A DNA stretch of 32,442 nucleotides from a virus (taxonomy: Duplodnaviria > Caudoviricetes), in IMG/VR virus record IMGVR_UViG_3300030330_001942, positions 1-32,442 of that record. One strand, 5' to 3'. The position numbers were made by a program, and so were the translations under genes. Below the pieces are notes generated by a model, which worked only from the letters and a program-made list of their open reading frames with translations, was not told where the DNA came from and ran no database searches. The first letter of the stretch is position 1. Every line of letters begins with the position of its first letter. Positions 1 to 32,442 of this stretch are shown here, in pieces.

Positions 1-669
1 AATTTGAGCCATATCCGAACCGTTCACTTTGTAAGTATCTTTTAAGATAATTGGTGAACAACTGAATATAGTGTCATCAGAGATTAAAGTTTCTGGCATT
101 CCAACTTGACCTTTTTTAAATTCTGAACCATAAATAAATACATCACAAGCAACACCTGCTCCCATAGTTTGACCACCTGCTTCGTAATAAGCAACGTCAA
201 AAGTTCTGTTAGCATAGTTTACAGCTGTTACAACAGCTTTGTTGCTAAATGTAGAACCTGGAGTTGCATCAGAAATCATAACTGTGTGTCCAATTCTAAT
301 TGCAATACCACCTGCTACACCTGTTTGAGGCTGAGTAGCTGGTACTATTTGAGCTGCTGGTACAGTCCATGTAGCAGTGTTTTGAGCTGCTGCTGCACCA
401 GAAGTTACTCCTGTATATTTTACGTGTAATCTACCTTGCTCCGCCCAGATTACTTTATCTGAGTTAGAAGGCATTTCTGCTCCCACCATTCTTAAGAATG
501 ATGAAATCGTTCTGTTACCATAACGCTCGAATTCTTTTTCATACGTATCTGGTAGATAAGTACTTAAGAAATCGAAGTTATTGATATAATTAGTGGTTGT
601 TGTAATCTGTTGAGCACTTGGCTGCAACTGAAAATTTAACAAGCCACCTGTTTCAATACTTCCTGGCAT
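1..669 (-). CDS. Major capsid protein, N-terminal part (runs off the window)
   Basis: Not in the ORF track. ATG at 669 opens a frame to position 1: MPGSIETGGLLNFQLQP...FDFLSTYLPDTYEKEFERYGNRTISSFLRMVGAEMPSNSDKVIWAEQGRLH...YGSEFKKG...SPIILKDTYKVNGSDMAQI. It follows terminase-portal-scaffold and resembles Bacteroidota phage capsid proteins. Confidence 0.85.
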   Translation of the reverse strand, partial: MPGSIETGGLLNFQLQPSAQQITTTTNYINNFDFLSTYLPDTYEKEFERYGNRTISSFLRMVGAEMPSNSDKVIWAEQGRLHVKYTGVTSGAAAAQNTATWTVPAAQIVPATQPQTGVAGGIAIRIGHTVMISDATPGSTFSNKAVVTAVNYANRTFDVAYYEAGGQTMGAGVACDVFIYGSEFKKGQVGMPETLISDDTIFSCSPIILKDTYKVNGSDMAQI

Positions 670-698
670 AATTTTTAATTTTTTTTAAGTTTAATAAA

Positions 699-1790
699 TC
701 ATTTTCTCATTCGTGAACTCCTAATTGTAAGTCTGTTTCCAGAATCACTATTAAGACTTCTAATTTGCGTTCCCCCTTTTTGTACAACTTCTGGTGCTGA
801 ACGTAACTTCATATTTATATTTTTAGTTTTACGTGCATCACTTTCTATTGCTTCAGCTTTACCCTGCTCATAAAAGAACTGAGCAAACTTTTCAGGGTTC
901 ATCGCTAATGATAACGCTCTATGATACCCAGGAGCATCTGCCATCAAACCATCTTCACCTATATATTTATCAACAAAGTTCATAATATTAGATTGAGATT
1001 TTTTTAATTCTTCAGTCTCACCTGGATTATACATTACGCTATTTTCACCTATCTTAAACTCAAAACCTTTGAATTCGTTGGAAAACACCTCATCTGTTTT
1101 TTTCGCAAACCAGTCATACTTTCTTTTTTGTAGTTCCTGTTGCGTCTTCGCATCATCAACATATTGTCTATACTGTTTCAATTCTTCAGCTTCCTTGCTA
1201 GATAAAGCATCCTTACTTGACTCAAGAGGTTGCTTGTACTTATCTTTCAGGTCATTGAAGTATTTCTTAGCTTCAACAATTTTTCTTTTCTTTGCTAACT
1301 TTCTTTTTTTAATTGTTTTTTCATCATCAATTTCAGAATCATATGCATAATCATCCATCAATGCTTCTACATCTTCTTCATCAACTGCTTCTTCACTGTT
1401 TAAAAAATATTCAGTCAACAACACATCAGGATTCATTTCATCGAAGTCACGATTCAGCTTTGCATAATCTTGAATTCCACGTCCTGTTTCCTTCTTATAT
1501 TTAAAATACGCAGCGACATCTTCAGGTAAATCTTCCTTCTCCTCTCGCTTTGCCATCAAATCATCAAAAGATTCAATAGGCTTATCGTATCTATTTCTTA
1601 AATATTCAAGAACATCTTTTTCATCTAAAGATTTTTTTTCTTCAACAACAGGTTTTTCTTCAACCTTTGCAGGTTCAGATGAAACAGCTTCTTGAACTGT
1701 TTGTTTTTCTTCGTTTTCTTTAAGTAGTTTTTCTTCTACTTGAGCAGGAGATTTTTCTTCCCCTGTTACTTCTCTAACTTTTAATTCCAT
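699..1790 (-). CDS. Putative capsid scaffolding/assembly protein
   Basis: 363 aa, very Glu/Lys-rich and helical, located between portal and capsid genes. Confidence 0.65.
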   Translation of the reverse strand: MELKVREVTGEEKSPAQVEEKLLKENEEKQTVQEAVSSEPAKVEEKPVVEEKKSLDEKDVLEYLRNRYDKPIESFDDLMAKREEKEDLPEDVAAYFKYKKETGRGIQDYAKLNRDFDEMNPDVLLTEYFLNSEEAVDEEDVEALMDDYAYDSEIDDEKTIKKRKLAKKRKIVEAKKYFNDLKDKYKQPLESSKDALSSKEAEELKQYRQYVDDAKTQQELQKRKYDWFAKKTDEVFSNEFKGFEFKIGENSVMYNPGETEELKKSQSNIMNFVDKYIGEDGLMADAPGYHRALSLAMNPEKFAQFFYEQGKAEAIESDARKTKNINMKLRSAPEVVQKGGTQIRSLNSDSGNRLTIRSSRMRK

Positions 1791-1806
1791 TTAATTTAAT
1801 TTTTTA

Positions 1807-1814
1807 CAAAGTTA
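1807..1814 (-). promoter_or_regulatory. Bacteroidota -7 promoter element (TAACTTTG) for scaffold/capsid
   Basis: Matches TAnnTTTG, about 17 bp upstream of the ATG at 1790. Confidence 0.6.
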
Positions 1815-1840
1815 ATAATTAATTTTATGCTTATTTAAGC

Positions 1841-4276
1841 TTATCTAGGCTCAAACTCAGCTAAGTCAAAACCATCTAAACTGTCTTCATTAGACTCAAA
1901 TCTTTGTGGAGGTAAATTGTTTTTCCTTTGATTTATAAGTCTTGATTGTTCAGAATTAGCTTGACTTATTCTTTTGGCTTTTGCGTTTTCTCTTTGAAGT
2001 TCTCTTTGCTTCAAACCTCTTTCGCTTATGTCTCTAAGCTGTTGGTTGTAACCAAACTCTTTCTCCATCAATGTGCCTTTTAGTTGAGCCTCTGCATTAA
2101 GTCTTTCTATTTCAAAAGCAACTTTAGCTTGTTCCAACTGCATTTTTGCCTGACTTTCAGCTTGTATTTTTTCCATAGCAGTTTGAGCAGCCATTTGCTG
2201 TGATTGCATTTGAAGCTGTCCTTGTTGCTGTTGTTTCTGTAATTCAAACTGTCTGTCTTTTTCTTCTTTGGTTTTACGCTTCATTTTTAAAAGCTGATTG
2301 GCCAGCTTTAAATTATGAATCTCTCTTATATCTATTGCGTCCTCTAAATTAATATCTCCTTTTTGTAAAGCCATTTGAATGTTTTGTTCAAGCTGTGCTT
2401 TTTCTTCAGCATCAGGAGTAACTTCAATAAATATCCCAAAATCATAAATATATAAATCATTCATTTCTTCCAAAATGCTAACATTATATTTTCCTATTTG
2501 ATTTGCGAATTCATCTCTAAACTCAGCATACTCAAGTATATCAGCCATTCGATAAGAAAGACCCTCCGCTAGTGTTCTGAAAATATATAAAGAGCCATCT
2601 AATATATGTCTTGTGGCTGTATTGGAATTTAGAGCTGCAAGTTTTTGTATTCCAACTAGAGCATTCGGGTCAGGTGTACTACCATCTTTAGCTTCACTTA
2701 ATCCTGTTACTTGTCTTATCATATTAATATAGTTGTTCATATTAGTGATAAGCATTTGTGTTTTACTTGCTCCAGAATTTGATGTAAGTTGTGTAATAGG
2801 AACTTTACCTTGATTAAAGTCTCCTTCTTGAGTGTAACTTCTACCAACAACACTACCCGTTTGAAAATATAATCTCAAAGCATCCTCTGGATTATAAGCG
2901 TTACCCGTTCCTAAATCAACCTCATTCAATCCATCTGCGTCAATATAGACACCATCAGGCACAACTCTTGATATAACTTGTTGTAGTTTTAAATGAGTAA
3001 GCTGAATTAAATCTGCAAATGGAATCATTCTTCTAGTCAAAGATTCGATTCTACCTTTATACATTCTAGGAGAAGTAGTAACATAATTTGGTAATGCAGC
3101 TTGCGATGCTGACTTTGGTCTTACCATATTTTCCATCAACTCCCATTTTAACATAATGTTAGTACCCATAACCATAATACCATCATACCATACATCTATA
3201 GTTTTAGATATTCTTTTGAAGTTGTTTTCCTCCATCATTTCTTCTGGTGGGTTGAAACTATCATCTTTTTCTATAATTTTTGTAGCACCATTTTCATTTA
3301 CTTTTTTCTTATAAACATACTTCTTAGTGGTTTTATAATTAAAATAAAGTAAAGTTACCGTGTCTTTATAGAATACATTGTTTTCGTAATATTGAGAAAG
3401 GTTAAAATAATCATACCACATTTGGCTGTACTGTGATATTTCTTTCAAATCATCTTCGGTTAAAGACTGGTCAATTTTCATTAACTCAGTAATAGCAACA
3501 GTTTTTATTTCACCCCAATAAAAACAATCTTTATATTGTGGGTCTTCGGTGTAACTGTGAATCAAGTTTGCAGGGTCAACATATTTTATTTCTACTCCAG
3601 CACCTGGTAAGAACTCGTGTTTGGCAGATGCCATACCCAATACAGTTAAATCATAATCTAATCTTCTTCTTATATCATCATAATGATTTTCTGCAAAAAT
3701 TGTATCTATTCCTTCTTCTTCTGCAATCTCAATAGCTGGTTTATAATTCAGCTGCATATAGAGTGCTAGTTCTTCATCGGTGTTTGGTAAATCATCAGGA
3801 GACATTGTAAATGGATTAGCACCTGTACCCTCTTGAATTTTTGTCAACAATTCTTTTGAAACCATTTGTGCTTCTACCATATCCTGAAAAGCACTTCGCT
3901 TTGATTGTGATAATGCATCTTGAGCATATGCGTTTACTTTGAACATTCTATCGTTCATACCATTAACGACTAAATCTACAAACTTTGGTATTATAGGTAT
4001 AATACTCCAATCCAGATTTAAATACGATAAATCTCCGTCAACTGCTAATTCATTTTTATATTTGGCTATTGGTTGTTCGCCTCTTGCATACAACCTCAAT
4101 CTGTTAAAGTCTTGCCATCGACTATAGTATCTACACGAAGATGAATCTTTTCTAAACCACTCGTACTGTATGGCTTGTCCAATCATCAGACCATACTCCT
4201 CAGTTGCTTTCTCAGCATCTGACACATACTGGCTAGGGAACCCTACGTTAGATATATCTATTTTTATATCTTTCAT
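1841..4276 (-). CDS. Portal protein
   Basis: 811 aa directly downstream of TerL. Contains LRLYARGEQ and IIPKFVDLVVNG segments typical of large Bacteroidota phage portals, plus a Gln-rich coiled-coil C-terminus. Confidence 0.85.
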   Translation of the reverse strand: MKDIKIDISNVGFPSQYVSDAEKATEEYGLMIGQAIQYEWFRKDSSSCRYYSRWQDFNRLRLYARGEQPIAKYKNELAVDGDLSYLNLDWSIIPIIPKFVDLVVNGMNDRMFKVNAYAQDALSQSKRSAFQDMVEAQMVSKELLTKIQEGTGANPFTMSPDDLPNTDEELALYMQLNYKPAIEIAEEEGIDTIFAENHYDDIRRRLDYDLTVLGMASAKHEFLPGAGVEIKYVDPANLIHSYTEDPQYKDCFYWGEIKTVAITELMKIDQSLTEDDLKEISQYSQMWYDYFNLSQYYENNVFYKDTVTLLYFNYKTTKKYVYKKKVNENGATKIIEKDDSFNPPEEMMEENNFKRISKTIDVWYDGIMVMGTNIMLKWELMENMVRPKSASQAALPNYVTTSPRMYKGRIESLTRRMIPFADLIQLTHLKLQQVISRVVPDGVYIDADGLNEVDLGTGNAYNPEDALRLYFQTGSVVGRSYTQEGDFNQGKVPITQLTSNSGASKTQMLITNMNNYINMIRQVTGLSEAKDGSTPDPNALVGIQKLAALNSNTATRHILDGSLYIFRTLAEGLSYRMADILEYAEFRDEFANQIGKYNVSILEEMNDLYIYDFGIFIEVTPDAEEKAQLEQNIQMALQKGDINLEDAIDIREIHNLKLANQLLKMKRKTKEEKDRQFELQKQQQQGQLQMQSQQMAAQTAMEKIQAESQAKMQLEQAKVAFEIERLNAEAQLKGTLMEKEFGYNQQLRDISERGLKQRELQRENAKAKRISQANSEQSRLINQRKNNLPPQRFESNEDSLDGFDLAEFEPR

Positions 4277-6523
4277 TTATTGTACTAATTCACTATATAT
4301 TCCACTATTAGCATATCTTGCAAAGTTAATGCTTATTTTTGATTGTTTTTTAACAGGTGTATACAAGTGTTTTTGATTTGCCATAATGGCTAAACCCGAG
4401 CTAATTGATGCGTCAAATTTAGTTCGATTATTTATATCAAACTTAGCCCAGTCTTCTAAAGTCCTGGTAAAAATCATATCTCCCATTTCATCTTTACTTC
4501 TAAAGTTACCTTGTAAATCAAGACCAACATGCTTTTCAATATACGACTCTATTGCCGCTGCATGAGATTGTTTTACATCTTCACTTGAATTAGGTATGCC
4601 TCCTAATTCTTTTTCTGTCTTTGAAAGTTTGTTGTATGTTTTGTCTGGTCTATTAAGACTAAAACCTCTGTAACCTCTATTTTTAAAATGATATAGTAAT
4701 CTAGGTTTATTGTTTTCGCACAAAAGAGGCATACCATAAAATACGCATGCCATCAATACTTCTTCAAAAAATATTTCAGCAGTTTGTGGTCTAGCAACAT
4801 ATTCTAAAAAAAATGTATTACTTGGAGCTTTATCCATGTTAAACTTTGTCATACCATGCAAAGCTCCATTTGACCCTTTACCTCCAACAGTTCCAGATAT
4901 ATCATAGCTATCACAACCAAACGAACCAATGTGTTCATTTCCAGGATAATATATTCCATTCTTTTTTAAAACCCTGTTTCTTAAATTTTTTTCAGGTATC
5001 CAGGATAATTTAAACCTACCTCTTGTATCAGGACTAAAAACAACCTCAGTATCTTTAACACCATTTTTCCATCTAAAATTACCTACACTAATATGCTGGT
5101 CTATCAATAGAGAATCATTATAATCTATTTGTTGATATATTTTAGTAAGATTGAATAAGGATTGGTTGCTTTCGTCCCTGAACGCATGTGATTCAGTACG
5201 TGGAAATTGTCTGTAAAATTCATTCAAAGCATTTGAATCTTGCTTGAGTGAATCAACTTCGTTTTTCCAATAATCTATTGCACCAATATTTATTTCTTCA
5301 TCATCGATACCAACGACAGGTTCTTGTATGTTTGATAGTACAGGCATACCATACTTATCAATAAAACCTTCCATATTCCATTCCATAGGTATAAACAAAC
5401 TGTAAAGGCCACTTTTTGTTTGACCATTAGCATTTCGTTTTGTTATATCTGAATCTTCATACAGCTTTTTGAAACTACTCCCACCTTTACTAAGTGCATT
5501 TGATGTAGAGCCCATCATACATTTGCCTATGATTTTTCTACCTAACCTCAAACAAGTTTTTGTTACACGCCAGTTATTCAAAATGTCATTAGGCTTTATC
5601 CACTTACCACTTTCATCGTGTACTAACAATAATAACTTTTCTCCATCATAAGAGTTGTCGTCAGTATTCTTCCAGTCAATAGTAGTGTCTAATCCGTCCA
5701 TTTCAAACTCATCTTCTAGATGCATATTTTTTTTTGTAATCTTTGAAGCAGGGACACGAAAAGCTAATTCGGTTTTTGGTTTATCCATACCATCTTGAAT
5801 TGGCTTGAAAAAGAAAGGATAATTGTTTGTAATAGGAACTACTTTATCAGTAAACATTTTTTTTGCATCAGCTCCAGTTTTTGACAAGATTCCAATACGA
5901 GAATCTTTTGATATAGTAGCAATGTTAGCACATTCCTCAGAGCCCATAAAAGAAAAACCTGAACGTCTTATTTTTAAATAACAAATGCCGAAACTGCGTT
6001 TATCTGCTTTGCAAGCTTCCCAATAGATATAAAAAAGTCTATTGGCTTCTCGAAAATCAGGGTAGCCAATGTCAATTTTAGTCCACTGAAGATACATGTA
6101 ATGTGAACCAGTAATATATGTATGCACACCATTGTTCCAAAACCAATACCCTTTTTCTCTCCTTTCAAATTCTTCTTCAATGTAATCTACCCATAATTCT
6201 TTGAAAGCTGTAGGCATATCATTCCAAGTAAATATACTTGAAACTTTTGCCAAAGCTTTTGGATATTCTTTACGAACCCAATATTGTTCTTTTGTATTTT
6301 TTGGTCGTGTGCGACCATTTTGCGGACTCAAAGGCAAAGCAATAACTAAACCACTGATTGATATTATATCTCCAATCTGTCCTGTTTTGGAAATGATAAT
6401 AATATCATATTTTTCATCATATCCGTATTTCCAACTTTTGTTTTTATTTTTCTTTGATAAAACGTTTTTTGGAATTACGTCATATAACTTTTGATATAAT
6501 TTATTTTGAGTTTCTTTCTGCAA
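4277..6523 (-). CDS. terL: Terminase large subunit
   Basis: 748 aa. Walker A-like LKIRRSGFS, Walker B LLLVHDESGKW, motif III GSTS, and nuclease-domain GCDSYD and FDASIS. The TTG start is uncertain. Confidence 0.88.
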   Translation of the reverse strand: MQKETQNKLYQKLYDVIPKNVLSKKNKNKSWKYGYDEKYDIIIISKTGQIGDIISISGLVIALPLSPQNGRTRPKNTKEQYWVRKEYPKALAKVSSIFTWNDMPTAFKELWVDYIEEEFERREKGYWFWNNGVHTYITGSHYMYLQWTKIDIGYPDFREANRLFYIYWEACKADKRSFGICYLKIRRSGFSFMGSEECANIATISKDSRIGILSKTGADAKKMFTDKVVPITNNYPFFFKPIQDGMDKPKTELAFRVPASKITKKNMHLEDEFEMDGLDTTIDWKNTDDNSYDGEKLLLLVHDESGKWIKPNDILNNWRVTKTCLRLGRKIIGKCMMGSTSNALSKGGSSFKKLYEDSDITKRNANGQTKSGLYSLFIPMEWNMEGFIDKYGMPVLSNIQEPVVGIDDEEINIGAIDYWKNEVDSLKQDSNALNEFYRQFPRTESHAFRDESNQSLFNLTKIYQQIDYNDSLLIDQHISVGNFRWKNGVKDTEVVFSPDTRGRFKLSWIPEKNLRNRVLKKNGIYYPGNEHIGSFGCDSYDISGTVGGKGSNGALHGMTKFNMDKAPSNTFFLEYVARPQTAEIFFEEVLMACVFYGMPLLCENNKPRLLYHFKNRGYRGFSLNRPDKTYNKLSKTEKELGGIPNSSEDVKQSHAAAIESYIEKHVGLDLQGNFRSKDEMGDMIFTRTLEDWAKFDINNRTKFDASISSGLAIMANQKHLYTPVKKQSKISINFARYANSGIYSELVQ
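4321..4328 (-). promoter_or_regulatory. Possible internal -7 promoter element (TAACTTTG) for portal, in the 3' end of terL
   Basis: TAnnTTTG about 45 bp upstream of the portal ATG. Confidence 0.35.
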
Positions 6524-6794
6524 AGCCTTGTTTTGTATCAGTTTTTAAAATTCCTTTTTCAGCTAACTTCATATTTTCTGTTTCTGTTTGTATTCTGTTA
6601 AGTATTTCAAATGCATCAAACACTGCTAATTTTTTTGTTGCAGCTGCATTTTTTAATCTGTCCGCAGATAAATCATCTTCTGGGTCATGTTTGATGATTT
6701 TTTCTCCTGCAACTTTTATCAATTCATTCACAGCTTTTTCTCCTGCTGCAATAATTCTTAATTTAATTTGTTTTGAATTTAATTTTTTTTCCAT
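6501..6794 (-). CDS. Putative terminase small subunit
   Basis: 97 aa helical protein overlapping the terL start (RLKNAAATKKLAVFDAFEIL). The call rests mainly on position. Confidence 0.55.
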   Translation of the reverse strand: MEKKLNSKQIKLRIIAAGEKAVNELIKVAGEKIIKHDPEDDLSADRLKNAAATKKLAVFDAFEILNRIQTETENMKLAEKGILKTDTKQGFAERNSK

Positions 6795-7351
6795 ACGCCT
6801 GTAATACTTTGTGACATAATTCTATAAAGTTTTTCATCATCTACAATAAACTCATATTCAGTATCTGGTTTGAAACAAACTCTATCTCCATTCTCTACAC
6901 CTAAATCATTCAACTCTTTGTTGGCATATTTCATTATACCTATCAAAGGTTCGTGTTTTGTATTTTTATAAATAATAGATTCCTCTGTATCTATAGGTTT
7001 TACAAAACAATATTTACTGTGCGGTTTCCATTTACCGTTTTGTTTGTATAAGAAAAACTGGTCTTCATCAACAAAAAAAGTATTGTCTTTCAAAAAACTT
7101 CTACCACTTCGTTGGCGACCTTTCATGTCATAATAAAATTTAAAAACATTATGATGAACTAATAAAGTATCGCCTATTTTAATTTCTCCTGAATATCCTT
7201 TTGGCACATTAACTACTATACCTTCACGATTTGAAAACCTATGGTCTTCTTGAGAAGTACTAGTAATAATCTCAATGTCCTCGATATTTTTTGTATTATT
7301 ATATCTTCGATTATCTTTTGGAGTTATAATAAAATCAAATAAGGATTGCAT
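6779..7351 (-). CDS. GroES-like co-chaperonin with two tandem GroES-fold units
   Basis: The GroES-like pattern appears twice: FIITP...GIVVNVP...IKIGDTLLV and CFVKPI...GIMKY...VENGDRVCFKPDTEYEFIVDDEKLYRI. Confidence 0.6.
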   Translation of the reverse strand: MQSLFDFIITPKDNRRYNNTKNIEDIEIITSTSQEDHRFSNREGIVVNVPKGYSGEIKIGDTLLVHHNVFKFYYDMKGRQRSGRSFLKDNTFFVDEDQFFLYKQNGKWKPHSKYCFVKPIDTEESIIYKNTKHEPLIGIMKYANKELNDLGVENGDRVCFKPDTEYEFIVDDEKLYRIMSQSITGVWKKN

Positions 7352-7575
7352 TAAAAATTTATATTATATTCAACTGATACAGGCATCGTTGCAGAAAATG
7401 ATTTCCACAAAAACACCTTGTTTGCTTGTATGATATATATAAAATAATTTGAAGTTTTTGCATCCCACTTTATCAAATGTATTTTATAATTATTGTTTAA
7501 TACATATTGACCAATTAAATAATGCATGGCTCCTGACTTGTAGTCAGGGCCTATTGACAATTTGCGTATATCCAT
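7351..7575 (-). CDS. Hypothetical protein
   Basis: 74 aa ORF whose stop overlaps the next start. Confidence 0.7.
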   Translation of the reverse strand: MDIRKLSIGPDYKSGAMHYLIGQYVLNNNYKIHLIKWDAKTSNYFIYIIQANKVFLWKSFSATMPVSVEYNINF

Positions 7576-7579
7576 TTCA

Positions 7580-8110
7580 TTAGAATGAAGAACCTACCTG
7601 CAACACTCTATATAAAATATTAAACTGCATAGTTCCGTTTCCTTGTGTTGGATTGGCACTACCACCATCTAAAACTAAAGGGCTGTTTTGTGCTATAGCA
7701 CCTGGCAATTCAGTAATGTTTAGTACCAAATCTGTAGCTGTATTAGCTTGAGCAGCACTGATAGTTCCAAATGAAACTCCGTTAATCTTAACATTTAAGT
7801 TACCACCAAAGTCATAAACTGTTGAGCCAGGTTTTATATAAACCATAATACTTATTATGTCTATAACTTCATTGCTCAGTAAAAGATTGCTGGGTATAAT
7901 ATCTACATTTGTTGTAGCAGAAGTAAGTAATTGTGCAGAAGAAATAGTAGCTTTAGCTGTATTAGTGTTGATTCCGAAAAAATTTTGCAGTTGCTCTATT
8001 GAAACGCTTTTAGTCTGCAATGCATTTTCTTTATCAGTCATTATCAAGTAATCATCTTTGTCTAAAGTGTTTACTTGAGGATAAGAGCTTAAGTTACTAA
8101 TCTTTGCCAT
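7580..8110 (-). CDS. Putative virion/tail structural protein
   Basis: N-terminal MAKIS...D...TD...TK module shared with 13130..13852, followed by a beta-rich domain. Confidence 0.55.
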   Translation of the reverse strand: MAKISNLSSYPQVNTLDKDDYLIMTDKENALQTKSVSIEQLQNFFGINTNTAKATISSAQLLTSATTNVDIIPSNLLLSNEVIDIISIMVYIKPGSTVYDFGGNLNVKINGVSFGTISAAQANTATDLVLNITELPGAIAQNSPLVLDGGSANPTQGNGTMQFNILYRVLQVGSSF

Positions 8111-8111
8111 A

Positions 8112-8387
8112 TTATTTTACTTTTTCTAAAGACTCAACTACGTTTTCTTCTTCGGGTTGTGTTACCTCTCCAGTTTGAAGATTTATCTTAGCGTTGTCTC
8201 CGTAGGTTTTTATTAATTCTTTTTCAATTGCTGCAAACTCGTCTCGGTAAACTTTTAATTGTGCAAGTAAGTTAACTTTTTTTACCTCGCAGTCTGCTAT
8301 CTCAATTTTTATGTTTTGAAAGTTTGTGTTTAAAACTTGTAATTTACCAAGTTCTTCTGTGCTGAGTTTTTGTTCTTTTTTTGACAT
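8112..8387 (-). CDS. Small coiled-coil protein, possible fibre assembly chaperone
   Basis: 91 aa with a heptad pattern ending YGDNAKINLQTGE. It has its own promoter element upstream. Confidence 0.5.
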   Translation of the reverse strand: MSKKEQKLSTEELGKLQVLNTNFQNIKIEIADCEVKKVNLLAQLKVYRDEFAAIEKELIKTYGDNAKINLQTGEVTQPEEENVVESLEKVK

Positions 8388-8417
8388 TTTAATTAAATTT
8401 AAATATTTATAATGTTA

Positions 8418-8425
8418 CAAAGATA
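8418..8425 (-). promoter_or_regulatory. -7 promoter element (TATCTTTG)
   Basis: TAnnTTTG in the intergenic gap upstream of 8387. Confidence 0.6.
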
Positions 8426-8442
8426 AGTATTTTTTTATTGTA

Positions 8443-9132
8443 TTACTCAACTCCAATGACAGTGCCAATATCAGCCGCCTCGACTCCTATAACAGTACCA
8501 ATATCAGCTCCTTCAACTCCTGTAACTATATTATCATATCCAGCTGCCGTAGCATTGAAAGTAATCCTTGGAGTATAGCTTGCATTGTATCTAGCAGATT
8601 CGCTCAGTCCAGAAACAGAAGGTTCATCATCACTATAATCAGCATAGCTAACTACAGCAATTTTTAAGTAACCAGTACTAAAAGCACTGACAGCAGCTGA
8701 ATTCAAGGTTATATTATTTACGTTGTTGTTATCAGGCCAATAAGATTCTGAACCATCAGCATATAATGTGCTAAAATCTATATCGTCCCAACTACTGGTC
8801 GATAAATTTGAATTAGCATTTCCTTGTGCTGTTGATTTGATAATTGCATAGCCAAAATTAGTAGAAGTAAGGTTGCTAGAATCAAAGTTAAATTTTAAGT
8901 TTGTTATAGTAAAACCTGTTTGATAGCTTGTAACGTCAAAAGCATAATACGAACGTATTAGACCCCACTCGCTTCCTTTACCTCCAGATACAAAACTTAT
9001 TTTTGCTGCGAATTGATTACCGCTTGGTTGGTTTGTTACAAATATTCCAGTGGAGCCATCACGAACACCTGCCCAAGACGTGGTACTAGTAGCAGTTATA
9101 GAACCGTATTTTGAAGCATTTATTGTGGGCAT
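8443..9132 (-). CDS. Putative tail-fibre-associated beta-sandwich protein
   Basis: 229 aa, Ser/Thr/Asn-rich, adjacent to fibre genes, with a C-terminal 12-aa tandem repeat. Confidence 0.55.
   Translation of the reverse strand: MPTINASKYGSITATSTTSWAGVRDGSTGIFVTNQPSGNQFAAKISFVSGGKGSEWGLIRSYYAFDVTSYQTGFTITNLKFNFDSSNLTSTNFGYAIIKSTAQGNANSNLSTSSWDDIDFSTLYADGSESYWPDNNNVNNITLNSAAVSAFSTGYLKIAVVSYADYSDDEPSVSGLSESARYNASYTPRITFNATAAGYDNIVTGVEGADIGTVIGVEAADIGTVIGVE
8446..8526 (-). repeat. 36-bp coding tandem repeat, about 2.3 copies (GVE-x-ADIGTVI)
   Basis: The protein ends VTGVEGADIGTVIGVEAADIGTVIGVE. Confidence 0.85.
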
Positions 9133-9134
9133 AA

Positions 9135-10730
9135 TTAGTTAGCGTTTTGTACCCATGTATTGTCTGGACAAAAGAATATATTTGAACTATCAATAGCATA
9201 ACCAACAACACGAACATAATCACCAGCACCGCTTGGAGCTGTATTGGTTAAAACCCCAGCTGTGTTAGAAACATATAAAGGTCTACCAAGTGTAAAGCCA
9301 TGACTGGCTTTATAAAAAACTCCTCTTGTTAACATGCCGTTTGCACTGGTACTACCAGTTGCTACAGCCAAAAGATTTGTTGTAATATCACTATCTGCAT
9401 CTGCTTCAGTCCAAGTAGCAGCAAAGTTACTTTTACCATAAACTTTACCTGCTGTCGTTGAAGCACTATGAAGAACTATTGTTTCTCCATTATATGCCGA
9501 TGAACTACTATTTACTTTTAATTGTCTTCTAGTGTTTTGACCATTAAAAAAAGTCTGAGTATTACTAGAAGGTGAGTTTATCGCAGAACTGTTTAAGTCT
9601 ATTGTATCATCAGTCAAACGAATATTGATAGCTGCTTGTGTTTTTAATTCAATCTGAGTTATTTCATCATTACCATCTACATCACCAATTAATAGTATGC
9701 CATTAGTTGAAGAATTAGAAATAGCTTTTATTGTTCCTTCTAAAAAAATATCACCACCCCCTACAGTAATGTCTCCACTTGTACTGATAATATTACCGCC
9801 TACCGTCAAAGCATTAGTTCCTGTATTAAATAGGATACCTGAGTCTGAAGTAAGTGCTGATGTTCCACTCCACACAGCTACTCTGCCACTTGAACCAGTA
9901 CCAGTAACAGTACCAGTATTGGTGGTATAACCCGCACCGTTTGTCAACTGATTGTTGTTTGTTATACCGTTGGTAATAGTGATAGTTTCACCACTACGAC
10001 TTGTGCTAATATTAGTACCACCCGCTATGTCTACAGTCTCCCCGTTTGTAACAGTTGCAGTTCCACCACTATCTGCTGTTAAATTCCAGGAAGTCATATC
10101 ACCACTTCCAAATGGTAAGTTTGAAATAGTTGATTTTTTTATTTCATCATCGCTAGCGTCCGAAAACCAAATAGTATCTCCTGCAACAGGAGTTGCTGTC
10201 GTAGCTACTAAAATAGCATTGTCACCTCCATCATAATCAATCTTTACCGTAGGAGTGGTTGTAGCAGTTCCTGTTATTGTAATTCCAGCACTGCCTGAAA
10301 CCGAAGTTACAGTCCCTTGTGGTACACCTGAAATTTGGTTGTCTACATATGTTTTATTTGCCGCATCTGTTCCAGAAGAAACCGTATCAACACCTTGTAT
10401 TCTACCAGTACCACTTAAAGTTATATCACCTCCACCAACAGTTACATCACCTGCAAAAGTTGCGTTAGCGTTAGTTTCAAATGTTAAGGCAGTTGTACTA
10501 TTGTCTACTTGAATTTTTACACCTTTACTAGCTTGACCTTTTAAATAAGCATAGCCTGTGTCCCATGTTAACGTACCAACGTCTCTAGCTTGACCCCAAT
10601 CTAAAGTACCATCAGATTCCATACTAATTCTTGGGGTTTGTATAACAGCTGAATTACTAGTTGCTGTTATGCTTCCTGAAGTTGATATAGTACCCGTAAT
10701 CGATACGCCTTCAATAAAAGATATAGCCAT
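9135..10730 (-). CDS. Tail fibre protein
   Basis: 531 aa, Gly/Thr/Ser-rich, with the DAANKTYVD fibre motif and a C-terminal GRPLYVS...APSGAGDYVRVVGYA domain. Confidence 0.75.
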   Translation of the reverse strand: MAISFIEGVSITGTISTSGSITATSNSAVIQTPRISMESDGTLDWGQARDVGTLTWDTGYAYLKGQASKGVKIQVDNSTTALTFETNANATFAGDVTVGGGDITLSGTGRIQGVDTVSSGTDAANKTYVDNQISGVPQGTVTSVSGSAGITITGTATTTPTVKIDYDGGDNAILVATTATPVAGDTIWFSDASDDEIKKSTISNLPFGSGDMTSWNLTADSGGTATVTNGETVDIAGGTNISTSRSGETITITNGITNNNQLTNGAGYTTNTGTVTGTGSSGRVAVWSGTSALTSDSGILFNTGTNALTVGGNIISTSGDITVGGGDIFLEGTIKAISNSSTNGILLIGDVDGNDEITQIELKTQAAINIRLTDDTIDLNSSAINSPSSNTQTFFNGQNTRRQLKVNSSSSAYNGETIVLHSASTTAGKVYGKSNFAATWTEADADSDITTNLLAVATGSTSANGMLTRGVFYKASHGFTLGRPLYVSNTAGVLTNTAPSGAGDYVRVVGYAIDSSNIFFCPDNTWVQNAN

Positions 10731-10756
10731 ATGTTATTTAATTAAAGTTCTCCTAC

Positions 10757-13114
10757 TTACACACACTTGGTACAAAGCACTTGCAATGTATCAGCTGTTT
10801 GAGCAGATGAACAAGTTACTGTTACGACAGAGTTACTAGTTCTTTCTACTTGTGCAAATATAGTTGCTCCATCTGAAATTCTGTAAACTTGCACAATAAT
10901 ATCTTTACTTGACAAGCCATGACTTACAGTGAACGATGCCGCATCAGATGTAGGGAATGTACCAGAGAAAGAGTTATCATTAACAATTTTATCTCTAACT
11001 GCTGATACAGGAACTTTAACATTTGTAGTACTGGATGTATCGTAGATGATTAATTCATCATCTGCTGCTACTGTAGCTAAAGCTGATTGACCAGTAATAT
11101 TTAATCCAACTACTGCTGCTTGACCTTCACCCGTAGCACCTGAAACTGCAATACCTTTTCTATTATTAGTCGAACTTGCTGCTACTGTTGCTGTATAATT
11201 ACCAGTAGTTTCAGTTCCTAAAATAATACCGTTATTTTTAACTGTTACAACACCTGCTGCACTTACTGCAAAGTTATCTGAACTGAATGAAGCTATACCT
11301 GGTGTAGTAGTTGTAGCTAAACCAATGTTGTTCTGAACAGTTACCCAGTTTGCCAAAGTAGTTGGTGCATCTTGTTGTGCGATAAGTAAATCTCCAACTT
11401 CAACAGTTTCACTAAAGAATGAACCAGCGGCAGTAACAACATACGACCAACCTTTCTTGATACTTGAACTTGGACTGCTGTCTAAGTCTGGCGTGTTAGT
11501 TGCTGCGTTATATCCACCTTGGAATATTAATAATCCTGAGCCTGCTAATTGCTGGTCAACATAGTTTTTAGAAGCAGCATCTGTTGAAGCAGTTACTGTG
11601 TCAATACCTTGAATTCTTCCTGTACCCGATAATGTGATGTCTCCACCTGAAACTGTTAAGTCTCCACCAATAGTTACATTGTTTGGTAAACCTACTGTAA
11701 CAGTTCTGCCAGATTCTGAAACTTCTACTTCGTTTGAAGTTCCTTGGATTGTCACTGTTTGACCTGAACCTACTGATGATGTGTTTGAACCATCGCTAAT
11801 CGTCCATGAGCCATAGTTGTCAAAGGCACCCATTGTTATGGTTTCAGTATTTACTGCGGTAACGTGTCCAGTAGCGTCTGTTGTTATAGAATCAACTTTT
11901 GTAAACGTTCCACCAGAACCAACTGTATCAGTAGAAGTTGTATTACTTCTAGATGTAGTATCATGGTTTAATGTAACTGAACCAGAAGTACCACCACCAT
12001 TTAATTTAGTTCCAGCAACAACTGCTGTAATGTCTCCTTGTGGTGCTAATGCTATTAAACTTGATATTGCTATTTCCTTAACAGTTGTGTCTGTACCATC
12101 TTCATATAATATTTTATCTGAACTTTCAATTGTAGAACCAGCACCTGCTGCATCAACAACGTTTCCTGCTCCTGTATAAAGTACAGATACATTTGGAACT
12201 GGGCCTGAACCACTAGATACTGTGATACCAGAACTTCCTGTTACTCCAGTTATATCTCCTTGTGGTGCAGCAGCTAAAAGATTTGTTACAGTAATTGCTT
12301 TGTTTGTTGCAGTGTCTGCATCGTAAATAATTAATTCATCAGAACCAGAAGGCGTTGCACCTAAATTTGTTTGACCAACAATGTTTAATCCAACTTCTGG
12401 AATCGGCCCTGCTGCATTTGCTACTGCGATACCTTTTCTGTTGTTTGTGGTAGAAGCATTTACAGCGGTAATATCTCCAGTTAAAGAAATAATATCACTA
12501 ATTAATGCTTTCTTAGTAGAATTGTCTGTCGCATCAACAATAGAAACAAAGTCAGAAGAAACAGCTGTAACTGTTGTTAACTCGTTTAAATCTAATGTTA
12601 AAGCAACTGTTCTACTTGATTCAGCAGCATCAATACCTGTACTACCTGATATAGTTACAGTCTGACCATCAGTTACTGTTGAAGAAGATGAACCATCACT
12701 AATAGTCCACGATGTATATGTTCCACCTGGAGTAGCCCACGAACCATCACCTCTAAGGAATGTGGTTGCAGAACCTCCAACTGGTACGTGACCTACATCA
12801 CTACCACCATCATATGCTCTAGAACTTATAGTTACACTTCCAGTTGATGAATTAACACTCAACGCATTACCTGTCGATGCAGCACCGTTTGCTACTGCTA
12901 TCGAATCAACATCTCCTGTTCCATCTAGTGTAATCCATGCTGTGGAGTCACCATTATAATATCTTAAACTACCATCTGTAGAATTATAATATAATCTACC
13001 TGCGGTAGCTGTTGGATTGCTTGTTAAGTTTTCAACTCTAAATTGGACTAATTGATTCTGGTTTAAATCTAAGTTGCCCGCTATGCTAACTGCATTTAAA
13101 AAATTTATTGCCAT
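10757..13114 (-). CDS. Tail fibre protein
   Basis: 785 aa with internal repeats (PQGDIT, SWTISDG, NNRKGIAV, DELIIYD) and a DAASKNYVD motif. Confidence 0.75.
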   Translation of the reverse strand: MAINFLNAVSIAGNLDLNQNQLVQFRVENLTSNPTATAGRLYYNSTDGSLRYYNGDSTAWITLDGTGDVDSIAVANGAASTGNALSVNSSTGSVTISSRAYDGGSDVGHVPVGGSATTFLRGDGSWATPGGTYTSWTISDGSSSSTVTDGQTVTISGSTGIDAAESSRTVALTLDLNELTTVTAVSSDFVSIVDATDNSTKKALISDIISLTGDITAVNASTTNNRKGIAVANAAGPIPEVGLNIVGQTNLGATPSGSDELIIYDADTATNKAITVTNLLAAAPQGDITGVTGSSGITVSSGSGPVPNVSVLYTGAGNVVDAAGAGSTIESSDKILYEDGTDTTVKEIAISSLIALAPQGDITAVVAGTKLNGGGTSGSVTLNHDTTSRSNTTSTDTVGSGGTFTKVDSITTDATGHVTAVNTETITMGAFDNYGSWTISDGSNTSSVGSGQTVTIQGTSNEVEVSESGRTVTVGLPNNVTIGGDLTVSGGDITLSGTGRIQGIDTVTASTDAASKNYVDQQLAGSGLLIFQGGYNAATNTPDLDSSPSSSIKKGWSYVVTAAGSFFSETVEVGDLLIAQQDAPTTLANWVTVQNNIGLATTTTPGIASFSSDNFAVSAAGVVTVKNNGIILGTETTGNYTATVAASSTNNRKGIAVSGATGEGQAAVVGLNITGQSALATVAADDELIIYDTSSTTNVKVPVSAVRDKIVNDNSFSGTFPTSDAASFTVSHGLSSKDIIVQVYRISDGATIFAQVERTSNSVVTVTCSSAQTADTLQVLCTKCV

Positions 13115-13129
13115 TTTTCTTTCTTTTTT

Positions 13130-13852
13130 TTAATTACAAGTTACCGTTCCACCAGTGGCTGCACTAAATGATATTGTAACTTGGTTATCATTAATATAAT
13201 CTACTATTCCGTAAACTTCATTTCCTGAAGTATCTATACAGCTAACAGCAGGTTTTTTCCCTAAATTATGGTTCACCGTCCATGTTGTAAGAGGTGCACC
13301 GAACACTTCTGTGTAGTTTTTGTCTCCGCCTGAAGCCGACACATTATACTGCAACAAAGATATAAAATAATCCTGATTGTTTTCTAAGCTTCCATTGCCC
13401 ACTACATAAGTCAAATCTATATTCCAAAAGTCTGGTTCAGTTCCGTCAAGATTAGCAGCGTCCCACGTAAATATTCCGAAGACAGATGTGTTCTTACACT
13501 GCGATATTAATACTTGTGAATTAACCAAAGGAACTTGGTAAAAAGACTGAACATCTACAAGAGCCTTTGTAAACTTACTTAGCATAAAAGTAGTTACGCT
13601 ACTGAATGCTACATTGTCTCCTCTAGAACTATTAAATGATATAGAACCAGGCTTTCGTGTATCAGTTGGCAATTTGTTTTGAAAAACATATCGTAAAGAA
13701 TCAGATTCTACTTTGTTAAAATTATTTAAATAGATTGCAACATCACGTGCAGTAAAGTTTTTTGTTTCTTTCAAAGCACTTGCGTCTGTACCTATCCACT
13801 TATCGTCATCAACAACAGGAGTTGATATAGCGTATGTGCTTATTTTTGCCAT
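13130..13852 (-). CDS. Putative tail/structural protein
   Basis: MAKIS N-terminal module. The C-terminal WTVNHNLG..P.V domain resembles the C-terminus of the 785-aa fibre. Confidence 0.6.
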   Translation of the reverse strand: MAKISTYAISTPVVDDDKWIGTDASALKETKNFTARDVAIYLNNFNKVESDSLRYVFQNKLPTDTRKPGSISFNSSRGDNVAFSSVTTFMLSKFTKALVDVQSFYQVPLVNSQVLISQCKNTSVFGIFTWDAANLDGTEPDFWNIDLTYVVGNGSLENNQDYFISLLQYNVSASGGDKNYTEVFGAPLTTWTVNHNLGKKPAVSCIDTSGNEVYGIVDYINDNQVTISFSAATGGTVTCN

Positions 13853-13857
13853 TTAAA

Positions 13858-14259
13858 TTATTTTATTTTTTTTCCTTTTTCATAACTACGACCACCAAAA
13901 TATGCTGCGACAGTAGTCATGAGTAATAGTTTGAGTAGTTCTTTCCACTCATCATCTACTGCAAAGATAATAAATCCTGAATCAATAAATATTAATATCA
14001 TTGTAGCCACAATCAAAAAGATTAAAACCAATGGTCTTACTGACTTAGATAATTTACTGTCACTAGTCATATCCGACTTCCATCTTTCTGAAATGTTTTT
14101 TTCTATTTCAGCTTCAGCATTTATAAACATTGCTGTCATTTCTTTTTCAAAAGCAGCTTTCTCATCTTTGGTATGAACGAACTTATCAATCATTCCAGTC
14201 AACTTGTCTCCTACTTCTCCAGCTGCTCCTCCAAATAATTTACCTAATATTTCTTTCAT
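13858..14259 (-). CDS. Putative holin (GTA 3TM holin-like)
   Basis: RWKSDMTSDSKLSKSVRP followed by hydrophobic helices and AYFGGRSYEK. Lies next to the endolysin. Confidence 0.75.
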   Translation of the reverse strand: MKEILGKLFGGAAGEVGDKLTGMIDKFVHTKDEKAAFEKEMTAMFINAEAEIEKNISERWKSDMTSDSKLSKSVRPLVLIFLIVATMILIFIDSGFIIFAVDDEWKELLKLLLMTTVAAYFGGRSYEKGKKIK

Positions 14260-14717
14260 ATTACTTTATATTTAGTTTTACCTTGCTCATCTTTGTAAGC
14301 TTTCAAACATCTTTTTCTGTTTTCTTCTTTATTTACATAACTGACGTGTATCCAGTTCGGAGAAACATCAGTTCCGAATTCCCATATCAATTGGTCAAAA
14401 TCTATATGCTCACGTATGTACATAAACATTTCTGCATTAGTTTTGTAACCATAAACATCATCCAAGTCTAAAGCTTGGCCTTTACAATGTTGAGAAGATG
14501 CAACACCACCGATGGCAGTGTTAAGTTCAGGCGACCTGAAGAAAGAGCTGACCTTTATAGGCCCGCCTACCCATTCACGAAGTGGTTCAAAAATCTTTTC
14601 AGCTGTAACTTTCATTGTGTCTAACTGCTGCGGATTAGGTGTATTATCAATACCTTTTCTTTTTGCAGTGTTAGAATGAATAGCTTCAGCATAAGTTATA
14701 TGCCTGCTAATTTTCAT
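14256..14717 (-). CDS. Endolysin, peptidase M15 family Zn peptidase
   Basis: Motifs SFFRSPELN..IGG..SSQHCKGQALD and WIHVSY supply the H-x6-D...H zinc ligands. Confidence 0.88.
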   Translation of the reverse strand: MKISRHITYAEAIHSNTAKRKGIDNTPNPQQLDTMKVTAEKIFEPLREWVGGPIKVSSFFRSPELNTAIGGVASSQHCKGQALDLDDVYGYKTNAEMFMYIREHIDFDQLIWEFGTDVSPNWIHVSYVNKEENRKRCLKAYKDEQGKTKYKVI

Positions 14718-15967
14718 AACTCAATATTTAATCCTACTGTAGAGTTAAAAATTTCAGTATCCCAAAACTTTGTATATTCTCCTTCTACAAAAATACCTAA
14801 TTTTTTTGTGAGGTTCCAGCCAAGTATCAAACCGAACTGATAGTCGTCCCATTGTTCTAATTCAGAATCTTGTCTCAATCCGCCTAACCCCCAGTTGTTT
14901 CTGTTAAGATAACTGAATGATTCATCACCTTTGAAATATTTGTGATATGGTAATATGTAATTAGCATAGCTGTGTAGCCAAAACTTTTGTCTGTACAAAT
15001 AAAAATCTGCTCCGACAATAGGTGCTACCTCTGCGAATGCGTCTAACAAGTCCCATTGTTCTCTGTTAAATCGGTTCATCAAGTCCGCAAATACTGTCTC
15101 ACGAAACTCTAAATCACTATCGGCTACTATGTTTCCTTGCTCATCAATCCAGTACCAATCATAAACTGTATTGCCAAACTCATCTTGCTGTGTGTATGCA
15201 ATATCATCATACCCATATTCAAAGCCTAATGTGTACCAAGGGTTCATAGCATACCCGTCATCATCTGTTTCGTTCAGCCATATTTCTACTGGATTGTAAC
15301 CAAAAGCTTGGTCATGAGAACGTGCAATGAAACCTGCTGAGATACTAAACTTTTTTCCTATCGGAAGTCTTGCTCGTACTTCTGCGGAGTTGTATTTAAA
15401 ACCAACATTACCTTCTTCTCTTGATTCGATTTTAGCAATATGATATTTACCCGTATGCCTAAGAAAGTATCGGTGATTTGTAAACACCTCACCTCTTTCC
15501 CTTTCTTTCTCCCAATGAAATAAATATTCCCATCCATCAAATGCTGCTGTAGGAGAAGATAGAGCTACATTTTTTTCTGTACCATCATAATAAGCCTTTT
15601 CTTTATTTTCATAATCGAACCTTGCAATACGTCTTATACCAAAACCATATCTGTAATCAAACTCGTGATACTCTGTAGCATCTTGAACAATAGGCACATC
15701 ATATAAACTACCGCTAGGGTTTGTTCTTACAACGTAATCGATTGATTGTTTTTGATAAGGATTGTTTACATTACCAGCAACATATGCGGTACCATACTGT
15801 AAAAAATCATCATATACTTTTGATAAAAAAGATTTTTTAGTTTTTACTAATTTATCTTGAGTAACAACTTGTGCTTGTAAACTAAATGTAAATGCTGCAA
15901 GTAAAAATAATACTATAACCATAAGAGCATTCAATGCAAACTTTTCTGTTTTTTGTTTTCTATTCAT
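14714..15967 (-). CDS. Exported protein, predicted outer-membrane beta-barrel
   Basis: Signal-peptide-like N-terminus ending SLQAQ, aromatic-rich alternating strands, and C-terminal YQFGLILGWNL...GIFVEGEY...FNSTVGLNIEL. Confidence 0.55.
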   Translation of the reverse strand: MNRKQKTEKFALNALMVIVLFLLAAFTFSLQAQVVTQDKLVKTKKSFLSKVYDDFLQYGTAYVAGNVNNPYQKQSIDYVVRTNPSGSLYDVPIVQDATEYHEFDYRYGFGIRRIARFDYENKEKAYYDGTEKNVALSSPTAAFDGWEYLFHWEKERERGEVFTNHRYFLRHTGKYHIAKIESREEGNVGFKYNSAEVRARLPIGKKFSISAGFIARSHDQAFGYNPVEIWLNETDDDGYAMNPWYTLGFEYGYDDIAYTQQDEFGNTVYDWYWIDEQGNIVADSDLEFRETVFADLMNRFNREQWDLLDAFAEVAPIVGADFYLYRQKFWLHSYANYILPYHKYFKGDESFSYLNRNNWGLGGLRQDSELEQWDDYQFGLILGWNLTKKLGIFVEGEYTKFWDTEIFNSTVGLNIEL

Positions 15968-15969
15968 AT

Positions 15970-16308
15970 CTAAAATTTACGTTTTATTATTTTGTTTATG
16001 TGTTCCTGTACTCGGTCTAATGTATTTTCTGGTAACTTCAATGAGATACCACTTTCTACACGTAATATAGTTTTACCATTGTGAAATAATATCACAGTCG
16101 GTAAATACTTAATATTTTCTTTTTGAAAAATTTTAGGATGTTGTGTATAATACAAACGGAGCATATCAGCTCCTTCAAGTTTGCTTATATCTATTTCATT
16201 GGCTTTTACAAAATCAGCCGAAAATTGTATGACTACTAAGCCATCTTTATAAGATTGAGAAAAAGCAAGAGTTGGTATTAACAATAAAATTGTTATCCAT
16301 AGTTTCAT
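15970..16308 (-). CDS. Exported thioredoxin-fold protein lacking CxxC
   Basis: Signal peptide ending LAFSQ. VVIQFSADF sits where F.A.WCxxC would be, and IKYLPTVILFHNGK is the cis-Pro motif. The protein has no cysteine. Confidence 0.65.
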   Translation of the reverse strand: MKLWITILLLIPTLAFSQSYKDGLVVIQFSADFVKANEIDISKLEGADMLRLYYTQHPKIFQKENIKYLPTVILFHNGKTILRVESGISLKLPENTLDRVQEHINKIIKRKF

Positions 16309-16589
16309 CTTTCTTTCGTTAATTCAAATATTCGTTCTTCAAGTTTTTCAAGCGTTGCTTTCATTTCTTTGACATCTTCTTGAGTTGTCATAATTGCGTC
16401 ACGAATTATTTGGTCTTTATATGTAAATTCTGTTTTGGTAACTTCGGGTGCAGGTAACTCCATAGCTTTAGCTATGTCAGCTTGCAGCACAAAATACATA
16501 CTGCACAGAGAGATAGTAAAGCCTACTATCATACCGATAGTTTTAAGGTCTAAAGTAACTTTGGTATCTTCTCCAATCTGTTGTGCCAT
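16305..16589 (-). CDS. Single-pass membrane protein with C-terminal coiled coil
   Basis: TM helix IGMIVGFTISLCSMYFVL and heptads EDVKEMKATLEKLEERIFEL. Confidence 0.65.
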   Translation of the reverse strand: MAQQIGEDTKVTLDLKTIGMIVGFTISLCSMYFVLQADIAKAMELPAPEVTKTEFTYKDQIIRDAIMTTQEDVKEMKATLEKLEERIFELTKER

Positions 16590-16592
16590 AGT

Positions 16593-17144
16593 TTATGATA
16601 GTGCTATACATTTATCTCTACATGCTGCTGTAGTGCCTGATTCTTTTAGTTGTAAAACTTGTACTGGTAAATACTCTCCTAGTTTTGCATTTTCAAACTT
16701 AACAGTGTTGTTTCCTACAGTTACAACATCCATGTCTACAAAACGTGGGTCTGAAACTCCAGCTGCAACATTTGCTATATCTTGTTTTACATCTATATCA
16801 GAACCTACCCATAGTACACAACCTAAAGTTGGTTTGTTATATATTTTATAGTTAACTGAGCCTGATGCTCCAACAACACTTGGTGTAACTGATAAAACTG
16901 TATTACTATCAACAGCTGTTACACGATATGCTCTTACGTCTGTAGAATCGTAAATAATCGCACCAACAAAAACATTACCGTTAAAGTTTGCATTTGAGTC
17001 TGAAAATTTATCTTGCGTAGATGCATCGCCTTCACCAGTTGATGATTGTTGCCCTGAAAAAGAATTAGGGTCAGGAATAGGAACTGTATCACTGGCTATT
17101 ACTACCAGAGCGTTTGCTGTATTTACTTGAATTTTTGAATACAT
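16593..17144 (-). CDS. Hypothetical beta-rich protein, probably structural
   Basis: 183 aa ending GEYLPVQVLQLKESGTTA...IALS, a pattern seen in small phage structural proteins. Confidence 0.55.
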   Translation of the reverse strand: MYSKIQVNTANALVVIASDTVPIPDPNSFSGQQSSTGEGDASTQDKFSDSNANFNGNVFVGAIIYDSTDVRAYRVTAVDSNTVLSVTPSVVGASGSVNYKIYNKPTLGCVLWVGSDIDVKQDIANVAAGVSDPRFVDMDVVTVGNNTVKFENAKLGEYLPVQVLQLKESGTTAACRDKCIALS

Positions 17145-17146
17145 AT

Positions 17147-17305
17147 TTATTTATTTTTATATGGAAACAATCTGTTTAGTGTATCACGTCTTTCACCACA
17201 ACCACATGGAGTTCCCGTTACTTTACTTACTTTTTCTACTACTGATTTTATTCCAGTAGCCTTGGTTATTTTTTCTATAGAATCTCCTAGCCCTCTGCTC
17301 GGCAT
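17147..17305 (-). CDS. Small basic protein with CGC motif
   Basis: MPSRGLGDSIEKITKATGIK...PCGCGERRDTLNRLFPY. Start at ATG 17305 or GTG 17329. The track start at 17359 overlaps the upstream ORF. Confidence 0.75.
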   Translation of the reverse strand: MPSRGLGDSIEKITKATGIKSVVEKVSKVTGTPCGCGERRDTLNRLFPYKNK

Positions 17306-17333
17306 TCTTCTTGTTAGATTTCTCCTCACAATT

Positions 17334-17474
17334 TTATTTTTTACACAAGCACTCTGCAACAGGGCAATCCTTCACGTTCACAACAAGCTTAGATAACAAC
17401 CAGTTCCATTTACAACATAGTCTTCTCCACATGTTCTGAACCCAAAGTCCTGCTTTAACTAACCACTTACCCAT
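17334..17474 (-). CDS. 46-aa Trp/Cys/Lys-rich microprotein
   Basis: Not in the track: MGKWLVKAGLWVQNMWRRLCCKWNWLLSKLVVNVKDCPVAECLCKK. Its ATG overlaps the upstream stop (TAATG). Confidence 0.65.
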   Translation of the reverse strand: MGKWLVKAGLWVQNMWRRLCCKWNWLLSKLVVNVKDCPVAECLCKK

Positions 17475-17689
17475 TACTTTCTGATTAATGAGCCGAGGTG
17501 AGAGTGAACGCTACCTGGATAATCCATGTGATGGTCTCCACTGTAAGCACGACCAGTCATTTTCTTAGCCATACCTTTACTTTCATCTCTACGGTCTTTC
17601 ATTGATTGAGAGTGAGCACCTCTGTGCTTCATTCCTATAGACTCATCTAATCTTGAATTATATCCTTGTTTTTTATAGTGACTTGGCAT
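17474..17689 (-). CDS. 71-aa basic His/Met-rich protein
   Basis: KQGYNSRLDESIGMKH...KDRRDESKGM, preceded by an A-rich leader. Confidence 0.7.
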   Translation of the reverse strand: MPSHYKKQGYNSRLDESIGMKHRGAHSQSMKDRRDESKGMAKKMTGRAYSGDHHMDYPGSVHSHLGSLIRK

Positions 17690-17711
17690 AATATTTATTT
17701 TTTATTATTAA

Positions 17712-17867
17712 TTATTTTTTCTTGTTAATTTTTCGCATCATCTTAGCGAAGTTATATTTCTTAGAACCTTTTGGACAAGATTTACTTCCAAATTTTTTTC
17801 CAGTGCAATCTCCGAGTGTACCCTTTTTCTTTGCCCTTGAAAATACTTCTTGAATAAAGTTTGACAT
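17712..17867 (-). CDS. 51-aa Lys-rich microprotein
   Basis: Not in the track: MSNFIQEVFSRAKKKGTLGDCTGKKFGSKSCPKGSKKYNFAKMMRKINKKK. Promoter element at 17889-17896. Confidence 0.7.
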   Translation of the reverse strand: MSNFIQEVFSRAKKKGTLGDCTGKKFGSKSCPKGSKKYNFAKMMRKINKKK

Positions 17868-17888
17868 AACTCACTAATATTTATTTGA

Positions 17889-17896
17889 CAAAGATA
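17889..17896 (-). promoter_or_regulatory. -7 promoter element (TATCTTTG)
   Basis: TAnnTTTG about 22 bp upstream of ATG 17867. Confidence 0.6.
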
Positions 17897-18187
17897 CTAA
17901 TATTTTCCTTGTCTATTTTTAGGACTTGATTTGGTGCTGCCACCTTTTCCTGCCCATAATTTTTTACACGCCCAATATCTTGCTGTTAGTTTTGATTTTG
18001 CTTGTCCACATTTGTGACGTGCTCGAAAGCTTTTCCTTGCAGCTGCTGAATAATTATGTCCATATCCTTTTGCTCCAAAGTGAATAAGCTTTTCTTTTCC
18101 TCCTTCACAGGCCTTAACCATTTTCTTTTTGCCTGCTCTATCGGATGCAACAACTTTGTTACAGGACATTTTACTTTTTTCTGCCAC
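17897..18187 (-). CDS. 96-aa Lys-rich protein
   Basis: GTG start. KLIHFGAKGY...ARKSFRARHKC...TARYWACKKLW, a pattern familiar from aquatic phage hypothetical proteins. Confidence 0.75.
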   Translation of the reverse strand: MAEKSKMSCNKVVASDRAGKKKMVKACEGGKEKLIHFGAKGYGHNYSAAARKSFRARHKCGQAKSKLTARYWACKKLWAGKGGSTKSSPKNRQGKY

Positions 18188-18198
18188 ACTTTATTTAT

Positions 18199-18438
18199 TT
18201 ATGAGTTTCTAACTTTTGCTGCTTTGGTGTTTGAAACAAATTGTTTTTTACCACCGCTACGTTTTTTCTTTTTTGCTGTTGCTGCTAATTGTTTTTTGCT
18301 TAACCTTCTGGCTTTAGCTAAAGGCAAACACCTGTCAGGGTTCTTTTTATTTTTACTAGTTCCGCAAGGGCCTTTGATTTTTCCATCAGTGCCTATGCGT
18401 ACCCATTTTTGTTTACGCCATTTAGCTAACTCACCCAT
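18199..18438 (-). CDS. 79-aa Lys/Arg-rich protein
   Basis: LAKWRKQKWVRI...CG...RCLPLAKA. Its start overlaps the upstream stop. Confidence 0.75.
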   Translation of the reverse strand: MGELAKWRKQKWVRIGTDGKIKGPCGTSKNKKNPDRCLPLAKARRLSKKQLAATAKKKKRSGGKKQFVSNTKAAKVRNS

Positions 18439-18554
18439 TACTTTTTCTTTTTCTTCTTCTTTGACTTGAGAGCCTTGAAGTCATCACCAGTTATTCTGTC
18501 AAAAGGAAATGCAGCTCTAGCAATTTTTCTTTGTGCTTTACTTAACTTGCTCAT
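18438..18554 (-). CDS. 38-aa Lys-rich microprotein
   Basis: Not in the track: MSKLSKAQRKIARAAFPFDRITGDDFKALKSKKKKKKK. ATGA overlap upstream and TAATG overlap downstream. Confidence 0.7.
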   Translation of the reverse strand: MSKLSKAQRKIARAAFPFDRITGDDFKALKSKKKKKKK

Positions 18555-18673
18555 TTCTTTTTCTTTGGAGTCATTGATTTTAACATCTTGTCTATTCTTG
18601 CCGCTTGGCCTTTGTGCATTGCAGAAGCTTTTCTTAGCTCACCAGCAATTTTTTTTAATGCATTTTTATTCAT
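18551..18673 (-). CDS. 40-aa Lys-rich microprotein
   Basis: Not in the track: MNKNALKKIAGELRKASAMHKGQAARIDKMLKSMTPKKKK. Confidence 0.7.
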   Translation of the reverse strand: MNKNALKKIAGELRKASAMHKGQAARIDKMLKSMTPKKKK

Positions 18674-18678
18674 ATCAA

Positions 18679-18837
18679 TTATTTTTTTGAACCCTTTGCG
18701 TAATTAGGGTCTTTACAATATTTACTAGCAGCCATATTAGCGTAAGCAGAAGGGTACTTATCAAAAGTCCTCTTTGCCCAAGCTATACCTGCTGCACAAA
18801 TTTTATTTCCTTTTCTTTTAGTTTTCTTTTTTGCCAT
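18679..18837 (-). CDS. 52-aa Lys-rich microprotein
   Basis: Not in the track: MAKKKTKRKGNKICAAGIAWAKRTFDKYPSAYANMAASKYCKDPNYAKGSKK. Confidence 0.75.
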   Translation of the reverse strand: MAKKKTKRKGNKICAAGIAWAKRTFDKYPSAYANMAASKYCKDPNYAKGSKK

Positions 18838-18840
18838 GAT

Positions 18841-19002
18841 TTAATAACCTGATTCTGTCATTCTTCTAGAAGGGTTTCCACTCATTTGACCATCCATTGT
18901 CTTGGCAAATTCAACTGCTTGTGCTTTTCCAACTGCATTGTAAGGAAAGCTTCTTTTCATTTTTTTCCCAGTGTCTGGGCACTTATAACTAACTGTAGGC
19001 AT
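18841..19002 (-). CDS. 53-aa basic microprotein
   Basis: MPTVSYKCPDTGKKMKRSFPYNAVGKAQA. The ATG at 19002 is preferred over the track start at 19035. Confidence 0.7.
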   Translation of the reverse strand: MPTVSYKCPDTGKKMKRSFPYNAVGKAQAVEFAKTMDGQMSGNPSRRMTESGY

Positions 19003-19165
19003 TTTTATTTCTTTTAGGTTTATACGTTGAGGCAAAAGATTGTAGACCTTGCAGACCAGCTATCTTTCTTCTTTTTTTCATTTTCGTAGTCTTCTTTCTT
19101 TTTTTAGCTTCTGCAAGTTTTTTATTATACTCGTTTAAATAATTGTAATCTTTTTCTTCTGCCAT
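18989..19165 (-). CDS. 58-aa Lys-rich microprotein
   Basis: MAEEKDYNYLNEYNKKLAEAKKRKK. ATG at 19165 lies just downstream of the promoter element at 19182-19189. Confidence 0.6.
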   Translation of the reverse strand: MAEEKDYNYLNEYNKKLAEAKKRKKTTKMKKRRKIAGLQGLQSFASTYKPKRNKNAYS

Positions 19166-19181
19166 CTTTTTATTATTTTTA

Positions 19182-19189
19182 CAAAGATA
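19182..19189 (-). promoter_or_regulatory. -7 promoter element (TATCTTTG) heading the basic microprotein array
   Basis: TAnnTTTG in the divergent gap 19166-19202. Confidence 0.6.
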
Positions 19190-19202
19190 CAAATTTAATA
19201 AA

Positions 19203-19634
19203 ATGCAATTTGATTATTTAAAATACTGGAGAGTTGTCCGTTATTGGATAAAATCACAGTATGGTCTTACCACTGGAGAACTAGATATGTTATTGTTTCT
19301 CTACACCGAAGATTACTTTAGTAAAGATAAGTTTCAAGAGTTTGACGAACTATTAAGTTGGAATGTAAATAGATTCGATAAGTTGTTGAAAGAGAAGTGG
19401 ATAGTAGTATTTAGAAAACGTTCTGGTAAACAAAAAGCGTTGTATGAATTATCTTACAAAGCAAAGCGTGTAATAAACAGTATATACAAAAAACTAAACG
19501 GAGAAGAAATACCTAGTTCTAAAACTAATCCTATGTTTTTACGTAAGGTTTCCTACACAGATAAAGTGTATAGAAACTTTATAAAAGAAATGAATAAGTC
19601 TATACGACAACAACAACGTCTCTCTCAGAAATAA
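19203..19634 (+). CDS. Winged helix-turn-helix (MarR-like) DNA-binding protein
   Basis: YGLTTGELDMLLFLY...FDKLLKEKWIVVFR...LYELSYKAKRVI. It is the only credible plus-strand gene in the left arm. Confidence 0.6.
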   Translation: MQFDYLKYWRVVRYWIKSQYGLTTGELDMLLFLYTEDYFSKDKFQEFDELLSWNVNRFDKLLKEKWIVVFRKRSGKQKALYELSYKAKRVINSIYKKLNGEEIPSSKTNPMFLRKVSYTDKVYRNFIKEMNKSIRQQQRLSQK

Positions 19635-19866
19635 TAGTACAAGGCTTGTTGTCTATTAGCATAGTGTAACCGCTACGACTATCATAATATATAATATCAT
19701 TAGCTTTTAAGTTTTGCACTTCTGTCCCTGGCTTGATTACTTTGGCTTTTCTATACCTAAGAGCGTCCTTGTCTTTGTCTGATAATAACAATCCTGAGTC
19801 TGTAGTTATTTCTTCATCGATTATATCTACTGCGATATACTTATTGAGTGGCTGCATTTGCTTCAT
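19600..19866 (-). CDS. groES: Co-chaperonin GroES
   Basis: MQPLNKYIAV...TTDSGLLL...AKVIKPGT...IISERDVVVVV, overlapping the end of groEL. Confidence 0.85.
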   Translation of the reverse strand: MKQMQPLNKYIAVDIIDEEITTDSGLLLSDKDKDALRYRKAKVIKPGTEVQNLKANDIIYYDSRSGYTMLIDNKPCTIISERDVVVVV

Positions 19867-21469
19867 ATGTTCTTGCCATTGTTATAATAGCGTTAGTACT
19901 AAGTATGGTTGTTGCAACTGACACTGCATTCATCAATGCGTGCTTGGTAACTTTCAATGGGTCAATGACTCCTAGTTCAAGCAAGTCTCCATACATTTCA
20001 TTTTTAACATCATACCCGTGGCGTGGGTGTATTATACCTTCATAGATTTCATCTGCATTCAATCCAGCATTCTCAAGTATCTGCTCAAGTGGAGCCTTCA
20101 AGGCTCTACCTAAAATTGCGTAAGCAATTTTTCGAGAATTTTTTTTGCAGGTATCTGAAAGCTTTTCATATTCTTTGGCTATACTATATAGAACCGTTCC
20201 ACCACCAGGTAGTATACCTTCTGTCAAAGCAGAGCGTACAGCACATACCGCATCATCTACTCTGTCATATAATTCTTTTTGTTCCAAGTCAGTTTGACCA
20301 CCGACATGTATCACACCAATCCCCCCAGTCAAAGATGCTATTCGAGATAAGATAAAATCTTTATCTGCTTTTTTTGTCGCCAACTTATGACTGTCCCACA
20401 GTTGTTTTACTCTTTCCTCTACTACAGCATCCGTAACTTCGGGGTCTTTGATAATGACTGTAGAGTCTCTCCCAACTATCACCTTGGAAGCATGACCTAA
20501 GTCATTAAAAGTAATCAGGCTTAAATCATCACCAGTTTTTTCTGAAAAATATTTTGCGTTCACTGACACAGCAATATCTTGCATAAGCTCTTGTTGTTTG
20601 TAACCAAATTGTGGTGGAGAGATTTGACATACATTTAATTTTTTCTTTACAACGTTTGCTGCCAAAGTATTCAATACATTCTCACTTACATTACAAATCA
20701 ATAGTAATCTTTTGTTTTGTTGAATGATTGGTTTCAGTATGCCTTCAATATTTAAAATGTTTTCAACTGTATTATCACACACAAGTATGTGTACGTCTTC
20801 CATAATACACTCGTCTTTCTTTTGGTCGTTGATAAACAAAGGAGAGTTCATTCCTTTCTCAACCTTTATGCCTGTAGTAACTTCACTATAAGTATCACTT
20901 GTCTGAGAACGCTCAACCGTAACGATTCCATTCTTACCAACTTGATTGTACGTGTCTGATATAATAGTTCCTATATCTTTATCTCCGTTTGCAGATATAA
21001 CAGCAACGTCTTTCAATCTACGCTTTGTAATTTTTTGTGAATGCTTTTTCAGTTCTTTCACAATGTTGTCAAGCTCTGTGTTTATTGCACGTAGTATTTC
21101 TGTTCGATTAACATTCTGTTTCATTAACTCATCACCAGCTTTTACTAATGCCTCTGTCAAAACAATCGCAGTTGTAGTTCCATCTCCAGCTGAGGTTGCA
21201 GTATTGTTTGCTGCTTGCTTCATCATAGTGACTGCTAAATTTTCTACGGGGTGTAGTAAGTTTACAGAACGAGCAACAGTAACTCCATCTTTGGTAACTG
21301 TCATGCCTTGTGATTGGCTTGGAGATTCTATCAACACAGTATGACCTCTTGGGCCTAGTGTAGATTTTACAGCGTTAGCGATTTGTGTGATTCCTTTGAT
21401 TAGTGATGTTCTGCCTGAGTCTCCAAATCTCAGGTCTTTAGGCGTGTAGCCTCCTGCTTGTGGGTTCAT
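19841..21469 (-). CDS. groEL: Chaperonin GroEL
   Basis: TLGPRG, VTKDGVTVA, AGDGTTTA, ISANGD, EGILPGGG and GVIDPLKV motifs in 542 aa. Confidence 0.96.
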   Translation of the reverse strand: MNPQAGGYTPKDLRFGDSGRTSLIKGITQIANAVKSTLGPRGHTVLIESPSQSQGMTVTKDGVTVARSVNLLHPVENLAVTMMKQAANNTATSAGDGTTTAIVLTEALVKAGDELMKQNVNRTEILRAINTELDNIVKELKKHSQKITKRRLKDVAVISANGDKDIGTIISDTYNQVGKNGIVTVERSQTSDTYSEVTTGIKVEKGMNSPLFINDQKKDECIMEDVHILVCDNTVENILNIEGILKPIIQQNKRLLLICNVSENVLNTLAANVVKKKLNVCQISPPQFGYKQQELMQDIAVSVNAKYFSEKTGDDLSLITFNDLGHASKVIVGRDSTVIIKDPEVTDAVVEERVKQLWDSHKLATKKADKDFILSRIASLTGGIGVIHVGGQTDLEQKELYDRVDDAVCAVRSALTEGILPGGGTVLYSIAKEYEKLSDTCKKNSRKIAYAILGRALKAPLEQILENAGLNADEIYEGIIHPRHGYDVKNEMYGDLLELGVIDPLKVTKHALMNAVSVATTILSTNAIITMARTYEANAATQ

Positions 21470-21492
21470 AGTAAATTCAATTTAATTTATAG

Positions 21493-21500
21493 CAAATATA
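21493..21500 (-). promoter_or_regulatory. -7 promoter element (TATATTTG) for groEL-groES
   Basis: TAnnTTTG about 24 bp upstream of the ATG. Confidence 0.6.
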
Positions 21501-21605
21501 CAAACTTATAATTAATAAAGTATGTAGGTTTTACCAGCTCATACATATATATATATTTATATACGTACTATTAAAAAAGTTTTTGAATACAGATTCGTTT
21601 TGAAA

Positions 21606-21705
21606 TCGACATAATCGACATAAGTATTTAAAATCAATTACTTACATTTTTATTATCGACATATTATTGACATAAAAACAACATAGATGTTTATAACTCG
21701 ACATA
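21606..21705. repeat. Iteron-like (T)CGACATA repeat array with central IHF-consensus site, copy A
   Basis: CGACATA at 21607, 21616, 21657 and 21699, with variants TGACATA at 21668 and CAACATA at 21679. AATCAATTACTTA (21632-21644) matches WATCAANNNNTTR. An alternating AT tract lies at 21541-21563. Confidence 0.8.
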
Positions 21706-21734
21706 AAAAAAGAGGATAACAGTATGCTATCCTC
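21705..21734 (-). terminator. Intrinsic terminator
   Basis: Minus strand reads GAGGATAGCA-TAC-TGTTATCCTC followed by T7, downstream of 21768..21953. Confidence 0.8.
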
Positions 21735-21767
21735 CTCTCTCAACAAACAAACAAACAAACTAATCGT

Positions 21768-21953
21768 TTACATTTCGTATATATCTTTGTCTCCGTCCAT
21801 TCTCATCTTCGCTCTTTCAATTCCATCTGCAATACAGTCTATCTTATATTGTTTCTTCATTTGCTTTCTGTACATAGCGGCCATTTCAATACCCATCACA
21901 GACTGAGGACGCATGTTTATTAGCCTACCATTTTTAATTGTTAATCCTTCCAT
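21768..21953 (-). CDS. 61-aa hypothetical protein, monocistronic
   Basis: MEGLTIKNGRLINMRP. It has a TATCTTTA element at 21966-21973 and its own terminator. Confidence 0.7.
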   Translation of the reverse strand: MEGLTIKNGRLINMRPQSVMGIEMAAMYRKQMKKQYKIDCIADGIERAKMRMDGDKDIYEM

Positions 21954-22366
21954 GATTTTTTTTTGTAAAGATACAAAATTTATATGAGATAATTAGAGGG
22001 GGAAGGCTCCATACCGATATACGCTGTGTGCCGCTCACAGAAACTAACAATTTTTTTGCCAGGTGGGGGTCAATTTTTTTTCGTTTTGGTCAAATTTTTT
22101 TAGCTTTTTGCAAATACGCTTTCCAGGTTACTAGCATTTTATTTTATAGTCATTTGTCGATGTCATTTTACGCTAATAACAAAACAAAATAAGCGATTTA
22201 GGGGGAATTACTTTATAATTTTAATATCGGGGTAAATATTAAAACTTTAATGCTCTTAAACAGAGATTAAAGGCCGCCTAATAACCGCCTAAAAACACCC
22301 CAAATAAAACTAATTGAACACGCTCCAGGAAAATTTTTGTAACACTCTGAACAACAGATATAAAAC

Positions 22367-22390
22367 GAATTAGTCGTATACGACCAATTC
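22367..22390. promoter_or_regulatory. Palindromic site GAATTAGTCG-TATA-CGACCAATTC
   Basis: 24-bp inverted repeat with one A/C mismatch. Related copies lie at 25194, 27233 and 6301. Confidence 0.6.
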
Positions 22391-22416
22391 AAGCCAAAAA
22401 AATACTGGTAAAAACA

Positions 22417-22448
22417 TTTGCATATATGATAGAATTAGTTTATTATTA
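22417..22448 (+). promoter_or_regulatory. Probable first early promoter (TTTG...TATTATTA, variant -7)
   Basis: Same 20-bp spacer as the promoters at 25322 and 27274, but the -7 box is degenerate. Confidence 0.4.
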
Positions 22449-22576
22449 CACTATGAATGCACGAACAATAGACAAAAGCTTGACAAACTGGAGTTTTTCC
22501 AGGTTTGCAGCCGACAATATTAGGAGTAAATTCAAGGGTAATATTGCCCGCAAAATCTCATAAAAAAACAAAACAA

Positions 22577-23281
22577 ATGAGAAATTTATTAGAAATGGAA
22601 AGAAGTATGCTAGAAAATTGCAGCACTTTTCAAAGCACGTTTAACGAACTAGACTTGTTGAATGAGCAAATTAACACCAGTTATGAAACCAAATTGAAAG
22701 CTAAAATCAAGCAAGGCAAACTAGCTATTGAATGTAAAAAATGGTTAAAAAAGCCGACTACAAAAAGAATGTTTGAAAGCAATGATTTATTAATCTGGAG
22801 CATTGATGAAATGGCAATGAAGTTTTTTAACGTTAAGCAAAGCCAAATGAACAGAATGGCCAAAGCTTACAAAAGCACTCAAGCGAACAGCGAACATTTT
22901 CAAAATTTCCTGGATAAGTGTAATGAAGAAGAAGAAAATGGCAAAAATGTCGTTCGTTCAATTGACAATTTCAACAAATATGTGAAAGGTTTAGTAACAG
23001 ATAACCAGGAAAATGTATCAGCTACGATACCAACAATTTTCACAATGGCGTTTAAAATTACAGAAGTGGAGCAAAATGCACAGCGTAATATTGCTATTCG
23101 CATAAATGAGAACAGAGAGATTACCACTCAAAACAGCGTTGAGGAAATTCAGCAAGCTATTGACTTTTTATCAGCTGCAATTGTTAACAACCACGAGGAT
23201 ATTGACAATGAAAACAGCCCAATTGCGAGCGAAACTTTTGTTGATATTGACACTGGAATATCAGTTGGAATTGTTGAATAA
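22577..23281 (+). CDS. Hypothetical early protein (helical, acidic tail)
   Basis: ATG at 22577 after an A-rich leader is preferred over TTG 22505. No family recognised. Confidence 0.7.
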   Translation: MRNLLEMERSMLENCSTFQSTFNELDLLNEQINTSYETKLKAKIKQGKLAIECKKWLKKPTTKRMFESNDLLIWSIDEMAMKFFNVKQSQMNRMAKAYKSTQANSEHFQNFLDKCNEEEENGKNVVRSIDNFNKYVKGLVTDNQENVSATIPTIFTMAFKITEVEQNAQRNIAIRINENREITTQNSVEEIQQAIDFLSAAIVNNHEDIDNENSPIASETFVDIDTGISVGIVE

Positions 23282-23305
23282 ATTACTAATTAAAACACAC
23301 ACACA

Positions 23306-24412
23306 ATGAAAAATTTAATCGGAAAAAAGTATAATAACCTAAGCAATTTAGCCCTCAACAGAAATGGGAGCGAACGTTCCAGGACAGTTGTACAGAGTTA
23401 TCAGTGTAGCCCTAACCCTGAAAACTACGCCTTTACACCTTTTGAAATTGATTTAAGAGGTATGAATGCGAGACAGAGAGCGGGCAACATAACTAGAACA
23501 GCAGAGAGCGGCCAATATGTTTACCACTCTAATTTTACTATCGGTATGGAAGTTGAAAAATCGAGAATATCTAGAGAGGTACTAAGCGGCAGCCAGTTGC
23601 AACATTTTTGCCAGTTAATGAAAGGTATTGAGCGAGACGGCAGCTGCGGTCTTGAAGCAATTACAAATGTATTGCCGCTCCTTCCTCAAAGCTTATGGCG
23701 AAACAAAATGTTTAATTTGATGTATGAAGCGGAGACCTTAATTGATGAAGCTTACAGCCAGTCTGATGAGATGAATTCTAGAGGGTCTTATCTATGCGGT
23801 GGCCATATTACTATCGCTAGCCGAAACCACTCAGCAAGCGAGTTAAACAGACTTATGAGACCTTATTACGCTATCTTATATGCACTTAACCGCAAGCGAC
23901 TAGCTAACCAGTATTGCTGCGAGAATATCACAGCGAGAACGAATGATGAGAGCAGAGATGATAGAATTGGAGCGGGACACACGAAATACCAGCCAATTTT
24001 TGAAAAGCCAGGCGGCAAATTACTGGAGTTTCGCTTATGGAGTAGATTTACCAGTGTTAAGCAAATGATTAACAGATACAAGTTAATGCATTTACTGGTT
24101 GATTTTGCGGTCAACGATAGAGGGACTTATGCTAAGTTTATCAAAAAAGCTAGACCAATTTTACTAGCAATGTATAACAATAATGCAGCGAAAGTTGATG
24201 ACTTAATCCAGTTGTCAAGAGCGTTTGTCAAGATGTTATGCACTAACAAGATAAACGAAAAGGTTGCTAGTTTCATTTATGTTAGACACTTGCACAGAGA
24301 ATATCTAGACAGATTATCTTCGGGGGACAGAACTTATTTGAAAAAGATTACGACCCGCACAGCTTATAGACAGCTAATAAATGGTCAGATAAGATTCGCT
24401 AGCAGAAGATGA
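23306..24412 (+). CDS. Putative amidoligase (COOH-NH2 ligase, glutamine synthetase-like fold)
   Basis: FTIGMEVE (ExE), ERDGS, LEA, CGGHIT, KY and LEFR motifs occur in the expected order. Confidence 0.75.
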   Translation: MKNLIGKKYNNLSNLALNRNGSERSRTVVQSYQCSPNPENYAFTPFEIDLRGMNARQRAGNITRTAESGQYVYHSNFTIGMEVEKSRISREVLSGSQLQHFCQLMKGIERDGSCGLEAITNVLPLLPQSLWRNKMFNLMYEAETLIDEAYSQSDEMNSRGSYLCGGHITIASRNHSASELNRLMRPYYAILYALNRKRLANQYCCENITARTNDESRDDRIGAGHTKYQPIFEKPGGKLLEFRLWSRFTSVKQMINRYKLMHLLVDFAVNDRGTYAKFIKKARPILLAMYNNNAAKVDDLIQLSRAFVKMLCTNKINEKVASFIYVRHLHREYLDRLSSGDRTYLKKITTRTAYRQLINGQIRFASRR

Positions 24413-24444
24413 TTCGCACAGCTGGGCATCTGTATAAACTGCTC

Positions 24445-24493
24445 CTGTTTACCAGTGTGTACTGGTACTGATGAAGCCAAAAGGCAGAAACAG
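24445..24493 (+). ncRNA. Type III hammerhead ribozyme (variant)
   Basis: CUGU-U / stem I UACCAGU-GUGU-ACUGGUA / CUGAUGA / A-GCC-AAAA-GGC-A / GAA-ACAG. Predicted cleavage after U24449 (GUU triplet). The base of stem II is an A.A mismatch. Confidence 0.78.
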
Positions 24494-24517
24494 ATTTAAT
24501 AATTTAAAACAAATATT

Positions 24518-25195
24518 ATGAACACACACACACGTTATATGAACGCAAAAGTTAAGCTCACAAAAGCTCAACGCACTAACCTAAAATATGTCTTAGAGTC
24601 ATATTTCTTTCAACAAGTAACACCACACAAATTAGAACATTACAGATGTAAATTTGTCAAGACTTTATCAGACAGCCAAAGGAGTAGCAGCGAGTATTTT
24701 GCAAGGTGGGAAGCCAAAGGACTTTCGTTTCCAATAGCTTGCAATACCTGGGGGAGCCAAACTTTTAGATTAAACGCCAGGCAATTTAAACCTTTGCAAG
24801 ATTTATTTCAAATCACTCAGCATGTTAGTTTAAAAACCAGCAATCAAAGATGGCTGGAGTTGAACTGGAGCAGAGTACATTTAGTTGAAGATGTTTTGCC
24901 GCTAATTGTTGCAGCACAAACAAAAGCAAACACGCTAATGCACAAGAGACAACAATCGGACAAGAGAGACCACGATTTTGTGGTGCGAATGATTAGAAAG
25001 TATAATATAATTAGATTCGATTCAGCAATTAGGTGGGTATGTGCGAGAGATTTAAGAGACTATCACTACCGATTCGGGAGCAAGATATTTAATCGAGGCG
25101 AACTGGAAATGCTTTACAAATGTAGCGACAGAATAAGAGTTGAAAAGGCAACAATAGTAATGGCCGAACAGCTTGGAAATTACGAGTTAAGCTAA
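24518..25195 (+). CDS. Hypothetical early protein
   Basis: 225 aa basic ORF with an A-rich leader. No family recognised. Confidence 0.7.
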   Translation: MNTHTRYMNAKVKLTKAQRTNLKYVLESYFFQQVTPHKLEHYRCKFVKTLSDSQRSSSEYFARWEAKGLSFPIACNTWGSQTFRLNARQFKPLQDLFQITQHVSLKTSNQRWLELNWSRVHLVEDVLPLIVAAQTKANTLMHKRQQSDKRDHDFVVRMIRKYNIIRFDSAIRWVCARDLRDYHYRFGSKIFNRGELEMLYKCSDRIRVEKATIVMAEQLGNYELS

Positions 25196-25213
25196 TTAGT
25201 CGTACACGACCAA
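25194..25213. promoter_or_regulatory. Palindromic site AATTAGTCG-TACA-CGACCAA
   Basis: Copy of the 22367 motif at the stop codon of 24518..25195. Confidence 0.6.
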
Positions 25214-25217
25214 AAGA

Positions 25218-25245
25218 GAGGCCGCTTTATGCGGTCTTTTTTTTT
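25218..25245 (+). terminator. Intrinsic terminator
   Basis: GAGGCCGC-TTTAT-GCGGTCTT hairpin followed by a T run. Confidence 0.85.
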
Positions 25246-25254
25246 GGCCGAACC

Positions 25255-25285
25255 GCTCACCCTGCGAACCCTGCTCACCCTGCAA
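25255..25285. repeat. 9-bp-period tandem repeat (ACCCTGCnn x3)
   Basis: gctc accctgcga accctgctc accctgcaa. Confidence 0.75.
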
Positions 25286-25321
25286 ATGAAGTATGCGAAA
25301 TAAAAATTCGTATAAAATAAA

Positions 25322-25353
25322 TTTGGTAATGTCTAAATGTTTTCGTATCTTTG
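25322..25353 (+). promoter_or_regulatory. Bacteroidota housekeeping-sigma promoter
   Basis: TTTG (25322) - 20 bp - TATCTTTG (25346). Confidence 0.8.
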
Positions 25354-25416
25354 TCTAAATTAATCAGAGGTCAGAGGACAAATACAAGAAGTCCAAACCT
25401 CACAAACAAATAAACT

Positions 25417-25770
25417 ATGTGTATAATTATTGTAAAGTCGAAAGACAAAAGAGTATCGCCAGAGATACTTAAAAATTCATCACGCATAAACCCACACGGG
25501 CTAGGCGTAATTTTTCTGGATACCAATGAAGTCAAATACTATCAATCGAAAGAATGGAAAGTGCTTGACAACGACAGACCATATATCGCTCATTTCAGAT
25601 ATGCAACCAAAGGTAAAATCAACAGAGCCAACACACACCCATTTGTATGCGGCAGCAATACTAATGAATTGCTAATGCACAATGGAACTATTGCTGGATA
25701 TGGAACTACCGATATGTGCGACAGCAAGCAGCTTGCTAATCAGCTTGGTGCTATTGCTAGGCCGCAATGA
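25417..25770 (+). CDS. Class II (Ntn) glutamine amidotransferase, N-terminal part, ending at an in-frame TGA
   Basis: N-terminal MCIII (Cys2), NPHGLG, HFRYAT.G, NTHPF, MHNG and DS motifs. Confidence 0.85.
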   Translation: MCIIIVKSKDKRVSPEILKNSSRINPHGLGVIFLDTNEVKYYQSKEWKVLDNDRPYIAHFRYATKGKINRANTHPFVCGSNTNELLMHNGTIAGYGTTDMCDSKQLANQLGAIARPQ

Positions 25771-25776
25771 AGTGCA

Positions 25777-26532
25777 GTGCTAGGTCAACACGATTCTAGA
25801 TTCTTAACTTACAACAAGCGTAACAGACAATACGAAATCTACAACAAACAATTGTGGACTAAACACAAAGGCGTTTGGTTTTCCAAACCTAATGTGCTGC
25901 AAGAGAATGTCGTAGCAGTTTATGGTACGCTCAAAAAAGGTGGAGGCAATCACAGATATTTGTATGGACAAAGATTTGTGGGCAAAGGTACAACAAGAGA
26001 TAAATACCCATTAGTAATTAATGGGTTACCTTACTTGTTGGACAATCCATTAGCAGCAGATTCACACCACGTTGAAGTCGAAGTATACAAAGTATCTCAA
26101 CAAGCTTTTGATGATATTGATATGCTAGAGGGACACCCAACTTTTTACAAGCGTAGGCGTTTACCTATCAAGCTTAACAGCGGTACGATAATCAGTGCTT
26201 GGGTTTATTTTATAAACAGAGACACAACTTATGACCAGTTAAAGAAAATGAAATCACACAAAAGTTTTCCGATACAGAAGTCAGTGTTTAGAATGCCAAA
26301 ATATTCTAAACCAAATTATCAGAGGTACACGTACGAGCCGAACACTAGGTATCATCAACAGCAATCATTGTTCTCATCACTATCGTTAATACACGATAAG
26401 GAAGATGATAACACAAAGTATTGTCAGATATGCTTGGAAGAAGTTACGTTTGACCCAACTGAAATCAGCAACAAAAATTATCATTGCAGTGTGTGTAATG
26501 AAATGTATTCAGAGCAAGAGGTTACTAGCTAA
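25777..26532 (+). CDS. In-frame continuation: GATase end, gamma-glutamylcyclotransferase (AIG2-like) domain and C-terminal Zn ribbon
   Basis: W...GVWFS, then VAVYGTLKKG, VEVEVY, IDMLEGHP..YKR and AWVYF. CQIC...CSVC at the end. Same frame as 25417. Confidence 0.8.
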   Translation: MLGQHDSRFLTYNKRNRQYEIYNKQLWTKHKGVWFSKPNVLQENVVAVYGTLKKGGGNHRYLYGQRFVGKGTTRDKYPLVINGLPYLLDNPLAADSHHVEVEVYKVSQQAFDDIDMLEGHPTFYKRRRLPIKLNSGTIISAWVYFINRDTTYDQLKKMKSHKSFPIQKSVFRMPKYSKPNYQRYTYEPNTRYHQQQSLFSSLSLIHDKEDDNTKYCQICLEEVTFDPTEISNKNYHCSVCNEMYSEQEVTS

Positions 26533-26570
26533 CCTCTGCTTTGTTTACATTGAACTTTAAATTTAAAACT

Positions 26571-26798
26571 ATGAAACCGAAACTTAAAAATTTATTTGAA
26601 TGGCTGGAAGAAGATATAAAATTCGGCCACGATTCAGAGGACAACAAAGAGGCAACTCTTAATACTGTTCAACGAATTAAACAGCAAGTCGAAGAACTTG
26701 AAAACAACCAAATGGACTACACGCAAGCAGCGATAGACTTTATATTCTTACTGATGTTAGGGTTTATCTTCTACATTGTGATGTGGATATTTTATTAA
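26571..26798 (+). CDS. Small protein with C-terminal TM helix
   Basis: ATG at 26571. Ends FIFLLMLGFIFYIVMWIFY. Confidence 0.65.
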   Translation: MKPKLKNLFEWLEEDIKFGHDSEDNKEATLNTVQRIKQQVEELENNQMDYTQAAIDFIFLLMLGFIFYIVMWIFY

Positions 26799-26813
26799 TT
26801 AAAACAAACAATT

Positions 26814-27023
26814 ATGAAAACAGATTTTGTATGGACTGATGAGGCAGTCAAGTCATTTACGCAAGTATATTCCTCAAACTTTAATAGCAAGTGGGTACAC
26901 TTTAAAGTAGACCCTAACAATTACTGGGGGAAGAAACTCAACGTAAAGTTAGAACAATTTAAACTAGATTATAAACCAAAAAAAACAGTATGGCACGTAA
27001 AGATAAAAATGGAGTCTGCATAG
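26814..27023 (+). CDS. Hypothetical protein
   Basis: 69 aa with an A-rich leader. Confidence 0.65.
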   Translation: MKTDFVWTDEAVKSFTQVYSSNFNSKWVHFKVDPNNYWGKKLNVKLEQFKLDYKPKKTVWHVKIKMESA

Positions 27024-27238
27024 TGGAAGGCGAAGGTTACACCTTGGTAATGGATTATGAATACTATTACAATGATATGTCTCACGACAGATTACAACCA
27101 CCCGAAGAAGAACTCACAATAAAAAAAGTAGAACTCAACAACGTAGAGATTACAGATTTCTATTGGGAATTCTTAGACAATCACGAAAGCGTTTTTTATA
27201 GTAAAGCGTTAGAGCAAGCACGAGCAGACAACGATTAG
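26990..27238 (+). CDS. Hypothetical acidic protein
   Basis: 82 aa with QPPEEE...I..VELNNVEITD. Confidence 0.65.
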   Translation: MARKDKNGVCIVEGEGYTLVMDYEYYYNDMSHDRLQPPEEELTIKKVELNNVEITDFYWEFLDNHESVFYSKALEQARADND

Positions 27239-27254
27239 TCGCTTACGACCAATC
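27233..27254. promoter_or_regulatory. Palindromic site GATTAGTCG-CTTA-CGACCAATC
   Basis: Third copy of the motif. It contains the TAG stop of the upstream gene and ends about 20 bp before a promoter. Confidence 0.6.
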
Positions 27255-27273
27255 TGAAAAAGGTACAATGAAA

Positions 27274-27305
27274 TTTGGCTATGTCTAAATATTGTTGTAC
27301 CTTTG
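27274..27305 (+). promoter_or_regulatory. Bacteroidota housekeeping-sigma promoter
   Basis: TTTG - 20 bp - TACCTTTG. It is 33/39 identical to the 25319-25357 promoter. Confidence 0.8.
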
Positions 27306-27331
27306 TCTATTATTAACCAATCAAATTAACT

Positions 27332-27580
27332 ATGTACACTAGAATAGACTTACACCATTTTTGCAATTTGCTAGCTTCAAGAGAAACAGAGATTCAAATG
27401 ACGAAAGACTTTAAATACTACAAGCGTAACAAAGAGAGAATTGATAAAGAATGGAAACTATACAGAAAAACAATACACAAAACATGGTATGATTTCTTTT
27501 GCCACATGGCAGAACAATGCAGCCCAAAGACCAGCTCACGTATGCAGGTAATGAATAGCATCTTAAACAAAGTTAAGTAA
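27332..27580 (+). CDS. Hypothetical protein
   Basis: 82 aa ORF directly after a promoter. Confidence 0.65.
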   Translation: MYTRIDLHHFCNLLASRETEIQMTKDFKYYKRNKERIDKEWKLYRKTIHKTWYDFFCHMAEQCSPKTSSRMQVMNSILNKVK

Positions 27581-27807
27581 TGCATCACGTGGCCAAAGAG
27601 TTGAGGGTTCGGCAGCTCCTTGCAAAAAAATATTCTGAGCGAACCATTGAACTAGATAATTACTTTCCATACAGCGGTAAGGAAGAAAAAGTAAATCTCA
27701 AAATTGCTTATCTTATGGAAAAAGAGCGGAGGTATAAATCTAAATTTGCAAGAGGAATTAAAAATGATATGTCAAAATATAAATTTAAAACAAATGAGAA
27801 ACAATAA
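27580..27807 (+). CDS. Hypothetical basic protein
   Basis: 75 aa, TAATG-coupled to the upstream gene. Confidence 0.65.
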   Translation: MHHVAKELRVRQLLAKKYSERTIELDNYFPYSGKEEKVNLKIAYLMEKERRYKSKFARGIKNDMSKYKFKTNEKQ

Positions 27808-27892
27808 AAAATACGAGGACAATATGAAGTTTTTAGCTTTATCATATGCGGGACTAATAATAACTTTAATCTGTATAATGATATGGAACTAA
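27794..27892 (+). CDS. 32-aa membrane microprotein
   Basis: MRNNKKYEDNMKFLALSYAGLIITLICIMIWN. It fills the gap between neighbours. Confidence 0.5.
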   Translation: MRNNKKYEDNMKFLALSYAGLIITLICIMIWN

Positions 27893-28092
27893 ACAGAAAA
27901 GCAGAAATAATAACCGAACGCTTGATATTAAAACGCAGAGTAAAATATCTGGAGCGTCAATTAAAAAAATATAAAACAGACAGCATAAGCAGGGAGGAGC
28001 GTAGAAAAAAATTTAACATCACCTCCATCAGCAAAGTAAAAGTAGGAGGCCATTGGTATTTCAAAGGCACTGAAATTTTAGCTTGTCAATAA
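27883..28092 (+). CDS. Hypothetical basic protein
   Basis: 69 aa ORF in the operon. Confidence 0.55.
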   Translation: MELNRKAEIITERLILKRRVKYLERQLKKYKTDSISREERRKKFNITSISKVKVGGHWYFKGTEILACQ

Positions 28093-28130
28093 TTTATACT
28101 ATCTTTACACAACCTTTAAACTTTTATTAT

Positions 28131-28523
28131 ATGAAAAAACAACACAGACTACTTAACGCAGAAATATTACTGGAAAAATCGCATAAGACTCCACGTAAAA
28201 AAGTTATACAAAAACTACAACAAGCACTAGACAAAGACAAAATTACCCTGACAACTTTCAGGGCAACTGGTCAGCTTATGACTATGGATACATACAAAGG
28301 TATGTTCCGCCAACACGATTTAAGTGTCGTGGATTTAGGATTTAAGCTGCTGCCTAACGCAACTGAAGTACTTAGGTATGCGGGTGGATTTATTATACAG
28401 CTGCTGCCTGAAAAACATTATGCTCTAAATTATCATAAAGAATTAGAAGTTAGTCTAGACTTAAAAAATTTAGAGAAAAAAATATTTGAAGATATGGGTC
28501 AGGATATGCTGCTAAACTTTTAG
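28131..28523 (+). CDS. Hypothetical protein
   Basis: ATG at 28131 is preferred. Contains TTFRATG and VLRYAGGFIIQ. A TATCTTTA element lies at 28100-28107. Confidence 0.7.
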   Translation: MKKQHRLLNAEILLEKSHKTPRKKVIQKLQQALDKDKITLTTFRATGQLMTMDTYKGMFRQHDLSVVDLGFKLLPNATEVLRYAGGFIIQLLPEKHYALNYHKELEVSLDLKNLEKKIFEDMGQDMLLNF

Positions 28524-28524
28524 T

Positions 28525-28806
28525 ATGGAGCATAGCAAATACTACTGGGAAAAAGATAGAAACATTTCAACTACAATACCCGAAGACAATAGAGTTCCTC
28601 ATTACTACATAGGCGATACAGAACGCCAGGGGAAATACCAGGCCAGGTACGTGGTCGATGATTTTCATTGTACGTACCACGTGGGAAACGCTGTAACTTA
28701 CTGTTTACGTGCAAAGTACAAGCACGATAGTGAAATAGAATGTTTACAAAAAGCGATAGCCCATCTAACTTTTGAAATAGAAAGGTTGCAAAAAAAACTG
28801 AAATAA
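28525..28806 (+). CDS. DUF3310 (T7 gp1.7-like) protein
   Basis: PHYY.G...YHVGNAVTYCLRA..K...CLQKAIAHL.FEI pattern. Confidence 0.75.
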   Translation: MEHSKYYWEKDRNISTTIPEDNRVPHYYIGDTERQGKYQARYVVDDFHCTYHVGNAVTYCLRAKYKHDSEIECLQKAIAHLTFEIERLQKKLK

Positions 28807-28838
28807 TTTGCACAAGAAATAAACATTTCATATATTTA
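28807..28838 (+). promoter_or_regulatory. Probable promoter (TTTG - 20 bp - TATATTTA)
   Basis: Same spacing as the other plus-strand promoters, with a variant -7 box. Confidence 0.55.
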
Positions 28839-28927
28839 CACCGAGTGTTTTCATAATTCAAAGGGGGTAGCGGTTTGACAAAGCACCCCTTTGTTTTTGA
28901 GACGAACAATAACTTAAATTTTTTAAA

Positions 28928-29179
28928 ATGGCAAACAATACTAATCCAATTAATAATGAGATTTTCGACAGTTATAGACTTGAAGTCGAAAAAATTCACA
29001 AAGCAATAAGACTATTAGCAAGACAAGGATATACCGTGATTGACTTAGAAGGTCAAGTAATAACTAAATGGAATGTTGAAAGCGGCAACTATCCAAACAT
29101 TAGCTATAACAGAGCAACAGACAAAGTATACTTAACAAACAAACAAAATGAAAAACACAAACAAACCGAGGAAAGTTAA
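28928..29179 (+). CDS. Hypothetical protein
   Basis: 83 aa with KAIRLLARQGYTVIDLEG. Confidence 0.7.
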   Translation: MANNTNPINNEIFDSYRLEVEKIHKAIRLLARQGYTVIDLEGQVITKWNVESGNYPNISYNRATDKVYLTNKQNEKHKQTEES

Positions 29180-29303
29180 AACAATACATGATATTTTATA
29201 CAACTTAAACCTCCACGCAAACGAACTAAAAAAAACTCTCGAGGAGCAAAAGAAGTGGGAGAAATTAATTAAAAAAAATTCAAATGAAAGAACCTATATT
29301 TAA
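29148..29303 (+). CDS. 51-aa hypothetical protein
   Basis: Not in the track: MKNTNKPRKVKTIHDILYNL..., bridging 29179-29284. Confidence 0.45.
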   Translation: MKNTNKPRKVKTIHDILYNLNLHANELKKTLEEQKKWEKLIKKNSNERTYI

Positions 29304-29586
29304 TCAACTAGCAGAGAACGTATGCTCTTTGTATGATATTACAAAAGAAAAGCTATTCACCAAAACCAAAGAGAGAAAGGTGGTAGATGCTAGACATATA
29401 CTTTATTTTGGTTGTATGTCAAGACAAATCAGACTCAATTACATTCAAGACTATCTTAAAAAAAACGGATACCGAGTTAGTCATTCTTCTATACTACACG
29501 GTATTGATGTGGTAAAACAAAAAAGAGAACAAGACCAAGATTATGTTACCATCACAGATAGAATACAAGAATGTGTTACACTTTAG
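29284..29586 (+). CDS. Stand-alone DnaA C-terminal (domain IV)-like HTH protein
   Basis: VCSLYDIT.E.LF.KTKERKVVDARHILYF...SHSSILHG matches the R....AR...HSTV.H pattern of DnaA domain IV. Confidence 0.7.
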   Translation: MKEPIFNQLAENVCSLYDITKEKLFTKTKERKVVDARHILYFGCMSRQIRLNYIQDYLKKNGYRVSHSSILHGIDVVKQKREQDQDYVTITDRIQECVTL

Positions 29587-29987
29587 AGGAAGTATTTAAT
29601 CAAGCAAAAGCAGATGAGTTTTCAGCTGTGTTAGACGGAGACGAATTTGAAGCGAGGTTGTTGTGTGGTATTAGAATAGAACAAAACAAATCTACACTAA
29701 GCACCATAATTCATAACACAACAATAGGCGGAGATTTTTACCAAGAGATTACCAAAGACCAGTATGATATTTTCTTTCAAAAAGGTTGGCGGTATGCAGT
29801 TTTTGTCTTATCTTTGTCTAACTATCGTAGAAAGCTTTTGATGATTGAAGAAAAGATTAAGACAGAAGTAAACACGAGAAAGAACGCCAAGCATATTATG
29901 AATCTCAAAGCAGCGAGAGAAAGAATTATGAAGTCGTTTAGTAAAGTAAGTAAAAAGTTAAATCAAATCAAACAAACAAATGAGTAA
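29571..29987 (+). CDS. Hypothetical protein
   Basis: 138 aa ORF overlapping both neighbours. Confidence 0.65.
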   Translation: MCYTLEEVFNQAKADEFSAVLDGDEFEARLLCGIRIEQNKSTLSTIIHNTTIGGDFYQEITKDQYDIFFQKGWRYAVFVLSLSNYRRKLLMIEEKIKTEVNTRKNAKHIMNLKAARERIMKSFSKVSKKLNQIKQTNE

Positions 29988-30534
29988 ATTAAAAACAGTA
30001 AACATTCAAGGTAAGGACTATGTAATGGTTCACGACCGATTAAAACATTTCAGAGAAACCTACCAACACAAGTACGGTCTGGTTACAACGGTGTTAGAAA
30101 AAACAAGTACAACAATATTAGTTCAAGCATCTATCATAGAAAAAGAATCTGGCTTTACCGTAGCAACGGGTCTCGCTTTTGAGGAGGCAGCATCTAACTT
30201 TATTAATAAAGGCAGCTATGTAGAGAACGCAGAGACAAGTGCCTGGGGTAGAGCGTTAGGTTGTTTTGGTATTGGAATAGATAGCGGAGTAGCCAGCTAT
30301 GAAGAAACTGCTAACTATAAATTAAACGACAAAAAAGTTACTGTCAAAGTACAAGATGTAGATATACCCGCCTTCCTAAAATGGGTATCTACACTGTCAA
30401 AAGAGGACAAAAACATGGAGTATATTATTAAGTTCTTGAAGGAAAACAAATATAATATTACAGAAAAAGTTGAACAAACAATACAAAAAGCAATCAAAGA
30501 TGGAACAAGCACTACAAAAACTAAAAAACGATAA
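29980..30534 (+). CDS. Putative single-strand annealing protein (Rad52/ERF-like)
   Basis: NIQGKDYVMVHDRL...YVENAETSAWGRALGCFGIG, directly upstream of an exonuclease. Confidence 0.65.
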   Translation: MSKLKTVNIQGKDYVMVHDRLKHFRETYQHKYGLVTTVLEKTSTTILVQASIIEKESGFTVATGLAFEEAASNFINKGSYVENAETSAWGRALGCFGIGIDSGVASYEETANYKLNDKKVTVKVQDVDIPAFLKWVSTLSKEDKNMEYIIKFLKENKYNITEKVEQTIQKAIKDGTSTTKTKKR

Positions 30535-31234
30535 GGACTATTACGGAAAGTATGGTAGAAAATATCTATCTAATTCGGATATTAGCAGCTTATTAAATAA
30601 CCCACAAGACTTTCAAAAAGAAAGACCCGATAATAAAAACTTTTTGTTTGGCAGATATTTTCATCAATTGATTTTAGAGCCAGAAAAAACAAAAGATTGG
30701 GAATTTGTTGATGCAAGCAGTAGGTCAACAAAACTTTACAAGGAAACTTTGTATGCAAACAAAGAAGAAGTTATGTTGCTAAAAAAAGAAATGGAATTAG
30801 CTGTGCAGCTGAAAGAAACTATGCTCAGTAATTTTGATTTTGCTATGCCTATATATCGAACTGGTAACGAGTTTGAACAGCCAGCTGTAAAAAAGATTTA
30901 CAATACAATGTGGAAAGGTAAGGCAGATATTGTAACAGATGAATTTGTTATTGACATAAAAAGCACGTCAGATATTTCTCGTTTCAAATGGTCTGCACGT
31001 GCCTACAATTACGATTCACAAGCGTATATATATCAAGAATTGTTTGGCAAGCCGTTAATCTTTTTTGTTATAGACAAAGAAACAAAATGCTTAGGTAAGT
31101 TTACTTGTTCTGCTAGTTTTTTAGAAAGCGGAGAAGACAAAGTAGCACGGGCTGTTGATGTTTATAATAAATATTATAACCCAGAAACTAAGTATGAAGA
31201 AGTTGAACAATATTATGTAACAGAAGAATTGTAA
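30500..31234 (+). CDS. RecE/Exo VIII-like PD-(D/E)XK exonuclease (DUF3799)
   Basis: LSNSDI, FGRYFHQLILEP, KGKAD...IDIKST and YNYDSQAYIY. ATG at 30500 is preferred. Confidence 0.85.
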   Translation: MEQALQKLKNDKDYYGKYGRKYLSNSDISSLLNNPQDFQKERPDNKNFLFGRYFHQLILEPEKTKDWEFVDASSRSTKLYKETLYANKEEVMLLKKEMELAVQLKETMLSNFDFAMPIYRTGNEFEQPAVKKIYNTMWKGKADIVTDEFVIDIKSTSDISRFKWSARAYNYDSQAYIYQELFGKPLIFFVIDKETKCLGKFTCSASFLESGEDKVARAVDVYNKYYNPETKYEEVEQYYVTEEL

Positions 31235-31366
31235 ATGAAGAAAAGAAAATTAAACTCCAGAAACCCTAAGTATCAAAAACAAGATACGAAACAAATAAAA
31301 AAAACAACTAAAAAATTAATTTGTGAAACAAAAAATTGTAAAGTTTATGCGGTATTTGAGGAGTAG
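31235..31366 (+). CDS. 43-aa basic microprotein
   Basis: Not in the track: MKKRKLNSRNPKYQK...CKVYAVFEE, starting immediately after the upstream stop. Confidence 0.5.
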   Translation: MKKRKLNSRNPKYQKQDTKQIKKTTKKLICETKNCKVYAVFEE

Positions 31367-31544
31367 ATTACCTCAAAGAACGCCACCGAAAACTATTATG
31401 TGGATAAGAGTTCCAATGTCCGTTAATAGTAAAGTCGAAAAAGAAGATTTAATTTTTGAGACTATGAATCATTTGGAACGAACTATTAAAATTAAAAAAA
31501 ATGTCAGAATTCAAGCACAACCCGAACAAAGGGAATTTATTTAA
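31347..31544 (+). CDS. Hypothetical protein
   Basis: MRYLRSRLPQRTPPKTIMWIRVP. The start is uncertain (31323 or 31347). Confidence 0.55.
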   Translation: MRYLRSRLPQRTPPKTIMWIRVPMSVNSKVEKEDLIFETMNHLERTIKIKKNVRIQAQPEQREFI

Positions 31545-31779
31545 AAACAAGTATAAAAAAGAGGGAAGTAAAGAGCCAGATTACAAAGGCACATTAGCGA
31601 TGCCAGATGGCAAGCAGATGGAATTAGCAGGTTGGATTAATGAAAGGACAAATGAAGAAGGAAAAAAAGAAAAATATTTTGGTTTGTCTTTAAGTGAGCC
31701 GTATGAAAAACCAGCTGAAGAAAAAGAAGAACCTGTTGTAGCTGCGGAACCTGTAAAAGATGATACACTACCTTTTTAA
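31501..31779 (+). CDS. SSB-like protein (DUF736-like) with acidic tail
   Basis: LFKN...PDYKG...LAGW...YFGLSLS and C-terminal DDTLPF. Confidence 0.7.
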   Translation: MSEFKHNPNKGNLFKNKYKKEGSKEPDYKGTLAMPDGKQMELAGWINERTNEEGKKEKYFGLSLSEPYEKPAEEKEEPVVAAEPVKDDTLPF

Positions 31780-31794
31780 TCCTGTAATAAATGT

Positions 31795-31824
31795 AAAAAG
31801 AGAGTCTTTTATGGCTCTTTTTTT
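31795..31824 (+). terminator. Intrinsic terminator, possibly bidirectional
   Basis: AAAAAGAGAGTC-TTTTAT-GGCTCTTTTTTT. Confidence 0.75.
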
Positions 31825-31834
31825 ATGTTTTGTC

Positions 31835-32005
31835 TATGTCGATATGACAATTTTTTGATAATTATATAGGACTAATGAATTTTTATATTATATTTATTAC
31901 TTTCTTTTTCAAAACGTGATAATAAACGACATAATCGACATAACAACTGATAATCAACAACTTATAGAAAACAAACCGACATATAATCGACATACAATCA
32001 ACATA
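31835..32005. repeat. Iteron-like CGACATA array with IHF-consensus site, copy B (candidate replication origin)
   Basis: Inverted TATGTCGA at 31835, an AT-rich spacer, CGACATA at 31927, 31936, 31977 and 31988, and CAACATA at 31999. AATCAACAACTTA at 31952-31964. It abuts the primase ATG. Confidence 0.8.
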
Positions 32006-32007
32006 TT

Positions 32008-32442
32008 ATGACACACACTATAACCATATTCCAGAACATTAAAGAAACTACAACTCCTTTTCACCGAGATTGCTTTACCATATTAGAAAGAATAAAGGAC
32101 GGCTCATCAAAAGATTTAGTCAAGAGAATAAGGCAAGAAAAAGATAAGAGTAAAAGGAATGAAATAAAAAAATTACTACCAGCTGTTTGCTTTTCTGGGA
32201 CATTTACAAAAAGACAAGATGCTAGTTTGTTGGAGCATAGCGGATTGATTTGTTTGGACTTTGATGGATATAATAAAGTAAAAGACATGCTCAAAGACAA
32301 AGACATGCTTACTAAAAATAAATATGTTTTTTCTGTTTTCATATCTCCGTCAGGCAACGGCCTGAAAGTTTTAGTAAAAATACCAAGAGATAAAGAAAAT
32401 CACACAAGATACTTTCAATCTCTTGACAAGTATTTTAACTCA
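32008..32442 (+). CDS. Primase, BT4734/VirE N-terminal-like domain (runs off the window)
   Basis: Not in the track: MTHTITIFQNIK...KKLLPAVCFSGTF..R...HSGLICLDFD...FISPSGNGLKVLVKIP. Confidence 0.85.
   Translation, partial: MTHTITIFQNIKETTTPFHRDCFTILERIKDGSSKDLVKRIRQEKDKSKRNEIKKLLPAVCFSGTFTKRQDASLLEHSGLICLDFDGYNKVKDMLKDKDMLTKNKYVFSVFISPSGNGLKVLVKIPRDKENHTRYFQSLDKYFNS

What the first reader, a model, noticed from the sequence alone, without database searches (positions are those of the whole stretch)
24418..24495. Hammerhead ribozyme fused to a compact pseudoknot just after the amidoligase stop, with a possible on/off switch
Seen: 24445-24493 has the hammerhead core (CUGAUGA, GAAA, GUU triplet), a perfect 7-bp stem I with GUGU loop, a 3-bp stem II with AAAA loop and an unusual A.A at its base, and a 4-bp stem III. 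Directly 5', 24418-24444 can fold as an H-type pseudoknot: ACAG/CUGU and GGGCA/UGCUC with loops CU, U and AUAAAC. AUCUGU (24428-24433) is also a perfect complement of ACAGAU (24490-24495), which would displace stem III. Known: hammerheads occur between phage genes. Inference: cleavage would leave the pseudoknot capping the 3' end of the amidoligase mRNA. A ribosome terminating at 24410-24412 could melt pseudoknot stem 1 and favour the non-cleaving fold, coupling mRNA processing to translation.
Basis: partly seen in the sequence, partly recalled or inferred. Interest (0 to 1): 0.75.

Follow-up and report, generated by a model that had tools for sequence, protein, structure and literature searches.

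The report
Pseudoknot-capped hammerhead between phage genes

Summary
Bases 24445-24493 hold a complete type III hammerhead. Bases 24418-24444 hold a compact H-type pseudoknot that starts 5 nt after the UGA stop.

**Hammerhead.** It belongs to a large phage family (about 230 stretches in IMG/VR; 96 aligned) whose three helices covary strongly. Rfam scores the window copy at 19.9 bits, below the 48.5 cut-off. The A.A pair at 10.1/11.1 occurs in 7 of the 96.

**Pseudoknot.** It belongs to a far larger family (about 6,400 viral stretches) with a covarying stem 1. No Rfam family matches it, and I found no paper describing it. Earlier notes of this scan describe what looks like the same knot on other DNA. 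It usually occurs without a ribozyme. It starts 5-9 nt after stop codons, and 13 of 139 copies lie 4-13 nt before a tRNA gene.

**Cassette.** Family-wide the layout is stop, 5-9 nt, hairpin or pseudoknot, 0-2 nt, hammerhead, 24-25 nt leader, start. The window fits it exactly.

**Best reading (inferred).** This is self-processing of a polycistronic mRNA. It would leave the upstream message capped by the knot plus a 5-nt tail.

**Switch.** The swapped pairing is possible only in the window's own clade, not in the other 17 of 22 and 36 of 40 knot-hammerhead fusions. It is therefore not a conserved design. Cleavage is untested.

The parts
23306..24412 (+). Upstream ORF (368 aa) ending in UGA 24410-24412.
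   Evidence: ORF list. No Pfam, PHROG, NCBIfam or PDB sequence hit. The nearest ESM Atlas clusters are viral hypothetical proteins, and PF12224 Amidoligase_2 is carried by 12-15% of their members. The name is therefore a lead only.
24413..24417 (+). 5-nt spacer between the stop codon and the pseudoknot.
   Evidence: Five nt is the modal and near-minimal stop-to-knot distance in the family: 22 of 135 copies at 5 nt, 65 of 135 at 5-9 nt, and 4 at 0-4 nt.
24418..24444 (+). H-type pseudoknot. S1 is 24418-21 with 24430-33. L1 is CU 24422-23. S2 is 24424-28 with 24440-44. L2 is U 24429. L3 is AUAAAC 24434-39.
   Evidence: Sequence. It is the only such site in the window, against 0.05 expected. Family alignment A2: 96.4% of cells paired against 78.5% in shuffles, 0 of 500 shuffles as high. 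S2 pair 2 varies G.U / A-U / G-C within the window's clade.
24445..24493 (+). Type III hammerhead. Stem III is 24445-48 with 24490-93. Predicted cleavage is 3' of U24449. Stem I is 24450-56 with 24461-67. The core CUGAUGA is 24468-74. Stem II is 24475-86 with A.A at 10.1/11.1. GAAA is 24487-90.
   Evidence: Sequence. RF00008 scores 19.9 bits, E = 0.041 in a 151-nt search. Family covariation. Compensatory changes in stems I and II within the clade.
24494..24517 (+). 24-nt A/U-rich leader between the hammerhead and the next start codon.
   Evidence: The distance from hammerhead end to start peaks at 24 nt (15 copies) and 25 nt (22 copies) among 107 family members. The window has 24 nt.
24518..25195 (+). 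Downstream ORF (225 aa, no family hit). Its mRNA would begin at U24450 after cleavage.
   Evidence: ORF list. No family found. The N-terminus and the gene order are kept in relatives L002, L003, L006 and L007.

Best explanation
The gap between the two genes is a compact processing cassette. A conserved H-type pseudoknot starts 5 nt after the stop codon and abuts a type III hammerhead. The hammerhead is predicted to self-cleave after U24449. Cleavage would likely leave the upstream mRNA ending in the knot plus a 5-nt tail with a 2',3'-cyclic phosphate. The downstream mRNA would start with a 5'-OH at the base of stem I, followed by a 24-nt leader.

Shown:
- Both folds are present and covary across large families.
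- The two modules mostly occur separately.
- The spacings (stop to structure, structure to ribozyme, ribozyme to start) are fixed family-wide, and the window matches them.

Inferred:
- Self-cleavage itself.
- That the knot blocks 3' exonucleases. In most relatives a plain GC-rich hairpin takes the knot's place.
- That the knot stacks on the short 4-bp stem III.
- That the 5-nt minimum after the stop keeps the knot just outside the terminating ribosome.

The net effect would be to separate the two cistrons' stabilities without host RNases. In three related loci an intrinsic terminator occupies the same position.
For: **Hammerhead**
- The core is complete and there are three helices.
- Pattern scan: 122 viral stretches returned, about 230 estimated.
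- In 96 aligned sequences, stem I is 98.5% paired with all four Watson-Crick types. The covariation score is 0.741 against 0.195 in shuffles, 0 of 500 as high.
- RF00008 recognises G-C-type relatives at 30-47.6 bits, with E-values down to 7e-8.

**Upstream structure**
- 73 of 111 hammerheads have a hairpin of -8 kcal/mol or stronger in the 41 nt upstream. The shifted control gives 13 of 111.
- 57 of those 73 hairpins end 0-2 nt before stem III.
- Eleven of 107 have the pseudoknot instead.

**Spacing**
- Stop to hairpin is 5-9 nt in 44 of 62, with 3 below 5 nt.
- Stop to knot is 5-9 nt in 65 of 135.
- Hammerhead end to start is 24-25 nt in 37 of 107. The window has 5 nt and 24 nt.

**The knot as an independent module next to cleavage sites**
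- About 6,400 viral stretches are estimated.
- 136 of 139 have at least 3 of 4 S1 pairs. Only 4 of 139 have a hammerhead core motif within 75 nt downstream, and two of those look like chance matches.
- 13 of 139 lie 4-13 nt upstream of a same-strand tRNA gene, which is an RNase P site.

**Same slot in relatives**
- L004, L005 and L008 carry a hairpin plus T-run terminator directly after the homologous gene.
- No terminator-like site lies on the + strand between 23600 and 26517.

Perreault et al. 2011 (PMC3088659, sections 6 and 8 read) already proposed that clustered prophage hammerheads process long transcripts into single-gene mRNAs.
Against: - No cleavage data exist, and no RNA run was listed for this DNA.
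- Rfam's model scores the window copy at only 19.9 bits against a cut-off of 48.5.
- The 10.1/11.1 position is an A.A mismatch. Stem II has 3 pairs and stem III has 4. According to Perreault 2011 (section 8), mismatches other than U.U were less active in earlier mutational work.
- Nearest-neighbour folding prefers an inactive hairpin in which ACAG 24418-21 pairs with CUGU 24445-48: -18.7 to -20.0 kcal/mol, against -17.3 for S2 plus the hammerhead without the S1 term.
- Exonuclease protection by the knot rests on position alone. Most knots (about 120 of 139) are followed by neither a hammerhead nor a tRNA gene, so the knot may have another primary role.
Confidence: 0.6

Rival explanations
1. 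In this clade, knot stem 1 (ACAG/CUGU) has the same sequence as hammerhead stem III, so the strands can swap partners. Translation termination at 24410-12 would shift the balance and tune cleavage.
For: - The four strands are interchangeable in the window and in L002, L003, L006 and L007.
- The MFE and the RNAalifold consensus both choose the swapped, inactive hairpin.
- The energies lie within about 1-3 kcal/mol of each other.
- S1 is unchanged in three lineages in which 6 of 7 stem I pairs and 2 of 3 stem II pairs differ in at least one sequence.
- This S1 has an atypical G-C closing pair, seen in 7 of 131 aligned copies.
Against: - Swapped pairing reaches 4 of 4 only in the window clade: 5 of 22 and 4 of 40 distinct fusions. 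All other fusions, with about a dozen different S1 sequences, reach 0-3 of 4.
- The 6-bp version is unique to the window, with 4-5 pairs in its relatives.
- L413 has the same GGGCA..UGCCC knot variant fused to a hammerhead, but with S1 GGAC/GUCU.
- The 5-nt stop-to-knot gap is the family norm, also where no hammerhead follows.
- Co-transcriptional order favours the knot forming first (inference).
Confidence: 0.1
2. The cassette is selected mainly for the downstream gene. Cleavage would give every downstream message the same 5' end: a 5'-OH, a structured hammerhead body and a 24-25-nt leader. The knot or hairpin would only insulate ribozyme folding from the upstream coding sequence.
For: - The spacing from hammerhead end to start codon is sharp, with 24-25 nt in 37 of 107.
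- The leaders carry either GGAG-type or A/U-rich initiation regions.
- Some family members follow a conserved inverted repeat rather than a gene end.
- An earlier scan note describes standard leaders after type I phage hammerheads (e1-6268093).
Against: - The upstream structure is anchored to the upstream stop codon at 5-9 nt.
- The knot occurs thousands of times without any ribozyme. An insulator-only role does not explain either point.
- This reading is not exclusive of the best explanation.
Confidence: 0.15
3. The knot is a ribosome-directed signal at stop codons, acting on termination, ribosome release, readthrough or re-initiation. It would merely be adjacent to an independent hammerhead.
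For: - Stop-to-knot spacing of 5-9 nt with a sharp lower bound at 5 nt. This is the spacing known for frameshift- and readthrough-stimulating pseudoknots (recalled).
- The compact fold with an A-rich loop resembles luteovirus frameshift knots (recalled).
Against: - There is no slippery heptamer before the spacer.
- Readthrough would add 28 codons running through the ribozyme.
- Plain hairpins occupy the same slot with the same spacing before hammerheads.
- Knots also precede tRNA genes.
- Distances to the next start codon are broad.
Confidence: 0.1
4. The hammerhead is a decayed, inactive copy of a mobile intergenic module, with a mismatch at 10.1/11.1 and minimal stems.
For: - The Rfam score is low.
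- A.A sits at the most conserved stem II pair.
- The modules are clearly shuffled between unrelated phages and genes.
Against: - All invariant core bases are intact.
- Stems I and II show compensatory changes within the clade.
- A.A occurs in 7 of 96 family members from several contigs, and U.U in 47 of 96.
- Perreault 2011 (section 8) reports that the U.U form supports activity.
Confidence: 0.05

Closest known systems
Type III hammerhead ribozymes (Rfam RF00008) and the intergenic hammerheads of phages and prophages (Perreault et al. 2011, PMC3088659)
   Same: - Identical catalytic core.
- Three-helix junction open at stem III.
- Location between phage genes on the coding strand.
- The proposal that long phage transcripts are cut into gene-length mRNAs.
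- A mismatch at 10.1/11.1 is known as U.U.
   Different: - The score is below Rfam's cut-off: 19.9 bits here, and at most 47.6 in the relatives tested.
- A.A sits at 10.1/11.1.
- Loop II is a fixed AAAA and loop I is UGWGUR.
- A stable hairpin or pseudoknot abuts stem III.
- The distances to the stop and start codons are fixed. I did not find these points in sections 6 and 8 of that paper, or in its passages on phage and pseudoknot.
The widespread small phage pseudoknot after stop codons noted earlier in this scan (e1-7974271, e1-8004006, e1-9790645). It is not in Rfam 15.
   Same: - Geometry of 4-2-5-1-4-6-5 nt.
- L1 is CU and L3 ends in AAAC.
- It sits a few bases after a stop codon and sometimes just before a tRNA gene.
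- No catalogued family matches it.
   Different: - The window copy has a G-C rather than C-G closing pair in S1 (7 of 131 copies) and a G.U pair in S2.
- It is fused with no spacer to a hammerhead, which is rare: 2 genuine cases among 139 knots sampled.
- Identity with the earlier notes is judged from their descriptions only.
RNase III processing sites of the phage T7 early polycistronic mRNA (recalled from general knowledge)
   Same: An intercistronic cut that leaves a folded structure at the 3' end of the upstream message and separates the fates of the cistrons.
   Different: Here the cut would be made by the RNA itself, without a host enzyme. The ends would be a 2',3'-cyclic phosphate and a 5'-OH.
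MALAT1 / MEN-beta 3' ends: a triple helix plus RNase P cleavage at a tRNA-like structure (recalled)
   Same: A 3' end made by processing rather than termination, with a compact tertiary fold directly upstream of the cut. Thirteen of 139 knots likewise lie just before tRNA genes.
   Different: That is a eukaryotic nuclear lncRNA, with a different fold and no ribozyme. The resemblance is one of logic only.
Luteovirus-type -1 frameshift H-type pseudoknots (recalled)
   Same: A compact knot with a short L1 and an A-rich L3, placed 5-9 nt from the codon in the decoding site.
   Different: It follows a stop codon, not a slippery heptamer, and there is no extended frame.
RiboJ synthetic insulator: a hammerhead plus a hairpin (recalled)
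   Same: A ribozyme plus an adjoining hairpin used to standardise a message end.
   Different: RiboJ is engineered. Its hairpin lies downstream of the ribozyme and it serves the 5' UTR only.

Membership tests
Hammerhead ribozyme (type III) | Conserved core C3-U4-G5-A6-N7-G8-A9 and G12-A13-A14 | tested here: met
   CUGAUGA at 24468-74 and GAA at 24487-89.
Hammerhead ribozyme (type III) | A15.1-U16.1 pair, and a cleavage-site nucleotide 17 that is not G | tested here: met
   A24490-U24448, and U24449 at position 17.
Hammerhead ribozyme (type III) | Three helices around the core, with stems I and II closed by loops, supported by covariation | tested here: met
   Alignment A1 of 96 sequences: 94.4% of cells paired, 11 of 16 pairs with changes on both sides, 0 of 500 shuffles as high. 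Compensatory changes in the window's clade.
Hammerhead ribozyme (type III) | Watson-Crick pair at 10.1/11.1 | tested here: not met
   A24475.A24486. In the family the position is G-C in 40, U.U in 47, A.A in 7 and other in 2 of 96. A U.U exception is recorded as active in PMC3088659, section 8.
Hammerhead ribozyme (type III) | Score at or above the gathering threshold of Rfam RF00008 | tested here: not met
   19.9 bits against 48.5. Relatives score 30.3-47.6 bits. I therefore call it a hammerhead by core and architecture, not an Rfam-threshold member.
Hammerhead ribozyme (type III) | Site-specific, Mg-dependent self-cleavage | not testable with these tools
   No RNA run was listed. A bench assay is needed.
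Widespread phage post-stop pseudoknot (uncatalogued) | Geometry S1(4) - CU - S2(5) - N - S1'(4) - NNAAAC - S2'(5) | tested here: met
   24418-24444 fits without gaps in alignment A2. It is the only hit of the descriptor in the window.
Widespread phage post-stop pseudoknot (uncatalogued) | S2 consensus GAGYA/URCUC and a C-G closing pair in S1 | tested here: inconclusive
   The window has GGGCA/UGCUC (one G.U) and a G-C closing pair. The G-C closure occurs in 7 of 131 aligned copies. S2 was partly fixed by my search pattern.
Widespread phage post-stop pseudoknot (uncatalogued) | Starts a few bases after an upstream stop codon | tested here: met
   Five nt in the window. The family mode is 5 nt, with 65 of 135 at 5-9 nt.
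preQ1-I or other pseudoknot riboswitches | Match to a curated Rfam model | tested here: not met
   No such hit at E up to 10 in 24380-24530, nor on a canonical copy.
-1 frameshift stimulatory pseudoknot | Slippery heptamer 5-9 nt upstream | tested here: not met
   A stop codon, not a slippery site, precedes the spacer.
Intrinsic terminator | GC-rich hairpin followed by a U-run | tested here: not met
   The scan lists no + strand site at 24413-24517. The knot is followed by CUGUUUACC.

The most novel reading that the evidence does not exclude
The knot plus hammerhead is a self-contained device for making and protecting an mRNA 3' end without host factors. A tiny, triplex-type pseudoknot of an undescribed and very abundant phage RNA class (about 6,400 stretches in IMG/VR) is parked at the edge of the terminating ribosome. 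It serves as an exonuclease-proof cap. The ribozyme (or, elsewhere, RNase P at a tRNA gene) then trims the tail to a few bases. This would give phage hammerheads a concrete function and define a new class of bacterial mRNA 3'-end element.
Probability: 0.4. Interest if true: 0.8.

Novelty: new variant of a known kind. Interest (0 to 1): 0.6.

Why it matters
Hammerheads between phage genes have been known since 2011, but their purpose has stayed open. Here the ribozyme appears as one part of a fixed cassette whose spacings match the limits of a terminating and an initiating ribosome. Its upstream partner is either a hairpin or a very common knot that no RNA catalogue I searched lists.

This turns "what are phage hammerheads for?" into testable predictions:
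- the exact RNA ends;
- stability of the upstream product that depends on the knot;
- tolerance of an A.A pair at 10.1/11.1.

It also shows that standard Rfam annotation missed every member of this ribozyme family that I tested.

Tried and rejected
- **Rfam, gathering threshold, whole window:** 0 hits.
- **blastn of 23300-25200 against named phages:** no match.
- **RNA-seq support:** no RNA holder was listed for 21500-28500, so no reads could be laid.
- **Family searches for the 368-aa and 225-aa proteins:** Pfam, PHROGs, NCBIfam and PDB sequences gave nothing.
- **Literature:**
  - Four word searches on hammerhead, phage, pseudoknot, intergenic and related terms, plus a search for sequence words of the knot, found no paper describing the knot or the hairpin-hammerhead cassette.
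  - Passages on pseudoknot and phage in PMC5737381 and in bioRxiv 10.64898/2026.09.22.753630 were unrelated.
  - Supplements of Perreault 2011, including its alignment Dataset S1, were not read. They may already contain members of this hammerhead family.
- **The knot as a tRNA-like ACCA end:** the first base after the knot is A in 93 of 135 and the second is C in 59, but no fixed CCA follows. I dropped this idea.
- **The knot pattern in prokaryote genomes:** about 1,600 stretches are estimated. That is close to my own rough estimate of the chance number for so short a pattern. Only 43 of 122 have a fully paired S1, so that count overstates the true copies.
- **Covariation between L1 and the first S2 pairs (base triples):** the few CC variants are not consistent.
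- **RNAalifold on the five clade sequences:** it cannot separate the active fold from the swapped fold, because the four strands never vary.

Full report
**Setting.** The window is a 32.4-kb contig of an uncultured tailed phage with 34.6% G+C. It encodes a portal protein, a large terminase, a holin, an endolysin, GroEL and GroES-like proteins on the minus strand, and a block of small plus-strand genes from about 22.5 kb onward. The contig laid as the "whole genome" is the window itself.

The finding lies in the 105-nt gap between two plus-strand ORFs. One is 23306-24412 (368 aa, stop UGA at 24410-12) and the other is 24518-25195 (225 aa). Neither ORF matches Pfam, PHROGs, NCBIfam or PDB sequences. 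The ESM Atlas places the 368-aa protein among viral hypothetical clusters in which 12-15% of members carry PF12224 Amidoligase_2, so "amidoligase" is a lead and not a result. A GATase-like ORF and a gamma-glutamyl cyclotransferase ORF follow downstream. No plus-strand terminator-like site lies between 23600 and 26517, so the gap probably sits inside an operon.

**The observation.**
- A loose type III descriptor hits only this site in the window. It hits at least one site in 10 of 300 shuffles.
- A knot descriptor hits only 24418-24444, against 0.05 expected.
- Rfam at its gathering thresholds reports nothing in the window.
- In a 151-nt search, RF00008 Hammerhead_3 aligns end to end to 24442-24496 at 19.9 bits (cut-off 48.5, E = 0.041).
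- Thermodynamic stability is unremarkable: z = -0.39 for 24413-24500 and z = -1.83 for the hammerhead alone.

**Close relatives.** Eight viral contigs encode a relative of the 368-aa protein at 64-100% identity.
- Five of them (L001, identical to the window; L002 and L003; L006 and L007) keep the whole element.
- Within this clade six of the seven stem I pairs vary while staying paired, four of them by changes on both sides. Two of three inner stem II pairs change on both sides (GCC/GGC against UCG/CGA).
- The second pair of knot stem 2 runs through G.U, A-U and G-C.
- The 10.1/11.1 position is A.A in the window, L002 and L003, and U.U in L006 and L007.
- The other three loci (L004, L005, L008) have a small hairpin and then a GC hairpin with a run of nine T directly after the homologous gene. 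The same slot therefore holds an intrinsic terminator there.

**The hammerhead family.** This gave 113 distinct sequences.

In the 96 that I aligned (the 95 distinct ones with full flanks, plus the window):
- 94.4% of cells pair, against 67.6% in shuffles.
- The covariation score is 0.741 against 0.195, and no shuffle of 500 is as high.
- Sliding the partners by 1-3 columns drops pairing to 34-46%.
- Stem I is 98.5% paired, with all four Watson-Crick types at most positions.
- Only the 3' strand of stem III, the core and loop II were fixed by my pattern, so stems I and II are independent evidence.
- One aligned row (L111) is a chance match without the fold.

RF00008 recognises relatives at 30.3-47.6 bits, with E-values down to 7e-8. 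There were 16 hits in 14 of the 20 loci searched, and none reached the cut-off. Routine annotation therefore misses this family.

The 10.1/11.1 position is G-C in 40, U.U in 47, A.A in 7, and A-U or G-U in 2 of 96. Perreault et al. 2011 report the U.U form in nature and cite earlier work that it is the best tolerated mismatch (PMC3088659, section 8, read). I did not see A.A mentioned in the parts I read.

**A fixed cassette.**
- Of 111 distinct family members, 73 have a hairpin of -8 kcal/mol or stronger in the 41 nt upstream of stem III. A control segment shifted by 60 nt gives 13 of 111.
- 57 of these 73 hairpins end 0-2 nt before CUGU, and none is followed by a U-run.
- In a second pass over 107 members with enough flank, 75 had a hairpin, 11 the window-type knot and 21 neither.
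- Where an upstream ORF could be called, the hairpin starts 5-9 nt after its stop in 44 of 62 cases. Only 3 start closer than 5 nt.
- The distance from the end of the hammerhead to the next start codon peaks at 24 nt (15 copies) and 25 nt (22 copies) of 107, with 10 lacking a callable start.
- The leaders carry either GGAG or only A/U.
- The window has 5 nt, 0 nt and 24 nt at these three spacings, so it is a textbook member of the cassette.

**The knot is a separate and much larger family.** A pattern for L1, S2 and the end of L3, leaving S1 free, hit 133 viral stretches in 2 of 64 parts of the collection. That suggests about 6,400 in all.
- Of 139 distinct copies, 136 have at least 3 of 4 S1 pairs. 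Only 4 have a hammerhead core motif within 75 nt, and two of those look like chance matches.
- In 131 aligned copies, including the window and its relatives, 96.4% of cells pair against 78.5% in shuffles. The inner S1 pairs show all four Watson-Crick types, and no shuffle of 500 is as high.
- U.G in S2 outnumbers C.A by 31 to 5. This points to an RNA read from this strand.
- No Rfam family matches, either in 20 loci or in a 56-nt search at E up to 10.
- The knot starts 5 nt (22 copies), 6 (13), 7 (9), 8 (10) or 9 nt (11) after the upstream stop in 65 of 135 copies. Four start at 0-4 nt. The distance to the next start codon is broad.
- Thirteen of 139 are followed within 4-13 nt by a same-strand tRNA gene (Asp, Arg or Ser).
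- In representative prokaryote genomes the pattern is close to my own rough estimate of the chance number, and only 43 of 122 hits have a fully paired S1. These come from many phyla.

Earlier notes of this scan (e1-7974271, e1-8004006, e1-9790645) describe, on other DNA, a tiny knot after stop codons and before tRNA genes that is absent from catalogues. It is very probably the same element, so the scan has found the knot before. The fusion to a hammerhead is what is particular here.

**Fusions and the switch.** Direct knot-hammerhead fusions recur.
- Fifteen of the 23 distinct matches in the whole viral collection are genuine fusions. The other 8 are coding-sequence matches without the knot.
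- There are 22 distinct fusions over all loci held at that stage.
- There are 40 distinct fusions in the metagenome collection.
- They involve about a dozen different S1 sequences and several hammerhead subtypes. The gap between knot and stem III is 0 nt in 14 of 22, 1 nt in 7 and 8 nt in 1.

- That holds (4 of 4 pairs both ways) only in the window's clade: 5 of 22 and 4 of 40. All other fusions reach 0-3 of 4.
- The 6-bp AUCUGU/ACAGAU helix is unique to the window, with 4-5 pairs in its relatives.
- L413 has the same GGGCA..UGCCC knot variant fused to a hammerhead, but with a different S1.

Some points count for the switch. S1 is invariant across three lineages in which stem I has diverged, and its G-C closing pair is unusual (7 of 131). 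The swapped hairpin is slightly favoured by nearest-neighbour energies that ignore the knot: -18.7 to -20.0 against -17.3 kcal/mol. I therefore keep it as a 10% rival for this clade only.

**Mechanism.** Shown: the two folds, their independent distributions and the spacings. Inferred: everything else below.

- The ribozyme would cleave after U24449.
- The upstream product would end in the knot plus CUGUU with a cyclic phosphate. That is a short tail beyond a compact stacked fold. From general knowledge of bacterial 3' exonucleases and poly(A) polymerase, such an end should be a poor substrate.
- The downstream product would begin with a 5'-OH at the base of the 7-bp stem I. It would carry a 24-nt single-stranded leader, just enough for an initiating ribosome.
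- The knot's S2 runs without a break into stem III, so it could stack on and stabilise that 4-bp helix. Short product pairing would then favour release.
- The sharp 5-nt minimum after the stop matches the recalled position of the ribosomal mRNA entry site relative to the A-site codon. The structure would stay folded while the upstream gene is translated.

Three observations point to a role as a 3'-end cap beside a cut:
- hairpins and knots are interchangeable in the slot;
- the knot also precedes tRNA genes;
- an intrinsic terminator sits in the same slot in relatives.

Most knots have no obvious cleavage site after them, so the cap role is not proven and another primary role is possible.

**Comparison and verdict.** By core and architecture this is a hammerhead, of the known phage intergenic kind (Perreault 2011). 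It fails two membership tests: the Rfam cut-off and a Watson-Crick 10.1/11.1 pair.

What goes beyond the papers I could search is:
- the fixed cassette;
- the A.A variant;
- the fusion to an uncatalogued, very abundant knot.

I rate it a new variant of a known kind, with interest 0.6. No experiment or RNA data support cleavage.

Noticed in passing
Alignment A1 (hammerhead family), columns 10, 36 and 47; in the window, bases 24449, 24475 and 24486: The cleavage-site base 17 tracks the 10.1/11.1 pair. C17 goes with G-C (31 sequences), A17 with U.U (39) and U17 with A.A (6) of 96. Base 17 is therefore complementary to base 10.1 in 76 of 96 sequences. The pattern also holds between different copies on one contig. 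It could reflect module lineages or a contact, and remains unexplained.
   Followed up: partly
L024, L028, L050, L055, L060, L085, L088, L100, L106, L110 (upstream of their hammerheads): About ten family members lack an upstream hairpin. They instead follow a conserved A/T-rich inverted repeat of about 18 nt, some 20 nt before stem III. It may be a phage promoter or operator, so these hammerheads would trim a 5' leader.
   Followed up: no
L140, L152, L159, L160, L172, L177, L180, L182, L183, L191, L202, L211, L218: The same small pseudoknot lies 4-13 nt upstream of tRNA genes, mostly tRNA-Asp and also Arg and Ser, in unrelated viral contigs.
   Followed up: partly
L004, L005 and L008, directly after the homologue of ORF 23306-24412: These relatives carry a small hairpin and then a classic intrinsic terminator where the window has the knot and hammerhead. 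The contig of L004 has a knot-hammerhead cassette about 700 nt further upstream instead.
   Followed up: partly
window 19600-21469 (-) and 6779-7351 (-): The phage encodes GroEL (542 aa), an adjacent GroES and a second GroES-like protein.
   Followed up: no
window 25196-25416 and 25417-26532 (+): A 220-nt gap without an ORF precedes a short GATase-like ORF (117 aa, matching only about 40 residues of the family) and a gamma-glutamyl cyclotransferase ORF. The gap was not examined for RNA structure.
   Followed up: no
L436, L469, L472, L474 (metagenome loci): A few knots have CC instead of CU in loop 1. In two of three lineages the first two S2 pairs are then both G-C, as expected for base triples. 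The third lineage does not fit.
   Followed up: no
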